Shown here: positions 1-64,000 of the stretch, one piece after another
How positions within the stretch are numbered: position 1 is the stretch's first letter
Layout of the letters: each line of letters starts with the position of its first letter
Assembly (NCBI RefSeq): GCF_000142905.1
Contig: NW_013657660.1
Span: forward strand, 210,056 to 274,055
Direction of reading: 5' to 3'
Origin: Thecamonas trahens ATCC 50062
Lineage: Eukaryota; Protista; Apusomonadida
DNA: 64,000 nucleotides
Position numbers and translations under genes: made by a program
Notes under the pieces: generated by a model
Databases searched by the model: none
What the model saw: only the letters and a program-made list of their open reading frames with translations
Told to the model about the DNA's origin: nothing

Positions 1-556
1 GGCCAAACCACTCGTTGTCAGTAAAGAAGGCCTGAGTCGGCGCGTCAGTCGGCGCCGAGGTCATGATGTACCACGGGATGACCACCGATCCGGCGGGCTT
101 GCCGGCCTTAGCCGCGGCAAGCGCCTGGACCTTGGCGATGCGCTCGGCCTGGAGCTGGAAGAGCGACTTGCCCGATGGCGCGCCGATGTCGTAGCATCCC
201 TTGGGCTGCGACGAGCCGAGGCGGGTCCCCTGCCCGCCGGCAAGCAGGACGGCCGCCACCTCGCCGGCAGCCACGGCGTCAAGCCCGCCAGCCCACCACG
301 TGTCGAGCTGGTCCTTGCCCACAGCATCCTCGGCCTCGATAGCATGCAGCGGCGCAATGGCCGACGGATCCGAAAACGTCTCCTCGCACGCCGCCATGGC
401 CCGCGAGTGGAACCGCGCCAGCACATCCAGATCCACCTCGGCCAGCTCGCCCGCCAGCGCTGCCTGCGCCTCACCATCGAGCGTGTCATAGAACCGCAGG
501 ACGTGGGCCTGCCCAGCCGCCTCGAAGCGGGTGCGAAGCTCAGTGATGTCTGCCAT
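1..556 (-). CDS. UAP1: UDP-N-acetylglucosamine pyrophosphorylase (5' part; runs off the window start)
   Basis: Not in the ORF track because no stop lies inside the window. My translation from the ATG at 556 gives MADITELRTRFEAAGQAHVLRFYD...VAAVLLAGGQGTRLGSSQPKGCYDIGAPSGKSLFQLQAERI...IPWYIMTS, which carries the UAP signature LAGGQGTRLG..PKG. Confidence 0.93.
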   Translation of the reverse strand, partial: MADITELRTRFEAAGQAHVLRFYDTLDGEAQAALAGELAEVDLDVLARFHSRAMAACEETFSDPSAIAPLHAIEAEDAVGKDQLDTWWAGGLDAVAAGEVAAVLLAGGQGTRLGSSQPKGCYDIGAPSGKSLFQLQAERIAKVQALAAAKAGKPAGSVVIPWYIMTSAPTDAPTQAFFTDNEWFG

Positions 557-784
557 GCTGTTCGTGCGTGTGTTGCGAAGAGAGGAGGGAGAGGAGGGGA
601 GAGAGAGAGAGGAGTGTCTGTACCAGCACCAGCTACTCTTTGCTGCCTCTCCCTCTCTCTCTCTCCGCTGTTCTGTCTGGCTGCGGGGAAACCCGAATTT
701 GTTCGGTCGCTCCCTCCCCTCCCCCTCCCGCCAGCCCACACAATCACGCGAGACAATTTTGTTCGGTGGAGAGCCGCGGGGGGA

Positions 785-1283
785 CTAGGATGCCGGGCCG
801 ACAAGAGCGGCGACCGTGTCAAACAGAGTCGACGCTTCGATGGGCTTGGAGATGAGGGCATCCATCTGGAGAACAGCCTTGAGCGTCTTGGGCAGGTTGA
901 AGCCATTGACGTCGGCCGAAGTGAAGATGAGCTTGACACCCTTGAGCGCCGGGTTGCAGCGGACAGTGAGGGCGAGGCCAAGGCCCGAGATAGAGTGGAC
1001 AAAGGCGTGATCGCCCATGGCCGGGAACTTTTCGTCGATGCAGAAGAGATCAAAGGCGGCGCCGGTGGCAAGAGCGGCCGAGGCGTCGGGCGGGGCGAGA
1101 GCCCGGACCACGGTGGCGCCAAACGACTCGAACGCGTCCGAGGTGGCGGCCAGTGACGCTTCGTTGGCGTCGGCGACAAGGACGCGGAAGACAGCGCGGC
1201 CCCAGTCGGCGATGGACGGGCCCGATGCCGACGCCGACGCCGAAGTCGGCGCCGCGGTCGACTCTGGCGCTCCGCGGGCCTCG

Positions 1284-1314
<31 letters not shown>

Positions 1315-2435
1315 CAGAGTCTGTGCCCGAGCCCGTGCCAGAGCCAGAGGTGACGGGCGTGACGGCCTTGGAGCCGTGGGCCGAGCTGGGCGCCGAAGAC
1401 GGCGTCGCGGGTTCGGCCAACACCGGCCCGGCCGACGGCAGCGGGACTGTGCCGACATCGTCGACGTCGCGGACAAACTCGTGCTCGAGCAGCTCGTGGA
1501 CTGAGGGGCGCTCGTCCGGGTTGATCATGAGGCAGCGCGAGAGAAAGTCTTGCGCGGCAGGCGAGATGTTGGTGGGGATGGCGACGGGCGTCTCGCGGTC
1601 CCAGTGCCTCACCAACGCCGCAAAGTTCTTGAGGTGCGGGTTGGGCGGCTTGCCCGAGAGCATCTCCAGCACTGTTGCGCCGAACGAGTAGATATCCGAC
1701 TTCATGCCGTAGCCCTTTTCCAGCACCACCTCGGGCGCCATCCACAGCGGGGTGCCCGTCACGGTGCCCGACATGTTCTCGCCCTGCGTCAGCTCTTCGA
1801 TCTCCTTGGAAGCGCCAAAGTCCGAGAGCTTGACAATGCCGTCGTTCGAGACAAGCACGTTGGCGCCCTTGATGTCGCGGTGCAGAATGTTGCACGAGTG
1901 CAGGTACGCGAGCCCCGTGAGGATCTGCCGCGCGTACACCTTCGTCAGGTCCTCCGGGAACGGGCCAAACTTGGAGAGCATTGACTCGACGGACCCGCCG
2001 GGCACATACTCCATAAACACAAACAGCACGTTGTCCTGAAAGTCCGTCCCCAGATACTTGACCACGTGCGGATGGTCGAGCTTGGACAGCAGCCGCACCT
2101 CCTTGATCACGTTGTTCACCCGCGACTTGTGCTCTGAAATGAGAATCTCCTTCACCGCCATCAGCTCGCCCGTATCGAGATGCAACCCGAGATAGACCGA
2201 ACAGAACGCGCCCTGGCCCAGCAAGTTGCCCTTCCGCCACCGGACCTTGGACACCGCCGTGAGGCCTGCAGAGCCCGACGCGCCTGCCGCGGCGGCTGCC
2301 TCGACCCCGCCCGTCTCCTTGGTCTCGTCGTCCTTGGCCTTGCGCTTCGACTTGGACTTGTGCTTGCTCTTCTCCTTCTCGCCATGGTGCTTGCTCTTCT
2401 TATGCTTCCGCTTCTTCTTCTCCTTCTCTTTCTCC
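785..2435 (-). CDS. STE11/MEKK-type MAP kinase kinase kinase with a C-terminal response-regulator receiver (REC) domain; last exon shown, upstream exon uncertain
   Basis: Kinase motifs WRKGNLLGQGAFCSVYLG, TGELMAVKEI, FMEYVPGGS, HRDIKGANVL, DFG and GTPLWMAPEV. The C-terminus reads FRVLVAD...FDLFCIDEKFP...IFTSA...DALISKP. The frame stays open upstream through a Lys-rich stretch to a TAG acceptor near 2436. A GTAAG donor near 2839 may supply exon 1 (ATG about 2960). Confidence 0.88.
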
Positions 2436-2483
2436 TATTTCCCACCGCACACACACACACACACACCAGCCACGCACCACAAC

Positions 2484-2532
2484 GAGTCAGCCACACAGTC
2501 AGCCACACAGTCAGCCACACAGTCAGCCACAC
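2484..2532. repeat. 12-bp tandem repeat (CAGTCAGCCACA, about 4 copies) in a probable intron
   Basis: gagtcagccacacagtcagccacacagtcagccacacagtcagccacac is directly visible, just after an (AC)n run. Confidence 0.85.
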
Positions 2533-3064
2533 CCACCACTGCCGCCCGCCCATAACCGGCTCTGGAGCAACCCCTCCCCTTCCCCTATGCTCCCATCCCA
2601 CCATCCATACTCCTACTCCCCACCATGCCCGCATCCACACCCACTCCCCCCTCCCTCCCACACCCACGCCCTCCCACACCCACGCCCTCCCCCAGCCAAG
2701 CCCAGCCGAGCCCAGCTCCAAAAAAGGCCTCCCAGTCTTCCCGCTGCTCGCCCCCCCCCCCTTACGTTTCCCGCCCCCTTCCTCCCTTGCACCCCCCCCC
2801 CCCCCTCCTCCTGCTCCACTGGCCCATCGAGCACCTTACCATCCTGCTCCTGCTCCTGCCCCTGAGCACCGTTGACGAGAGGTGCTGGCCGTACCCTTTC
2901 CCTGCTCCACACCCGCGCCCGCCTCGGAAGAAGGCCCCGTGCCGATCGATCACTCGGCATGCTGCCAGGCCGACCACTGCCACCACTGCACCACCGCCCC
3001 CACCCCCAACACACACACACACACACACATATATATATTTTATATATACCTCTCTCCCTCTCTC

Positions 3065-4741
3065 ATGGAGGCCTTGCAAACACGCAAGCGCCGCAGGGAG
3101 GAGCTTGGTCCGTCGGCCACGCCGTCAGCAGGCTCGTCGCCCTCGCCACGGACCTCGTCACAGGCCTCGCCCTCGCACCCAGCCGCGGCACGCCCTGTCA
3201 AGCGCGCGTGTCTGCTCCCGCAGTGGAAGCCAGGGTCAGTGGCACGAGCTGCAGTCGCTGCATCACCTCGAGCTACGGCGGCTAAGGTCCGTGTGCTGGT
3301 CGGCGAGGCAGTGGATGAGGTGCTGGCCATTGGCGAGACGGTCGTTCTGCCGGAGACGTCCGCCGGCCGCGGAGCAGCAGGCGCCACGGGCGGGCCGGTC
3401 CTCGGCCTCGCCTGGGCACCGCTGGAACCGGTAGTGGTGGCTGCAGTGGCGCCCGGAGGACTGGATCCGCCGGACGCGCCGATGAGTGCAGCCGCCAGCG
3501 CCGGCGCAGAGCTGCAGCTGTGGCGGGTGGGTGCGGTGAGCGCGAGCGGGGCCGAGAGCCTGGCGTGGGAGGCGACGGTGACGGTCGGCGGTGGCCCTGT
3601 CCGCGTCCTGGCGTTCTGCCCGTGTTCGGCCGGGCCGGGGCGGCTAGGTGTGCTGGCGACGGCGGGGAGCGATGGGCGGGTGAGGTTGTATGTGCTCCCG
3701 ACAGGGCTCACTGGCGAGGCCGCCCTCGAGCCGCTGGTGGAGATTGCGGTCGACGGTGTGGCGTTTACGTGTGTGGCATGGAGCGCGGCGTCGCTGTCAC
3801 TGGCGCTGCTGGCGCTGGGTGGGACGGACGGACGGATCTACGTGTACCAGATTCAGTCACTGTCCGAGGCTGCGGCGGCCGAGCCGCTGGTGGTCCTGCC
3901 CGGGCACGCGCAGGCAGTGATGGACCTCGACTGGGCGCCGCTGCAGTCGCCCGGCCTTGTAGCTGCGCGGTCGTTCCGATCTGGCGCACCGCTCCTAGCG
4001 TCGGCCGGATGGGATGGCGCCGTCAAGGTCTGGTCGCTGGCTGCGCCGCTGGAGGCGGCAGCGGTTGTGCAGCTCTCGTCGGTTCCCATCCGGACCATGC
4101 ACTGGCTTCCTGTGGTCCCGCCCAAGGCGAGCGGGGGCCGGGGGGCGGCAGCGGTGGCCGACGAGAGCATCGCCACGCTGCGGACTCAGATGCGGCTGAA
4201 GGATACATTTCTCTCGGGCGCCGGGCGGCACTTTGTGCCCGGCATGGCGGCGCAGCTGTCCGAGGCCTCGTCGCTGGGAATGGCGTCGCCGCTGCTGGTG
4301 GGCATAGAGAACGGATCCGTTCTCCTTGTTCACCTCGACTTTAGCGCCAAGAACTGGTCGCGCCAGTACAAGCACGATGCCGCTCTTGCCGAGCTGGCGG
4401 TCTCCGACGATGGCCTTGTGATGGCGCTGGCCGACTTTCGTGGGCGGACGGCGACGGTGGCGGGCGCGACGGCCGAGTCGGCCCGCGGCTGCGTCGCACA
4501 TCACGCTATCGCGAGCATTGTCGACACCGCCAGCAACTCTGTCCGCCTCGTCACTGGAGCCGCCGTCGCCCGCCTTTCCGTCCCGCTGCCTCCAACCCCG
4601 ATCTCCGTCGCCGAGTCTGCCAAATCGGTCGCCTTTGCCCCGACAGACCCGGACCAGCTCGGCGAGCCTCTGGCCGGGCACATGCTTGCCTCTGGCCTCG
4701 GTGCTGGCCTTCTTGTCATCCAGTGGCTGGCGCTGCCGTAA
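3065..4741 (+). CDS. GTF3C2: WD40-repeat protein, TFIIIC subunit 2 (GTF3C2/Tfc6)-like
   Basis: GGPVLGLAWAP, LQLWRV, VRVLAFCP..GRLGVLATAGSDGRVRLYVLP, GHAQAVMDLDWAP and LASAGWDGAVKVWSL. The RLGxLAxAxSDG block resembles GTF3C2 as I recall it. The ATG at 3065 follows a low-complexity intergenic stretch. Confidence 0.65.
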   Translation: MEALQTRKRRREELGPSATPSAGSSPSPRTSSQASPSHPAAARPVKRACLLPQWKPGSVARAAVAASPRATAAKVRVLVGEAVDEVLAIGETVVLPETSAGRGAAGATGGPVLGLAWAPLEPVVVAAVAPGGLDPPDAPMSAAASAGAELQLWRVGAVSASGAESLAWEATVTVGGGPVRVLAFCPCSAGPGRLGVLATAGSDGRVRLYVLPTGLTGEAALEPLVEIAVDGVAFTCVAWSAASLSLALLALGGTDGRIYVYQIQSLSEAAAAEPLVVLPGHAQAVMDLDWAPLQSPGLVAARSFRSGAPLLASAGWDGAVKVWSLAAPLEAAAVVQLSSVPIRTMHWLPVVPPKASGGRGAAAVADESIATLRTQMRLKDTFLSGAGRHFVPGMAAQLSEASSLGMASPLLVGIENGSVLLVHLDFSAKNWSRQYKHDAALAELAVSDDGLVMALADFRGRTATVAGATAESARGCVAHHAIASIVDTASNSVRLVTGAAVARLSVPLPPTPISVAESAKSVAFAPTDPDQLGEPLAGHMLASGLGAGLLVIQWLALP

Positions 4742-4939
4742 TTGACCGTCTTGGCCACATCATGAACAAACTCCCGGCCGATGTCTCTCTCTCTCTCTCC
4801 CCTCTCTCTCTGTGGCTGACGACCGGTTGAGCGACCAGCAGAGTGGTGGAGCAGGGCGAGCAAGAGCTTCGCTACGGCCAGGAGGGAAGGGGGCGGGACA
4901 GACGGCCTCAACCACACCCATCTCCAATACTACCCCACT

Positions 4940-6375
4940 ATGTTCCGGAGCCTCACCTCGACTGCTGCGCCGTCTGTGGCTGCTGCCACCGGCCAGGCCG
5001 CCCGCGGCTTTGCCGCAGCTGCCGCCGCCCGCCTCGACTTTGCTCTCTCCGAGGAGCAGCGGGCGCTGGACGACATGTCCAAGCAGTTTGCCCGCGAGGT
5101 CATCATCCCCGTGGCCGCCGAGCACGACCAGACCGGCGAGTACCCGTGGGAGGTTGTACGTTGGTGAAGGAAGGGGGGAGGGGGAGGGGGGGGGAGGGGG
5201 AGGGGGAGGGGGGGGGGGAGGAGAGGGAGACTCACTCTGCCGAAAACCAATGCGCAAACCGCCTCTGCCTGGCAATAACGCGACACACATATGCACCGCA
5301 CGACCGCTGCGTGTCACAGATCAAGCAGGCGCACGCGCTCGGTCTGATGAACCCGCACATTCCCGAGGCGTACGGCGGGCTTGGGCTCGGCGGCGTCGAG
5401 TCGTGCATCATTGCCGAGAACTTGGCGTACGGGTGCTCCGGCATCGGAACCGCCATCGAGGGCCCGGCGCTGGCCGAGGCGCCGATCATTGTGGGTGCGT
5501 CCGACGAGCAGAAGAAGAAGTACCTCGGCCGGATGACTGAGGAGCCGCTCATTGCCTCGTTTGCGGTGACTGAGCCCGGCGCAGGCTCGGATGTGGCCGG
5601 CGCCAAGACGACTGCGGTGAAGAAGGGTGACGACTGGGTCATCAACGGCTCCAAGATGTGGATCACCGGCGCCGGGCACGCCAACTGGATCTTTGTCCTC
5701 GCCCGTACCGATGCCAACGCCCGGACCGGTGCGGCCTTTACCGGCTTTATTGTCGATGGCGACACGCCTGGTGTCAACGTCGGCCGCAAGGAGGTGAACG
5801 TGGGCCAGCGCGCGTCGGACACCCGCGGCATCACCTTTGAGGACGTTGTCGTGCCTGACGCCAACCGCGTCGGCGCCGAGGGTTACGGCTTCAAGCTCGC
5901 CATGGCCGCCTTTGACATCACCCGCCCCGAGGTTGCATCGGGCGCGGTCGGCCTCGCTGACCGTGCCAAGGACGAGGCGCTTGCGTACTCGCTCGAGCGC
6001 AAGACCTTTGGCACCGAGATCTTCAACCACCAGGACGTCGCCTTCCGCATCGCCGACCTCGAGACCGGCGTCCAGCTCGGTCGCCTCATGGCCCGCCGCG
6101 CTGCCTGGGAGCTCGACCAGGGCCGCCCCTCGACCTACTACGCCTCCATGGCCAAGCGCCACGCCGGTGACCACGCCATGCACGCCGCATGCGAGGCTTG
6201 CTACATCTTTGGTGGCAACGGCTTCAACACCGAGTACCCCGTCGAGAAGCTCATGCGCGACGCCCGCATCTACTCCATCTACGAGGGCACCTCGGGCATC
6301 CAGCGGCTCAACGTCTCGCGCCTCATGCGCCGCGCTTTTGAGGCCGGTGCCAACCCCGGCGGCCCTGATGCCTAA
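4940..6375 (+). CDS. ACADM: Mitochondrial medium-chain acyl-CoA dehydrogenase (2 exons; intron 5156-5319)
   Basis: Transit-like N-terminus, then [30 protein letters not shown]|[25 protein letters not shown] and [29 protein letters not shown]. The GTACGT...CACAG intron joins the two frames cleanly. Confidence 0.93.
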
Positions 6376-6658
6376 CTCCCTCCTGCCCACCCGTACACCC
6401 ATCATTCATCAGTACACGCAGCACACGCAGCACACGCAGCACACGCAGTACTCGCATCGGTCACCCGAAAACTCGGCCGCCTCTCCAGGTCCGAGTGGCA
6501 ACCAGCCGCCGCCACCGCAGCCTTCCATTCTTTCCCAGCTGCCCACCCTCTCGCCACCACTTCACCCACCACCACCACACACACACGCACACACACGCAC
6601 ACACTCTCTCTCTCTCTCTCTCTCTCTCTCGTGCGCACACACACATCAAATACACACC

Positions 6659-7906
6659 ATGGCATCCACAGAGTCCAGGCTCCTCGCTACCGGCGGCGAC
6701 ACCGAAGCCTGTGCCGCCATTCTCCGCGACGCCGTCGCCGCCTCGGACGCCACCGCCCTGCACACCTTCATCGACTTCAGTAAGCCCATCGCCATGTCCC
6801 CATCCCTACCCCTACCCCATCCTACCCCTACCTCCTACCCCTCCACACTCACATCCCTCTCTCTCTCTCTCTCTCCAGTGACGTCGAACGACCGCCCGCC
6901 GGTGGTCCGGATCAACCTGGTCACAGTCTTCTCCAACGAGCTGGGTAAGGTCACCGACCGCCAGGTCCACGAGGCGGTGGCGAGTGCAGCACACGGCAAG
7001 CTGGCTGGGCAAGAGTCGTTTGTGGAGCAGCTGGGCAAGATCGCCAAGGACATGGCTGACCGGCTGCAGGCTGCAGAGCTGTGGAAGGAGACGGCGGTTT
7101 GGCTGGCCCGGGTGCCTATGGAGCGCATGCCTGCTGGCGACCGCTTTGTGCTCAACGTCAAGATTGCGCAGGTGTACCTGCAGATTCCCGACTCGATCTC
7201 GGCCGGCGCGTACCTCAATCGGGCGCTCAAGGACCAGGCGGCGTGCAAGGACGAGCAGTACTCGACCCTGTTCAACGTGTGCCGGGCGCAGGTCCTCGAC
7301 TACTCGGGCCAGTTCTACAAGGCTTTCAAGATGTACTACGACCTCTCGTGCCGGGGCCTCCTTGCCGAGGAGAAGATCCACTGCCTCCGCATGTCGGTCA
7401 TTTGCGCCGTGCTGGCCAAGGCCGGGCCCATGCGCTCGCGCGCGCTCGCGCTTATCTACAAGGACGAGCGCGCCAAGACCCTCGACTGCTTTTCCATTCT
7501 GGAGAAGATGTACCTACGCCGCATCCTGCGCCCCGAGGAGATCGAGGCATTCAAGGCCCAGCTCTCGCCGCACCACATCGCCAAGGGCCACGACGGCTCC
7601 ACCATTCTCGAGCGCGCCGTCCGTGAGCACAACGTCCAGGCCGTCGCCGGCCTCTATACCACCATCGCCTTTGCCCAGCTCGGCGCCATCCTCAACATCA
7701 CGCCCGAGGATGCCGAAGAAATCGTCGCTGAACTCATTTCGCGCGGCTCACTCTCGGGCTCCATCGACCAGGCCGCTGGCTTTGCCTCGTTCTCCTCCGA
7801 CTCGGCCCTCGACACCTGGGACTCGAGCATTGCCGCCATCTGCCAGGACGTTAACGCCATCATTGCCCCCATCGCTGAGCGTTTCCCCGAGTTCATCGAG
7901 TCATAA
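6659..7906 (+). CDS. COPS4: COP9 signalosome subunit 4 (probable intron 6780-6878)
   Basis: LAKAGPMRSRALALIYKDER, ILEKMYLRRIL, DGSTILERAVREHN and a C-terminal PCI domain. A 99-nt GTAAGC...CCAG intron has a CT-rich tract. Confidence 0.9.
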   Translation: MASTESRLLATGGDTEACAAILRDAVAASDATALHTFIDFSKPIAMSPSLPLPHPTPTSYPSTLTSLSLSLSPVTSNDRPPVVRINLVTVFSNELGKVTDRQVHEAVASAAHGKLAGQESFVEQLGKIAKDMADRLQAAELWKETAVWLARVPMERMPAGDRFVLNVKIAQVYLQIPDSISAGAYLNRALKDQAACKDEQYSTLFNVCRAQVLDYSGQFYKAFKMYYDLSCRGLLAEEKIHCLRMSVICAVLAKAGPMRSRALALIYKDERAKTLDCFSILEKMYLRRILRPEEIEAFKAQLSPHHIAKGHDGSTILERAVREHNVQAVAGLYTTIAFAQLGAILNITPEDAEEIVAELISRGSLSGSIDQAAGFASFSSDSALDTWDSSIAAICQDVNAIIAPIAERFPEFIES

Positions 7907-8121
7907 GCCCAAAACCGACGCACCAATCCCCACCGATCACCCTCCATCATCATCGCCTGCCCCCCCCCCACCCCCTCGCCCCGCTGTCGATCGTACTGCA
8001 GGTCGCAAGCGCCCACACTTCGGCCACCTCCCCCCACCACCACTCCAGCCCACGCCATCCCATCACCCCCACCCACCCCACCACCCACCACCCACCCCTT
8101 CAACCCCACGTCTCAATACAC

Positions 8122-10200
8122 ATGTCCACCGCGTGGTCACGCAAAGGCCGCGGCGAGGCCCAGTCGTGGGAGGCCCTAGGTGGGCGCGCCACGTCAGTGG
8201 AGCAGCTGACCTCGGGCCCCACGGGCTACCACCCTCCGCCGACCAACTCCGCCGCGGCGACCGGAGCGGGTGTGGGCATGGCGGCTGCAGCTATGCCCCA
8301 CCCTGCTCCCACGCCGGCGTCTCTGGCAGGGCCCGCTGCGCCCGGCCCCGCGCCCGCTGCACTCAACCCGTACCATTCGCAGCCTCAGCAGGTAGCGGGG
8401 CACGGCGAGCAGTGCCGGCACGGGCACTCGCACGGCGGTGGCGCGGGACACGGGCACTCGCATGGCAGTGCCGGAGCCGGTATGATGCCTGCACTGACCG
8501 GTTCGGACCGTGACCTGTTTGTGGCCTGTGGTGCCGGTAACCTCGACCTGGTCAAGCGGCTGGTGGCCATGGGCGGTGACGTGCGGTCGTTTGACGCCAA
8601 GGGCGCGACCGCGCTCCACTGGGCGGCGCTTAACAACCAGACAGCCGTGGTGCGGTATCTGCTGGCCGAGGGTGCGGATCCAAATGCGCCCAACTCGGTC
8701 TCGCTTCAGACGCCGCTCCACTGGGCCGCTATCCACGGCTACATGGACACGGTCAAGATCCTGCTCGATGAGGGCAAGGCCGACCTGGCCAAGTCGGACG
8801 CGCAGGGCTTCAACGCCCTTCACCACGCCGTGCAGTACGGGCAGACGCTCTGCGCCCACTTTCTCATCGAGCGTGGGCTCGACGTTGACTCGCGCGACGA
8901 CGCCCAGCACACGCCGCTCCTCTGGGCTGCCTACCGTGGGCACGCCGAGACCGCCCAGTATCTGCTCTCGCGCGGCGCCTCCATCCATGCCCAGGACGAG
9001 ACTGGATGCTCGGCGCTGCACTGGACCGCGCTCAAGAACCATCTCGAGGTGGCCAAAATTCTCGTCAAGGCTGGTGCCTCGCTCGAGCTCCGCGACGACT
9101 CGGACTGCACGCCCGAGGCGTGCGCTGTGGAGAAAAACCACACCACCCTCGCACAGTACCTCAACTGGGTCCGGGTTGCCGGCTCGGCCGACTCGGCCGA
9201 CGCCCTCATCGCCTCTTCATCCAAGACCGACAAGGCCGTGGTCTACGGCACCTTTGCCGCCCTCTTCCCAGCGCTCGGTGCTCTCCTCGGCTGGTTTTCG
9301 CTCCTCTCCGCGCTCGTGGTCTGCTTCCCACTCGTCGGCGGTCTCGTCTACCTGCTCCGCTCGCGGCTGACCACCGACAATCAGGACTTTGCCTACCTCG
9401 GCATCCTGCACTCGTCAGTCCTTGTCGGCTACTCGCTCTGGGTCCGGGTTGTCCTGCCGCTGGCGGCGCCGTCGATCTTCTCCTCAATCGCCATCCTTGT
9501 CCTCACCATTGTTGCCGGCACCGCGTACTGGCGGCTGGTGCGATCGGATCCGGGCTTTACTGCCGTTGCCGAGGACTTTGACTCGATGCTCGACGACGCC
9601 GCCGCTGGGCGGTCGTCGGGCGCCTTTTGCCGGCACTGCAAGACCCGCAAGCCGTTGCGCTCGGAGCACTGCCTCAAGTGCAAGCGGTGTGTCTCCAAGT
9701 ACTCGCACCACTGCCCGTGGGCAAACAACTGTGTCGGCGGCGGGAACCAAGGCGCGTCGCTCGCCTGCCTCCTCGCCGCCACCCTGCTCATGTATCTGTT
9801 CGAGGCCCAGACGCTGGTGGCGGTGACCAACTCGGCGCGTGGGCTCTCGATGTGGAACGTCTTTGGCCTCATCACCCACATGTACGCCCTCTCACCCTCG
9901 CTCTTTCTCGTCTTTGCTTGGGGCGTCATCAACACGCTCTGGATGACTCGCCTCTCGTACTCGACGCTCCTCTACCTGCGGACAGGGCTCACCATCCACG
10001 AGAACCTCACCCGCAAGGCGTATCTCTACGCCGGTCCCGGGCGGTCGTACGCCAACCCGTTTGATGGCGGCTCAATGCTCAACATCAAGCGGTTCTTTGG
10101 CCTCGCGCCTGAGCCGTACGACTGGAGCTCGCTCTACACCCTGCCAGGCTCGGAGCACAGCGCGACCGAGCGCTCAGGCTCGGGCTCTATGATGGCTTGA
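8122..10200 (+). CDS. Ankyrin-repeat palmitoyltransferase, Akr1/ZDHHC17-like, with a variant SHHC motif
   Basis: About 6 ankyrin repeats (TALHWAA, TPLHWAA, TPLLWAA), TM helices and the Cys-rich domain FCRHCKTRKPLRSEHCLKCKRCVSKYSHHCPWANNCVG, followed by GLTIHE and NPFD. Confidence 0.9.
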   Translation: MSTAWSRKGRGEAQSWEALGGRATSVEQLTSGPTGYHPPPTNSAAATGAGVGMAAAAMPHPAPTPASLAGPAAPGPAPAALNPYHSQPQQVAGHGEQCRHGHSHGGGAGHGHSHGSAGAGMMPALTGSDRDLFVACGAGNLDLVKRLVAMGGDVRSFDAKGATALHWAALNNQTAVVRYLLAEGADPNAPNSVSLQTPLHWAAIHGYMDTVKILLDEGKADLAKSDAQGFNALHHAVQYGQTLCAHFLIERGLDVDSRDDAQHTPLLWAAYRGHAETAQYLLSRGASIHAQDETGCSALHWTALKNHLEVAKILVKAGASLELRDDSDCTPEACAVEKNHTTLAQYLNWVRVAGSADSADALIASSSKTDKAVVYGTFAALFPALGALLGWFSLLSALVVCFPLVGGLVYLLRSRLTTDNQDFAYLGILHSSVLVGYSLWVRVVLPLAAPSIFSSIAILVLTIVAGTAYWRLVRSDPGFTAVAEDFDSMLDDAAAGRSSGAFCRHCKTRKPLRSEHCLKCKRCVSKYSHHCPWANNCVGGGNQGASLACLLAATLLMYLFEAQTLVAVTNSARGLSMWNVFGLITHMYALSPSLFLVFAWGVINTLWMTRLSYSTLLYLRTGLTIHENLTRKAYLYAGPGRSYANPFDGGSMLNIKRFFGLAPEPYDWSSLYTLPGSEHSATERSGSGSMMA

Positions 10201-10488
10201 CCCTTAGCGGCACAGTCGTTCGGGTGCGTTGTTACGCGCCTCAAAGTGAACAACACAGTACACATTAGACAGTATATGACCCAGCGAGTCCTCTCACTTG
10301 CCGGCCGATTGGCTTCGCAGGTCTGTGGCTTGAGGATTGGAGGTCCGCACGGCCGGGATGCCGCTCGCCGCGCGTGGCGCCCATGTGCAACATGTCCAAG
10401 CTGCCGTTGCGCTGACAGTACAGCCCACTACGACATCACCTGCACGTGTGCTCATGTTTATCGCCGCCCGGTGCTGTAGAGAACGCGG

Positions 10489-13475
10489 CTACGACTCGGG
10501 CTTGAGCTCGTTCTTGGCCTCGGCCTCGGCCTCGCCGTCAACTGCCGGCTTGTCCTCGCTGGCCCCGCCCGCGCTCGGTGGCGCGACGTAGTCGTCATCG
10601 TATCGGGTGTGGATGCGGAGGCCAGACTCTTTGGGCCGACGCTCGAGGACCGAGTCTGGAATGATGGCGGCCTCGGTCTCGTCCTTGTACAGCAGGAGAA
10701 CGCCATCGCGGAGGAGGAGCGGCGACTCGCCGACGACCAGCGCGTCCGACATGGCCCACTGCAGGTCGAGCACCGCGTCCTGCAGGTCGGCCTGCGAGGT
10801 GGCAATGAGCGGCTTGGCGACGCGGATCACGTCGAGGTCAAGACCCGAGATCGACGCAACCTGCGCCCGGAGCTCGCCCAGGCTCGCGCCCAGCGGAACA
10901 ACCATCTCGGTCTGGACTGGCTCGGCCGACCAGGTTGACGGCAGCCAGCGCTGGACTCGGACGACCACGAGGTCTTCGCTCGTCTTCGTCTCGACCGGTA
11001 CAACCTGCAGTGCGAGCGAGTGCCGGTCCTTGAGCGCCGGCAACGCGTCGGCAAGGGTCAGGTGGCCGAGGAGGACCGCGCCGGCACGGTGGTTGACCCG
11101 CTCGCGGAGTCGGGCGTGCATACCGCCGTCGACGACATCGCGGATGGCCGCAACGTGCATCGGGTGCGACGCCTCGAGTTGGCTCATGGCTGCGATGATG
11201 CGAGCGCGGAGGTCGTTGACCGTGATGCTGCGGTTGACAATGACCTCGACGAGGAGCGACGAGAAGCGGCGGGCCTCGCGGACGTCGCCGCGCGACGAGA
11301 GGCCGCCATCGCCACGTGAAGCGGCAGGCACAGCCGCGGCCGTATCGACCTCAGTCTGCGCCGGCGCCACCACCCGCGCGTAGTCAGAGTCGTACACAAA
11401 CACCCGGATTTTGTGCTCATCGATTTTCATCGGCGCGCCGAGGGCGACGTAGACGGCCGAGCCGTCAAAGATGCCGCAGGCCTCGAGGCTCGCCTCCTCG
11501 TCCTTGTACTCTTTCGAGAGCAGGTTTCGGCAGAGCTTGAACTCGTTGACGCCGAGGCCAAGGAGCGGCGCAATGCCCTCGGCCTTCAGCTGGGCGAGCG
11601 TCTTGCGGCGATCAAAGGTGACGACCTGGTCGTACTCGACCTGCGCGCCCGGCGGCGCGTCGGGAGCCAGCGGGAGGTTAAAGTTGACCTCGAGCAGGTT
11701 CTGCTCATACTCAAAGCGGCGGACAATGACCGAGTCGCCGGGCGTCGCCGGCAGCGGCTCGGCGTACACGCACGAGCCGTCGTCGAGCCCGTGGCGGCCG
11801 TAAACAGAGTCGTCCTCGCCATCACCCGCCGGCGAAGCGTCGAGAACCCGCGCGGTGCCGCGAGCGAGATCGATGGTCACCAGCTGGATGCTCCCCGCGT
11901 CAAGGTAGGGATACTGCTCCGCAAAGGCGGCCTTGAGCGCGGAGAGCGGAGCAGTCTTGGCAATCGGCAGCGGGCGGAGCGGAGTGAAAAAGTTGGTGGC
12001 GTAGTCGTTCTCCACAATGGCGCCGGTCGACTCCATGTCGGCGAGCGTGGCAGACTGGAGCGTGAGCGCGCCTGCGCCGTCGTCGGGGAACTCTTCGCCG
12101 GGACTGCGCACCTCAAGGAGGAGCGACTTGACAGCCGGGAAGAGAAGGTCCTGCAGGCTCGAGTCAAGCTCGCGGTCGTCGTACACGGCTCCGGGCGTCT
12201 TGGTGAACGGGTTGAAGGCGCGGAGGCGGACGAGGCTGCGATCGATGCTTGCGTCGACAGCGTCAAGCTCATCGAGCGCCTCGTCGAGCGCGGCCCGCAG
12301 CGTCCGCGTCGAGTGGACCCGCAGCATCGGCGACTCGTCGCCACAGTACACCCGCAGCTTGAGCATGTTCTTCTCGTGCTCGACCTTGGCGCGATGCTCG
12401 CGGTAGGCGGCGTTTTCGGTGGCGGTGTCGGCGAGGCAGAACTCCGGGATGGCGCTCGCTGGAACGTCAGCCATGTTGCGGGCCTCGTCAACCCGCCGGT
12501 ACATGAGCATGTAAGCGGTGGCCGGCGACTCTTCCGAGCCGCCGGGCGTGACCTGCTCGACCTCGGCGATGGCGTCTTCCAGGCCGACCGCCGCGAGCAT
12601 CTCGGGAGTGGCGGGCGAGACCTTGGAGTCGTTAAAATTGAACCACGCGCCGAGCGCAAACGAGTATACGTACGCGTAGTAGTGGCCGCCCATGGCGCCA
12701 CCGGCGTGGATCATGATGGAGAACAGCTGGTAGCGGACCGGCGCTGAGGCGCCCGTCGCGAGGAACGGCGCCATGTCCAGAAACTGCGGAAAGGTGACAA
12801 AGTCGTGGACCTTGACCCGCGACATGGTCATGTAGTCAAAGTCAAAGCGGGCGAGCTGGAGCGAGAGCAGATACGGCAGCTTCTTGATCGACATGCCCTT
12901 GAGTGCATCAACCTTGGCATTGCATCCCGAGCACTGGTACTGGTTGTCGCCCTCGAGCCGTTCGGGCTCGACAAACGCCGCGAGGCCGTCGGTGATGCTC
13001 GCCAGGCCGCGGATCGGGACCTGGATGTCCTGGAACGTGTCGTTGCGCTCCGACACATACGGGCACGCCTGGCAGTCGATGTACCCGGTCATGATGCCCT
13101 CGTACAGCGTGGTGACCAGCGCGGCTGCCGACTCGGGTGCGTCGCCTTGCTCCGGCCCCTCGGCTCCGGCAAACAGCATCCGATGCAGAAACGACTTGTC
13201 GAGCGCCTCAAACAAGACTCGGCAGAGCTCCTGCACATCGTGCTGCTCAAAGGCCTCGTTGCCAAACCACCCGAATGAGCGGGTCAGCGCCCGAGTGCCC
13301 ACAGCCTCGCTCTCCATCAGATCAAGCCTGCCAAACAACTTCTGCAGCTGATACGGGATGCACGACTCGGTCTCGCCATCTGCCTCGGCGTCATAGCTCC
13401 ACGAGTACAGCTTGGCCTTGAACTCGGGCGTCATGAACAGTGTCTGCAGCAGCGAGTTCATGTAGCATGTCGCGC
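10489..13475 (-). CDS. Ubiquitin-specific protease, USP47/USP40-like (main exon; 5' exon(s) hidden by the gap at 13600-13699)
   Basis: Cys box GATCYMNSLLQTLFMTPEF, QHDVQELCRVLFEAL, His box IMIHAGGAMGGHYYAY, WFNFNDSKV and AYMLMYRR, with ubiquitin-like segments after. A CAG acceptor lies at 13476-13478. Confidence 0.88.
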
Positions 13476-13599
13476 CTGGAGCAATGGAACGGTGGTGAGT
13501 CGCATTGGAAGGCAGGGCGGAGGGGGGAGGGGGAGGGGGGGGGTGGGGGGAGGGGGAGGGAGGAGGAGGAGGGACGGAGGGTACGTTCGGTTGGGTCGG

Positions 13600-13699
13600 N
13601 NNNNNNNNNNNNNNNNNNNNNNNNNNNNNNNNNNNNNNNNNNNNNNNNNNNNNNNNNNNNNNNNNNNNNNNNNNNNNNNNNNNNNNNNNNNNNNNNNNN
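13600..13699. other. Assembly gap (others at 21019-21118, 43033-43264, 53627-53726 and 60726-60825)
   Basis: Runs of N. Four of the five are flanked by long G- or C-homopolymer-rich tracts. Confidence 0.99.
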
Positions 13700-14139
13700 C
13701 GGGAAGGGGGGATGGGGGGGGGGAGGAATAAGAAGGTGCGAATCACATAAGGGCTTTTTACAAGCGATCGAATGTCCCGATCAAGGTGGTCTCGGCAGCT
13801 AGGCCACGCATGCGCCATTCGCCCCGCCCCCGCCCCATCGGTCGCTGGGTCGTCGGCTGGTTGCCAGAGAACAATGCGGTTTCGGACTGGCGGAGGCAAG
13901 GATGGCCACGGGTTGCACAAGGGATGGGGAGGCAGAGGCAGATAATAACCTCATGCACGAGATTCCGTCAACTTCCATGAGTGCATGCCCATGTCACGTG
14001 GTCTGGAGACATTGGCTGTCGCCATCCCCCGCAGGCTGGCCACAAAAGAGTGCGAAGCAACAGAAGAACCGCTGCCCGCCAGGTGGCGACACCCCACTAC
14101 AGACCCCACACGTACACGCACACGTACACACACGCAATC

Positions 14140-14640
14140 ATGTCCCAGACTACCGTGACGATGAAGGGCAACCCGGTGCCGCTCACCGGGAGCCTCCCCG
14201 CTGTCGGCGACAAGGCGCCCGAGTACACGCTGGTGGGCACCAACCTGGCGCCGGTCACCCCGCCTGCCGGCAAGACCGTCATCTCGGTCTTCCCCTCGGT
14301 GGACACGCCGACGTGCGCGGCCTCGGTGCGCCGCTTCAACCAGGAGGCTTCGTCGCGCGAGGGCGTCACCGTGCTCTGCGTCTCCAAGGATCTGCCGTTT
14401 GCCATGGCCCGCTTCTGCGGCGCCGAGGGCCTCGACAACGTTGTCTGCGGCTCGGCCTTCCGTTCCGACTTTGGCCACGCGTACGGCCTCGACTTTGCCG
14501 CCGGCCCGCTCGAGGGCCTCCTCGCTCGCGCCATCGTCGTCGTCGATGCCGATGGCAACGTCGTCCACACCGAGCTTGTCCCCGAGGTCGGCGATGAGCC
14601 TGACTACGCCGCAGCCCTCGCCGCCGTTGATGCCCTCTAG
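14140..14640 (+). CDS. tpx: Thiol peroxidase (bacterial Tpx-type atypical 2-Cys peroxiredoxin)
   Basis: VTMKGNPVPLTGSLPAVGDKAP, ISVFPSVDTPTCAASVRRFN, VSKDLPFAMARFCGAEG, GLLARAIVVVD and ELVPEVGDEPDY. Intronless. Confidence 0.93.
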   Translation: MSQTTVTMKGNPVPLTGSLPAVGDKAPEYTLVGTNLAPVTPPAGKTVISVFPSVDTPTCAASVRRFNQEASSREGVTVLCVSKDLPFAMARFCGAEGLDNVVCGSAFRSDFGHAYGLDFAAGPLEGLLARAIVVVDADGNVVHTELVPEVGDEPDYAAALAAVDAL

Positions 14641-14957
14641 GTCTGTTGATCGTGCTGATGGTGGTGGGTGTGACGGGGGGGCTCGGCTCACCCGCAACCT
14701 GCTCTCCACCCTGAAGCACAGCCTTCGACATGATCTTCACAAGAGATAGAGATGTTTGACCGCCCACGCGCCTCCCTCCCCTCCTCCAATGCTCTCACCA
14801 TTTGTCACCCACCCCGCTGACTGCCACACTACCTGCCCACTGGTAGGCGCAGCCTTGTGTGACGATCGCTCCTGAGCGCAGGCGGTGCATTATCGTCAGC
14901 TAAACTGTTTCGCATCGGCTCCCTGCCTCCTCCCACCCCTCTCTCCCTCCGCCCATC

Positions 14958-17682
14958 ATGGACGACGAGTTCGGGTTCGTCATGACGGTCACATCCGGCA
15001 GCACAGTGCCCAAGTCTGCCTCCCACTCAGACTCGGGCTCTGCCTCGGCCTCCGAGCCCGACGACCTGCACTTTGCCGACGACTTTTCCATGGATGCCCT
15101 TGCCGGTGCCGCCGAGCTTGGCACTGCCCGTCCCCGGGGTCCGAACCTGGCCACCCGCCTAGTCGAGGACAACTCGCGGGCCGCAAACGTACGCCTCCTC
15201 ACGCCCTTCCTCGCGCCTTCCGCCTGACCCTGCTCCCCATTAACCCCTCTCCCCCCCCCACCCCCCCACACCCCCCCGCGAACCCCCTCTCCCCCCCCCC
15301 TTCCCCTCTCCCCCTCCCCTCACCGCCCGCCCGGGATGGGAGATGGATGGATGGACCAGAGACTCACCCCCCCCCCCACCCGCCACCCCCACCCCAACCC
15401 ACCCTTTCCATCCCACACAGATGCTCAAGGTCATGGACCAGCGGATCGAAAAGCACCGCGACATGCTCAAGGAAGAGGGTGACATCCTCACCGCGTCGTC
15501 ATCGAGCTCGTCGTCGTCGTCATCGAGCTCGTCGTCGTCGTCATCGAGCTCCGGCTCCGGCTCGGACTCGGACTCCAAGGCGCAGGCCCGGTCCGGGGCC
15601 AAGTCGCGTGGACCGCCGGTGGCAGAAGAGGTCCAGTCACAGGTGGTCAACGTGGAGGATGATCTTCAGGAGGAGATGCGCGGGGCGTCGAACAAGGCCG
15701 AAGCCGATGCGTACTTTGAGCGGGATGCGACGCAGACCATGGAGTTGGCCACCGAGTTCGCCATGCTCAACCTCTCGCGGCCGATTCTGCGGGCGCTCAA
15801 CGACAAGGGCTTTGTGCGTCCGTTCCCCATCCAGTCGCGCGTCGTTCCTGTGGCGCTGGCCGGGCGCGACGTGTGCGCGTCTGCAGTGACAGGCTCAGGC
15901 AAGACCGCTGCGTTTGTGCTTCCGGTGCTGGAGCGACTGCTGTTCCGCCCGCGGCACATGGCCGTCACGCGGGTCCTCATCCTGGTTCCCACCCGTGAGC
16001 TCGCCATCCAGTGTTACTCGGTCATCGAGGACTTGTCGCTGTACATGGACATCGAGCTGGCGCTTGTCGTTGGTGGCTTCTCCATGTCTGAGCAGCAGAC
16101 CAAGCTCCGCGCCTCGCCCGACATTGTCGTCGCCACACCTGGTCGGCTCATCGACCACATCGAGAACACGGCCTCGTTCTCGCTGGAGGACATCGAGATC
16201 CTCATCATGGACGAGGCCGATCGCCTCCTTGACGAGGGTTTCGAGGACGAGCTGGACTACATTGTCCGTGCCTCGCCCAAGGCGCGTCAGACGCTCCTGT
16301 TTTCGGCCACCATGACCGAAGACGTCACCCGCCTCATCAAGGTCGCCCTCAACAAGCCCGTCCGCATCTCGGCCGACGCCGCCTTTAACATGGCCGACAA
16401 CCTCCGCCAGGAGTTTATCCGCATCCGCCCGCAGCGCGAAGGTGACCGCGAGGCCATTGTCGTTGCCCTCGCCAAGCGCAACTTTACCGAGAAGACCGTC
16501 ATCTTCATCCGCTCCAAGCGTGGAGCCCACCGGCTCCGCATCATCTTTGGCCTCCTCGGCATGCCCGCCGCCGAGCTCCACGGCAACCTCTCGCAGGCCC
16601 AGCGTGTCGCTGCCCTCGAGGCCTTCCGCAACTCGGAGGTCAAGTACCTCATTGCCACCGACGTCGCCTCGCGCGGCCTCGACATCACCGGCGTCGAGTC
16701 AGTCATCAACATGACCATGCCCTCCTCCGTCCGCACTTACGTCCACCGCGTCGGCCGTACTGCACGTGCTGGCAAGAACGGTTGCGCCGTTACCCTCACC
16801 GCAGACGCCCGCCGCGACGTCCTCCGCAAGGTCATGAAGCTCTCCAAGCGCAAGTCGGCCAAGCGCCACATCCCACCCGAGGTCGTCATTTACTGGCGCT
16901 CAAAGATCGACGCCCTCGGCGACACCATCAAGGCCATCCTCGACGAAGAGTCGTACGAAAAGTCGCTGCGCAAGGCAAACATGGAGCTCAAGAAGGCCAC
17001 CAACATGATCGAGCACGCCGACGAGATCGCCTCGCGCCCCGCAAAGACCTGGTTCCAGTCCAAGGCCGACAAGGCCGAGGCTGCCACTGCCTCGCTCGCT
17101 AACTACCTCGCAGAGGTCAAGGGCGAGGATGACAAGGATACCCAGGCCGTCGTCTCGCGCCGCAAGCGCAAGAAGATGGAGCGCGCAGCTGAGGATGGCG
17201 AGGCCGTCGAGCTCTCCTCCCGCGCCCTCAAGCGCCGCAAGCTCCACAAGTATGCAGGCATGTCGCGCCGCCAGCGCCGCTCCGCCCAGGCCCGCGAGGA
17301 GATGGAGCGCGACGGCAAGGCCGGCACCGTCCAGGTCGCCATGAAGGCTTCCAAGCGCCGCGTCCGCAACGCCATCAAGCGCGACCAGGTCGGTCAGGCC
17401 ACAGCCTCCGACCGCGAGCTCATCGACCCGCGCGCCCGCCGCGCCGCAAAGAAGGCCGCCCGCAAGAAGGCCGACGAAAAGGCGAAGCGGAAGAAGGCCA
17501 AGAAGGCCGCTGCCGCCTCGGCCGCCGCCTCCGACAAGCCCGCCATGACCACCACCGAGGCCCTCACCAACGTCGACAAGGCAAAGTCCATGCGCGCCCC
17601 GGATCAGCCGCCCAAGTCCAAGTTCAAGCCCAACTCGAAGCCCAAGTCGTGGGCCAAGAACTCCCGCAACAAGGGCCGGTAA
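14958..17682 (+). CDS. DDX27: DEAD-box RNA helicase DRS1/DDX27 (intron 15189-15420)
   Basis: Q-motif, AVTGSGKTAAF, PTRELA, DEADRLL, SAT, QEFIRIR, YVHRVGRTARAG and RPAKTWFQS, with a basic tail. A phase-0 GTACGC...CACAG intron joins the exons. Confidence 0.9.
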
Positions 17683-17724
17683 ACGCTCACGAGTCACAAC
17701 TCCCTGCTCGGCTCTGTCCTCGTC

Positions 17725-20700
17725 TTACTGTGTCTTTTTGGCTGGCATCGGATGGATGCGCCCGCGAGGGCCCGACGGCGACGCCGGCCCGGCCTGGTGC
17801 GTCCCAACCTTGGCGCCCACCGTCCGCTTGAGATGGGCCGAGTAGAAAAAGTACGAGGCAATGAGAATGACGAGCGAGAGGCCCACAATCGAGAACACAA
17901 TCGTGAGCGGCGCCCACGACGGGAGCGGCTCGCCAAACACGTCGGCCCCAAACTGCGCTGTCAGATTGCAGTACGAGTACGCCGGCTCGACAACACGGAC
18001 CTCAAAGACAAACATGCCACCGAGCTCGCCGGTGAACCGGATGCCGTTGAACGAGCTGTCGAAAATCTGGTATGGCTCCGACGACGAGACTGAGCCCGGC
18101 CCGCCCGCCCGCGCAGGATCAAAACACTTGACATGGTCCTGAGGCAGCCAGGCCTCGCTCGGCGCCCGCTCTGGAAACTGCGCCCGCGCCTGGCTCCACG
18201 TCCGCGGCGGTGCGTTGCATCCGGCGTCAGACACCTTGGCCGCGTAGCCCCAGTCCTTACGCCCGTTGACCTCGCGGATGATAAACTCGCCAGGCACGCT
18301 CTCCACAAACTCGTCGCCGTCGTACAGCTCGAGTACCGGTCGGAACGCATCGGTCCCGTAGTACAACTCGAACGGACACCCGAGCTTCTCAAAGTCGTAC
18401 GCAAGGACCAGGCTCCGCCCGTCGACAGTCGACTTGGAGTCGACCCGATACGTCATCGAGGCCGAACACGACGTCGGAAGGCCGCGAATCCGGATGTGCC
18501 GGTTTGGCGGACAACCCACCCTCACAATCGAGGACATCTGCGACGCGGAACATGCCGTCGGCGTCGCGTCCGACGCTGTCACCACCACAGTGCCCTGGTC
18601 CGCTCGTCCCACCACACCCTTGCCCTCGGCCGCCGCGCTAGGGGCCTCGGTCACCTTGAATGTCGCCGCGGCCTGCTGCCGGACCTGCAAGAGGTCGGCG
18701 CGGAGGACCGAGAATGAAGGCTCGCCCACAGACTTGACCACCAGCGACCGCCCGGCGTCGACATACTCGATGCCGGCAACGTCGTTCTGCGAGAGCGCAG
18801 GCACCGAGCAGGTGGCAGGTGGCAGTGGCTCCGGCGGCGAACTCGTCGCATACGTCCTGGCCATCGCTTCCACCGCCAGCACCTTCTTGCCCACATATGG
18901 CGCCGCACTGGCAACGTCGAACACCGTCATCCGCGGCGCGCCGAGTGCGCCAAAACTTGTCTCCACCAGCGGCGACCGCCACGAGTTGACGTAGATGCCC
19001 CGGGTGAGTGCTCCGCCTGCAGGCACAGCCAGTGGCCACGCGCCGAGCGCTGCCGTCTGCGTCGACGACGAGAGCCCCATCAGCAGCGCGCCCGAAGACA
19101 TGACCGCCACGTACGCGCCCGACGCTGCTGCGCCCACCTGGCTCGAGCCCGAGCCAGAGAGCGGAACAAAGCTCGAGCCACACCCGAGCAACACGTACAG
19201 TCCTCCCGGCGAGACCGTCGCCACCCCGTAGCCGTCGCCCGGGGCGTACATCCGGACCGGTTCGGCGAGGACCGGGAGCACGGACTCTCGGCTCCACGCC
19301 GGCTCAAAGGTGAGCACCGTCTGCATTCTGAGTGAGATCACTGTAAACGATGCTGGCGAGCTTGATGGCGTCGTGATGGCCACCATCGCCAGCAATGTGG
19401 CGCAGTTGGGCGCCACGATCAGGTCGACGATGCGGACCGAGGTGAGGTCGGGCGCGAGCTGTGCGGCAGAAATGTTGAGTCCGATGTGGACAAACGTCCG
19501 CCCCGAGTCAACAGAGAGGTACACCGCGGCGTCGACCGGATTGGCCACTCCGCTGTGGCTGTATGCGACCACCAGCGGTCCCATAGCCGAATCGTATGAG
19601 GCCGGCGCCGCCAGCGCGTCAGTGACACCGGCAGGGAGGCCCGATGACGCCTGCCAGCGCATCATCTCGCTGCCGCGCCGCGCGTCAAGGAGCACCGCTC
19701 CGCCCGTGTCGGTCAGCGCGACTGCCAGTGCCTCGCCGCTGGTCCACACAAGGTCGCGAAGCGCTGCGCATCCGGTGCAGCCGAGCTGAAGAAGCGCCGT
19801 GGTCTCGAGCCCGTCGTGGCTGTAGAGTACGCTGTCAACACTCGAGCCACTCACAGACGTCGGAAGAAGGAGCAGGTGCCGCGGGTCCGACGGATGTGGC
19901 ATGGTGCGAAAGGTACCGTCGGTCCGCGTCGGCCACGTCAATGCCGCGCCGGTGATGTCAGTCGCTGCGCCCGCGGCCACCAGCGCCGCCGGCGAGAGCT
20001 GACCGACCGACAACTCGAGCACCGCGTCCGCCACCGAGCAGCCCATGAGCCTCACCCCGAGGGAGTAAAGGCCGAGGACGACACGAGTGGGCTCGTTGAG
20101 CCCCCGCGGAGCCGCGCCAGGCTCCCAACTCGCGCTCACTGCCGCCCGCCACACCTGCGCGCTCGCATCAAACTCGGCCTCGCCACCGTTGGCCAGCGCA
20201 AGAACAACTCGGTTGGTCCGCCGCGACTCGAGCAGAGCCAGGCGCGGGGTCTCGCCCACTCCCACGACGGCCGCAGGCGACAGCGCCTCGGCAACCGCCG
20301 CAGTTCCGGCGTCAAACACCGCCGATCGCGGCAGCTGTGCCAGCGAGATGTTGACCGTGAGCTCCACCGCGCCGCTGGCATCTGTGGTGCCGAGGACCGA
20401 CGAGAGTGCGGCGCGCGCGCTGCCCACCGGTGACCACACAAAGCACGCCGATGGCAGCGGCGAGATTGGGAGCGCCAGCGGCGCGCCGTCCACCACAACC
20501 GCACCGAGCGGTGCATCATCGCGACAGACAACCGACACGTTTGTGGCGACCATCTCCGATGCCGCCGGCGAGTGTGCGAGTGCGCAGCCCTGGCGAGCGA
20601 CCGTCACATTGATAGCCGCGCCAGATGCCACCGAGAGCGAGAACGGGATGTGTGCAGCGAGGACAGCCGGGCGTAGCGGCGTGTCGATGACCAGATCTTC

Positions 20701-20856
20701 ACCCGACGGTAGCGTAACCGCCGCTGCCTCACCCATCGACACAGCGACGACGACGAGGACGACGACCAGGATGAGTGCGAGTGGGCTGGCATGGGCGCTG
20801 TGGGTGTGGGAGAGGGCACAGCGGGTGGTTCGCGGGGTGGGGATGGGGGTTGCCAT
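17725..20856 (-). CDS. CatSper auxiliary subunit epsilon/delta-like single-pass membrane protein (about 1043 aa)
   Basis: N-terminal hydrophobic signal, large beta-rich ectodomain, then VRVGCPPNRHIRI, LGCPFELYY..FRPVLELYDGDEFVESVPGEFIIREVNGRKDWGY, PYQIFDSS, FVFEVRVVEPAYSYCNLTAQFG and one TM helix. This matches the CATSPERE/D C-terminal pattern as I recall it. Confidence 0.78.
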   Translation of the reverse strand: MATPIPTPRTTRCALSHTHSAHASPLALILVVVLVVVAVSMGEAAAVTLPSGEDLVIDTPLRPAVLAAHIPFSLSVASGAAINVTVARQGCALAHSPAASEMVATNVSVVCRDDAPLGAVVVDGAPLALPISPLPSACFVWSPVGSARAALSSVLGTTDASGAVELTVNISLAQLPRSAVFDAGTAAVAEALSPAAVVGVGETPRLALLESRRTNRVVLALANGGEAEFDASAQVWRAAVSASWEPGAAPRGLNEPTRVVLGLYSLGVRLMGCSVADAVLELSVGQLSPAALVAAGAATDITGAALTWPTRTDGTFRTMPHPSDPRHLLLLPTSVSGSSVDSVLYSHDGLETTALLQLGCTGCAALRDLVWTSGEALAVALTDTGGAVLLDARRGSEMMRWQASSGLPAGVTDALAAPASYDSAMGPLVVAYSHSGVANPVDAAVYLSVDSGRTFVHIGLNISAAQLAPDLTSVRIVDLIVAPNCATLLAMVAITTPSSSPASFTVISLRMQTVLTFEPAWSRESVLPVLAEPVRMYAPGDGYGVATVSPGGLYVLLGCGSSFVPLSGSGSSQVGAAASGAYVAVMSSGALLMGLSSSTQTAALGAWPLAVPAGGALTRGIYVNSWRSPLVETSFGALGAPRMTVFDVASAAPYVGKKVLAVEAMARTYATSSPPEPLPPATCSVPALSQNDVAGIEYVDAGRSLVVKSVGEPSFSVLRADLLQVRQQAAATFKVTEAPSAAAEGKGVVGRADQGTVVVTASDATPTACSASQMSSIVRVGCPPNRHIRIRGLPTSCSASMTYRVDSKSTVDGRSLVLAYDFEKLGCPFELYYGTDAFRPVLELYDGDEFVESVPGEFIIREVNGRKDWGYAAKVSDAGCNAPPRTWSQARAQFPERAPSEAWLPQDHVKCFDPARAGGPGSVSSSEPYQIFDSSFNGIRFTGELGGMFVFEVRVVEPAYSYCNLTAQFGADVFGEPLPSWAPLTIVFSIVGLSLVILIASYFFYSAHLKRTVGAKVGTHQAGPASPSGPRGRIHPMPAKKTQ

Positions 20857-21418
20857 GGTGAGGGAATGGGCTGGCAGGAGGTGAGTTGGTATGGGGTGGA
20901 GGGTGGGGGTGGAGGGGGGTGGACGGGTGGCGGGGTGGGGTGGTCCACGCCAACCTCGGTGCGTCACCCTCGGTGGCTTGCCTGGCCCTCTGCCTCGCCC
21001 GGGAGGGGGGGGGGGGGANNNNNNNNNNNNNNNNNNNNNNNNNNNNNNNNNNNNNNNNNNNNNNNNNNNNNNNNNNNNNNNNNNNNNNNNNNNNNNNNNN
21101 NNNNNNNNNNNNNNNNNNCTGTGGACGTTGCGGGCCAAAGTGATCGGAGGCACTCCCTCTCCCTCCCTCTCTCTCCCTCCCCCTCCCCCCCCCTGGCACA
21201 CCACCTGTTCCTGGATGTCAGCACGGGATACACCACAGCCGCACGCAGGGGAGAGACATATAGGGAGGTGGTGCAGGTGCCTGAGGGGCGTGGGAATGGC
21301 TGCGGTGGGTCCTCTGTGCCCGGACACAGCCTCGCCCCCTACACACGCCTGCCCAGCTGCTGCCACCTTGCCCGCTCGCTCGGCGCCGACTCACCCAAAA
21401 ATTGCGGCGAGGAACGCA

Positions 21419-24204
21419 GGACCAAGGGCCCGTCGGTAGTGCCACCGCCGCGACAGGTGCGGCCGACAGGAGGCGTCTCGGGGCCCCCGCCGCCTAGTGG
21501 CAATGCTGGAGGTGGTGCGGTCGGAGGAGGAGGGTCTGGAGCCGGAGGCTCGGGCCAGCTGCCGCTGCTGAACCTGTCCAAGGTCCGCGCCTCGTGGGAG
21601 GCCCGTCCGGGGGAGAACAGCTCGGCCAGCGGCCCACTCTCGGTCCGGTCTGCGGCTAGCTCGGGCGGCGATCGCTATGGTGCCGCGCTCTCGTACCGCC
21701 AGCGCAAGTATCTGCTCTCGCAACAGCGCAGCCGCGGTGGCGCCGCACCACGCCCGTCGCCCTACTCGGCTCGCCAGCGCCGCCAGTATGCCAAGCCGAG
21801 CTACCAGGCCTCGTCGTCGCTCTTTACCCGCGCAAAGTCGCATCGCTCGCGGACCGGTCGATCCGGTGCAAGCCTTGCAAGCATCTACGGCGGCGGAAGG
21901 GGCGCAGACAGGAGTGCCGGTGGCGGCGGCGGCGGTCGCGCCGGTCGCGGAGGACTGACCTCGGCGGCCGCCCCCGTCCCGCCCCGCAACGACGCCCAGA
22001 CCATCCCCACCGTCTTCCACGCAGAAGGCTCGTTTGCAGCATCATCCGGACCGACCACCATCCAGACCGCACGCGAAGCTACCAGCCATGCTGCCGCGGC
22101 CGACGCCGCGGCCCCAGACTCGAGCTATCAGCCGCTCTCGGCACGCCTCCCGCGTACCGCGCCGCTTGTGCCCGCCGGCGACGGCGACGACGCCGCCGCC
22201 GCTCCCGACTCTGCTGTCGAGACTGCTGACGAGCCCCATGCGGCCGCCGAGTCCGATGGCTCGCAGGACCATCTCACTGGTCTGTACGAGAGTTTCCGGC
22301 GGCGGTTGTACGACAAAAACGTGGGCTCGTCGCTGCTCGACGGAGCCGAGCCTGTGTCGGCGTCCGAGCCCGCGGGCGAGCCCGCGGGCGAGCCTGCGCC
22401 AGCAGCTCCGGCCGCGTATGCGCCGCCCAAGTCAATTCTGCACGCAGATGCGCTGGCGGCCAAGGTTGGCCCGTCGCCGCGCAAGCGAGTCGGACTCAAG
22501 CAGCTGCGACAGGGCGCAGCGCCGGCAAACAAGCCGGTGGACGCCAAGGCCAGCGACACGGCTCGGTCACCGGCCCAGACAGTTCCAAGCAGTGATGCAG
22601 TGCGTCCAACACCGCCGAGCAAGGGTCTCGCTGCAGCGACCAAGCCGCCGTCGACCGCCGAGCCCACGCCGCCGGCCAGCAACAGCTCGCTGGCAGCCCG
22701 CCGCGGCCGCGCCGGCAAGGCGCAGCGAGTCGTGTCCGGCGGCGAGGGCCTCGTCGGCGTCGTCGCCGGTGCAGCCAAGCAACCCAAGCCGAGTCTTGAG
22801 AGCGGGACCGGCAGGGTTGACAGCGGGACCGGGGCCGGCATGACCCGTGAGGGCCCGCGGTCGAGCTCGGGGCCCAAGGACTCGGTCTCTGCCGGCGGGC
22901 GCGGAGCGCAGGCCGAGAGTGGCGAGTACCTGACGCCAGCGCAGGTGCTGAAGGACCACTCGGCGGCGCTCACACCGTACGAGCAGGCTGAGGTCCTCGA
23001 GTTTCCCAAGGTGTACTTTTTCGGGACGACCAAGTCGAAGATCCGGGCCAAGCCCGGGGCGCCACACAACCACGGGTACGACGACGAAAATGGTGACTAC
23101 AAGCTCGTCATGCACGACCACATTGGGTACCGCTACGAGGTTCTCGACCGGGTCGGCAAGGGCTCGTTCGGCCAGGTGGTCAAGGTCTACGACTGCAAGC
23201 GCAACGAGATGATGGCGCTCAAGCTCATCCGCAACAAGAAGCGGTTCCACTCGCAGGCGCTAGTCGAAGTCAAGGTCTTACAGACTATCCGCGACTCGGA
23301 TACGCAGGACAACTCGTGCATCATTCACATGATTGACCACTTTTACTTCCGCAACCACCTGTGCGTCACCTTTGAGCTCCTCTCGGTCAACCTCTACGAG
23401 TTCATCAAGATGAACAACTTCCAAGGCTTCTCGCTCGGCCTCATCCGCCGCTTTGCCGTGCAGATGCTGCAGGCGCTACGCTTTCTCAAGAAGCAGAGCA
23501 TCATCCACTGCGACCTCAAGCCCGAGAACGTGCTCCTCAAGAACGCCGCCAAGTCGGGCATCAAGGTCATCGACCTCGGCTCGTCGTGCTTTGAGAACCA
23601 GCGAGTCTTTACCTACATCCAGTCGCGGTTCTACCGCTCGCCCGAGGTCATCCTCGGCCTCCCGTACGGCACTGGCATCGACATGTGGAGCCTAGGCTGC
23701 ATCCTCGCCGAGCTTTTCACCGGCACTCCGCTCCTCCCCGGCGAGTCCGAGGTCGAGCAGATGCTGTGCATGCAGGAGATCCTGGGCGTCCCGCCGCGCT
23801 CGCTGCTGCAGGCCTCGGAGCGCCGCAAGCACTTTTTCGACTCGAACTTTCACCCGCGCATCGTCCCCAACTCGCGCGGCCGCAAACGGTATCCCGGCAC
23901 CAAGGACTTGCGTAGCACGCTGAGATGCAGCGATGAGCTGTTCATCGACTTTCTCAAGCGGTGTTTGGCCTGGGACCCGGCCCGCCGCCTCACCCCCTCC
24001 GCTGCCCTCCAGCACCCCTGGATCATGGCCGCACTCTCGGGCTCGTCCAAGACCGCCTCGGGCTCGTCCAAGGCCGCCGCGGCCTCGGCCCCTCGCCCGC
24101 CCGCCCATCCACCTTCAAAGCCGCCCTCGGCCTCCTCCTCCTCCTCTGCCGTCTCGTCGCTCCTCCGTAAGCGGCGAGCAGCCAAGGCTAGCAGCCGCCG
24201 ATAG
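21419..24204 (+). CDS. Dual-specificity tyrosine-regulated kinase, class 2 (DYRK2/4-like); start uncertain because of the upstream gap and a possible intron
   Basis: LTPYEQAEVLEFPKVYFFG, DH box GYDDENGDY, GKGSFGQV, HCDLKPEN, SSCFENQRVFTYIQSRFYRSPEVILG and NSRGRKRYPG. Confidence 0.88.
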
Positions 24205-24493
24205 CCCCCCTCCCCCCCCTCCGTCTCCGTTATCGGCACGCTTTCTCGTATATCTACCGTAAAAAGCAGGCGATTGTCCACAGGACAACTAGTAGCTGTC
24301 GAGCAGAACGCCAAGCCGAAATACACAGCCATCACCCAAACCCAGCCACGGTCACAGCTACCACCACCCCTCCACCCACCCCAACCACCACACACACACC
24401 ACATACCACCACACACACCACCACCACTACCACACACACACACACCACCACCACCACCACCACCACCCTCTCCCCGTCACACACACTTCACCC

Positions 24494-27400
24494 ATGTCGC
24501 TCCCCACCGAGGCCGAGGTGCTCGAGCAGTACATGACCAGGCTGGAGGCCGTGACCGCACCGTCGTCCTCCGAAGGCGAGACGCTGGAGGCGCTCGCGGC
24601 TATGAAGGAGGACCTCTTCCACAAGACGGTAGTGCTCCGGTCTGCAGGACGTGAGCGTGAGGCCGAGGCCATCCTCCGCCCGCTGCTTGGCCTTTTTGCC
24701 TCGCCATGGGCCAAGGTCCGCAAGTGGGTCGCTGGCTTTGCCGGCGAGCTGGTCGCCCTCGCCCCGTGGTGGCTCACCTCGCGGGCCCTCCTCGACGCAC
24801 TTCGCATGCTGCTGGATGACACCAACTCGGCTGTGGCCAAGACTGCTGTGCTCTCCGTGACCAAGCTCTTCACCAAAGCCCTCTGGCTCCTGTGCGGCAA
24901 CTCCGAGTCCGGGGCAGACACCCGCGCCGCAGCCATGCTCGACGCCGCCTGGTGGGCCGACTTTTACAAGCTCGCAGACCCGGTCTTCAAGCACGGCATG
25001 TCGTCGTCCAAGGACGGCCTCCGCATTGCCGCCCTCAAGTTCTACGAGGCATTTGCTCTCGCCTGTTTCTCGCTCCCGCAGAAGCCCGAGCCGGCGCTCC
25101 TGGCCGTCATTGACGACGTCAACGCCCTCACCCGCCGCGCCATGTCCCACGTCGAGGCTCTCTGCCGCATGACCTCGGCCACCACCGTCACTGCCATGGT
25201 TCTCAAGGTTGTCATCGGCCTCCTGCTCAAAATCGGCCTCACACACCAGCACACCCACGAGCTCGTCATCGGTGCCCTCGTCGCGCTCGCCTCCAACACT
25301 CTCCGCCACATCGCCAAGCAGCAGCAGGCCTCGACCAAGTTCCTCATCAAGTCAGCCCTGCTCAAGTTCCTCCGCAAGCCCGAGACCGAGCCGTACCACG
25401 AGGATATGGTCGTTGCGCTCGGTCGCATGGACGCCCACGACCCGGCTGAGAACGCCATCCGCACCGCCGAGCGCGCCATGGGCCGCCTCTCCGCCTTTCG
25501 CAAGCGCCAGCGTGACGCTGCCGAGGCCGCCCAGCGTGCTGCCCGCAAGCGGCAGAAGACCCAAGCCCTCGCCGCCAAGCTCACCAAGTCGCTCACCGAC
25601 CTCGCCAAGCTCGATCCCAAGCTTGTCGGCGTCATCTCCAAGTGCGTTGAGGCTGCCGGCGGCGACCCGGGTCGCCTTGTCGAGCTTCTCAATGCCGAGG
25701 GCGTGGACATTGCCGCGGTCTCAGACGACCTCGCCGACATGATCGCCGCCACCGAAAAGGCCACTGCCGTCGCAGACATGGACGTCGCGTCTGCGTCAGG
25801 CGAGCTCGGCGCGTCGGACCCGCGGCGGGCTGAAAAGGCCATTCCCTGGGCAGATCGCCTTGCCAAGGCCACCGCAGCCTCGCCGCCGGCGGCCTCGCTC
25901 TCGCTCTCGCAGTGCCTTGCGCTCTACGACGCCGCTCTCGCCCGCTGCACCTCGTCGCGTGCCGCCGTCGCCGCCGGCGGCGGAAACCACATTGCGCTCG
26001 GCCTCATTCCGCACCTCGGCCTGCTTCGCACCCTCGTCGTCATCCAGGACGCGTCGCTGGCGGCCGCGCCCAAGACCCAGGCCGCCGAGCAGGCCCTGCT
26101 CAGCTTCCTGGCGAGCGAGCTGCCTCAGTCGATGCCAACACTCGTCGGCTGGCTCCACCTGGCATACGCCAACACTGCCGGGCTCACGCCGCTGCAGGCG
26201 CTCCCGGCCGATGCATACGACGCACTCCTCCTCCGGGTCATTGACACCATCGGCTCGCTCAAGACCGACGTGACGAGCCGCATGGGTCACCTTGCGGTGG
26301 TGCTCGCCAACGCACCGGCGCTGCCGGGCTCGGCCGTCGCGCGCATCAGCGAGCTCACCCAGCCCGCGCCCGAGCACGCCGCCGACGCTGCAACAAGCGT
26401 CTCATCCTCGATGGCGCTGTGGAGCGAGCTGGCGGTGATGCGGCCGTCGGGCGCCGAGCCGTTTGTGGCCCACCTCCTCGACGCGGCGCTCTCGGACCGC
26501 AGTGATGTCCGCGAGGTCGCCGCCGCCACAGTCGCCTCCAAGCTATACTCGGTCGGCACGCACCGCGAGATCATCGAAGAGTTTGCTAAGACCGCCGTGG
26601 CCTCGCTCGCCAAGCTTGACCCGGCGAGTCTGCCGGAGGAGCAGGGCGCGGCGGACAACGTGATCCAGACCAAGCTCGACCTGTTCCTCACGCTCATGGG
26701 CAAGAAGCACGAGCTGCTGCATGACTTTATGACGGTGTACCCCGGCTTTGCCCAGGATGTCAAGAAGCACGTTCACCGCCAGCTAGTGCCTGTCGTCCAG
26801 TCAATGGGCTCGTCGTCACCGGTCATCCTCAAGGTTGTGGAGACGCACCCCGAAGAAGCCAAGATTCTCCTCTTGCAGATTCTGCACGCACTCACCGACT
26901 CGGCTCCGCCGTCGCGGGAGCTCGTGGCTGCGGTGCTCAAGGTGTACAACGAGCGCGAGCGCAACGTCCGACTCCTCATTCCGATTCTCTCGGGCATGTC
27001 GAACGCAGTCCTCCTCGAGCACGTCAAGGACCTCATCGCGCTGCCGGAGCGGACCGCGCGGTTCGTGGTGGGTAAGCTGGTGCGGACCGAGGGCATGGCG
27101 CTCTCGCCAGTCGACTTTCTCGTTCACGTCCACGTCCTCGAGCCCAACCCGGAGACGCTTCCGCGCCAGCGGCTGCAGGACGTCGTCTCGTGGGTCTTTG
27201 CCGACACAACGGTGACGTCGGACAAGCTCATTGCCATTCTTGTGCAGCGGCTCATGTCGCACTCGGTCATCCCGCCCATGCTCATGTCGACGGTCTCGGC
27301 CATCTGGCGCGAGCGGCCGGCGCTCTCGCGGTTCATCATGTCGCAGCTCGGCCAACTCATCTCGTCGTCCAAGTCGTCCAAGAAGAAGGTGTGGAAGGAC

Positions 27401-27676
27401 GCGCAGATCTGGCAGGGCTTTGTCGACTTTATCCTCATGGCGCGGCCGCAGTCGCTGCAGCTCGCTTTCCAGCTCCCGGTCAAGCCCTTTGCCGCCCTCC
27501 TCAAGCGCAACCCCGAGCTCCTGGCCAACCTCACCGCGTTTGCCAACGACCAGCGCGGCCGCATCCCGCGCTCGCACATCGAAGCTCTCCAGGAGCGCGC
27601 CAAGAAGAACCGCAAGAAGGCCAAGGCCGCGGCAGCCAAGGCGGCCCAGGCCGCTGCCATGCCGCAGGCGGAGTAA
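24494..27676 (+). CDS. SYMPK: Symplekin/Pta1 (mRNA 3'-end processing scaffold)
   Basis: HEAT-like N-terminus and a central DPRR. The C-terminal symplekin region includes VRLLIPILSGM, LSPVDFLVHVH, IPPMLMSTV and KVWKDAQIWQGFV. Confidence 0.8.
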   Translation: MSLPTEAEVLEQYMTRLEAVTAPSSSEGETLEALAAMKEDLFHKTVVLRSAGREREAEAILRPLLGLFASPWAKVRKWVAGFAGELVALAPWWLTSRALLDALRMLLDDTNSAVAKTAVLSVTKLFTKALWLLCGNSESGADTRAAAMLDAAWWADFYKLADPVFKHGMSSSKDGLRIAALKFYEAFALACFSLPQKPEPALLAVIDDVNALTRRAMSHVEALCRMTSATTVTAMVLKVVIGLLLKIGLTHQHTHELVIGALVALASNTLRHIAKQQQASTKFLIKSALLKFLRKPETEPYHEDMVVALGRMDAHDPAENAIRTAERAMGRLSAFRKRQRDAAEAAQRAARKRQKTQALAAKLTKSLTDLAKLDPKLVGVISKCVEAAGGDPGRLVELLNAEGVDIAAVSDDLADMIAATEKATAVADMDVASASGELGASDPRRAEKAIPWADRLAKATAASPPAASLSLSQCLALYDAALARCTSSRAAVAAGGGNHIALGLIPHLGLLRTLVVIQDASLAAAPKTQAAEQALLSFLASELPQSMPTLVGWLHLAYANTAGLTPLQALPADAYDALLLRVIDTIGSLKTDVTSRMGHLAVVLANAPALPGSAVARISELTQPAPEHAADAATSVSSSMALWSELAVMRPSGAEPFVAHLLDAALSDRSDVREVAAATVASKLYSVGTHREIIEEFAKTAVASLAKLDPASLPEEQGAADNVIQTKLDLFLTLMGKKHELLHDFMTVYPGFAQDVKKHVHRQLVPVVQSMGSSSPVILKVVETHPEEAKILLLQILHALTDSAPPSRELVAAVLKVYNERERNVRLLIPILSGMSNAVLLEHVKDLIALPERTARFVVGKLVRTEGMALSPVDFLVHVHVLEPNPETLPRQRLQDVVSWVFADTTVTSDKLIAILVQRLMSHSVIPPMLMSTVSAIWRERPALSRFIMSQLGQLISSSKSSKKKVWKDAQIWQGFVDFILMARPQSLQLAFQLPVKPFAALLKRNPELLANLTAFANDQRGRIPRSHIEALQERAKKNRKKAKAAAAKAAQAAAMPQAE

Positions 27677-27685
27677 ACCCGACTC

Positions 27686-28225
27686 TCACTTTCTGCGGCG
27701 GAGGCCGACTAGGCCAAAGCCGGCCACAATGAGCATGTACAGCGCGAGGCCCGAGAACTTGGTCCTGGTCGCGTGTGCCGCAGGGCTCGCCAGATCGGCG
27801 TCGACGGTGGGCAGCATGTTGAGCTGCCGCAGGAGCAGGACGTCCTCGAGCATGTCGGCGAGGAAACCGGCGGCGAGGGCGGCGGCGGCAGCAGCAGCCA
27901 CCAGCCAGTGGCGGGCAGGGACAGCAAGAAGCGAGTGCTCGCCCGCCCGCGACGCCCACCACTGCAAGCCGGCAAGGAGCAGGGTCGGTGGGTACGAGGG
28001 GATGAAAGCGGCCAGGTCCACAAGGAGCGCCCAGCGGAAGAGGCGCAGCCCGTCGAGGCCGAGCCCCTCCCAGCACGCAGCCCAGGCGGCAGGCGACGGT
28101 GCAGGGCGGAGGTCCGGCGTCCGCACCCCGGTCTCGGCGTAGATGCTGGCGTTGATGACGGTGATGACCGCAAAGGCCGTTCCGGTCACAGGCGCAAGGA
28201 GCCACCACGCCCCAGGCAGACGCAT
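27686..28225 (-). CDS. Small 4-TM uncharacterised membrane protein
   Basis: 179-aa hydrophobic product with PDLR...LGLDG...VDLAAFIPSY...ADMLEDVLL...ATRTKF. It fills the space between flanking genes. Confidence 0.65.
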   Translation of the reverse strand: MRLPGAWWLLAPVTGTAFAVITVINASIYAETGVRTPDLRPAPSPAAWAACWEGLGLDGLRLFRWALLVDLAAFIPSYPPTLLLAGLQWWASRAGEHSLLAVPARHWLVAAAAAAALAAGFLADMLEDVLLLRQLNMLPTVDADLASPAAHATRTKFSGLALYMLIVAGFGLVGLRRRK

Positions 28226-28625
28226 GGCTTGGAGAGCAGTGTGGGCAGGGGGGGGGAGGGGGGAGAGGGAGGGCGCCAGCTGACCGCCGGCGGGAGGGCC
28301 GGTCACTGAGTCATCCAGGGATGCGGCCGATCGGGGGTAAGGAGGCCATCGGATGACAACTGGTGAGCGTTTAGTGAAGGTGCTTAGCTGTCGGCTGCTC
28401 CCTGGGGTTGTATGGGCCGTATTGGGCAGAGTTGGGTGGGTAGCGGTGGTGCTCCCAAACTGGAGACGGAAGATCGCGTCCCATGGGACTTGATCTTTTG
28501 ATCTGAGGACAGGGGGATGCGGGTGCATGCACCTTCACCGACTTTGATGGCAATCACCTTCTGGGAATCGGCAAAATCAACTAACTTGTGTCTACTAGCA
28601 GCAATGGCGGTGTGGTGATGGTCAT

Positions 28626-31600
28626 TCATTGCCCGCGAAAGTAGGCCTCAGCCTTGGCAGCGTACTCGGCAGAGGTGAACGAGTATGACGGGGCGTCGCC
28701 AACTGACGACTTGATGCCGTACGCGCCGGGGCCGGGCGAGCCGACCTCGTCGCGGACTGGATGCCGGCCCTTGAGCGACGGACCCTCGCCGCGGCTGTCG
28801 CCGATCGAGCCGGTGAGTCCGTAGGCACCGGGGCCAGGCGAGGTCTCGGCGGTCGTCTTGACGTGGTGCCGCGACTTCATCGAGACAGCGGGCGCATCGC
28901 CGACCGACGACTTGACGCCGTACGCACCAGGGCCAGGCGAGGTCTCGGCAGTGGTCTTGACATGGTGTCGTGACTTCATGGACGCACCAGGTCCCTTGCC
29001 GACCGTGCTATCGATCATGTAAGCACCGGGGCCTGGCGAAGTCTCGGCGGTGGTCTTGACATGGTGCCGCGACTTCATCGAGACCGCAGGCGCGTCGCCG
29101 ACCGACGACTTGATGCCGTACGCGCCAGGGCCAGGCGACTGCTCAGCCGTCGTCTGAACGTGGTGCCGGGACTTCATCGACGCAGCCGGAGCATCGCCGA
29201 TCGACGACTTGATGCCGTAGGCCCCGGGGCCAGGCGAGCGGCGCGTGTCGGCCGCGCTGGCGGTCTTGGGCCGGAGCGAGTAGGCTGGAGCGTCGCCGAC
29301 CGACGACTTGATGCCGTATGCACCAGGACCGGGCGAGGTCTCAGCGGTCGTCTTGACATGGTGTCGCGACTTCATCGAGGCCGCAGGCGCGTTGCCGACC
29401 GACGATTTGATGCCGTACGCGCCAGGGCCAGGCGACTGCTCAGCCGTTGTCTGAACGTGGTGCCGCGACTTCATCGAGACAGCCGGCGCATCGCCGACCG
29501 ACGACTTGATGCCGTACGCACCAGGACCAGGCGAGGTCTCGGCGGTCGTCTTGACATGGTGTCGCGACTTCATCGACGCACCCTTGCCCCTGCCGATGGT
29601 GCCGTCGATCATGTAGGCACCAGGGCCTGGCGAGGTCTCGGCGGTCGTCTTGACGTGGTGCCGAGACTTCATCGAGACCGCAGGCGCATCACCCACCGAC
29701 GACTTGATGCCGTACGCGCCAGGGCCCGGCGACTGCTCAGCTGTTGTCTGAACGTGGTGCCGCGACTTCATCGACGCAGCCGGAGCATCGCCGATCGACG
29801 ACTTGAGGCCGTATGCGCCCGGACCGGGAGAGCGGCGCCTGTCGGCGGCACTGGCGGTCTTGGGCCGCATCGAGTATGCAGGAGCGTCGCCGACCGACGA
29901 CTTGATGCCGTATGCACCAGGACCGGGCGAGGTCTCAGCGGTCGTCTTGACATGGTGCCGTGACTTCATCGAGGCCGCAGGCGCGTCGCCGACCGACGAC
30001 TTGATGCCGTACGCCCCAGGACCAGGCGACTGCTCGGCCGTTGTCTGAACGTGGTGCCGCGACTTCATCGAGACAGCCGGCGCATCGCCGACCGACGACT
30101 TGATGCCGTACGCGCCAGGACCAGGCGAGGTCTCGGCGGTCGTCTTGACGTGATGGCGCGACTTCATCGACGCACCCTTGCCCCTGCCGATGGTGCCGTC
30201 GATCATGTAGGCACCAGGGCCTGGCGAGGTCTCGGCGGTGGTCTTGACATGGTGCCGCGACTTCATCGAGACCGCGGGCGCGTCGCCCACCGACGACTTG
30301 ATGCCGTAAGCACCAGGGCCAGGCGACTGCTCGGCCGTCGTCTGAACGTGGTGGCGACCCTTGAAGGACGCTGCGGGAGCATCGCCGACCGACGACTTGA
30401 TGCCGTACGCGCCAGGGCCAGGCGAGGTCTCAGCGGTCGTCTTGACATGGTGCCGTGACTTCATCGAGGCCGCAGGCGCGTCGCCGACCGACGACTTGAT
30501 GCCGTACGCGCCAGGGCCAGGCGACTGCTCGGCCGTTGTCTGAACGTGGTGCCGCGACTTCATCGAGACAGCCGGCGCATCGCCGACCGACGACTTGATG
30601 CCGTACGCGCCAGGACCAGGCGAGGTCTCGGCGGTCGTCTTGACGTGATGGCGCGACTTCATCGACGCACCCTTGCCCCTGCCGATGGTGCCGTCGATCA
30701 TGTAGGCACCAGGGCCTGGCGAGGTCTCGGCGGTCGTCTTGACGTGGTGCCGAGACTTCATCGAGACCGCAGGCGCATCACCCACCGACGACTTGATGCC
30801 GTACGCGCCAGGGCCCGGCGACTGCTCAGCTGTTGTCTGAACGTGGTGCCGCGACTTCATCGACGCAGCCGGAGCATCGCCGATCGACGACTTGAGGCCG
30901 TATGCGCCCGGACCGGGAGAGCGGCGCCTGTCGGCGGCACTGGCGGTCTTGGGCCGCATCGAGTATGCAGGAGCGTCGCCGACCGACGACTTGATGCCGT
31001 ATGCACCAGGACCGGGCGAGGTCTCAGCGGTCGTCTTGACATGGTGCCGTGACTTCATCGAGGCCGCAGGCGCGTCGCCGACCGACGACTTGATGCCGTA
31101 CGCCCCAGGACCAGGCGACTGCTCGGCCGTTGTCTGAACGTGGTGCCGCGACTTCATCGAGACAGCCGGCGCATCGCCGACCGACGACTTGATGCCGTAC
31201 GCGCCAGGGCCAGGCGAGGTCTCGGCGGTCGTCTTGACATGGTGTCGCGACTTCATCGACGCACCAGGTCCCTTGCCGACCGTGCTATCGATCATGTAAG
31301 CACCGGGGCCTGGCGAAGTCTCGGCGGTCGTCTTGACATGGTGTCGCGACTTCATCGAGACCGCAGGCGCATCACCCACCGACGACTTGATGCCGTACGC
31401 GCCAGGACCAGGCGAGGTCTCGGCGGTGGTCTTGACGTGGTGCCGCGACTTCATCGAGGCCGCGGGCGCGTCGCCCACCGACGACTTGATGCCGTACGCG
31501 CCAGGGCCAGGCGACTGCTCGGCCGTCGTCTGAACGTGGTGGCGACCCTTGAAGGACGCTGCGGGAGCATCGCCGACCGACGACTTGATGCCGTACGCAC

Positions 31601-33420
31601 CAGGACCGGGCGAGGTCTCAGCGGTCGTCTTGACATGGTGCCGTGACTTCATCGAGGCCGCGGGCGCGTCGCCGACCGACGACTTGATGCCGTACGCCCC
31701 AGGACCAGGCGACTGCTCGGCCGTTGTCTGAACGTGGTGCCGCGACTTCATCGAGACAGCCGGCGCATCGCCGACCGACGACTTGATGCCGTACGCGCCA
31801 GGACCAGGCGAGGTCTCGGCGGTCGTCTTGACGTGATGGCGCGACTTCATCGACGCACCCTTGCCCCTGCCGATGGTGCCGTCGATCATGTAGGCACCAG
31901 GGCCTGGCGAGGTCTCGGCGGTGGTCTTGACATGGTGCCGCGACTTCATCGAGACCGCAGGCGCATCACCCACCGACGACTTGATGCCGTACGCGCCAGG
32001 GCCCGGCGAGGTCTCGGCGGTGGTCTTGACATGGTGCCGCGACTTCATCGAGGCCGCGGGCGCGTCGCCCACCGACGACTTGATGCCGTACGCGCCAGGG
32101 CCAGGCGACTGCTCGGCCGTTGTCTGAACGTGGTGCCGCGACTTCATCGAGACAGCCGGCGCATCGCCGACCGACGACTTGATGCCGTACGCGCCAGGGC
32201 CAGGCGAGGTCTCGGCGGTGGTCTTGACATGGTGCCGCGACTTCATCGACGCACCCTTGCCCCTGCCGATGGTGCCGTCGATCATGTAGGCACCAGGGCC
32301 TGGCGAGGTCTCGGCGGTCGTCTTGACATGGTGCCGCGACTTCATCGAGACCGCAGGCGCATCACCCACCGACGACTTGATGCCGTATGCACCAGGGCCA
32401 GGCGAGGTCTCAGCAGTGGTCTTGACGTGGTGCCGCGACTTCATCGAGACGGCAGGAGCGTCACCAATGGAAGACTTGAGGCCGTACGCGCCTGGACCGG
32501 GAGAGCGGCGCCTGTCGGCGGCACTGGCAGTTTTGGGCCGGAGCGAGTATGCAGGCGCGTCGCCGACCGACGACTTGATGCCGTACGCGCCAGGGCCAGG
32601 TGACTGCTCGGCCGTCGTCTGAACGTGGTGGCGACCCTTGAAGGACGCTGCGGGAGCATCGCCGACCGACGACTTGATGCCGTACGCGCCAGGACCGGGC
32701 GAGGTCTCAGCGGTCGTCTTGACGTGGTGACGCGACTTCATCGAGACGGCGGGAGCGTGTCCAACCGACGACTTGATGCCGTATGCACCAGGGCCAGGCG
32801 AGGTCTCGGCGGTGGTCTTGACGTGATGGCGCGACTTCATCGACGCACCCTTGCCCCTGCCGATGGTGCCGTCGATCATGTAGGCACCAGGGCCTGGCGA
32901 GGTCTCGGCGGTGGTCTTGACGTGGTGCCGCGACTTCATGGAGACACCCGGGGCAGCACCAACGGATGACTTGATGCCGTACGCACCAGGGCCAGGCGAC
33001 TGCTCGGCAGTGGTCCTGACGTGGTGGCGGCCCTTGAAGGACGCGGCGGGCGCGTCGCCGATGGTCGACTTGAGGCCGTAGGCGCCAGGGCCTGGCGACC
33101 GGCGTGCTGTGGTATCCGGTAGCAGCGCAGCGCAGAAAGCGGACATGGAAGGTGAGTGGCACACGGGGCACCCATCTACCGGCTCAGTATGGATATGCAT
33201 GGCGGCTGTGGCGAGCATGGGCGTGCAAGGTGTTCAAAAAAGGCCAAACGGCTCGCTCCAACGGTCGCATCGTCGCCGTTTGGCTGGCACAGAGCGCAGG
33301 GCCCGACAGGGCATGGTATGGAGGACACGTACAGTAGTCGTTCTTGAACCGTTGTGGGAAGACGCCCGACGTGTCGCGCGATCGCCGCGAGCCAGCCGTG
33401 GCCGGCCGCTTTCTCGCCAT
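28626..33420 (-). CDS. Sperm-tail PG-rich (SHIPPO/ODF3/CIMAP-type) repeat protein, about 1520 aa, 45 PGPGAY motifs (exon 1 33420-33333, intron 33332-33107)
   Basis: 33-aa repeats each ending SPGPGAY. Exon 1 (MARKRPATAGSRRSRDTSGVFPQRFKNDY) joins in frame through a GTACGT...CACAG phase-1 intron. Confidence 0.88.
28690..33100 (-). repeat. Coding 99-bp tandem repeat array (about 44 units) with higher-order duplications
   Basis: Identical or near-identical shadow ORFs recur at offsets of 495, 594, 1089 and 1188 bp, all multiples of 99 (e.g. 29768 vs 30857; 30361 vs 31549). Confidence 0.95.
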
Positions 33421-33597
33421 GCCCGCACGCAGGGGGTGAGAGGGTGAGGTGTGGCCAGCTGCGGTGGCGGTGGCGGTGGCTGTGGCGGTGGCGGCAGCGG
33501 CCAAGCCGGCACGGAGAGCGCCGCTAGTGGGGCGGGAGCGCGTTGGCCTCTGATCGGCGGCCTCAGTTTTAAATCGCGATGGTTGTGTTCGTGAAGC

Positions 33598-34884
33598 TCA
33601 CCCCTCGTCATGCGCTTGGTCAAGGGCGCGGTCGACGGTGCTGACCACAGGAGAGCCGCGGGCGCGCTTGGCCCGCTTTGATGGCCGGAGGTGGGTGGCG
33701 CTGGGCGACGTTGCGATTGACGCCGACGGAGGCACGGCCGAGATGGGTAGAACAGCAGCTGGCTTGGCCGTGCCGGACCGATCACGCTTGGTGCCACCCG
33801 TCGTGGGGGCGCGGTCATTCGGAGACGGGACGGCGTGCACCGGCTGGCGGTGGGTGCGCCGCTTGCGAACAGGAACCGAGTCAGGTGCCAGCGGCGGAGC
33901 GAGGATGTCGTTGAGCGGCGTGTCAACTGAGGCGGCGGATGAGGCCGAGGCGAGCGAGGGCGAGGCCGAGATCGACGGGGCTGCCGGCTCCGGTGAAGAC
34001 GAGCTGACGCCCGAGGCTGCGCGGACCGGAGACTGGGCAGCAGCAAGGCGGGTCTCGAGCTCGTCGACGCGGGCAGCGAGGGTAGCCTTTTCCGCCATGA
34101 GGGCGTGGTTGTCGGCGACGAGCTCGCGGAACTTCTTCTTCTTGGCGTTGACGATGGTGACAAACGAGCGCATGAGCTCCTCTTCGAGCAGTGCCTTGTC
34201 GCTAACGACCGTGTCGAGCATGCGCTTGGCCTCATCCCGCTGGCCCATCAGTAGGCCGTTGGCGGTGTGAAGCTCGTAGTTTTCGTGCTCGAGGCTGGCG
34301 CGGGCGCGGAGAAGGGCGTCGACAACGGCGGAGACAATGCGCGCCGGTGAGGCCTCTTCCGCCAGGACCACCGAGCCGCGAAGCGGGACGAGGCCGTCCT
34401 TGATGACCCAGCCGAGACGGAGGTTGTCGTCGCGGAGCTCAAACGTGTATTGGAAGCGCGAGCCGCTGAGGTCCTGCGTAGCGAGCGCGGCGCGGACAGT
34501 CGCCATGTACGCCGCCACCTCCATGCCAGGCGGGCAGAGCTCGCTGCGGACGATAGCCTTGGTCACGCTCGCGTACCACGCCCGCCCGCCGTCTGTCACC
34601 GAGATCGAGAACGAGGCCTCTTCCCACTTGGAGACGACGTAGAAGACCTTCCTGTCCACCGCAAACCGAGCAATGTCCTCTGCTGCCTCCTGCCGCAGCT
34701 TGCGAATGTGCTCGGCCTGCCGCTGCGCGGCCTCGGCCACGGGTCCTGCCAGGCTCGCACCACCTCCGCCGCCTCCGCCGCCTCCACCGGCAGCTCTGCC
34801 AGCGCCGCCAGCGCTCGCTTGCGGTGGCGCAGCCTGGCTGGAAAAGACTTGTGTCGCCACAAACGACGGGCTTACGTGGGACAT
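33598..34884 (-). CDS. XRCC4: DNA repair protein XRCC4-like (NHEJ)
   Basis: Head domain FSISVTDGGRAWYASVT...YMATVRAAL, then a coiled coil with the ligase-IV-binding-like segment KALLEEELMRSFVTIVNAKKKKFREL and a disordered tail. Confidence 0.85.
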   Translation of the reverse strand: MSHVSPSFVATQVFSSQAAPPQASAGGAGRAAGGGGGGGGGGASLAGPVAEAAQRQAEHIRKLRQEAAEDIARFAVDRKVFYVVSKWEEASFSISVTDGGRAWYASVTKAIVRSELCPPGMEVAAYMATVRAALATQDLSGSRFQYTFELRDDNLRLGWVIKDGLVPLRGSVVLAEEASPARIVSAVVDALLRARASLEHENYELHTANGLLMGQRDEAKRMLDTVVSDKALLEEELMRSFVTIVNAKKKKFRELVADNHALMAEKATLAARVDELETRLAAAQSPVRAASGVSSSSPEPAAPSISASPSLASASSAASVDTPLNDILAPPLAPDSVPVRKRRTHRQPVHAVPSPNDRAPTTGGTKRDRSGTAKPAAVLPISAVPPSASIATSPSATHLRPSKRAKRARGSPVVSTVDRALDQAHDEG

Positions 34885-34939
34885 AGTGGGGTGGGGTGGG
34901 GTGGGGGGGAGGAGTGCGAGGCCGGTGGCGGTGGCCGCT

Positions 34940-34967
34940 TCGCCTGATCACGATCGCGATCAGGCGA
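34940..34967. promoter_or_regulatory. 28-bp near-perfect palindrome in the XRCC4/RMI1 divergent intergenic region
   Basis: TCGCCTGATC-A-CGATCG-C-GATCAGGCGA; 13 of 14 pairs are complementary. A regulatory role is inferred from position only. Confidence 0.4.
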
Positions 34968-35080
34968 TGTGACCGAGCGAACTACGACCTTTTCCGGTCG
35001 CCCAACACCCTCCCCCCCTCCCCTCCCCCTCCCACAGCTACAACCTCTCCACTTCACCCTGCACAAAGGCAGGAGCACGC

Positions 35081-35821
35081 ATGGCCGACCCGCAGGTGGT
35101 AGCGGCTGCGGTGAGCGAGCTGGAGAGGCGGGGCGTGCGTGGGGTGCGGCGGGCGTGGGTGGAGGCGGCAGTAGCAGGCGGAGCGGGGTCGGCGGCAGCG
35201 GTGTGGGAGACGCTACTGGCGACCGACGTGTCGTGCGGGGCGGCTGCCGGGCGGGAGGCTGGAGAAGGCGAGGCGCGGAGCGGAGCGAGGTGGGTCGAGC
35301 CCGTAGTGGCGTTGTCGGGCCTGCCAGACGGCGTGGTTACCCGGCACCGCGAGGTGATCGCCGGCCCGGCGCTTCTCCAGCTGACGGAAGCAGTGGACGT
35401 GGGCAATCCGCCGGCGGCGGGCGATGCCAGCGCGTCGGCGACGGTGGCGGCGCTGGCGGATGGCGGCGATGACGACGACGGCGAGTGGGTCGAGTACACG
35501 ACGCTCGGTCAGCGGGCGGCTCGGAGTAATCCGCGGATGCTCCGGCTCGCGCTGCACGACGGGATGCAGGCGGTCCACGCGCTCGAGATCGAGGGACTGC
35601 CTGTCCTCGACGGCCTGCAGCCGGGGTGCAAGCTCCTGCTTGGCAACGTGGCCATTCGCCGCGGGCATCTGCTCCTCGACTCGACGACCAAGATCGAGGT
35701 GCTTGGCGGCGAGGTGACCGACTGGGGCGTGGCGCCGCCGGATCCTGCGGCGGCGCGGGTGCTCGCCAACCGGGCTGCGGTGGTCATCGAGCTCAGCGAC
35801 GACGACGACGACTTTGCCTGA
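35081..35821 (+). CDS. RMI1: RMI1 N-terminal OB-fold protein (RMI1/TDRD3 family)
   Basis: GPALLQLTEAVDVG, RMLRLALHDGMQAVHALE and PGCKLLLGNVAIRRGHLLL...IEVLGGEV, with an acidic insertion loop. Confidence 0.78.
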   Translation: MADPQVVAAAVSELERRGVRGVRRAWVEAAVAGGAGSAAAVWETLLATDVSCGAAAGREAGEGEARSGARWVEPVVALSGLPDGVVTRHREVIAGPALLQLTEAVDVGNPPAAGDASASATVAALADGGDDDDGEWVEYTTLGQRAARSNPRMLRLALHDGMQAVHALEIEGLPVLDGLQPGCKLLLGNVAIRRGHLLLDSTTKIEVLGGEVTDWGVAPPDPAAARVLANRAAVVIELSDDDDDFA

Positions 35822-35871
35822 CAGGGCCATCGTGACAGTGTATGTATATGTGTGTTCATATCGGCACAGGA

Positions 35872-36930
35872 CTACACGCCCCACTTCTTGCGGAGGGCAA
35901 AGTACTGGCCGAGGCGGGCGGCGGCAAACTCGAGGAAGCCAAACTCGTCCGAGGGGTTTGCGGCGCGGACGATGGCCCAGAGGCCCCAGAGCATGTGTGA
36001 GGCGAGCGAGCAGATGCGTGCCTCGTGCATGAGGTCCGGGATGGCGGCAGCAACAGCAGCCGGGTCGGTGACGCCGGTTTCGGCGAGATAGGCGGTGAAG
36101 AACGCGGTCTGGGTCTCCTCGCTCGGGTAGTTGTCGGGGTTGAGGACAAAGCCGGGATGGCCGTCGACCGAGTAGTTGATAGAGGCCTCGGCAAAGTGGT
36201 TGCCAAAGTCGAATCCGCGCCAGGCGTACATGCCGTACTCAAAGTCGACAAAGGTGACCTCGCCCTCGCGGCCGGGCTCGCGGAGCTGAAGGATGTTGGC
36301 GGCGAGCAGGTCCATGTGAGTAAAGGTGACCGGAGCGTTGAGCGAAGCGAGGAGGTCGATGAGCGAGGCAACTTCGGTGTGGAGCCGCGGCATGTCAAAC
36401 TGCATGGCCTTGCGGGTGGCCTCGACGTCGGGCATGATCGACCTCGCCGCGAGCTTCCACCAGAGGAACAGATTGTCCGGCAGGCCGTTCTCGTGGGGGA
36501 TGGGCACGTCGGCGGCATGAACGCGGGCAAGGTGCGCGCCAATCTTGGCTGCAACGTCGACGTCGTGGCAGTCGATCGAGGCCAAGGTCTTGGCGTTGAA
36601 GAAGGCCTCGATCCGCCCGCCCTTGAACGTGCCGAGCAGCGCCGGCGAGAGGCCTATGCTCCCAAAGTGGGCAAAGATGGCGCCCTCGCGCTCGCGGTCG
36701 ACAAGCTCGCCGGTACCCTTGCCAAAGTGCCGGACCAGGACTGCCGTCGGGGCGTCGTTGCCAACCTTGGCCCGCGCCGCCTCGCTCACCTCAACCTTGG
36801 TGAGCACATTGGTCAGCCCGCCCGAGACCGTTTCCACAGACACGTCACCGGCATCGAGCTCCTGCCAGCCCTGCACATGTAAGAGTGCCTGCTCGGCCGC
36901 GTCGGCCGTAAACGAAAACGAGGTTGCCAT
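35872..36930 (-). CDS. Choline/ethanolamine kinase
   Basis: SGGLTN, VLVRHFG, VDRERE, Brenner motif FTHMDLLAANIL, FVDFEYG...RGFDFGNHFAE and LASHMLWGLWAIV. Confidence 0.92.
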   Translation of the reverse strand: MATSFSFTADAAEQALLHVQGWQELDAGDVSVETVSGGLTNVLTKVEVSEAARAKVGNDAPTAVLVRHFGKGTGELVDREREGAIFAHFGSIGLSPALLGTFKGGRIEAFFNAKTLASIDCHDVDVAAKIGAHLARVHAADVPIPHENGLPDNLFLWWKLAARSIMPDVEATRKAMQFDMPRLHTEVASLIDLLASLNAPVTFTHMDLLAANILQLREPGREGEVTFVDFEYGMYAWRGFDFGNHFAEASINYSVDGHPGFVLNPDNYPSEETQTAFFTAYLAETGVTDPAAVAAAIPDLMHEARICSLASHMLWGLWAIVRAANPSDEFGFLEFAAARLGQYFALRKKWGV

Positions 36931-37573
36931 TGTTCGCCTGCAATGTACTTGGGAGTGGGGTGTCTCGAGTTGAAGTGGCGTTGTCGGTGGGCGGCGGTAG
37001 GCGGAGGTCGCGCGGCGAGACGCGTTTTGGCCACATATTCACACATGCGAGTTTTTTTTAACTCTATTGTTTAGGAGGCCAGGCGAACACCACGTGGTGG
37101 TACGTGCGCCGTGACCGCGAAACGCCGTTCCGTTGGCCTTCCACGGCCCAGCGCCGCGCTGCGAGCTACCGCGTTGACGACACCTCTCCTCCTCTTGCTC
37201 GCTCAGACATGGCTATGGAGCTGAGCCAGTCAGCAGACGGCACGTACGGCCCCCGAACGGGCAGCAGCGGTATCCACGTGGCGGCGGGCATGGGCGGCAC
37301 GGCTCGTCAACGCCGGGCACGTCGCGTCGGCCGGTCTCGATCGCGCCGCCGCTCGGCCCGTCGCCGCTGCGGCACGGAACAACGGCGTCGCATGGTGGAA
37401 GCCGGCGCGGGAGCGGGCGCGGGGGGCGGCGGCATGGCGGCGGGCGGCGGCCTGGTGGTGGGCAGTCGCATGGAAGCCGGCGCGGGAGCGGGCGCGGCAG
37501 GCAGGCGCGCGGCAGGCGGCGCGACGACTCGTCCGACCTGGTCTCGGGCTCGGGCTCGGGCTCGGACTCGGAC

Positions 37574-38653
37574 TTGGGCTCGTACTCAAGCGAGTCGGGT
37601 GCTCGGTCGCCACCGCCGGCGCAGACGCTGGCGCCAGCAGCGGCGCATCCGGCGCGATCGCCACCGGTCTTCACCAACACGTCGCGGCTGAGTTCTGGGA
37701 TTGGAAGCGGCAAGGCGTCGCTGCAGACGTACCGGGCAGTGGTGGTGGCTGCGCCAATGTTTGTCCTGTTTGCCGGCCTCCTCGTGTGGTACGCCGTGCT
37801 TGGCGGGCTTGGTGGCGTGCTTGTGTGGGCGCTTGGGGGATGTTGCGACCGGTCCGGCAACGAGACCGGCTCGATGCGGACGTCGATGATCTTCAGCTAC
37901 ACCAGCATGGTCGGGCTCGGCTTTGGTGGCGGGTCGGAGCCATCGTCGATTGCGGTGGTGAGTGTGGCGATTGCGCTGCGGGCGCTTTTTGTAGTCTCGT
38001 CGCTGCTCGCGGGCGCCGTGGCGGTGGCCAAGCTGACGCGGGCAACGTCGCGGGTGGTCTTTGGCAAGCACGTCTTTATCCACGCTGTCCGCGGCAAGTA
38101 CCGCCCGCACAACGTGGTGTCTGTCCGGGTGGGGCTCGCAGTGCCAGGCGCTGGCCCGCTGGTCGACGCGACTGCCGAGATGGTGCTCGAGCTTCCCGGG
38201 ACCGACGGCGTGCCGAGCGTTCACGTGCTCAAGCTCGCCAACGGGAAGAACGCCAACTTTACAGGACCGTGGACGCTTGTCCATGCCATCGACGGTAACT
38301 CGCCGCTCCGCTCGCTATCGCGGGCTGACATTGTGGCGCTGCTGCCGCGGCTTTCGGTTGTGGTCTCCGGCTTTGACCCGCTCGTGGCCGGCCGGGTGTC
38401 GGCCGCGAGCTCGTTCCCGTTGTGGGATGTTGCCGATCCGGCGTCGGCGAGCTCGGCGCCGGACGACGTGCTTCAGTGGGCGCGGCATCCGGCGCCACTG
38501 GTGATCTCGCCGGTCTTTGGCCCGCAGGCCGAGCCAGCGCATGTCAATCTCGCGCTCTTTGACGCGCACATTTCGGCACCGACGGAAGAGCCGCCGCGCG
38601 AAGCGACTGAGCCTGCCAAGCTAGCGCCAGTTTCGATACGCCGCCGGCGGTGA
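37574..38653 (+). CDS. Inward-rectifier (Kir-type) potassium channel with an atypical filter; true start uncertain (frame open from about 37208)
   Basis: TM1, pore SMIFSYTSMVGLGFGG, TM2, AKLTRATSRVVFGKHVFI and the cytoplasmic WTLVHAIDGNSPL. Confidence 0.78.
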   Translation: MGSYSSESGARSPPPAQTLAPAAAHPARSPPVFTNTSRLSSGIGSGKASLQTYRAVVVAAPMFVLFAGLLVWYAVLGGLGGVLVWALGGCCDRSGNETGSMRTSMIFSYTSMVGLGFGGGSEPSSIAVVSVAIALRALFVVSSLLAGAVAVAKLTRATSRVVFGKHVFIHAVRGKYRPHNVVSVRVGLAVPGAGPLVDATAEMVLELPGTDGVPSVHVLKLANGKNANFTGPWTLVHAIDGNSPLRSLSRADIVALLPRLSVVVSGFDPLVAGRVSAASSFPLWDVADPASASSAPDDVLQWARHPAPLVISPVFGPQAEPAHVNLALFDAHISAPTEEPPREATEPAKLAPVSIRRRR

Positions 38654-38663
38654 GCCCCCCCCC

Positions 38664-39425
38664 CTACTTTGTCTCGGCCTCAGCCGCGCGCTCGAGAATG
38701 GCCGGTGCGTGGCCGACCGCCGTGGTGTACCAGGTGGCGAGAAGCTCGGCCTGGGCATCGGTGAGCTCACTCGCGGCAGTGAGCTCGGCAGCGGACGATC
38801 CGGCAAGGCCGGCGCGAGCGTCAAAGTGTGCGTCAGAGAGGAGGCCCCAGGCCTGAAGGTAGGCCATGGTCATGCCAACAGCGACCGAGATGTTAAACGA
38901 TTGAGTCATGCCGCGGAGCGGGAGGACAAACGCACCGTGCGCAGCAGCAGAGAGCTCAGACGAGACGCCGAGACGCTCGTTGCCAAAGGCCAGAGCTAGC
39001 GTCTTGCCGTCGTCGTGGATGGCGGCAGCCAGATCCTCGCGCCACAGCGGGAGCGGGCGGGCCGTCGGCGAGAGCTCCGCGGTGAGCAGGAGGGTGGAGG
39101 AGGCGTCGAACGGGGGAGCCGCAAGCATGTCGGCAGCGGCATCGAAGCGGCGGAGGCCGAGCCAGCGGGCGGCAGACTGCGATCGGAACGCGTGGTCAAA
39201 GTGGTCCTCGTCGGCCACAATGTCAACGTGGTGAACGCCGACGCCCTCAGCTGTCCGCAGCGCTGCGCCGGCGTTGCGCGGATTGGCCACATTCTCCAGC
39301 ACCAGCCGCACCTTCTCTGTCCGCCCACGCAGCGCCCCCTCGAGCGTCCGCCGTCGTGTGTCCGAGAGATACGGTGAGAGGGCCGCCACGGCCTGCCGAG
39401 CTGAGAGGCCCACCCGTCGCCACAT
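38664..39425 (-). CDS. trmH: SpoU/TrmH-family tRNA 2'-O-methyltransferase
   Basis: LVLENVANPRNAGAALRTAEGVG, LAFGNERLGVS and LPLRGMTQSFNISVA. The Arg-rich N-terminus may be an organellar transit peptide. Confidence 0.85.
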   Translation of the reverse strand: MWRRVGLSARQAVAALSPYLSDTRRRTLEGALRGRTEKVRLVLENVANPRNAGAALRTAEGVGVHHVDIVADEDHFDHAFRSQSAARWLGLRRFDAAADMLAAPPFDASSTLLLTAELSPTARPLPLWREDLAAAIHDDGKTLALAFGNERLGVSSELSAAAHGAFVLPLRGMTQSFNISVAVGMTMAYLQAWGLLSDAHFDARAGLAGSSAAELTAASELTDAQAELLATWYTTAVGHAPAILERAAEAETK

Positions 39426-39589
39426 TGCCCCCCTTCCGTCCGAGAAAGGTCGTCAAGTGCGAGGATGGCCGAGCGGGGTTGATCGGGGCTGGCGATGGCG
39501 ATCGTGGTCGTGATCACGGTCGCCACCTCTGGCTGACGGGAACACACTTGACGGGCGCAGGGGGGTGGTCGGCGTGTGCGGACTACGCC

Positions 39590-41161
39590 ATGCATGGTGC
39601 CAAGCGGATGAAGGTGTCATCAGGCGGGGCCGTGGTGACGGCTGTGGCCGAAGAGAACGAGCAGACGAGGAGTGCGGCCAGGAGCCAAGGCGGTGGTGAG
39701 CCGGGGACGGCGGGTCCGAGCGTGGCGCGTACGACGGCAAGTGCAAGCGTGGCAAGCACGGCAGCTGCAACTGGACGTGGCTCTGCAACAGCGAGCACGG
39801 GGGCAGGCACGGTGGGCGCAAGCGACGATAGCGAGTCCGAGGTGGGGGTCGGGGAGGACGTCGGGCTCGGGGTGGCCGCCGGCTCGAGTTCGGGCGCGGG
39901 CGTCCTCGACGAGGCGGTCATGGATCCGAGCCAGTTTCCCGAGCTGGACGGCGAGTTTGATGTGCTGCACCGGATCGGGCAAGGCACGTTTTCGACGGTG
40001 TACAAGGCGCGGCACCGCGGGACCGGGCTGGTGGTGGCGTTGAAGCGGATCCGGGCGACGACGGCGCCGTGGCGGACGTTCAACGAGCTTGGGTACCTCA
40101 TCCACTTTGGCGGCCGCGAGTACGTGACCAACGTGCACAAGTGTTTGCGACGCGAGGACCAGGTGACGCTCATTCTACCGTACTTTGAGCACAGGCCTTT
40201 CTACAAGTACGTGTCGTCGATGACGCTCCACGAGGTGGCGGTGTACATGAAGGCGTTGATGGTGGCGCTGCGCTACATCCACACCGAGAACGTGCTGCAC
40301 CGCGATGTCAAGCCGTCGAACTTTCTGCACAACCCAGAGACCGGTCAGTTTATGCTCATCGACTTTGGCCTAGCGGACCTGGCGTCTGTCTCCGAGGACG
40401 CCCATAAGGGCAACGTGCTCCTGGCCAAGATTGCGACCAACATGCAGCGGGCAAAGCTCAACCGGGTCGCCGCTGCCACCAAAGAGTACGAGCGCGAGGC
40501 GGCAAAGAGGTCGGCGCGGTCGTCCAAGCGCAAGCGCTCGCTGACGCGCGCGGCGCGGGAGGCGACGCAGGCAAGCGGTGCGAGCACGGCAAGCACAGCG
40601 TCCAGCTCGAGCGCGAGTGGGGCGAGCAAAGCGACCGGGCCGATCATGCTCGGCCACGAGCGGCTGGCACAGCTGCAGGCGCAGGGCAACGACCGAAAGC
40701 GGGCGCGTGTGGCGGCGCGGGCCGGCACCCGCGGCTTTCGCGCGCCCGAGGTCCTGCTGCGGGTGGAGGAGCAGACGACGGCCATCGACGTGTGGTCGGC
40801 CGGCGTCATCCTCCTCTGCATGCTCCTCCGCAAATACCCGGTCTTCCACTCGCCGGACGACTTGACCGCCCTCTGCGAGATCACGCTGTTTTGTGGCTCG
40901 CGCGAGATGGTGGCGGCGGCGGCGGCCATGAACCGGGTCTTCCGCCCCGAATCGCTCCACCCGCGAGTTGACCTCAAGGACCTTGTTGTCCGGTGCGTGC
41001 CCGACTTTGGCGCGCCCGAGCTTGCGCGCCAGCTCGACGACGCCATCCAGCTGCTCGAGGCCTGCCTCGAGCTGGATCCAGCGCGGAGGGTGACTGCCGC
41101 CGACGCGCTCGACCTCCCATTCCTCGCCAACGTGGAGGCACCGCCTCTACCGCCTGACTAG
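39590..41161 (+). CDS. CDC7: Cell division cycle 7-related kinase
   Basis: IGQGTFSTVYKA, VALKRI..TTAPWRTFNEL, REDQVTLILPYFEH, HRDVKPSNFL, a long kinase insert, AARAGTRGFRAPEVL and QTTAIDVWSAGVILL. Confidence 0.9.
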   Translation: MHGAKRMKVSSGGAVVTAVAEENEQTRSAARSQGGGEPGTAGPSVARTTASASVASTAAATGRGSATASTGAGTVGASDDSESEVGVGEDVGLGVAAGSSSGAGVLDEAVMDPSQFPELDGEFDVLHRIGQGTFSTVYKARHRGTGLVVALKRIRATTAPWRTFNELGYLIHFGGREYVTNVHKCLRREDQVTLILPYFEHRPFYKYVSSMTLHEVAVYMKALMVALRYIHTENVLHRDVKPSNFLHNPETGQFMLIDFGLADLASVSEDAHKGNVLLAKIATNMQRAKLNRVAAATKEYEREAAKRSARSSKRKRSLTRAAREATQASGASTASTASSSSASGASKATGPIMLGHERLAQLQAQGNDRKRARVAARAGTRGFRAPEVLLRVEEQTTAIDVWSAGVILLCMLLRKYPVFHSPDDLTALCEITLFCGSREMVAAAAAMNRVFRPESLHPRVDLKDLVVRCVPDFGAPELARQLDDAIQLLEACLELDPARRVTAADALDLPFLANVEAPPLPPD

Positions 41162-41191
41162 TGCATGGCGTTTACCTGTACGGACGCTTCG

Positions 41192-42157
41192 TCAGAGGCG
41201 GAAGAAAAGCGACATGAGCGAAGCCATCGAGCACACGCCGACGACCCTGGTGGCGTCGTCGACGACCCAGAGGCGCGAGACGACGTGGGTGCTAAAGAGC
41301 TCGAGCGCCGCGCGGAGGCTCGTGGTCTTGGAGACAAAGACCGGCTCGCGGAGCCGGCCGTGGAGCTCTAGAAAGTCGAGGATCGGCAGCGAGAGGACCT
41401 TAAAGTTGGCGGCGGTGACAACCTTGGCGTCCGAGACCGAAAAGTTGCCGAGGAGGAAACCTTCGGGCGAGACGATGGCCACGCCGTCAGTCTTGGCGTT
41501 GTACAGCTCTTCGATGGCATCGCCCGCTGAAGTCTCCGCAAGTACCTTGGGCACGTTGGCGTAGAAGAGCGAGGCCGTGACAATGTCAGCATCCAGCTGC
41601 TCGTCCGACGCGAGCTGCGTGAGATGGGCCCGTGCCCACGCCAGCACGTCCTTCTTCTCCAGCAACCGCGCCTCGCGGGCCGGCAGCGGTGGGAGCTCGC
41701 CGCTCGCCTCGTCTCGGATCATGTACTTGGGCGCGACAACGAGGAGGTAGTGGAGGCCTGCCGCAAAGAGATGAAGAGTGGCGCGAAGGAGGGTGGCGCT
41801 CGAGATGCGGTACTCGGCGTTCTCGCCCGAGATCGAATAGCTCCCCACGAGCTCGTCGACACTGGCCGCCGCAAACGTTGCCGCCAACTGCGCGTTGTGC
41901 GTGTCCTCGTCGACAAGCGCCTCAGCCACACGATGCCGGCCCTCGCGAGCACGCGCCAGCAGATCAAACACCGACACGCCATCGATGTAATGGCCGTTGC
42001 TGTCGACGACGGCCGCAAAGGAGCTCCCGGCGTCGTCGAGCACCTGCGCCAGGGTGCCTGCTGGCGCAGACGCCAGGACGGTGGCCACCGGCGGCTTGTC
42101 GGCCACCAATGCTGCGAGCGGGATGCGAAAGCGCGGTACGGGATTGTCTTCAGCCAT
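41192..42157 (-). CDS. CBS-domain (Bateman) protein
   Basis: Tandem CBS patterns VVDSNGHYIDGVSVFDLL, GVAIVSPEGFLLGNFSVSD and SRLWVVDDATRVVGVCSMASL. ATG at 42157. Confidence 0.8.
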   Translation of the reverse strand: MAEDNPVPRFRIPLAALVADKPPVATVLASAPAGTLAQVLDDAGSSFAAVVDSNGHYIDGVSVFDLLARAREGRHRVAEALVDEDTHNAQLAATFAAASVDELVGSYSISGENAEYRISSATLLRATLHLFAAGLHYLLVVAPKYMIRDEASGELPPLPAREARLLEKKDVLAWARAHLTQLASDEQLDADIVTASLFYANVPKVLAETSAGDAIEELYNAKTDGVAIVSPEGFLLGNFSVSDAKVVTAANFKVLSLPILDFLELHGRLREPVFVSKTTSLRAALELFSTHVVSRLWVVDDATRVVGVCSMASLMSLFFRL

Positions 42158-42464
42158 GGCGGGGAGGAGATGAGGCGAGGTGGGATGGGAGGGGAGTGAC
42201 GAGAGGTGTGTGTGTGCGTGTGTGCGTGTGTTGTGCGGTTGGGTCAGTTTGGGACGGCTGACCGTGGGAGACCGGGAATGGAGGGAGGGGGAGTTGGACG
42301 ACTGGCTGCGCTGGGCTTGGCTGCTTGCGCCAATTGCCCCCCCCCCCCTTCCCCTTCCCCTTCCCCACCTCTGCCTCCACATTGACTCGCCTGCTCTGTG
42401 ACCAACTGTTGGGCTAGTAGCAGCGGTAGGCGGTGGCGGCATGTGGGTGGCGGGTCTGCGATCA

Positions 42465-42905
42465 TTAGGCGGAGCACGAGTCATCGTCGGTCTCGTCGTC
42501 GGCAAACAGATCCGGATCGGTGGGTGCGTAGCGGCGCGAAAAGTACGAGTAGCCGCCCTTGAGGATGGCGATCTGGACGGTGGGGCAGGCGGCGATGTCG
42601 GGATGGGCGGCGAGAGCGCGGGCGCACGACGGGCCGCGGACCTGGGAGAACTGGCAGTGGACAACAACAGGCAGCGGGTTCATGTCGGACGCACCGGCGT
42701 CAGCCGCCCGCTGGACCAGCTCCCTAGCCAGCGACGTCATGCCTGCATCAAAGTCGCGCGATGCGAGCCAGATGGCGCCAGCGATGTGTCCACCAGCGTG
42801 GTCGTCGTCACGGACATCGACCACCACTACGGGCGCCTGCTCGTCGCGGAGCAGGCCAAGCAGCGAGTCTGGCTGCAGGTACGGCACGGTAGGGGGCGTG
42901 GCCAT
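42465..42905 (-). CDS. Rhodanese-fold Cdc25-like phosphatase/arsenate reductase (Acr2/Ych1/Ibp1 type)
   Basis: VVVDVRDDDHAGGHIAGA, active site HCQFSQVRGPSCA (HCX5R) and ILKGGY. Confidence 0.88.
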   Translation of the reverse strand: MATPPTVPYLQPDSLLGLLRDEQAPVVVVDVRDDDHAGGHIAGAIWLASRDFDAGMTSLARELVQRAADAGASDMNPLPVVVHCQFSQVRGPSCARALAAHPDIAACPTVQIAILKGGYSYFSRRYAPTDPDLFADDETDDDSCSA

Positions 42906-43342
42906 ATTGAAAGCAGCTTGATGAAGAGAGGTGTGAGTGTATATGTATGATTGTATGATTGTATGTATGGGAGGGAGGGGAGGGGGGGGGGGGGGGGAGC
43001 GCGCGCAGTGTAGTCGCCGACGGCCGGCCTCCNNNNNNNNNNNNNNNNNNNNNNNNNNNNNNNNNNNNNNNNNNNNNNNNNNNNNNNNNNNNNNNNNNNN
43101 NNNNNNNNNNNNNNNNNNNNNNNNNNNNNNNNNNNNNNNNNNNNNNNNNNNNNNNNNNNNNNNNNNNNNNNNNNNNNNNNNNNNNNNNNNNNNNNNNNNN
43201 NNNNNNNNNNNNNNNNNNNNNNNNNNNNNNNNNNNNNNNNNNNNNNNNNNNNNNNNNNNNNNNNCCCCACCCCCACCCTCCCCCCCACCCCCCCCCCCCC
43301 TACCCCACCCCCACCCCCCCCCCCACCCCCACCACGTTCCCC

Positions 43343-44812
43343 ATGCTGGGCGCCCTGCTGCGCTCCCGTCGGCGGGCGGTGGTCCTCGTCCTGCTCGGCA
43401 TGCTCGTCGGCTACGCCGCTGTCATCGCTTGGGTCGACACCACCCACTACAACCGCTGCCACGCCGCCCACCTGGTTGCCCCGCGTCGCACCGACGACCT
43501 GGACCCGCGGAGTCTGACAACCTCCGCTTCGACCCATCTCCCGCCAAAGCCCGTCGTCGACCCGCTGCCGCTTGCCACAGCCGAACCGTGGAGCCCGGTC
43601 ATCGGCGCTGCCGCCGCCGCACGCCAGCGTGCGGCTGCAGACGCGCAATGCGGGGCAAAGGGTCTGCAGGTCGCCGGGAGCGACGTCCTGGGCATCCTTC
43701 CCTCTGTCGTTCACACCTACTGCACTGGCCACGTCGCCGCGTCGGACGCCGCACAGATCACGCCGCTGGCAAGCAAGCTGGCGCACCTGGTCTCGCCCCT
43801 CGGAGAGATGATTGTCGCCACAGGCTCAGTCATCTCGGATCTCGACGCCACCCTCTTTGCTGCCACCATTGACTCGCTCCGCTGCGCCGGTGTCATCGAT
43901 ACCGCCGCCGTCCTTGTCCTCGGCCCGATCCGCGACTCGGACATCACGACGCTCCGCGCCGCCCACCCAGACGCCAACCTCGTGCACTATCCGGGCGACG
44001 ACAACGCCCATCCAGGTGCCGCTCGCTTCGCTGCCCTTGCCGAGCTTCTTCGCGCCGGTATCTCCGTTTTCCACGTCGGTCCGACTGCCATGCTCATCCG
44101 CGACCCGCTCGCCAACGGTGGCGTCGTCCGCGATGCTGACGTCGAGGGCATCACTGCCGGGTGGGAGACCTCCACCCGCTATGGCTATGGGCCATGGTCT
44201 GATGACCCCACTATGGGCTGGGGCCGCTTCTGCATGAACATGCGCCTCTTCGACCTCTCGCCGCAGCTCATCTACCTCCGCGCCACCCTCCCCACTCTCT
44301 CGCTCCTCGACCGCGTCGCCGCCACCCTCGCCGCCGACGCCTCGGCTGCGCTCACCTCGCCGCCAGACGACATCGCCAAGCCGACGCCGGTCGCCCCGCT
44401 TCCGGGCGCCTCCGACTCGGTCGCCGCCACACTTCATCTCGAGTCTTACTACTTTAATGCACTTGCGCTTCCGCGCCACCACGGCGCCTTCCTCTTCCCG
44501 CAGCCGAAGATCCGCATCTTGGAGCCACCGTCGTTTGTCACTTCGCTCGACTTTTTCACCATGGCCGACCGCGCAAAGGCAAGCATCCACCGCCGTGGCA
44601 TCGCCCTCGCTCTCCTCCATCACGAGCCGACCGACGCCAACGCCAAGGTCCCTCTTCGCCTTGCCAGCCTCTCCGCTTACTTTTGCACCAACGTGCCCCA
44701 AGCCACCTCGGTCTTTGCGACCTTCCCACGTGAGCAGGTCCCGGCCGGAATCCACAAGGACCACTCGGCCCGAGCCTTTGTCGACTGGCCCAACGAGCCT
44801 GATCTTGACTGA
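43343..44812 (+). CDS. GT77 nucleotide-diphospho-sugar transferase-like (RRA arabinosyltransferase-like) type II membrane protein with degenerate catalytic motifs
   Basis: N-terminal anchor. RDADVEGITAGW..STRYGY..DDPTMGWGRF..MRLF....YLRATLPTLSLLDRVA resembles plant RRA as I recall it. Confidence 0.7.
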   Translation: MLGALLRSRRRAVVLVLLGMLVGYAAVIAWVDTTHYNRCHAAHLVAPRRTDDLDPRSLTTSASTHLPPKPVVDPLPLATAEPWSPVIGAAAAARQRAAADAQCGAKGLQVAGSDVLGILPSVVHTYCTGHVAASDAAQITPLASKLAHLVSPLGEMIVATGSVISDLDATLFAATIDSLRCAGVIDTAAVLVLGPIRDSDITTLRAAHPDANLVHYPGDDNAHPGAARFAALAELLRAGISVFHVGPTAMLIRDPLANGGVVRDADVEGITAGWETSTRYGYGPWSDDPTMGWGRFCMNMRLFDLSPQLIYLRATLPTLSLLDRVAATLAADASAALTSPPDDIAKPTPVAPLPGASDSVAATLHLESYYFNALALPRHHGAFLFPQPKIRILEPPSFVTSLDFFTMADRAKASIHRRGIALALLHHEPTDANAKVPLRLASLSAYFCTNVPQATSVFATFPREQVPAGIHKDHSARAFVDWPNEPDLD

Positions 44813-44818
44813 CACTCT

Positions 44819-47800
44819 TTACTCGCCCGGGCTCCACACCACGCGCCGACCACGCTTCGCAGCCTGAACCCGCCGCGCGTACGTCAAAAGGCCGACCGTC
44901 CCACGTCCGCCTGCGCTGCTGGGCACCGCGATGCCGCTCCGCAGCCCGCCGTCGACCGCTGCCACGACTGCAGTCACAAGCTGTGGCGCACGTGCTTCTC
45001 CCAGCCCGTCTCCCGCCGTCGCACTTGCCACAACAGCCCGACGTTCTGCTGGGAGACGCTCGCTCTGCCGCGGGCCCACAGCCAGCGCTGTCGCGCCGTA
45101 CACAGCCAGCACTGCTGCTACCGGCAGAACGCCGCACGCCGCCGCCGCAACTGCAGCCACCCCACTCCATCGCGCTGCACGCAGTCGCCCGTCGTCACCG
45201 TATTCCTCAAGCACGTCCGCGGCGAGCGCCCACGACGCCCAAACCACCGAGGCGCTGACGGCAAAACGCACTGCGAGCATCGGCCCGACACAGCCGCCAG
45301 ACGCAAGCACGCCGGCCACCAGTGGCATCACGCTCGCCAGCGCTGCCCCATCGGCCCGGGTTGGAAACGACGCCGCTACTGCACCAACCGCAAGCGCGGC
45401 AACCGCGCCTGAAACGTCGCGGCCAAGCCCGATGCTAAGCGCGGCCAGACCCGCGAGCACACACGTTGTGCCTGCCATTGACACCACAGGCAGGATCCAC
45501 ATCGGCGCGCCTCGCGACGGCAGCAGATCCTTCAGCTTTCGCCCCTCGACAAGACCCAAGAACGTGCCAAAGCTCCACACAGAAATACATGCCAGCCCCA
45601 TCCACGGGACCGACCTCTGGAACCGCATTGCCAGCGCTCCAGCCCGGACCATTGACGCCAGCGCCACCCCCCACGACAAGCCGTGCAGCAAAATCTGTGC
45701 CGAGCGGACTCTCCGCAGTCTACCGGCATGTGCCAGGACGGCCACTACTCCGCACCAGCACAACCAGGCCGCGGTGAACGCAAAGCTTGCGTCAAACCTG
45801 AAAGCCGCTCCTGTCCGCCACGGCGCGCCCGGGTCAAGCCGCAGCGAGATCGGATGCAGGATGCACCCGGCCAGCCCGACAAAGAGCGTGTCAAAGTGTG
45901 CGTTGTCGCGATCTGTCACGCGGTCGCGCCCAAACACAAGCAGTGCCCAGTGAAACACGCCAATCGCGATCAGGAGCGTCGTGCACATCAACTCCGACGA
46001 GATAGCAGGCGGAACACACCACGGTGCCGCAACTGCCAAGCCAGACCAGACCACGTTCCCGGCGCTTGTCATTGCGGACCACGCCCAGCAGCCCAGCACG
46101 CTGCTCGTAGGACCGACCAGCGTGGCCCAGTCGAGCCATTCCACGAGCAACGTGACACTGCTTGGCACGCACTCGATCAGCTGCACAGGGACAAATGCCA
46201 GAACAAGCGCGCGAACGAGGCAGTACAGAGCTAGACCAAGGACAAGCCCCAAGGCCACCGCCGGCAGCAGCGGCCGCTGCATCCGCGACGCCCGCATGAG
46301 GAAGACCTGGCTTGACTCGACCAGCTGCTCAGAACGCTCCATCAGCACATCGATGCTCTCTCCGCGGTCCAACAAGTTGTCGATGTTGCTTAGCATGGCA
46401 TCCTGGACGCGAGCCACATCAGCTTCGGCTTGGAAAATCGAGCTGTTCTGGTTGTTGTCACGCCGCATCCGCCGCCGCCGCCGGCGTGCCGGTTGTGGCG
46501 GCGCGAGCTGGGGTCGCGTCTGTCCACCAAAACTTGCACTGCCTGCAGCACTCGCCATGTCGTCTTCCTCCGGAGCCGCCTCGCCGCCTTCTTCGTCGAC
46601 GATCGCGTAGCCGCCGCGTGGCGCTTGGGGTGCTGCCGACACGGACGAGCGTGATGCCCTTTTGCCAGGCCGCTTCTTCTTCTTCTCCTCCTTCCTGGGG
46701 GCCACCTGCCCTGCGTTGCGCGGCTGCGCAACTGGCCCCGAGGCCAGGCCACTCACCGGCGCCGACATTGGTGCATCGGCGACGGCGTGGGAGGCGAGCT
46801 GCTCGCGTTGCAACGCGCGTCGGCGCTCGTTGCGCTCATCGCGGACACAGAACACGTCAAGCGACCGCAACTCGGGCGCGTTTGCCTCGGTCTGTGCGAT
46901 GAGCCCGTCCAGAACCGAGATATCGGCGTCGGTCAGCATCAGCTCGTTGACCTCGACGCTGTCGCCGTCGTCGGTGCTTGCAGCAAGCGCCGACGAGAGC
47001 GTCGCGAGATCCAGCCGCTGTCGGCCATTGCTCCCGCTTGACTCGGCCATGTACAGCATGCCACCGGTCTCCGCTGCCGAAACTTGCGCGCCGCCGAGAC
47101 CACGCTCGGCCTCGCGCTCATTGCCCCGCAGACTGTGCCACTCGAGATACGGCAGCGGATCCTGGTACGATGCTGCGGTTGCATGCCAGGCTTCCAGATC
47201 GAGGACAGGACTACCCCACGCAAGCGACGATTCCTGGGTAGCCACCAGAGCCGTAAATGGCGAGACAAGACCGAACCGCAGCGCGAGATTCTCCAGCGGC
47301 CTGACCAGCGCTGCGGTCAGCCTCTGGTGCACGCCAGGATCCACATCGAGAAGGCCGTGCTCCCAGTCGCTAATGAGCGCCGCAGCCGCCAGCGCATGCA
47401 CTGTCCGCCCGCGGGTGAATGACAGCGGCTGAGTGTAAACAACCTCGTGAAAGGCGTCGCCGTCGGGCGTCTGCCCACGAAGCGATGCACGGATGCAGTA
47501 GTCAACAAAGCCATAGACCACCACAGGCTCGCCCTCAAAGATCGCACCCATCACCCGGGGTGACTGAAGCAGACCGATGGCATTGTCACCAGCGGTCTCC
47601 GTGGTCTGGTGCCACTCAACCGCAACGTTGCGGAGCGAGCGAGCAAAGCCGCGCCGCGCTTGCCGCGCCAGTTGAGTCCGCCACAGCGACGACGTTGCCG
47701 TGTCCAGCACCTCGCCGGCCCCACCGCCGGCCAGCGCGGGCGCGAGGACCGAGCCGCTCCGCCCGGGCGCCACATCAAAGCCGACGCCGAGGACGCGGAG

Positions 47801-50760
47801 CCGTGAGGCCTGCGGCGTTGCCAGCACCGCAAGCGCAGCCACAACATCGCGGGCGTGCCCGTTCGAGATCCACACCACAGTTGTCGGTACGCCCGGGGCT
47901 AGTGCGCGCGGCGAGCCCAAAGCCACCACGCCGGCTAGGACTGGCGCCAGCGCCACCGGCTTGCTCCCCGGCGCCTGTGCCCTCGCGAGCGGGACAAGAG
48001 AGCTCGACGCGGCATGGACCAGCTGCTGCACCGTGTTCGGGCCAAGCGCCAGCGGCTGCGGCGTGATCCACGCCGGGCACCGACCCTCCGCGCCCGCCAT
48101 GACCAGCTCGACGAGCGCGGCCTTGCCGGATGTCACCGCCTCAGCCTGCAGCGCCTCTAGCATGAGCAGGACCGCGGGCTCTATCTTGTCACCAAGCGAG
48201 GCGTCGAGGGCAAGAACAAAGTGTGCGTGCGCAACCGCGCCCGCTCGGGTCTCGTCGGCGACCCAGTCATCGTCGTCAAATCGCGGATAGAACGCAAGCA
48301 GCGCGGCGCGGTGACGGCTTGAATCGTCGAGCTCTTCCACCCACATCCGCGGCGCGTGTGCCTGCTCGCACGAGACCGTCACCCAGAGGTCACCGTCAGC
48401 CCAGCTCCCTGCGTCCGGCGGCGATGCCACCACCAGCTTGGACGCGGTCTGTTTGGCCACCGCAAAGTGCGGCGAGGCGCTCACGTCGCGAATCGGATAC
48501 TGGCTCTCAAAGGCGAGAAGCAGCCGCGGCGGGGCTCTGGTTGTGGGAAAGAGCGAACTCGGCAGAGTCAGCCTCACCGCATCACTGGTCTGCTCCAGTT
48601 CCTGGACCCACTCGATGCGGACAAAGACGCTCGTCGACGGCGCAACTGCGCCGAGCTCCATCCGAAACTCGCGTGCAGCCTGGGCGTCATCGTCGGCTTG
48701 CAGCAGCATCGAGGCTTGGCCTGCAGCCTGCGCGGCTGTATGCGCTGCGCGCGCCGCACCTTTGCGCTTGACACTTGAGACCAGGAGCCGGTCGCCGATC
48801 TGGGCCTGGAAGCCCACAACCGCCGCTGACCCTGCCGCAGCCAGTGGAAAGACAAACGCGCTAGTCAACGCCCTTCTCGTTGTGTTGGTGTAGTGGAGGA
48901 GTAGCTCAAAGCTCCCGACCATGTCCACCACCGTGCCAGAGAGACTGGCACCAGCGCAGACAAGGCTGACTCCCGACGTTGTCACAACTCCGGCGCAGGA
49001 GGTTGGCGGGGCCGACGGCAGCTGCCACGGAATTCCGACCACATGCGAGGCCGATATCGGGCGGAGCGGCGAGGTGGCGCTGACCAGCTCGAGCGGCGGC
49101 GGCCCGACGCTGCCGTCGATCTGGGCCTGTGTCCATGACGTGGCATGCGGGTGCACAGATGCATGCTGGGCAGCGCGGATGGCCTTGACCACATCCGGAT
49201 GACTGCCGATGCCCGAGCCGACAGCCAGACCACAATCGACAGCCGTCGCAACCTGGACTGCGACGACGGCAGCGAGCGAGAGAGCCGACTCATCGAAAAC
49301 GGCCCAGAACTCGTCTTGGAACGCGGTGGCTACCAGGCTCGACGCCGACGACGCGACAGCATGGACTGCGGCGACGCCGAGGTGGGCATACTCGCCTGGC
49401 TGGGCAACCTGCGCCACACGCGAAGCCGAGAGCGAGAACACAGCAATCCAACGCGAAGTTCCCTTGATCGGGAGCTGCGGCAGTCTTGACACGAGGCTGG
49501 GGGCGGCCCACGGCTGCGAGGAGCGAAGCGCCGCCTGCAGCGCCGCCGCCGCCGACCCAAACCCGTAGAGCCCATCGCCGAGGGCCGGGACCGAGCCTGG
49601 GCCGAGCGCAGCTTCCAGCGCGGCGCGCGAGTGCGCAGCACGGGCGTTGCCGCCAACGAGCGAAAAGATCTGCAGCTCGTTGAGCGGGACGTAGATACGG
49701 GTGGTGTTCAAATCGCCGGCACTCTGCGCCTCGCAAAAGACGGCGCGCGGAACGACCCAGAGCGGGGTGTCGGCCGACTCACTTGCGGTACTCCGCAGAT
49801 CAGGGTACTCGGGAATGAACCGACGATTGAGCGAGAGTGAGGCAGTCGCCGAATCGCCATACGACTCAGCGGCGGTCTGAATCGTCTGCCGCGCACGCGT
49901 GCACGCAGTGCTTGCCAGCTGGTGCGGAGGCGCCGAGTCGCCGAAAAACTCATCAGCATCATCATCAGCAGTGCTCGGGAGCCACGTCTCCCACCCAGCA
50001 GCAGCCACCAGCTCGACTGCTCGCCGCGAGGTGAGCGGTTCGAGGTGGAGCTGGACAGGAAAGCCGCGAGGCGGCGCGTTGGAATCGACGCCGCGCGGCA
50101 GGACGGCGTCAGCAGTAGCGTACGCCTCGAGGAGCAGCTCTTGCGACGCGACAAAAGCGTCGCGGGCAAGCATGCTTCCAGCAAAGACATCGCCTGGCAC
50201 GACATGCGCCATGACCGCGCGGCCGTCCCATGCCGCGGTGTACTCGGAGGCAAGATCTTGGATATCAGCCGACGGCGCAGAGGCGAGGCGGGCTAGCGCC
50301 GATGAAATTGCTCCCAGTTTAGAGTACCCCAGCTCTCGCAGCGACGGGAGAGTATACTCGACATCAGTAACAAGCGATGGATACAGCGCGGCGTCAAGGC
50401 CGTGGTAGCCCGCCCTGCGGAGAGCGGCCCGAGAGGCCGGTCGGGCCGCCAGGCGAGACGAGCCGAGGAGCGGCGAGACCGGATCCAGACATGGGACCAT
50501 GCCTTCTGCAAAGACATCAGCACAGACCTTGGCAAACACTGCCCGCGCGTCTGCCGGAGAGGCACACGGATGGACGGCCTCGACCGGCTGACGGGCCAGC
50601 ACCTCGGCTTCGACAACGGCTGCTGTCACCGCCGCCAGCGGCGCTGCCGACACCACGACGGCCAGGCCGGCCTCTGCATCCTCCACCACCTCAACCGCGA
50701 CTATCCGCGAGTTTCCGACAAAAACGCGATACGCCCACCCGCAGGGAGGGTGTTGGCCAT
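44819..50760 (-). CDS. PARP4/vault-PARP-like protein (degenerate ART, VIT, vWA-like) fused to an R-SNARE motif and a multipass TM tail; start uncertain
   Basis: VIT domain HYTNTTRRALTSAFVFPL...AAVVGFQAQIGDR. PARP4-like blocks PRMWVE, VVYGFVDYCIRASL, VHALAAAALISDWEHGLL..LVSPFTALVA and LPYLEW. Synaptobrevin-like VQDAMLSNIDNLLDRGESIDVLMERSEQL. All in one uninterrupted ORF. Confidence 0.72.
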
Positions 50761-50957
50761 GACTTGCGGTGGTGAGCAGAGAGAAGGGTGCTGTCGTACA
50801 GGGTTTGGGAGCTTTGGAATTTTTGGTGAGCAATGGAAAGGCGGCCGTTGGCCACGGAAGGAAGGAAACAAGGCGTATGAATGCATGTGTGTATGTACGC
50901 GTGTGCGCGCGCGCGCGTGTTTGTGTGTGCATGTATGTACCACGGGTTCGCAGACAA

Positions 50958-51767
50958 CTACTTGGGCGGTGCAGATGGCGGCGAGTACGGCGGCGGAGCT
51001 TCGCCACCGTTCGGATCGGCGGACGGATGAGCTGCCGGAAAGGCGGACGGATGAGCTGCGGGGGGCGGGATTGGGTCGGCAGGGTACGGCACGGCCGGGG
51101 GGGCAGGCGCGGGGTAGGCGACGGCGGCAGCAGGTGCAGGGTACGAGGCCTGCTTGGGGCGGTGGTTCGGGTCGACGGCGACTGCAACGCCGCCAACACC
51201 ACCGGGTGATTGATGGAACGGCGGCGGGGCGGGCGCCGCCACAGCACCAGGCTCGGCCGCCGCGCCGGTGTAGTGGATGCGACGGGCCTCATCGCGCATG
51301 CGGGTGATCTCGTTGACCCACCACTCGGCGTGGTAGACGACGACGGCAAAGTGGAACTTCTTGCCCTCCCACGATGAATCGTGCGGCGGCGTGGCGGCGG
51401 TGTAGATACCGGCGACATCGACTAATGCCATGCCCTTGCAGCAGCAGCAGCAGAGACACATGTCATCGTTTGTTTTGCCATCGCGCCACGCGTTGGCGAC
51501 GGCGACCGTGTCGATGTACGCCGCCGGGACCTCAAAGTGAGGAATGGTGACCGGCGTGCACCCCGTTGCTGTCATCCGCAGGCCGACCTTGTAGTCCGAG
51601 GTAAGGTAGAGGTACCCGTTGGTCCCGAGCTCCTTGGACTGGAAGAACCGCTTCTTGATGTTGAATCTGCCTGCTCCCACCGCCGTATGCGCCACGATGT
51701 TCAACGACTGCGCCGCGCTCGGCGTCGGGCCGGCCTTCTTGTTGATGCAGCAAGCACAGTTTCCCAT
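50958..51767 (-). CDS. Hypothetical lipid-anchored protein (MGNCACC N-terminus, Cys cluster, Pro-rich tail with PPPY)
   Basis: ATG at 51767 follows an AC microsatellite. The product has a globular-looking core, MCLCCCCCKG and a C-terminal APPPYSPP. Confidence 0.7.
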   Translation of the reverse strand: MGNCACCINKKAGPTPSAAQSLNIVAHTAVGAGRFNIKKRFFQSKELGTNGYLYLTSDYKVGLRMTATGCTPVTIPHFEVPAAYIDTVAVANAWRDGKTNDDMCLCCCCCKGMALVDVAGIYTAATPPHDSSWEGKKFHFAVVVYHAEWWVNEITRMRDEARRIHYTGAAAEPGAVAAPAPPPFHQSPGGVGGVAVAVDPNHRPKQASYPAPAAAVAYPAPAPPAVPYPADPIPPPAAHPSAFPAAHPSADPNGGEAPPPYSPPSAPPK

Positions 51768-51822
51768 GGCGGTAGGGTGTCGACGAGAACGAGAGGCAAA
51801 AGAGGGGGGAGGGGGAGGTGGC

Positions 51823-51823
<1 letters not shown>

Positions 51824-51874
<51 letters not shown>
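51824..51874. repeat. (GT)n microsatellite, about 25 units
   Basis: Directly visible. Similar AC/CT runs occur near 2450, 3010, 4785, 6580-6630 and 24390. Confidence 0.95.
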
Positions 51875-51878
<4 letters not shown>

Positions 51879-52389
51879 GGAGGCGGGTGCTACGATTTGC
51901 AGGCTTGTCGTGCTCGCTTGCCGCATGCGCCGGAAGACGCGTTCGCAGGAGCCGTTTCGTAACGAGCTGCTGCACTTCGTCCAGACCACCAACTGCCACT
52001 CGACGGGCAAGGGCCTTTCAAAGGCTAATGCCAATTAAAAGTCGCCGTTACCTGTTTGATAAGCATATTTTTTTCCTTCGTATGACACTCGTTCCATCAA
52101 ACTATGGAACGCGCGACTGTTCCCGCAATGCGTCTGCCACGTCGCGTTCAAGGCACCGTCACCCGACGGACACTTGTCGACAGCCCACTCCCCCACTTAC
52201 CACACACGAGTGGCAGACAAACAAGCAACAGTTACTTGTTCTCCGGCATATCCACTTCTCCCTTGTGTTGTTTGCCGACGTATACACCAACTGCTTCCCG
52301 TGCTCTCGGCACTTGCGTGACCCTCACCTCCTCGAGCCTCACTTCGAATCAATCAAGCAAATTCGCCACGTCACACGCAGCTGACCACC

Positions 52390-53626
52390 ATGGACATGGA
52401 GTTCCCGACCGAGTCGTCGGACCTGCTCTCGATGTGCCTCTTCCCACAGTCGTCTGAAGCTACACCAATGGCGACGACGGGCGGCGAAGCTCCGCTTGAC
52501 CCGCTCGACTTTCTCCTCGACGCCCCGGCTGACCAGCTCAAGAGCGGCGGCGAGCCCATGCCGCCGCGTGGCACCCTGGCCGCTGCCGGCCTCTCGCTCG
52601 ACCTACCTGCTGTCGGCGCCGCCAATGGGCTCGACCTCGACAGCTACCTGATGGGCGACGGGTCTGGGCTCGGGCTCGGGCTCGGGCTCTCGCCCGCGGG
52701 CCTGGGCGTGGCCGACTCGGGCACCTCGCCGCTCACCATGGGCCTCGAGCCGATGCTGACGTCGTCGGCGACGCCGCGGACGCTCTCTGCCTCAGCTTCG
52801 CCCGAGCCGGAGACCAAGCCGCGGTTCCAGGCGTCCAAGTCACCGGACCCGTCGCGGGTTGCCCCGCAGTCGACGCCGTCGCCAGACCGCGAGCGGCACT
52901 CAGAGTCTTCTGAGGACGAGGCCTCGCTCTCGTCGTCGCCGCGGACGAGCAAGGCCGGCACCGGCAAGGCGCCGCAGGCCTCGCGCAAGCGCAAGCGCTC
53001 GGCCACCAAGACGTCGCCGGCCAGCGGGCCCAACGCGCCAATCTCGCGCGAGGAGCTCCTCGACCTTGTCTCCAAGGGCCTGCCCAAGCACCTGCTCAAG
53101 GACAACCTCACGCCGGCGGAGCAGCGCGAGCTGAAGCGCCAGCGGCGGCTGATCAAGAACCGCGAGTCTGCACACAACTCGCGCCGCCGCAAGAAGGACT
53201 ACCTCAACCATTTGGAGACCAAGGTGGCGTCGCTCGAGGGCGACAATGCCGAGCTCCGCCGCAAGGTCCACGAGCTGCAGAACCACACCCATGCGCTCGA
53301 GGCTGAGATTGCGCACCTCCGCGCCGCCAACCCCAAGGCGGCCGCAGCGTACGCCGCCTCGCCACAAGGCCTCGCCGCGCCAGTCCACTCGCCATTCTCG
53401 TCGCCTGGCGCGTTTGCGTCTGCTCGCGCGGCGGCAGCCGCCGCCGCGTCGGCGGCCTCGGGCGCGCCGTCGGGCTCAGGCATGTCGACCAACATGAAGG
53501 CGGCTTCGGTCTGCCTCATGGTCATGCTCTTCTCGTTTGGCCTCTTCTTCAACGGGCAGCAGCCGCTGGCGTCGCTTGCGACGTACGGCGGCGCGCTCTC
53601 GGCCGCGGGCCCTGCCCTCGGCACCG
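52390..53626 (+). CDS. Membrane-tethered bZIP transcription factor, ATF6/CREB3-like (3' end lost in the gap at 53627-53726)
   Basis: ELKRQRRLIKNRESAHNSRRRKKDYLNHLETKV, a leucine zipper, then the TM segment ASVCLMVMLFSFGLFFN. Confidence 0.85.
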
Positions 53627-53740
53627 NNNNNNNNNNNNNNNNNNNNNNNNNNNNNNNNNNNNNNNNNNNNNNNNNNNNNNNNNNNNNNNNNNNNNNNNNN
53701 NNNNNNNNNNNNNNNNNNNNNNNNNNGCCCCACCTCAGCC

Positions 53741-56019
53741 ATGGCGTCTGACCTGCACACAGGCGCCAAGCCCGGCGGCCCTGACGACCGCCTACAGTGG
53801 TTCGACCTGACCGTCAAGGTACGCGCACAAACCGCCCCCTCCTCCTCCCTTCCCCCCTCCCCTCTGCAGCTGTTCAACAAGGGCGTGCCCAGTGGGCACC
53901 TCCGCGGCGGCCCGCGCAAGCCGGCCTCGTCTTTGGCGTCCCGCTCAACGAGCTGCTCGGCCGCGAGCGGGCGACCCTGCCGCGGATCATCACCTCGATC
54001 ATCGAGTGGCTGGAAGACACGCGTGGCATCGAGACCCGTGACATTTTCCGGGCTGAGCCTGGCTCGCAGGACGACGTCGACAGACTGATGACCCAGTTTG
54101 ACCTCGGCCGCCCGTTCGACTTTTCGACACACTGCTGGGACCCGCTGGTGGCGGCGCGGGTGCTCAAGAACTACATCCTGGCGCTGCCGGACCCGCTGGT
54201 CCCGACTGCTCTCTCACAAGCGTTGTGGGACTGTGTCGCCGAAGCCGACCGCGGCTACTCCGACGGACTGCCTGCGCTGCTCGGCAAGTGCCTCAAGACG
54301 CTCCCGTCGAGCTACAAGACCCTACTCTGCACCCTTCTCCTCTTCCTCCACCGGGTCTCTGAAGTGGCCGACGTCAACATCATGCACGCCACCGACCTCG
54401 GCCAGGTTTTCGGCCCGCTGCTCATGATGGGCCGCGACTCGCAGACCGCGCGTGTCGCCGAGGTGCTCATTGCCGACGCGCCTGCAGTGGTCGACGTTGT
54501 TACCGAGTCGGAGCTCCCGGCGCTGCTCGACGGCCATCCGCGGCTCAACGACATGCAGATGCTGTTCCAGGAAAAGTGGTCGCGCCGGATCCGCCGCGCG
54601 CTGCGCCGCGACGCACGCTCGCGCCGCGAGCGCAACCTCGTCCCGCGGCTCCGCACCAAGGTCGACTCGCTCACCCGCGAGCGCAACGAGCTGCGGTCGT
54701 CGCTCGACACCCTTGCACACGCCCGCCTGCACGACGTCGAGGATCTGGAGATGCAGGTCCACGCAGCATCGACCAAGCTCGCGGCTGCCAACGCCCGCAT
54801 TGCACGACTCGAGAACGAGCTCGCTACCCGCGCCGCCGCGCCTGCGCCCGAGGAACCGCCGCTGTCACCATCAGGTGGCGAGCACAGCGGTGCCGCCGGT
54901 GGCTCGGACGGTCATTCTGTGTTTTCCGGCTCGCCGAGCACTGGTGGCGGCGGCGGTCCGTCGTCCGGGCAGGCCGTTGCAGCCCGGGCAGCCCTCCTCT
55001 CACAGCTCGAGGCGGCTCGGCTCGGACTGGCATCGGCGCAGGCCGAGAACGAGCAGATCCGGCGAGAGCACGCGCTGTTGACGCGGGCCAAGCTTGACCT
55101 CTCACACGCCAACGAAAAACTCAAGGCCGAGCTGCAAGAGGTCAAGATTGCAAAGTCGACGCTCGCCCTCCAGCGCCGCCAGCTTGAGTTCCAGGTCACC
55201 AAGCTCAACCACATCGTCAAAGAGTCTGGCGGGCAGGCCATCTCGCTCGACATGCTCCTCGCCGCAGCGGCCAACGGCCACGGATCATCGGCACCGGACT
55301 CGCCGGCCGGCGCCGCCTCGCCGCGCGGTGCGCTGGTCGGTGCCCACGACACTGCAGGCCGCCTCCGCGTCGCATCGACCAAGGACGAAGAGCTCCGGGT
55401 CCTCCGCATCACCCTCTCCCAGGAGCAGACTGCGCACGCCAAGGCCCGCCAGCGAATCACCCTCCTCCATGACGAGATCAAGGCCATGTCGGCCCAGATC
55501 CTCTCGCTCCGCCGCAAGCTCGCCCGCGCCAAGCGGAGCTCACCAGCGCCGGTGCAGGCTGACCCTGCACCGTCGTCGCCACGCAACGGGCACTCTCCAC
55601 TGCCCACCTCCAAGACCCAGGACGAGCTCAACATCCGCCACTTGCAGGTCCTTCTCGACGAGGCCCGCGCCGACAACAACCGCCTTGCCAAGGTCTGCCT
55701 CGTCAACAACGACCGCATCCGCGACCTCGTCGCCCTCAACAAGAAGCTCAAGAAAAAGTGCGCCGCCCTCATCGCCGCCCTCCGCGAAGCCGAGGACGCC
55801 GCCGCCGCCACCGCCGCTGCAGACTCGGGCTCGGGCGACTCGCATCCCATCATGTCCCGTTCCAACTCGCACCACATGTCCCGCTCCAACTCGCGCCACC
55901 TGTCCCGTTCCAACTCGCGCGTCGTCTCGGAGGACGGCAACGGTAGTGCCGGTAGCGGATTTCTCTCGCCCTCGGCATCGGCCGCCGGCTCTGGTCCGTC
56001 CCACACGGTAGATGAATGA
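53741..56019 (+). CDS. RhoGAP-domain protein with long coiled coils (5' exon structure ambiguous)
   Basis: VFGVPLNELL..LPRII, DIFRAEPG (arginine finger), VAARVLKNYILALPDPLVP and NIMHATDLGQVFGPLLM. A GTACGC donor lies at 53819. Confidence 0.85.
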
Positions 56020-56138
56020 CGCCTGTGTTCCCTTGCGCTGTCGAACTCTGCCCGCCCGACAGGCTGCTGCCTCGCCCTACCCACTCACACACGCCCACAC
56101 CCGACTAGCACACACGCACGCACACACGCACACACATC

Positions 56139-56687
56139 ATGTCCGAAACGCCCGCTCCCACCCCGCTCCGCAAGGCTGTCGTCCTCGCCGACGACGGCTA
56201 CGAGGACCTCGAGCTCCACTACCCGCGGCTGCGGCTGGAGGAGGCCGGGTTCGACGTTGTCGTCGCCGCCCGCGAGGCCGGCCTCACTTCCAAGTCCAAG
56301 TTTGGCTACTGGGCCATCTCCAACGCCGCCTTTGCCGACGTCGATCCTTCCGACGTCGCCGTCCTGGTTGTTCCGGGCGGCCTGCTATGCCCGGATCGCC
56401 TCCGCCGCTATCCGGAAGCGCTCGGCCTGGTGGCCGGTGTGGCTGCTGCAGGCGGCGTCGTCGGTATGATCTGCCACGGTCCGTGGGTCGGCATCTCGGC
56501 CAAGATCCTCGACGGCGTCCGCGCCACCTGCTTCTCCGCCATTAAGGACGATGTCATCAACGCTGGCGCCACCTACGTTGCCGACGAGCGCGTCGTCGTC
56601 GACGCAGACGCCCGCATCGTCACCGCCCAGACGCCCAACGACCTGCCGGGCTTTATGCGCGGCATCCTCAGCCTCCTCGACGACTAA
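56139..56687 (+). CDS. PfpI/DJ-1 family protease/deglycase
   Basis: DGYEDLELHYPRLRLEEAG, LVVPGG..PDRLR, ICHGPWV, IKDDVINAGA and IVTAQTPNDLPGF. Confidence 0.92.
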   Translation: MSETPAPTPLRKAVVLADDGYEDLELHYPRLRLEEAGFDVVVAAREAGLTSKSKFGYWAISNAAFADVDPSDVAVLVVPGGLLCPDRLRRYPEALGLVAGVAAAGGVVGMICHGPWVGISAKILDGVRATCFSAIKDDVINAGATYVADERVVVDADARIVTAQTPNDLPGFMRGILSLLDD

Positions 56688-56783
56688 CGCCTGTGCCGTG
56701 TCACGGCTGCGGTTTGGTAGTACTGCACAACGGCCGGCAGTGGTGTAGAACTGTAAATGGCTTCATTGCAGGATAGCGTGCAT

Positions 56784-58727
56784 TTAGCTCGAGGTCGAGT
56801 ACGACGGATCGAAGCCGCCGAGCTCGGTGCTGGGCGCCTCGTCGTCTCCAGGACAGCTCGCCTGCGAACCCCAGTTGTGAGATGAGGCCGAGTCGTCCGC
56901 CGAGTGTGAGTAGTTGGGCGGCGGCGAGAGGCCAGCGGGCGAGTAGCCCGGCGGGGAGCCGTATTCTGCGACTGCAGCCGGCGCCACCGCCGCGGCGGTG
57001 AAGCCGCGGGTGTTGGATCGGTTGAACCGCTTGACGCCCATGATGAGGACGACGGCGCCGCCAGTCAGCACGACCGCGAGCACGATCTGGCCGTAGAGCA
57101 CCATGTTGACGCCACCAAGAAAGTCGGAACAGAGCGCGTTGTCGACTCGCGCCACGAGCTTGTCGATGAAGCCGCACTCGAGAATGACACCAGCCCTGTC
57201 GCGGATGCCGACGTAAGAGGTCCGGACGGCGATATGGCCCGCGAACGCCGCAGTCGAGTCCTTGCGATTCGAGTTCTCGCACACCGACGCACACTCGCTC
57301 CACGTCACAATGCCCGGCGAGCCAGAGTCGATGGTGACGTTGAGATGCGAAGCAACATTGTCGCCGGTGCACGGCGACGGGCATGGCCCGCACGTTGGAT
57401 CGGTACAAATTTGTGCAGCGCCGTCGCATGCCGCGTTGGTAGCTTGTGAGAGGCCGCTGTCGGCCTCGTCGGTGAGCGACTTGAACGCTTCGTTGGTCGA
57501 ACCACATCCGATGGCTTCACCGATGGTGTTCGACGGGTCGGAGCCGGTCCGGATGCTGACCTCGGTGCAGACGTCGCCAAAGAGAATCGAGAAGAGGACA
57601 TGGATAGCAATCGAGCCCCAGAGGAGGAACATAAACAGGAGCATGAGCATGGCAATGATAATCTGCGCCTGGCACATGGTGCAGCCTAGAATGCCGAGCC
57701 CGAGCCCGAGCCCGAGGAGTGCGAGCGGGACCGCAAAGCAGATGACCAGAAAGTAGAAGCGGTACTTGTCGAGCTCGGCGACGTACGCCCGACCGACGCT
57801 CTTGGCGTTTTTGAGCACATCTTGCGCCTCATCGAGCGCCGACCTGGTCGTCGTCGCTGCATCTTGCGTGTACGGCAGCTTGGCAAGCTCGTCAACGAGA
57901 GCCTGAACATCGGCCACAAGCTCCTCGCCAGTGACAATAACGCCATCGACAAGGCCGTCAATGCCCTTGCTCACGAGCGCGTTGCCGCCGAGAATGACCG
58001 AGCCGGAAATGACGGCAGCAGCCACAAAGCCGATGGCCACAAACTTAATGACCATCACCGTCTTGCGCGAGTACGTCTTGGGCGCCACAGCCCCGATGGT
58101 GGCGCCAGACTCGAGCGCCTTGACATGCTCGTCAGTGTGGGCCACGCGCTTGCCATCGACCCTCACCACGCCGTTGTTCGACTGGGTCACCACGCCTGTC
58201 GCCCGCTCGCGCGGGCCGCGACATATCCCGTAGCTCGGCTTGCGCCCGCCGCACACGTTACAGCAGCACCGGCAGCAGAGGAAGAACGGGATAAAGAGGA
58301 CAGTGAGCACGCCGACAATGAGCGGCATCGCCACCCGCTCGCCCACATACACTCCGTACTTGTCCCAATGGTACGTGTCCGTCTCTGCATCATATCCACC
58401 CAGCCGATCCGTCAACGTATCGCCCGTCACAAGTGTGCTACGCGAGCCGAGCAGTCGCCGCCCGCCTGCGCCCGCACCCCCACCGCCAGCCATTCCCAAG
58501 CCACCTGCCAACACCACCACCACCCACCCACCATCCACCACCCACCAACATCTCTGTGAGTCATAATTTCCCTTCCTTCCCCCCCTATCCCCCCTCTCCC
58601 CCCTCCCTCCTCCTCCACTCCTCCCCTCACTCCTCATACCAGGAAGCGGCAGTACGGCGTTGGCGAGGACATTGACAACGAGGGCAGCCAGGACAATGGC
58701 CATGGACAGGCATCGAGTCCGTGCCAT
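56784..58727 (-). CDS. Tweety/prominin-like 5-TM membrane protein (probable intron 58639-58505)
   Basis: Signal peptide, TM1 followed by CCRCCCNVCGG, TM2 plus GNALVSKGI, helical ectodomain, DKYRFY before TM3, GDVC after TM4, a Cys-rich loop, LCSDFLGG before TM5, and PPxY motifs in the tail. Confidence 0.65.
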   Translation of the reverse strand: MARTRCLSMAIVLAALVVNVLANAVLPLPGMRSEGRSGGGGRGERGDRGGRKGNYDSQRCWWVVDGGWVVVVLAGGLGMAGGGGAGAGGRRLLGSRSTLVTGDTLTDRLGGYDAETDTYHWDKYGVYVGERVAMPLIVGVLTVLFIPFFLCCRCCCNVCGGRKPSYGICRGPRERATGVVTQSNNGVVRVDGKRVAHTDEHVKALESGATIGAVAPKTYSRKTVMVIKFVAIGFVAAAVISGSVILGGNALVSKGIDGLVDGVIVTGEELVADVQALVDELAKLPYTQDAATTTRSALDEAQDVLKNAKSVGRAYVAELDKYRFYFLVICFAVPLALLGLGLGLGILGCTMCQAQIIIAMLMLLFMFLLWGSIAIHVLFSILFGDVCTEVSIRTGSDPSNTIGEAIGCGSTNEAFKSLTDEADSGLSQATNAACDGAAQICTDPTCGPCPSPCTGDNVASHLNVTIDSGSPGIVTWSECASVCENSNRKDSTAAFAGHIAVRTSYVGIRDRAGVILECGFIDKLVARVDNALCSDFLGGVNMVLYGQIVLAVVLTGGAVVLIMGVKRFNRSNTRGFTAAAVAPAAVAEYGSPPGYSPAGLSPPPNYSHSADDSASSHNWGSQASCPGDDEAPSTELGGFDPSYSTSS

Positions 58728-59400
58728 ACCGACTCGTGCAAGAGTCAAGAGTGTGTATCGCAACGGTGTCCAAGGCTGTGGGAGGTAAGAGGTGCTATGC
58801 CACAAGAGTTGTGTGTGTGTTGATGCGAGGGGATGCGGGTCCGTGTAGGCATGTATGTGCTCGTGTGCGTGGTTGGCACTTGGAACAGTATGAAGAGAGG
58901 ATAAAAAAACAGCCCTTGGCTGGGAGAACAGGGTTCCGACATGGTTCCACTCATTGCCAGTGCTCAACCGTGACACACGTCCAACTCTTGGGTAACTCAG
59001 ATGGGTCTTTGCCGGGTCAGTGCACCGGTGGGATCCCCCCCCCCCCCCACCCCACCCCCCAAAAAAAGAATAAAGAACACCCTCCCTCCCCACCCTCTCC
59101 CTATCAAACTGTCTTGCGAATGGACTGAGCCTGTGGGACGCTCGCCCGTTTCGCTGGTGGTCCAGCCCTTGTCAAGTCTGCCGTTCCTCCAGACACACAC
59201 GCACACACACCCTCTCACGCGTACACACTGCTCCCCATCCCACCCCCCACCCCCACCCCCACAGCCCTCACCCCAGTCAACCGTCGTCTGTCCTCTCCGC
59301 CCACTCCTGGCATTTGCCTCACTCATCCAAGACCAACCCGGGTGCAGAAGACCGACGACGAGCCGCACCAAACGTACCGCACGGGTAACAGCGAGAGGAT

Positions 59401-60297
59401 ATGGGCTGCTCGCCGAGCCGCGGACGGCAGCGGTCGCTGATGTCGTCGTCCGAGACGGTCGAGTGCTTCCACTCGCATCTGCGCGGGCGTCGCGACACGA
59501 TGGAGGACCGATTTGTTGTCAACGGGCGGCTCCACGAGACGTATCCGTTCCTCAAGCGATGGCTGCCCGGCGGCGCCGGCTCGCGGCGACGATGGGGCGC
59601 GTTTGCGGTCTTTGATGGCCATGGAGGGTCGGAGATCTCCGAGCTCTGCGCCAAGCGACTTCTCCCCAACATCCTCACCGAGTCTTTTGTGGACGACGTC
59701 GACCAGGCGATGGAGAACGGGTTCCTCGCCACCGACCAGGAGGCGCTCGAGTTCTCGCGCAACAACTCGGCGACATCGGGCGCGGCGGTCGTTGTCGTCT
59801 TTGTTCTCGGCTCCATGCTCTTTGTTGGCCACTGTGGCGACGCGCTGGCTGTGCTCTCGCGCGACGGCTCGGCCGTCCTCCTCACCGAGCCGCACACGCT
59901 GGCCAACGATACCGAGGCGCTGCGGGTCAAGCGCGACGGCAACTACCCAGGCGGCCAGCGCCTGGTCCACCCGATCGTCGACACCATGAGCCTCGGCCTC
60001 ACCCGTGCCATCGGCGACGTCTCGTGGAAGGATCCCGAGCTGACCTCGGCCCAGCCGACAGGCCTCATCGCCACGCCGCAGACCCGACAGGAGGTCATCT
60101 ACGATTCGGTCGACGAGTTTATTCTGGTCGCCTGCGATGGCCTGTGGGACGTGTTCTCTCCGCAAGAAGCCGTCACCGCCGTCAAAGACAGGCTCCAGCA
60201 GGGCTTGCGCCCGCAGGAAGTCGTCGACGACCTCGTCACTGAGGCACTCCGGCTCGGCTCCACCGACAACATCACTCTCATCATGGTCATGCTCTGA
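59401..60297 (+). CDS. PP2C/PPM family protein phosphatase with an N-terminal MGC acylation motif
   Basis: GRRDTMED, FAVFDGHGG, HCGDA, LGLTRAIGD, FILVACDGLWDV and GSTDNIT. Confidence 0.92.
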   Translation: MGCSPSRGRQRSLMSSSETVECFHSHLRGRRDTMEDRFVVNGRLHETYPFLKRWLPGGAGSRRRWGAFAVFDGHGGSEISELCAKRLLPNILTESFVDDVDQAMENGFLATDQEALEFSRNNSATSGAAVVVVFVLGSMLFVGHCGDALAVLSRDGSAVLLTEPHTLANDTEALRVKRDGNYPGGQRLVHPIVDTMSLGLTRAIGDVSWKDPELTSAQPTGLIATPQTRQEVIYDSVDEFILVACDGLWDVFSPQEAVTAVKDRLQQGLRPQEVVDDLVTEALRLGSTDNITLIMVML

Positions 60298-60369
60298 CCT
60301 GCCCGGCCACGCCCTTTCGCGCCTGAGTCGCCCTGCGCGCCATCCGCGGCGGCAGCCAGTTGATCAGAG

Positions 60370-61174
60370 CTATCCGTTGCGCCACTGGTGGCCGCACTCG
60401 GAGCACTTGTAGAACTCGGTCATTGGCTCGTCTGCAGACCGAATCTGGATCGTCATAAAGTACGCCTGGTTGTTGTCGCACTTTTCACAGTCGACTGTTG
60501 TCGTGCCCCAGTGCCACCACACCCAGCCCCATCAGCCACACCATCACCAACAACCCATGAGTCTCCGCGACACACACATACGCACGCACACACACATACG
60601 CACACACACCACACACCACCACACCACCACACCACAAACACCCTAGTCAACTACCCATCGCCATTCCATCGCCATCCCATCACCCCAGATCCACCTTCCC
60701 CCCCCCCCTCCTCGTCCATGATCCCNNNNNNNNNNNNNNNNNNNNNNNNNNNNNNNNNNNNNNNNNNNNNNNNNNNNNNNNNNNNNNNNNNNNNNNNNNN
60801 NNNNNNNNNNNNNNNNNNNNNNNNNCCCCCCCTCCCCCTCCGTCCCACTGACTCCCGTCGGTCCCACCCCCCCCCACCCCACCACACACACCCCCTCCCC
60901 CCCACCCCCCACCCCTTTTCCGCCCCCTCCTCCTTCTGTCTAACAGGTAGCACGTACCCTGGGTGGTGCCAACGTTCTCCCAGGCCGAGTCGCCCAGGAC
61001 GTCGTCGACTTCCTTGTGAGTCAGCTCGATGGCTTCGGTGTAGCGACGGACGCAATGGTACACATACGTGCACGTCCTGCACACAAACACCGTGTTGGTT
61101 GCGTGTGCCATCCCGCCGTCATGCACACCGTCCTCGGCTACAAGCATGTTGGCGCATGTCGGGCAGAACAACAT
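60370..61174 (-). CDS. POLR3K: RNA polymerase III subunit C11 (exons 61174-60958 and 60494-60370)
   Basis: MLFCPTCANML..FVCRTCTY..KEVDDVLG..AWENV joins VDCEKCDNNQAYFMTIQIRSADEPMTEFYKCSECGHQW. The GTACGT...CAG intron spans a gap. Confidence 0.93.
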
Positions 61175-61266
61175 CTCACTCCGCCCGATCAGCGTCAAGT
61201 GTCACTCTGCCCACCGACTGGCTGCTGCCTCACACGACTTGGCCGGCCTTTACCCTGTGCCTCCCA

Positions 61267-62025
61267 TCAATCGTCGGACTTGGGCTTCTTGTACACCATC
61301 TCGGACTTGCCCTCGCGCATGGCGACGACGCGAGCGGCCTGAAACAGGTAGTCGGAGAGGCGGTTGATGTAGACACCGACGTTGGGCTCGCACTCGCCGG
61401 CGCGGATGAGCGGGACGACGTGCCGCTCGGCCCGGCGGGCGACGGCGCGGGCGAGATGCAGAAACGAAGCTGACATGCCACCCGACGGGAGGATAAAGTT
61501 GCGTAGCTGCGGGAGCTGGTCGTCCATGGCATCGATCCAGGCCTCGAGCTGCTCAGCGTGCGTCTCGCCAAACGACGTCCGCCGCAGCCGCGCCTCGTTG
61601 GCCGACCGCGCCGGAGTGGCAATGTTCGACCCGATGTCGATGAGCCGCGACTGGATCTCAATGATCTGCTGCGAGAGCTCGATGGCCATACCGTACTCGG
61701 CCTCGCGTGCACACGACAGAACAGCAGACAGCTCGTCCACCGCACCAAGCGCCTTGAACACCGGATCATCCTTGGCCCGCCGCTCGCCGGTAAACAGCGA
61801 CGATTTGCCCTTGTCCCCCGTCTTGGTGTAGACCTTGATCCGCGGCCGGCCGCTCCCGCCCTCGCCCTCGCCCTCGCCCTCTTCCTGCTCCGCTCCTCCC
61901 GTCGTCGCCACCCACCGCCGCCCCGCGCTACTGGCCACGCCAATGCAGCTGCTGCCACTCGCGCCCGCAGCGCCCACACCCACCACGCCCCCACGTTGCA
62001 CCAAGCGCATCGCAGCCCGCAGCAT
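61267..62025 (-). CDS. MMAB: Mitochondrial ATP:cob(I)alamin adenosyltransferase
   Basis: KVYTKTGDKGKSSLFTGERRAKD, GAVDELS, LRNFILPSGG, LHLARAVARRAER and YINRLSDYLF, with a transit-like N-terminus. Confidence 0.92.
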   Translation of the reverse strand: MLRAAMRLVQRGGVVGVGAAGASGSSCIGVASSAGRRWVATTGGAEQEEGEGEGEGGSGRPRIKVYTKTGDKGKSSLFTGERRAKDDPVFKALGAVDELSAVLSCAREAEYGMAIELSQQIIEIQSRLIDIGSNIATPARSANEARLRRTSFGETHAEQLEAWIDAMDDQLPQLRNFILPSGGMSASFLHLARAVARRAERHVVPLIRAGECEPNVGVYINRLSDYLFQAARVVAMREGKSEMVYKKPKSDD

Positions 62026-62283
62026 CCTTCCGGTCTCACGAGTTGAGTGTTGCCACTCCACCAATCGCGCTGCCCAGTGGCCAACAGAGGCAACGCAGCA
62101 CGCCCCATTCGCCCCCCCTCCCCTCCCACACCCACCCACCAACCTCATCCGCCGCCATCATCCATCATCATCATCATCCGCCACCATCATCATCCCCCTT
62201 CCCTCCCCCTTCCTCCCCCCCCCTTTCCCCTCCCCGATCACCCTCCCTTTCCCACACACCCCTCTCTCCCCACCTCGTCCACC

Positions 62284-62801
62284 ATGTCCTTCCCGGCGAC
62301 CCTCAATGTGGCCAACGAGTACGAGCGCCAGCAGGTGGAGGCCATCATGCAGCAGAAGACCGTCCGCGACTACATGACCGTCTACAACAAGCTGGTGGAG
62401 AAGTGCTTCTCAGACTGCGTCAACTCTTTCTCGTACGCCTTGCCCTTCCCCCCCTCCCCTCTTCCCCCTTCCCCACCCTCCATCGCCACCCCCACCACCA
62501 ACCCCTCCCCGCTCACCTCCCATCCCACCAACTCACCACCGTCCCCCCCCCCTCCCGCCATCCCTACCCACACCCACACCCACACCCACAACCGTTCCTC
62601 CCTCCCTTCCTCCCTTCCTCCCTCCCGCACAGCTCCCGCAAGCTTACCGGCAAGGAGACCTCGTGCGTCAACACATGCTGCGACAAGTTCCTCATGGGCG
62701 TCTCCCGCATGAACCAGCGCTTTGTCGAGCAGAACATCCTCATGCAGGAGAAGAAGGCCGAGGCCCTCAAGGCTGCAAGGTCCGGCGATGACTCCGAGTA
62801 A
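62284..62801 (+). CDS. TIM9: Mitochondrial small Tim chaperone Tim9 (intron 62433-62632)
   Basis: YNKLVEKCFSDCVNSFS joins SRKLTGKETSCVNTCCDKFL..RMNQRFVEQN, giving the twin CX3C motif. Confidence 0.92.
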
Positions 62802-63037
62802 TCGCTGTCTCTCGTACTGCTGCTTCCTCTTTCAGCAGGCGTGCGGCTGCTGCTGCGCTGCCGCTCTCTCATCGCTCGCGCACCCACATCGCCGCTACCT
62901 TGCCTGCCGCGTCACCCCCCCCCCCACCCCTCGCTCCCTCGTGCGCGCACGCTCATGCTGCTCAACTGTCAAGCACAGCAGCTTGCGCTCTCTCTTCTAC
63001 CCACATCAGTGAACAATGCTCTTCAAGATTCCGGCGG

Positions 63038-64000
63038 CTACGGCTCGCTCGCCGACCCAGCCTCCAGTGGCGCGTCGACAATCTTGCCCTTGACCTTGCG
63101 CTGCCGTCGATGCGAGCTCATTGTCGTCCACACCGAGCCTGCGAGAAGGATCGGCCCACCGACAAAGGTCCACAAGCCCGGAACCGACGACTCGCCCACC
63201 ACCAGCCCGATGAGCGTGCCAACCAGCGGCTCGGTCATGAGCGTGACCGAGACCACCAGCGACGGCAGGTGGCGCAGAACCCAGTTGATGAATGTGTGAC
63301 CCATGATGCCCGGGACGACGCCCACGTAGATGACATACCACACGTCCGGTGATGTCCACGTCCACGCAAACAGCCCCCAGCCGCCCGCAGAGCTCACGGT
63401 ATCGTACTCGGCCACCGCCGCCGCAAGACTCAGCACCACCGCCGCCAGCGCCGTCACCGGAAACACATACACAAACAGCGGCAGCTGCTGCCTCACCGCA
63501 AAGCCGACTACAAGGTACACAATCATGGCCACCCCTCCCAGAAATGCGTACACATCGCCGAGCAGCGTCACCTCGGCATCCGCAGAAATGTCCAGCGAGA
63601 CAATCGCAAGGCCGGCAAAGCCGACTACCGTCCCCAGCGACTCGCCCCATGAGATTGCAAGGTCCGGTCGGATCCGCGCCAGCTTGAGCGCCCACATCCC
63701 GCTCACCATCACAATAGAATGCGTCGTCACAAGCAGCAGCGAGTGGGTCAGCGACGTCTTGTCCAACGACATAATCCAGAGCCCAAAGTGCGCAGCTAGC
63801 GCAACGCCCGATGCCCCAATCCGCCACGCCAGCCACCGCGATCCGAGCTTGCTCATCCACCCCGCACGGCGTCCGGCCCACAGCTGCCAAGCAAAGCCCG
63901 GCAACTGCAGTGCTGCCGTCATCTGCATCCGGGACGACGCCTTGGCCAGCGGTGAAATATTGATCTTGCGCAGCACCGCGCCCGCAGACGAGACAGAGAC
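63038..64000 (-). CDS. EamA/DMT-family transporter (5' end outside the window)
   Basis: About 10 hydrophobic helices; HFGLWIMSLDKTSLTHSLLL, LLGDVYA and GHTFINWVLRHL..VVSVTLMTEPLVG. Confidence 0.85.
   Translation of the reverse strand, partial: VSVSSAGAVLRKINISPLAKASSRMQMTAALQLPGFAWQLWAGRRAGWMSKLGSRWLAWRIGASGVALAAHFGLWIMSLDKTSLTHSLLLVTTHSIVMVSGMWALKLARIRPDLAISWGESLGTVVGFAGLAIVSLDISADAEVTLLGDVYAFLGGVAMIVYLVVGFAVRQQLPLFVYVFPVTALAAVVLSLAAAVAEYDTVSSAGGWGLFAWTWTSPDVWYVIYVGVVPGIMGHTFINWVLRHLPSLVVSVTLMTEPLVGTLIGLVVGESSVPGLWTFVGGPILLAGSVWTTMSSHRRQRKVKGKIVDAPLEAGSASEP

Follow-up and report, generated by a model that had tools for sequence, protein, structure and literature searches.

Does the gene at positions 785-2254 on the minus strand join a MAP3K to a two-component receiver, and could such a receiver place the kinase under His-Asp phosphorelay control? 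The window analysed here is a stretch of 64,000 nucleotides from Thecamonas trahens ATCC 50062 (contig NW_013657660.1, positions 210,056 to 274,055). Positions 785-2254 of this window form one continuous open frame of 489 aa, according to the open reading frame list and its translation. The frame has three parts: a MEKK/STE11-type kinase domain, a Ser/Gly-rich linker and a C-terminal CheY-like receiver (REC) domain of 130 aa. A natural fusion of this kind is a Rosetta-stone-style hint of coupling between two-component and MAPK systems outside fungi and plants. It is also a small, single-protein setting in which to study the control of a eukaryotic kinase domain by a receiver fold. The features of the locus are listed in Table 1.

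Table 1. Features of the kinase-REC locus in window coordinates
Feature	Position (nt)	Strand	Basis
Stop codon	785..787	-	Translation
Atypical REC (CheY-like) domain, aa 356-485	800..1189	-	PF00072, AHK4 match, hhalign, AF2, Foldseek, dN/dS
K470-P471, beta5 Lys-Pro	842..847	-	Invariant in 18/18 sequences of alignment A4
T445, beta4 Thr	920..922	-	Invariant in three orthologs; aligned with canonical T/S
Beta3-alpha3 segment with insertion of roughly 9 residues (domain aa 68-93, ORF aa 410-435)	950..1027	-	Ortholog alignment
D407, phosphoacceptor-position Asp, end of beta3	1034..1036	-	Invariant in 18/18 sequences of alignment A4
Beta1 acid pair: D362 kept, A363 in place of second Asp	1166..1171	-	Alignments to AHK4, bacterial hybrid kinases and own-genome RECs
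Ser/Gly/Ala/Pro-rich linker, aa 262-355	1190..1471	-	Composition; hexanucleotide repeats
MEKK/STE11-type protein kinase domain, catalytic motifs intact (ORF aa 8-261)	1472..2233	-	Pfam PF00069, PDB match
Lys/Ser-rich low-complexity N-terminal stretch, in frame with kinase, without ATG	2255..2434	-	Translation; L013 comparison
Putative intron (alternatively 5' non-coding DNA) preceding the K-rich coding stretch	2435..2894	-	TAG at 2437-2435; simple repeats
Candidate first exon (hypothetical): ATG 2960-2958, 22 codons, donor GTACGG 2894-2889	2895..2960	-	Read from sequence
Alternative candidate first exon (hypothetical): one codon, ATG 2842-2840, then GTAAGG		-	Read from sequence

The original prediction described the first part of the protein as a complete STE11/MEKK kinase domain, and this description holds. 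The domain matches Pfam PF00069 (Pkinase) over profile positions 3-263 of 263 (E-value: 1.7e-66). The translation shows a Gly loop, AVK lysine, HRDIKGAN, DFG and an APE-type motif, and hence a complete ePK core. In a PDB sequence search, the closest solved kinase is human MAP3K2 (221 bits, E-value: 1e-64), with STE20-type kinases ranking about 40 bits lower (best 180 bits). The best named homologs are plant and algal ANP/NPK1/MAPKKK proteins, and identity to ANP1/NPK1-like MAP3Ks is 45-50%. By its motifs and best matches, the domain is a catalytically competent MAP3K of the MEKK/STE11 family.

The C-terminal region had been predicted to carry the CheY/REC pattern, and the domain is found at that location with all four marks: VLVADAN in beta1, FCID followed by EKFP in beta3, IFTSA in beta4 and ISKP in beta5. 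A check against PF00072 gives a divided result. The match of the window protein covers profile positions 1-110 of 111 (E-value: 0.0013), and the same span is covered in each of the three orthologs (the window protein and two relatives described below), in which PF00072 is the sole non-kinase Pfam match. The scores (19.3 bits in the window protein, 13.3 and 15.0 in the other two) are all under the gathering threshold of 30.2 bits, which indicates strong divergence of the REC domain. Other comparisons point to the same assignment. The best PDB sequence match of the C-terminus is the receiver of Arabidopsis AHK4, over its full length (phmmer; E-value: 0.0015). An hhalign comparison of the three orthologs with 12 RECs of the same genome gives a probability of 97.2% over 118 columns (E-value: 3.5e-11). 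The identity to own-genome RECs is 14-24%. In a word-indexed search of 5.8 billion sequences, the matches other than orthologs are all RECs of hybrid histidine kinases, the best at 36 bits.

Structure prediction of the C-terminus likewise returns the expected (beta-alpha)5 fold. The AlphaFold (AF2) model has a pLDDT of 88.1 and a pTM of 0.85, with strands and helices in the order b1a1b2a2b3a3b4a4b5a5. Its top Foldseek matches are all receivers (CheY4, MicA, CheY, the ETR1 receiver and DivK; target-normalised TM, TMt, up to 0.84, probability 1.0). Because canonical RECs were part of the alignment given to AF2, the fold and the homology assignment are not entirely separate lines of evidence. Judged by the profile comparisons and the model together, the C-terminus is a genuine REC fold of the hybrid-histidine-kinase type.

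A search for a paralog of the REC in the same genome returned only the gene itself, and a word search with the REC of one relative, P0002, recovered P0002 alone. Patterns drawn from a conserved insertion in the domain gave 549 matches in JGI metagenomes, of which 0 were confirmed. A profile of 416 positions, combining the C-terminal domain with the kinase part of P0002, had a full-length match only to the cluster of P0002 in a representative search. As the profile contains that kinase part, its matches are dominated by kinases; ten multi-stretch matches examined are double-kinase proteins with no REC.

Are the kinase and the REC truly parts of one protein? The two might instead lie on separate genes or transcripts, or the REC might be a look-alike arising by chance in stop-poor, GC-rich DNA. 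With a GC content of 66%, the region has further frames that stay open over about 400-470 aa, and the open linker by itself therefore says little about continuity. The GS-rich linker of the original prediction is indeed present and lies on hexanucleotide repeats, (GCCAGA)11 at 1283-1349 and (CCGACG)5.5 at 1222-1254. Against an artefact, the same order of kinase, linker and REC is found in the same frame in two environmental relatives, P0001 (70% identity; found on five marine metagenome contigs, Tara among them) and P0002 (54% identity). The linker is poorly conserved and varies in length among the orthologs, with the frame always kept. Its dN/dS is 0.44, compared with about 0.25 for the REC, which indicates purifying selection on the REC frame, and 0.07 for the kinase (the kinase being compared with the ortholog contig L013). 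Neither the window nor L013 has a Met in the linker, ahead of beta1, from which a separate REC protein could start. A chance look-alike is further opposed by the hhalign result and by the restriction of non-ortholog matches to RECs. An artefact is thus very improbable, and comparison of the three sequences indicates that the kinase-REC fusion is a single conserved gene.

The active site of the REC is incomplete. D362, D407, T445 and K470 represent four of the five catalytic receiver residues, and these are invariant in the three orthologs. One beta1 acidic residue had been noted as missing (DA for DD), and the alignments identify it as the second Asp. This residue, a Mg2+ ligand, is replaced by A, A and S in the three orthologs. 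All 11 own-genome RECs aligned have [D/E]-D at the acid pair, the second Asp being the more conserved of the two. Substitutions at the equivalent position of CheY (Asp13) almost abolish phosphorylation. A receiver that lacks one of the five catalytic residues is classed as an atypical or pseudo-receiver, and phosphotransfer cannot proceed without the metal that the acid pair binds (PMC8510515). By the five-residue criterion, the loss of this Asp in all three orthologs makes the domain an atypical (pseudo-) receiver, and the loss of a ligand for an essential metal makes phosphoryl transfer to D407 doubtful. Direct phosphorelay control of the kinase is consequently possible rather than shown.

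Two features near the active site set the three orthologs apart from the canonical RECs aligned. The residue following D407 (D+1) is acidic in all three orthologs (E, D and E) and is absent as an acidic position from the canonical RECs aligned; it might partially substitute for the lost metal ligand. The segment between beta3 and alpha3, which contains a His-bearing insertion relative to canonical RECs, is the most conserved part of the domain, with 21/26 positions invariant in the three orthologs as against 33/121 elsewhere. AF2 confidence within this segment falls below 50 at domain residues 73-79. All four of the retained catalytic residues are among the 54/147 invariant positions, an outcome with a probability of about 0.017 by position alone; such conservation statistics are weak because there are only three orthologs.

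These data also bear on whether the REC has any regulatory role. It could be degenerating, or could serve only as a structural tail (for solubility or localisation, for example), with no two-component link and no regulation of the kinase, as its low identity to own-genome RECs, sub-threshold Pfam scores and lost metal ligand would allow. Maintenance of the domain across orthologs of 54-70% identity, under stronger constraint than the linker, makes this improbable, as do the nearly invariant beta3-alpha3 segment and the invariance of the catalytic-site residues.

A tentative alternative with a substantial share of the probability is that the REC is a working phospho-acceptor: HPt~P supplied by hybrid histidine kinases would phosphorylate D407 and toggle the MAP3K in cis, the MAP3K itself thereby being the response regulator. 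The invariance of four of the five catalytic residues, including the acceptor Asp, Thr and Lys-Pro, favours this explanation, as does the acidic D+1 residue. The REC is moreover of the hybrid-histidine-kinase type, which normally exchanges phosphoryl groups with HPt proteins. The original prediction called for a check of the genome for hybrid histidine kinase and HPt genes, and these are present (12 HisKA, 3 HPt and 22 REC matches, together with RegA-like regulators). Control of a MAP3K by a response regulator is also established in trans in yeasts, by Ssk1 on Ssk2/Ssk22 in S. cerevisiae and Mcs4 on Wis4/Win1 in S. pombe, in the work that PMC8510515 and PMC3608495 cite. The replacement of an Asp kept in every canonical REC aligned, at a site whose metal is essential, argues against it, as do Pfam scores far below the cut-off in all three orthologs. 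A phosphorylation switch in cis is plausible, at a minority probability; it is rather unlikely that D407 receives a phosphoryl group from HPt~P in spite of the changed metal site, perhaps aided by the acidic D+1 residue or the His-containing insertion, and so toggles the MEKK.

The preferred model, which as a whole has about an even chance of being correct, is a cis-acting pseudo-receiver module on a competent MEKK/STE11 MAP3K. The REC, flexibly attached through the low-complexity linker, would regulate the kinase in cis as an atypical (pseudo-) receiver. Contacts within the molecule or across a dimer, the docking of a phosphorelay partner (HPt, for example), or both, would determine how active the kinase is, and the conserved beta3-alpha3 insertion beside the active site would be the likeliest contact surface. 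Phosphorylation of the Asp would be absent, or far less efficient than in a canonical receiver. We infer in this model both that the REC regulates the kinase and the route by which it does so, as well as the impairment of phosphotransfer. One observation counts against a pseudo-receiver: the acceptor Asp, Thr and Lys are strictly kept, as would be expected if phosphorylation still matters, whereas many pseudo-receivers let these residues drift, as in the Rim15 RECs of Ascomycetes, in which the acceptor Asp is lost and replaced by Glu, Ala or Gly (PMC8510515).

The protein resembles several known systems and is identical to none of those compared. The original prediction drew a parallel with the yeast HOG pathway, and this stands as an analogy. 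In both cases a MAP3K of the STE11 group, which heads a MAPK cascade, is paired with a receiver, and the input components (hybrid histidine kinase to HPt) are also found in this genome. The receiver and MAP3K are here a single polypeptide, unlike in yeast. The kinase is nearest to MEKK2 and plant ANP/NPK1 rather than to Ssk2/MEKK4, and it lacks the long N-terminal autoinhibitory, Ssk1-binding region of Ssk2, having a short Lys-rich stretch in its place. The REC is nearest to those of hybrid histidine kinases and lacks one metal-binding Asp, unlike Ssk1, which is not among the PDB sequence or fold matches of the domain. Identity with the Ssk1/Ssk2 HOG module was rejected on these grounds (MEKK2/ANP-type kinase, short N-terminus and no Ssk1 match). 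With neither an Ssk2-like kinase nor an Ssk1-like REC, the protein is analogous to the yeast wiring and is not a fused version of it.

Other candidate parallels come from kinases that carry a receiver in the same chain. Rim15 is a fungal kinase of the Greatwall/AGC type with a C-terminal REC that is often atypical and whose role is unstudied (PMC8510515). It shares with the window protein the arrangement of a eukaryotic protein kinase and an atypical C-terminal REC. It differs in that the kinase here is STE11-like, the acceptor Asp is kept and an acid-pair residue is lost instead. Assignment as a Rim15-type kinase-receiver was rejected because the kinase is not of the AGC/Greatwall type. In kinetoplastid DAK (Tb927.9.3120), an ePK domain comes after a receiver-containing cassette that resembles a histidine kinase, and this fusion is conserved across a protist lineage (PMC8519429). 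Like the protein described here, DAK combines a REC fold and an ePK in one chain, as a conserved fusion, and retains the acceptor Asp in a degenerate two-component module (PMC8519429). DAK is a membrane protein in which an entire sensor-DHp-CA-REC cassette is N-terminal to the kinase, whereas the window protein has only a REC, at its C-terminus, and no histidine kinase cassette.

A receiver is also paired with a MAP3K-like kinase in plant ethylene signalling. The receiver-bearing ethylene receptor ETR1 controls CTR1, a Raf-like MAP3K, largely without canonical phosphorelay, and the receiver of ETR1 ranks with the best structural matches of the REC. ETR1 and CTR1 are separate proteins, unlike the fusion, and CTR1 is Raf/TKL-like rather than MEKK-like. 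By language-model features, the ESM-Atlas clusters nearest to P0001 (score 0.91-0.92) are Pkinase + Response_reg proteins of about 865 aa and chlorophyte cNMP_binding + Pkinase + Response_reg proteins, which shows that ePK-REC fusions recur in nature. Compared by their cluster descriptions, the Atlas proteins differ from the window protein in being nearly twice as long and in having a REC that reaches the Pfam threshold in 45-100% of members; their kinase subfamily and taxa are different (cGMP-dependent kinase type) or are not given.

To our knowledge, two routes alone link phosphorelay to MAPK cascades in the eukaryotes studied so far: a separate response regulator binds a MAP3K (yeast HOG), or a Raf-like kinase is held by receptors that carry a receiver (plant ethylene). 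The fusion had been called unfamiliar from model organisms. For ePK-REC fusions as a class this does not apply, since Rim15 (PMC8510515), DAK (PMC8519429) and the Atlas clusters are all examples and the class is not new. It does apply at the level of kinase type: no described MEKK/STE11-REC fusion was found in literature searches, and kinome papers on Phytophthora and Dictyostelium refer to receivers only as parts of histidine kinases or of RegA. With its missing metal ligand, the protein is a useful test case for the function of atypical receivers. If the REC is still phosphorylated, receiver active-site chemistry is wider than supposed; if it is not, the protein exemplifies how a receiver can become a regulator of a kinase that does not depend on phosphorylation of the receiver. 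Should D407 be phosphorylated in a cis switch, a single polypeptide would for the first time join His-Asp relay directly to a MAPK cascade; in a lineage sister to the opisthokonts, this would suggest that control of MAP3Ks by response regulators is perhaps older than the fungi.

The 5' end of the gene lies beyond the open frame. No in-frame ATG precedes the kinase Gly loop and an in-frame TAG is present at 2437-2435, so the start codon must sit in an upstream exon. Only about 60-80 Lys-rich residues are N-terminal to the kinase. Contig L013 has a matching layout, with a stop followed by a K/S-rich open frame that leads into the kinase. The putative intron or 5' non-coding region is filled by simple repeats ((CA)9.5, a 12-mer x4 and a 16-mer x3.2). 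Spliced to the acceptor AG at 2436-2435, either of the hypothetical first exons in Table 1 would give a phase 0 junction. As a separate observation, the neighbouring acyl-CoA dehydrogenase gene has a verified intron with a GTACGT donor and a CAG acceptor.

In this gene a single ORF encodes an active-looking MEKK-type kinase joined via a flexible linker of ~90 residues to a receiver fold under selection. The original prediction described this ORF as a MAP3K, a linker and a CheY-like receiver (REC) domain, and this layout is upheld by Pfam for the kinase and by profile and fold matches for the REC. Judged from the sequence, the stretch from kinase to REC requires no splice. The linker contains no Met in either the window or L013 (the ortholog contig compared with the window DNA), so a separate REC start is impossible. 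GC content in the window is 60-68% (~66% near the gene), spliceosomal introns are present and two other frames overlapping the gene are also open. These long frames are an effect of GC content, and in this genome the length of an ORF does not show that it codes. Because GC content keeps other frames open too, the open frame is weak evidence, and the argument for a fusion rests on homology, cross-species frame conservation and selection.

Features of the MAP3K-REC gene and loci of the RegA-like proteins
Feature	Position	Strand	Details
Single ORF	785-2254	-	489 codons, uninterrupted
Protein kinase domain	aa 8-261		Pfam, complete; E-value: 1.7e-66
Ser/Gly/Ala/Pro-rich linker	aa 262-355		Encoded by hexanucleotide repeats
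Receiver-like C-terminal region	aa 356-485		Stretch flagged by the original prediction
beta3-alpha3 segment of REC	950-1027 (aa 410-435)	-	Insertion of ~9 residues
Overlapping open frames	61-1476; 1050-2240	-	~400-470 aa
Lys/Ser-rich open stretch	2434-2255	-	In frame with kinase; closed 5' by TAG
TAG	2437-2435	-	5' limit of open frame
Candidate first exon A (hypothetical)	ATG 2960-2958 + 21 codons	-	Donor GTACGG at 2894
Candidate first exon B (hypothetical)	ATG 2842-2840	-	GTAAGG immediately after ATG
RegA-like locus L025	G000:C25:104745-105074
RegA-like locus L027	G000:C6:308763-309026
RegA-like locus L030	G000:C53:245529-245828

Kinase, linker and REC lie in one frame in two environmental orthologs, P0001 (70% identity; found on five short marine [Tara] metagenome contigs) and P0002 (54% identity; on a Logan contig, adjoining a PEX11 gene), with linkers that vary in length and sequence. 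Between the window and L013, Nei-Gojobori dN/dS is 0.07 for the kinase, 0.25 for the REC, 0.44 for the linker and 0.42 for the K-rich N-terminus, values that are rough because dS is ~0.8-1.5. An artefact, in which kinase and REC would belong to different genes or transcripts or the REC resemblance would be chance, is highly improbable. No further fusion members were found in word-indexed searches or a JGI metagenome scan, nor in a 1.84-billion representative search whose query profile included a kinase segment; three members make up the sampled family.

All catalytic kinase motifs were found by translation and comparison with PDB sequences. The top solved relative is the kinase domain of human MAP3K2 (MEKK2; E-value: 1e-64, 221 bits), followed by STE20-type kinases and ASK1 (180 bits or less). 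Among the best 120 matches in 5.8 billion clustered proteins, those named are nearly all plant or green-algal ANP1/NPK1/MAPKKK proteins (45-50% identity in the kinase domain), none of which has PF00072. The T. trahens genome (28.7 Mb assembly, 131 contigs) encodes at least eight more STE11-like paralogs (41-47% identity), none with a C-terminal domain of this kind, which is single-copy in the genome. These paralogs sit in frames of 600-1700 aa. The kinome is very large: six-frame translations match the kinase domain at least 140 times (E-value ≤1e-20), on many contigs.

The C-terminal domain is a receiver. The sole non-kinase Pfam match in each of the three orthologs (the window protein, P0001 and P0002) is PF00072, always at profile positions 1-110 of 111 (19.3, 13.3 and 15.0 bits, all under the 30.2-bit cut-off). 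In a phmmer search of all PDB sequences the domain is most similar to the Arabidopsis AHK4 receiver (E-value: 0.0015, full length), then to another histidine-kinase receiver and CheY2. A search with aa 343-488 returns the two orthologs and then exclusively hybrid histidine kinases aligned at their REC (best match 36 bits, E-value: 1.7e-3, in 5.8e9 sequences). Alignment of the three orthologs to 12 canonical own-genome RECs using hhalign gives 97.2% probability (E-value: 3.5e-11, 118 columns). The AlphaFold2 model (pLDDT 88.1, pTM 0.85), built from an 18-row alignment of the orthologs, four bacterial matches and 11 own-genome RECs, has the order b1a1b2a2b3a3b4a4b5a5, and its top Foldseek matches are all receiver domains (CheY4, MicA, CheY, ETR1 receiver, DivK and GacS D1). 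As canonical RECs are among the AlphaFold2 rows, the fold is consistent with the homology call and is not independent proof. The HMMER and structure checks proposed with the original prediction gave a strong Pkinase match, a full-profile, sub-threshold PF00072 match and a receiver fold.

Similarity to bacterial hybrid histidine kinases (P0258-P0262, one named Rhodospirillales) reaches into the segment before beta1 (window 1150-1215 (-)), as an S-I-[AG]-[DE] motif ~ten residues ahead of beta1 (RVLVAD). Their identity to the MAP3K REC is 28-33%, versus 14-24% for own-genome RECs. The REC domain may possibly be of bacterial origin.

Five catalytic landmarks serve as the receiver standard (PMC8510515). 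The acceptor Asp (D407), Thr (T445) and Lys-Pro (K470-P471) are all present, as is the first Asp of the beta1 acid pair (D362). The second is replaced by Ala both in the window protein (Ala363) and in P0001, and by Ser in P0002, so that the DA in place of DD already remarked upon in this gene extends to A/A/S over the three orthologs. The beta1 register is fixed because the beta1 strings of bacterial hybrid kinases are near-identical to this one (VLVADDN vs VLVADAN) and 11/11 own-genome RECs have [D/E]-D. The metal held by this acid pair is essential for phosphotransfer, and receivers missing any of the five residues are termed atypical or pseudo-receivers (~10% in bacteria, ~3% in fungi) (PMC8510515). 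The residue following the acceptor Asp is acidic in 3/3 orthologs (E, D, E) and in no canonical REC aligned. The beta3-alpha3 segment is the most conserved in the REC (21/26 positions invariant in the three orthologs vs 33/121 elsewhere); AlphaFold2 is unsure of the insertion's conformation (pLDDT <50, domain residues 73-79). A REC reduced to a functionless remnant, as the lost Asp might suggest and the selection on the domain does not, is unlikely. The beta3-alpha3 segment holds two His beside the active site.

Matches to 22 PF00072, 12 HisKA and 3 HPt domains in the genome supply the histidine kinases and HPt genes sought, so that a phosphorelay with HPt exists; 11 histidine kinases are published for T. 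trahens (PMC6324907), compared with the 12 HisKA loci counted here. Six REC-bearing frames without a HisKA match were examined for partner domains. Three pair REC with a class I cyclic-nucleotide phosphodiesterase and are RegA-like, one (L029) combines REC with a nucleotidyl cyclase and a CH domain, one has REC and HATPase_c, and one (L028, 478 aa) has REC alone. The recognisable phosphorelay outputs are thus cyclic-nucleotide enzymes, as in Dictyostelium, and MAP3K-REC would be the only kinase output.

We infer that the receiver serves as a module regulating the kinase in cis. Because the metal-ligating Asp is missing in 3/3 orthologs, we lean, at roughly even odds, to an atypical-receiver mechanism. 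The receiver would control the kinase through intramolecular or dimer contacts and/or dock an HPt or hybrid kinase, with Asp phosphorylation absent or merely inefficient; the likely interface would be the conserved insertion, which adjoins the active site. The phosphorelay-to-MAPK switch in cis originally proposed is somewhat doubtful but stays a serious rival, since the acceptor Asp, Thr and Lys are invariant in the orthologs and the genome encodes relay partners; its fusion and relay parts stood, and the absent metal ligand tells against its phosphorylation step. MAP3K-REC would gain interest if phosphotransfer to D407 proved true.

In yeasts, response regulators act on MAP3Ks in trans (Ssk1-Ssk2/22 and Mcs4-Wis4/Win1; cited in PMC8510515 and PMC3608495). 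MAP3K-REC is an analogue of these modules rather than a fused copy: no long regulatory region stands N-terminal to its kinase, which is MEKK2/ANP-like, and its REC is of the hybrid-HK type. Rim15 is also a kinase-REC fusion, but is AGC-type and its REC often lacks the acceptor Asp. Kinetoplastid DAK has its ePK after an HK-like cassette that includes a REC (PMC8519429). Further known fusions, with ePK-like domains, are Dictyostelium DhkG and the fungal group X kinases. The ESM Atlas entries nearest to P0001 by features are two unnamed 865-aa Pkinase + Response_reg clusters and a chlorophyte cNMP-binding + Pkinase + REC cluster. Kinase-REC fusions are therefore already known; this one joins an ePK of MEKK type to an atypical receiver, and no MEKK/STE11-REC fusion was found described in the literature searched.

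No in-frame ATG was found 5' of the kinase Gly loop in the ORF's frame. L013 has the same layout (stop, K/S-rich open frame, kinase), and the 30 residues preceding the first internal Met are coding, as all are identical in the window and L013. Since this open frame lacks a start before the kinase, the start codon would come from an upstream exon. The two candidate first exons are predicted splice joins, both in phase 0 to an acceptor AG at 2436-2435, across DNA rich in simple repeats.

A neighbouring gene at 3065-4738 (+) with WD40/beta-propeller matches is transcribed divergently, its ATG ~100 nt from a MAP3K candidate first exon; given this short gap, the promoter region between the two genes would be shared, bidirectional and very short. 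It contains a TATATA-rich stretch and (AC)n. The downstream neighbour at 1-556 (-) is a UDP-sugar pyrophosphorylase (PF01704; E-value: 2.5e-10) that runs off the window end, leaving its N-terminal part inside. The acyl-CoA dehydrogenase gene at 4940-6375 (+) has a clear intron of ~160 nt with a long G-rich run inside. Its GTACGT donor (near 5160) and CAG acceptor (near 5319) usefully illustrate the splice signals in this neighbourhood.

What the first reader, a model, noticed from the sequence alone, without database searches (positions are those of the whole stretch)
44819..50700. Vault-PARP (PARP4)-like protein fused to an R-SNARE and a multipass membrane domain
Seen in one stop-free frame: an ART-like region, a VIT domain (about 48960-48595), vWA-like and PARP4-like blocks, and a disordered linker. 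These are followed by a synaptobrevin-type coiled coil with a zero-layer Arg (VARVQDAMLSNIDNLLDRGESIDVLMERSEQLVESSQVF, about 46445-46275). A TM helix follows directly, then roughly 450 aa of further hydrophobic helices. Known: animal PARP4 is soluble and ends in an MVP-binding domain, and R-SNAREs normally end at their single TM helix. Inference: the vault-interaction tail has been replaced by a membrane-fusion and membrane-anchoring module. That would link a PARP4-type scaffold to vesicle traffic, a combination I have not seen described.
Basis: partly seen in the sequence, partly recalled or inferred. Interest (0 to 1): 0.8.

Follow-up and report, generated by a model that had tools for sequence, protein, structure and literature searches.

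The report
Membrane-anchored PARP4 paralogue with R-SNARE
One gene of the protist Thecamonas trahens joins a fast-evolving, probably inactive copy of the vault enzyme PARP4 to a complete vesicle-fusion (R-SNARE) helix, its membrane anchor and an orphan multi-pass membrane tail. Related PARP4 proteins in other organisms also carry SNARE pieces, so this is an unusual membrane-bound variant of a known family.

Summary
Window 44819-50700 (minus strand) is one stop-free exon of Thecamonas trahens gene AMSG_04661 (1967 aa).

What the protein contains:
- A degenerate ART remnant.
- A VIT-vWA "ITIH-like" core that is collinear with human PARP4 (E 3.9e-33).
- A linker of about 225 residues.
- A VAMP7-like R-SNARE motif (Pfam 2.6e-11) with the zero-layer Arg and all 15 flanking layers.
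- A TM helix, then 454 residues of hydrophobic helices with no relative in 1.84 billion proteins.

The gene is a very divergent paralogue. The genome also has a canonical PARP4, four MVP loci and six ordinary longin R-SNAREs.

The PARP4 plus SNARE-motif combination is not unique. Oyster, clam and sponge PARP4s carry SNARE motifs without a TM helix, among other "guest" modules such as actin, ubiquitin, 14-3-3 and HSP70 pieces. One amoebozoan-like transcript contig encodes a PARP4 with a SNARE motif and a C-terminal TM anchor. Only the two TM-anchored proteins lack the vault-docking MINT domain.

Most likely this is a membrane-anchored PARP4-derived scaffold whose SNARE motif pairs with Q-SNAREs. 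Expression, SNARE pairing and any vault link are untested. It is a new variant of a known kind, of moderate to high interest. The scan had not found this architecture on other DNA.

The parts
50739..50760 (-). Annotated exon 1 (ATG at 50760, 7 codons plus 1 nt) of AMSG_04661. It is followed by a 38-nt GT-AG intron at 50701-50738.
   Evidence: P0001 starts with 7 residues that are not in the long frame. They are encoded at 50760 in another frame, and GT...AG borders are visible. The start is uncertain: no transcript data were available.
49661..50700 (-). N-terminal region (P0001 8-354) with no assignable domain.
   Evidence: No Pfam hit at E up to 10. No paralogue in its own genome. It is not aligned to the PARP4 BRCT, WGR or HD domains in alignment A2. 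The codon score favours this frame, but GC3 is lower here.
49247..49660 (-). Degenerate ADP-ribosyltransferase (ART) remnant (P0001 355-492).
   Evidence: A BLASTP alignment to the genome's canonical PARP4 runs through it. In alignment A2, His365 and Tyr386 occupy the H and Y columns, about 19 residues between them are deleted, and the catalytic Glu column holds Phe472. There is no Pfam PARP hit. hhalign is not significant. AF2 pLDDT here is about 35-78.
48611..48943 (-). VIT domain (P0001 594-704).
   Evidence: Pfam PF08487, E 2.2e-13, 50.8 bits. It aligns to human PARP4 residues 597-754. AF2 pLDDT is 78-94.
47123..48610 (-). Remainder of the ITIH-like region: a vWA-like fold (about P0001 820-1010, MIDAS reduced to D-A-S-L-G) and the post-vWA PARP4 block (to about 1200).
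   Evidence: phmmer to human PARP4 971-1219, domain E 1.2e-18. BLASTP to Thecamonas PARP4 gives 1e-59 over residues 381-1198. The AF2 model gives a Foldseek top hit to ITIH1 (6fpy), E 2e-27, TM-score 0.61. There is no Pfam VWA hit. MIDAS columns were read from A2.
46448..47122 (-). Low-complexity, charged linker (P0001 1201-1425) that ends in an Arg run just before the SNARE motif.
   Evidence: Translation. No Pfam hit. It is stop-free, against 1-3 stops in the other frames. The codon score is as high as in the core, 0.19-0.29.
46277..46447 (-). R-SNARE motif (P0001 1426-1482). The zero-layer Arg is R1453 (46364-46366). Layers -7 to +8 read I A V V M N L R I L S L S F A M.
   Evidence: Pfam PF00957, 2.6e-11. 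PDB sequence hits: Nyv1 4e-5, VAMP4 and VAMP7. A local R-SNARE HMM gives 65 bits. Alignment A1. The nearest R-SNARE in its own genome is the longin at G000:C53.
46184..46273 (-). First transmembrane helix (P0001 1484-1513). It follows the SNARE motif through a short linker, R-P-L-L-P, that holds two prolines.
   Evidence: Kyte-Doolittle 19-mer maximum of 2.5. It aligns with the TM helices of ordinary R-SNAREs.
44822..46183 (-). Orphan polytopic tail (P0001 1514-1967) with about 11-13 further hydrophobic segments. The stop codon is at 44819-44821.
   Evidence: Hydropathy. It is stop-free with 0 of 20,000 shuffles matching. The ORF frame gives the best codon score down to 45119. There is no relative in 1.84 billion representatives, none in its own genome, and none in Pfam or the Atlas. 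Single-sequence AF2 gives all helices at pLDDT 45.

Best explanation
This is one real gene of Thecamonas trahens (AMSG_04661). It encodes a lineage-specific, fast-evolving paralogue of vault PARP (PARP4).

Shown by the tools:
- The protein keeps the ITIH-like VIT-vWA interaction scaffold.
- It keeps only a remnant of the ART fold: His and Tyr are retained, the catalytic Glu column holds Phe, and one loop is deleted.
- No BRCT, helical/regulatory or MVP-docking MINT domain was detected.
- Through a disordered linker of about 225 residues, the scaffold is joined to a complete VAMP7-like R-SNARE (all 16 layers, TM helix directly behind) and to a 454-residue orphan polytopic tail.

Inferred mechanism:
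- The protein is inserted into the membrane co-translationally, with the whole PARP4-like part in the cytosol.
- The SNARE helix pairs with endosomal or plasma-membrane Q-SNAREs. This places or holds the scaffold on a particular trafficking membrane.
- With a 1400-residue N-terminal load, prolines in the juxtamembrane linker and a polytopic anchor, it probably acts as a SNARE-binding adaptor or regulator rather than a dedicated fusogen.
- The VIT-vWA platform then binds a partner that is still unknown.
- It is the membrane-bound extreme of a habit seen across the PARP4 family: carrying copies of interaction modules of abundant cytosolic proteins behind the core.
For: Single gene:
- One stop-free frame; the public model is 100% identical to it.
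- The coding signature continues through the linker and tail, down to 45119, the last window scored.
- Stop statistics favour a maintained frame, and there are no gaps in the gene.

PARP4 descent:
- Human PARP4, E 3.9e-33, collinear.
- 191 bits to the genome's canonical PARP4, against 73 and 59 bits to other VIT-vWA proteins of the same genome.
- ITIH1-like fold, E 2e-27.

Degenerate enzyme:
- No Pfam PARP hit; His and Tyr kept, Glu replaced by Phe, loop deleted.
- No MINT domain.

Real R-SNARE:
- Pfam above the cut-off and PDB SNARE hits.
- A full layer pattern with Arg in the only invariant column.
- The TM helix is adjacent.
- It is the only one of the genome's seven TM-anchored R-SNAREs without a longin domain.

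Family context:
- SNARE motifs occur in PARP4s of an oyster, a clam, a sponge and an environmental eukaryote.
- A second PARP4 with a SNARE motif and a C-terminal TM anchor sits on a transcript-like contig.
- Among about 120 PARP4 relatives, only the two TM-bearing proteins lack MINT where tested.
- Appended 14-3-3, actin and ubiquitin domains were already noted by Perina et al. 2014 (PMC4245714).
Against: - No transcript or protein evidence was accessible. The start codon and the 38-nt intron are only a gene model.
- The tail and the first 350 residues have no relatives anywhere, a lower GC3 and a weaker codon score.
- The core lies on an extreme branch, and the MIDAS and ART motifs are degenerate. 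This could mean relaxed constraint.
- No second species with the same architecture was found.
- No partner of the VIT-vWA scaffold is known.
Confidence: 0.5

Rival explanations
1. Bait or handle reading. The SNARE motif is one more 'guest module' of the PARP4 family, like the actin, ubiquitin, 14-3-3, HSP70 and ribosomal P-tail pieces in other PARP4s. Its job would be to attract whatever binds R-SNAREs, whether host Q-SNAREs and their regulators or foreign proteins that target SNAREs. It would not serve membrane traffic. The TM helix and tail would be by-products of capturing a whole R-SNARE gene.
For: - Guest modules are widespread behind the PARP4 core, and they sit between the core and MINT, so they are not merged neighbouring genes.
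- SNARE motifs of at least two types occur in five other PARP4s.
- In P0120 the motif lies about 100 residues from the TM helix, which is not a fusogenic geometry.
- The Thecamonas juxtamembrane linker holds two prolines.
- A paper titled 'Rapid Evolution of PARP Genes Suggests a Broad Role for ADP-Ribosylation in Host-Virus Conflicts' holds the terms PARP4 and positive selection (PMC4038475, seen but not read).
Against: - In Thecamonas the motif and TM arrangement matches that of an authentic R-SNARE, unlike the TM-less copies.
- The ART domain is degenerate, so captured partners could not be modified.
- The motif is old and divergent (39 bits to the nearest R-SNARE of its own genome), not a fresh copy.
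- No function of any guest module has been tested.
Confidence: 0.2
2. Vault-to-membrane tether. The PARP4-like scaffold still binds vaults or vault cargo, and the SNARE and TM module fixes them to a trafficking membrane.
For: - The genome has four MVP loci, so vaults probably exist.
- Vaults bind ER and nuclear-envelope membranes in Dictyostelium, and no membrane-binding motif is known for them (PMC13100048).
- The two TM-anchored PARP4-family proteins are exactly the ones that lack MINT.
Against: - MINT is the only mapped vault-docking element (PMC12280208), and it is undetectable here.
- The canonical Thecamonas PARP4 lacks it too, so the logic of a 'replacement' is untestable.
- The scaffold is extremely divergent.
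- No TROVE/TEP1 was found in the genome.
Confidence: 0.12
3. Gene-model artefact. The long frame is not translated as one chain. Either separate transcripts exist for the PARP4-like half and the SNARE/TM half, or the real product stops soon after the first TM helix through an unrecognised splice, so that the tail is a read-through shadow.
For: - No expression data could be consulted.
- The tail is an orphan with a weaker codon signal, and the last 200 codons have GC3 below GC1.
- The stop codon lies 6 nt from the stop of the convergent neighbour.
- In-frame Met codons precede the SNARE motif.
Against: - The upstream half has no stop of its own in 1960 codons.
- The linker has a strong coding score.
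- The tail is stop-free, against 2-13 stops in the other frames, and 0 of 20,000 shuffles match this.
- There is no assembly gap in the gene.
- An independent transcript-like contig from another organism encodes a PARP4 with a SNARE motif and a TM anchor on a single contig, apart from one apparent frameshift inside the VIT domain, upstream of those modules.
Confidence: 0.13
4. A decaying or neutrally drifting duplicate with no maintained function.
For: - An extreme branch length.
- Lost catalytic Glu, incomplete MIDAS motif, and no Pfam VWA or PARP hits.
Against: - Only 27% identity to its paralogue, yet it remains open for 5.9 kb in a genome where other frames collect 19-47 stops over the same stretch.
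- The ITIH-like fold is still predicted with pLDDT of mostly 75-94.
- All 16 SNARE layers are intact.
Confidence: 0.05

Closest known systems
PARP4 / vault PARP (clade 5 PARPs; human structures 9bw6, 9bw7, 8sx1)
   Same: - The ITIH-like VIT-vWA-post-vWA region is collinear (E 3.9e-33).
- The position of the ART remnant just upstream of VIT is the same.
- The nearest relative in its own genome is the canonical PARP4.
   Different: - No BRCT, WGR or HD domains.
- ART is degenerate (Glu replaced by Phe, loop deleted).
- MIDAS is incomplete.
- No MINT domain.
- It carries an R-SNARE, a TM helix and a polytopic tail.
- It is predicted to be an integral membrane protein rather than a soluble vault-lumen protein.
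PARP4-like proteins with appended 14-3-3, actin or ubiquitin domains (Perina et al. 2014, PMC4245714), plus the SNARE-motif-bearing PARP4s found here (P0003, P0136, P0052, P0129)
   Same: Extra modules copied from abundant cytosolic proteins are inserted behind the ITIH-like core. A Synaptobrevin-type motif is among them.
   Different: - Those proteins keep an active-looking ART domain and the C-terminal MINT domain, and their SNARE motifs have no TM helix.
- The Thecamonas protein has the motif with its own TM helix and no MINT.
P0120 / L027: environmental, amoebozoan-like BRCT-PARP-VIT-vWA-14-3-3-SNARE-TM transcript contig (JGI 3300016959)
   Same: A PARP4-family protein with an R-SNARE motif, a C-terminal TM anchor and no MINT domain.
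   Different: - It has a canonical ART domain and a 14-3-3 module.
- Its single TM helix lies about 100 residues after the motif, and the protein ends there.
- It has no polytopic tail.
- Its SNARE motif is no closer to the Thecamonas one than ordinary R-SNAREs are, so the acquisition looks independent.
Longin R-SNAREs (VAMP7 / Nyv1 type)
   Same: - A SNARE motif with the full heptad layers and a zero-layer Arg.
- A TM helix directly behind it.
- The best solved-structure matches are Nyv1, VAMP4 and VAMP7.
   Different: - No longin domain; a 1400-residue PARP4-like region takes its place.
- Prolines in the linker.
- 454 residues follow the TM helix, whereas ordinary R-SNAREs end within about 10-15 residues of it. 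All six ordinary R-SNAREs of this genome are longins.
Tomosyn / Lgl-type regulators (large scaffold plus a C-terminal R-SNARE motif)
   Same: A big non-SNARE scaffold precedes an R-SNARE motif. This fits a regulatory, non-fusogenic role. The genome has its own tomosyn-like gene (G000:C10).
   Different: Tomosyn is a soluble WD40 propeller protein without a TM helix. Here the scaffold is PARP4-derived and the protein is membrane-embedded.
PARP16 (PARP with a C-terminal transmembrane region)
   Same: A PARP-family protein held in a membrane by a C-terminal TM region (mentioned in PMC4245714).
   Different: PARP16 belongs to another clade. It is small, has no VIT-vWA scaffold and no SNARE motif, and has a single TM helix.

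Membership tests
PARP4 / vault PARP (clade 5) | ART catalytic domain (Pfam PF00644) with the H-Y-E triad | tested here: not met
   No PF00644 hit, even on the isolated N-terminal piece at E up to 10. Alignment A2 shows His365 and Tyr386 kept, the Glu column holding Phe472, and a deletion of about 19 residues. hhalign is not significant.
PARP4 / vault PARP (clade 5) | ITIH-like region: VIT plus vWA plus post-vWA block, collinear with PARP4 | tested here: met
   VIT, 2.2e-13. Three collinear stretches against human PARP4, 3.9e-33. 1e-59 against the genome's canonical PARP4. ITIH1 is the Foldseek top hit, 2e-27. Caveat: there is no Pfam VWA hit, and MIDAS reads D-A-S-L-G.
PARP4 / vault PARP (clade 5) | N-terminal BRCT / WGR / helical regulatory domains | tested here: not met
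   No Pfam hit in P0001 1-587. These residues are unaligned in A2.
PARP4 / vault PARP (clade 5) | C-terminal MVP-interaction (MINT) domain | tested here: not met
   A profile built from 76 PARP4 C-termini hits oyster, Capsaspora and Acanthamoeba proteins (1e-21 to 1e-42) but not P0001. It does not hit the canonical Thecamonas PARP4 either.
PARP4 / vault PARP (clade 5) | Association with vault particles | not testable with these tools
   Four MVP loci are present.
R-SNARE (Synaptobrevin, PF00957) | SNARE motif scoring above the Pfam gathering threshold | tested here: met
   43.6 bits against a cut-off of 26.4. 50.1 bits in the six-frame genome scan.
R-SNARE (Synaptobrevin, PF00957) | Arg at the zero layer and hydrophobic heptad layers -7 to +8 | tested here: met
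   R1453 lies in the only invariant column of alignment A1. The layers read I A V V M N L R I L S L S F A M. The layer register is taken from my own knowledge of VAMP2.
R-SNARE (Synaptobrevin, PF00957) | A single C-terminal TM helix directly after the motif, with a very short luminal end (tail-anchored) | tested here: not met
   The TM helix follows directly, but 454 further residues with about 11-13 hydrophobic segments come after it.
R-SNARE (Synaptobrevin, PF00957) | Assembly into a four-helix bundle with Qa, Qb and Qc SNAREs | not testable with these tools
Longin R-SNARE (VAMP7 / Sec22 / Ykt6) | N-terminal longin domain (PF13774) | tested here: not met
   No Longin hit in P0001. All six ordinary R-SNAREs of the genome have one.
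Secreted ITIH / VWA5A-type VIT-vWA proteins | Closest kinship to non-PARP VIT-vWA proteins, with a signal peptide | tested here: not met
   59-73 bits to the genome's other VIT-vWA proteins, against 191 bits to its PARP4. The N-terminal hydrophobic stretch is flanked by acidic residues, with no basic n-region (my reading of the sequence).

The most novel reading that the evidence does not exclude
PARP4-family proteins may be modular carriers of interaction 'handles' copied from abundant cell proteins: actin, ubiquitin, 14-3-3, HSP70, the ribosomal P tail and R-SNARE motifs. The Thecamonas protein, and independently the environmental protein P0120, would be membrane-anchored versions in which a TM anchor stands where the vault-docking MINT domain sits in other PARP4s. 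These could be the missing physical link between the vault/PARP4 system and endomembranes, or a membrane-resident bait for factors that attack SNAREs.
Probability: 0.15. Interest if true: 0.85.

Novelty: new variant of a known kind. Interest (0 to 1): 0.55.

Why it matters
Vault function is still unsolved. Vaults have recently been seen bound to ER and nuclear-envelope membranes, with no known membrane-binding element (PMC13100048). A PARP4-derived scaffold that is itself an integral membrane R-SNARE, together with a second, independent TM-anchored PARP4, gives a concrete and testable candidate for how PARP4-type scaffolds meet membranes.

The work also draws attention to a largely undescribed feature of the family: arrays of copied host-protein modules behind the PARP4 core in many non-vertebrate lineages. 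For SNARE biology, this would be a rare R-SNARE with a giant non-longin N-terminal domain and a polytopic anchor, and so a natural experiment on how much load a SNARE motif tolerates.

If the gene model fails, the value is limited to annotation.

Tried and rejected
- Rfam scan of the window: nothing.
- HMMER search of 1.84 billion representatives with the SNARE motif plus tail: only the protein itself and ordinary short R-SNAREs that match the motif and TM helix.
- Word searches: the full-length query gave only the protein itself plus two canonical PARP4s. The C-terminus of P0120 gave only itself.
- Two metagenome scans, one with the Thecamonas junction and one with the P0120 C-terminus: no relatives.
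- Own-genome searches with the tail and with the N-terminal 587 residues: only the gene itself.
- Pfam on the isolated N-terminus, linker and tail: nothing.
The second gave no usable hit.
- Single-sequence AF2 model of the SNARE motif plus tail: pLDDT 45, so no fold search was run on it.
- hhalign of the N-terminus against a PARP4 catalytic profile: not significant.
- Maximum-likelihood tree of the ITIH-like core: the protein sits on a 7.2 substitutions/site branch and cannot be placed.
- MINT profile against the window, the canonical PARP4 locus and its downstream DNA: nothing.
- TROVE/TEP1 search of the genome: no match.
- Rejected idea: the plus-strand ORF 44931-45953 as a real gene. It is antisense to the tail, and the minus-strand ORF frame outscores every plus-strand frame in each window there.
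- Rejected idea: the N-terminal hydrophobic stretch as a signal peptide. It has acidic flanks.

Full report
**Identity and gene model**

The window has 60-69% G+C. Its minus strand holds a 2199-codon open frame at 44819-51418. A word search returned AMSG_04661 of Thecamonas trahens ATCC 50062 (P0001, 1967 aa) at 100% identity. This confirms the organism named in earlier scan notes.

P0001 equals the long frame from window 50700 downward. It adds a 7-codon first exon (ATG at 50760) and a 38-nt GT-AG intron. The first 230 codons of the raw frame are not coding in that frame: GC2 exceeds GC3 and the codon score is negative.

I did not build the spliced product myself. All window-based searches used the single large exon by reference, or the database protein P0001. 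The 7-residue first exon was not searched, and the joined step was left out.

**Is it one coding sequence?**

From about 50800 to 45119, the last window scored, the ORF frame has the best codon-usage log-odds of all six frames. This includes the linker (0.19-0.29 per codon) and the hydrophobic tail (0.09-0.14 against -0.05 or lower for the other frames).

The 1960-codon exon has no stop, while the other five frames have 19-47. The 488-codon tail has none, against 2-13 in the other frames. None of 20,000 mononucleotide shuffles of the tail, and only 16 of 20,000 position-wise shuffles, are stop-free.

There is no assembly gap in the gene. The nearest N runs are 43033-43264 and 53627-53726. The upstream half has no stop codon of its own, so translation must run into the SNARE motif unless an unrecognised splice intervenes. 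No transcript data could be consulted, and that remains the main weakness.

**The PARP4-like half**

- Pfam finds VIT (2.2e-13).
- phmmer against PDB sequences finds human PARP4 at 3.9e-33 in three collinear stretches: chain residues 597-754, 784-867 and 971-1219.
- The genome holds a canonical PARP4 at G000:C63 with PARP_reg, PARP, VIT and VWA domains.
- P0001 aligns to that canonical PARP4 over residues 381-1198 (1e-59, 27% identity).
- P0001 scores 191 bits against it, versus 73 and 59 bits against the other VIT-vWA proteins of the genome.
- An AF2 model of residues 300-1210, built with a 30-sequence alignment, has pLDDT of mostly 75-94 through the VIT-vWA region. Its best PDB match is ITIH1 (6fpy, E 2e-27, TM-score 0.61). 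This is the 'ITIH-like region' described for PARP4 in PMC10450202.

The enzyme part is only a remnant:
- There is no Pfam PARP hit.
- In the alignment, His365 and Tyr386 sit in the H and Y columns, about 19 residues between them are missing, and the catalytic Glu column holds Phe472.
- The MIDAS motif reads D-A-S-L-G.
- No BRCT, WGR or HD domain is detectable.
- A MINT profile built from 76 PARP4 C-termini does not match.
- In a maximum-likelihood tree the protein sits on a branch of 7.2 substitutions per site and cannot be placed.

**The SNARE half**

Pfam Synaptobrevin scores 43.6 bits against a cut-off of 26.4. The best solved relatives are Nyv1, VAMP4 and VAMP7.

In an alignment with ordinary R-SNAREs the only invariant column is the Arg, R1453. 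The sixteen layer positions read I A V V M N L R I L S L S F A M (the register comes from my knowledge of VAMP2). A strongly hydrophobic helix follows after R-P-L-L-P.

The genome has six ordinary R-SNAREs, all with a longin domain, plus a tomosyn-like gene. This protein is therefore the only longin-less, TM-anchored R-SNARE in the genome. Its motif is old: it scores 39 bits against the nearest R-SNARE of its own genome, and no better against SNARE motifs embedded in other PARP4s.

**The tail**

After the first TM helix come 454 residues with about 11-13 hydrophobic segments and no internal repeat. The tail has no relative in any source I could search:
- none among 1.84 billion cluster representatives;
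- none in its own genome;
- none in Pfam or in the Atlas feature search.

A single-sequence AF2 model is all-helical but unreliable, with pLDDT 45. Its origin is unexplained.

**Context that changes the reading**

Searching with the canonical Thecamonas PARP4 returned 822 relatives. Among the best 120, many non-vertebrate PARP4s carry extra Pfam families behind the core:

| Extra family | Proteins among the best 120 |
|---|---|
| actin | about 30 |
| ubiquitin | about 31 |
| 14-3-3 | 17 |
| HSP70 | 11 |
| ribosomal P tail | 6 |
| Synaptobrevin | 5 |

I verified several of these directly:
- The oyster protein P0003 is a full PARP4 (E 4.6e-250). It has an actin piece at 1326-1383, a VAMP2-like motif at 1431-1482, an Hsc70 substrate-binding piece at 2130-2266 and MINT at 2308-2466.
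- Dysidea P0052 and Ruditapes P0129 have ubiquitin, a SNARE motif and MINT.
- These embedded SNARE motifs have no TM helix.

Perina et al. 2014 had noted the 14-3-3, actin and ubiquitin additions. My three paper searches that paired PARP4 with synaptobrevin, SNARE or 'integrated decoy' found no paper describing a PARP4-SNARE protein.

One more case resembles Thecamonas. P0120 lies on a 6283-nt contig with AATAAA near its 3' end. Together with the overlapping upstream reading frame, it encodes BRCT-PARP_reg-PARP-VIT-vWA-14-3-3-SNARE motif and a terminal TM helix with hydropathy 3.2. It groups with Acanthamoeba and Balamuthia PARP4.

In a scan of about 120 PARP4 relatives, only P0001 and P0120 have a convincing TM helix, and both lack MINT.

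**Vault parts in the genome**

There are four MVP loci, no TROVE/TEP1 match, and a canonical PARP4 in which MINT is also undetectable. 'Replacement of the vault-binding tail' therefore cannot be demonstrated in this organism.

Recent cryo-tomography shows vaults bound to ER and nuclear-envelope membranes in Dictyostelium, with no known membrane-binding motif (PMC13100048). MINT is the mapped docking element (PMC12280208).

**Interpretation**

- Shown: the architecture, the PARP4 descent, the degenerate ART and MIDAS motifs, the intact SNARE layers with an adjacent TM helix, the orphan tail, and the occurrence of SNARE motifs and one TM anchor in other PARP4s.
- Inferred: the cytosolic orientation of the scaffold, pairing with Q-SNAREs, and a targeting or regulatory role rather than a fusogenic one. 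The last point rests on the proline linker, the large N-terminal load and the polytopic anchor.
- Rivals: a bait or handle role for the motif, a vault-membrane tether, a gene-model artefact, and neutral decay.

**Verdict**

This is a new variant within the PARP4 family, found so far in a single species and without expression evidence. It is made more interesting by the family-wide guest modules and by a second, independent membrane-anchored PARP4.

Noticed in passing
P0003, P0136, P0052, P0129, P0070, P0044, P0002 (proteins): Canonical PARP4 orthologues of oysters, clams, sponges, Capsaspora, Amoebozoa and others carry short copies of host proteins between the ITIH-like core and the MINT domain. 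The copies include the actin N-terminus, ubiquitin, 14-3-3, the HSP70 substrate-binding domain, the ribosomal P-protein tail, VAMP SNARE motifs, WH2, EF-hands and FG repeats. None of the vertebrate PARP4 rows among the 120 listed has them. Only 14-3-3, actin and ubiquitin appear in the passages of Perina et al. 2014 that I read.
   Followed up: partly
L027:3-6181 (JGI 3300016959, Ga0186580_100137): A transcript-like contig encodes BRCT-PARP_reg-PARP-VIT-vWA-14-3-3-R-SNARE motif and a C-terminal TM helix. It is split into two overlapping called genes (3-2126 and 2066-6181) by an apparent frameshift inside the VIT domain. The source organism is unknown; the protein groups with Acanthamoeba and Balamuthia PARP4.
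   Followed up: partly
G000:C63 (L018:3673-9912:+): The canonical Thecamonas PARP4 (PARP_reg, PARP, VIT, VWA; 2080-codon frame) has about 730 residues after the core with no Pfam hit and no detectable MINT domain, although the genome has four MVP loci (C52, C46, C40, C9) and no TROVE/TEP1 match.
   Followed up: partly
G000:C10 (L019:1012-4290:+): A tomosyn-like gene: WD40 propeller hits plus a C-terminal TM-less R-SNARE motif (Synaptobrevin, 9e-7).
   Followed up: partly
G000:C53, C47, C44, C6, C32, C8 (L009-L014): All six ordinary TM-anchored R-SNAREs of the genome have a longin domain. No short 'brevin' was seen, so the PARP4-like protein is the only longin-less TM-anchored R-SNARE.
   Followed up: partly
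Their 3' UTRs must therefore overlap.
   Followed up: no
window 44931-45953 (+): A 340-codon ATG-started ORF lies antisense to the hydrophobic tail. In each window there the minus-strand ORF frame outscores every plus-strand frame, so this looks like a shadow ORF of a GC-rich coding region.
   Followed up: partly
window 13600-13699, 21019-21118, 43033-43264, 53627-53726, 60726-60825: Five runs of N (scaffold gaps) in the window. None touches the gene studied.
   Followed up: no
G000:C5 (L025:1306-4509:-): A UBA-VIT-vWA protein. An earlier scan note reports half a Qc-SNARE motif in a protein of that architecture. I assumed L025 is that protein, and Pfam shows no SNARE family in it at E up to 0.01.
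   Followed up: partly
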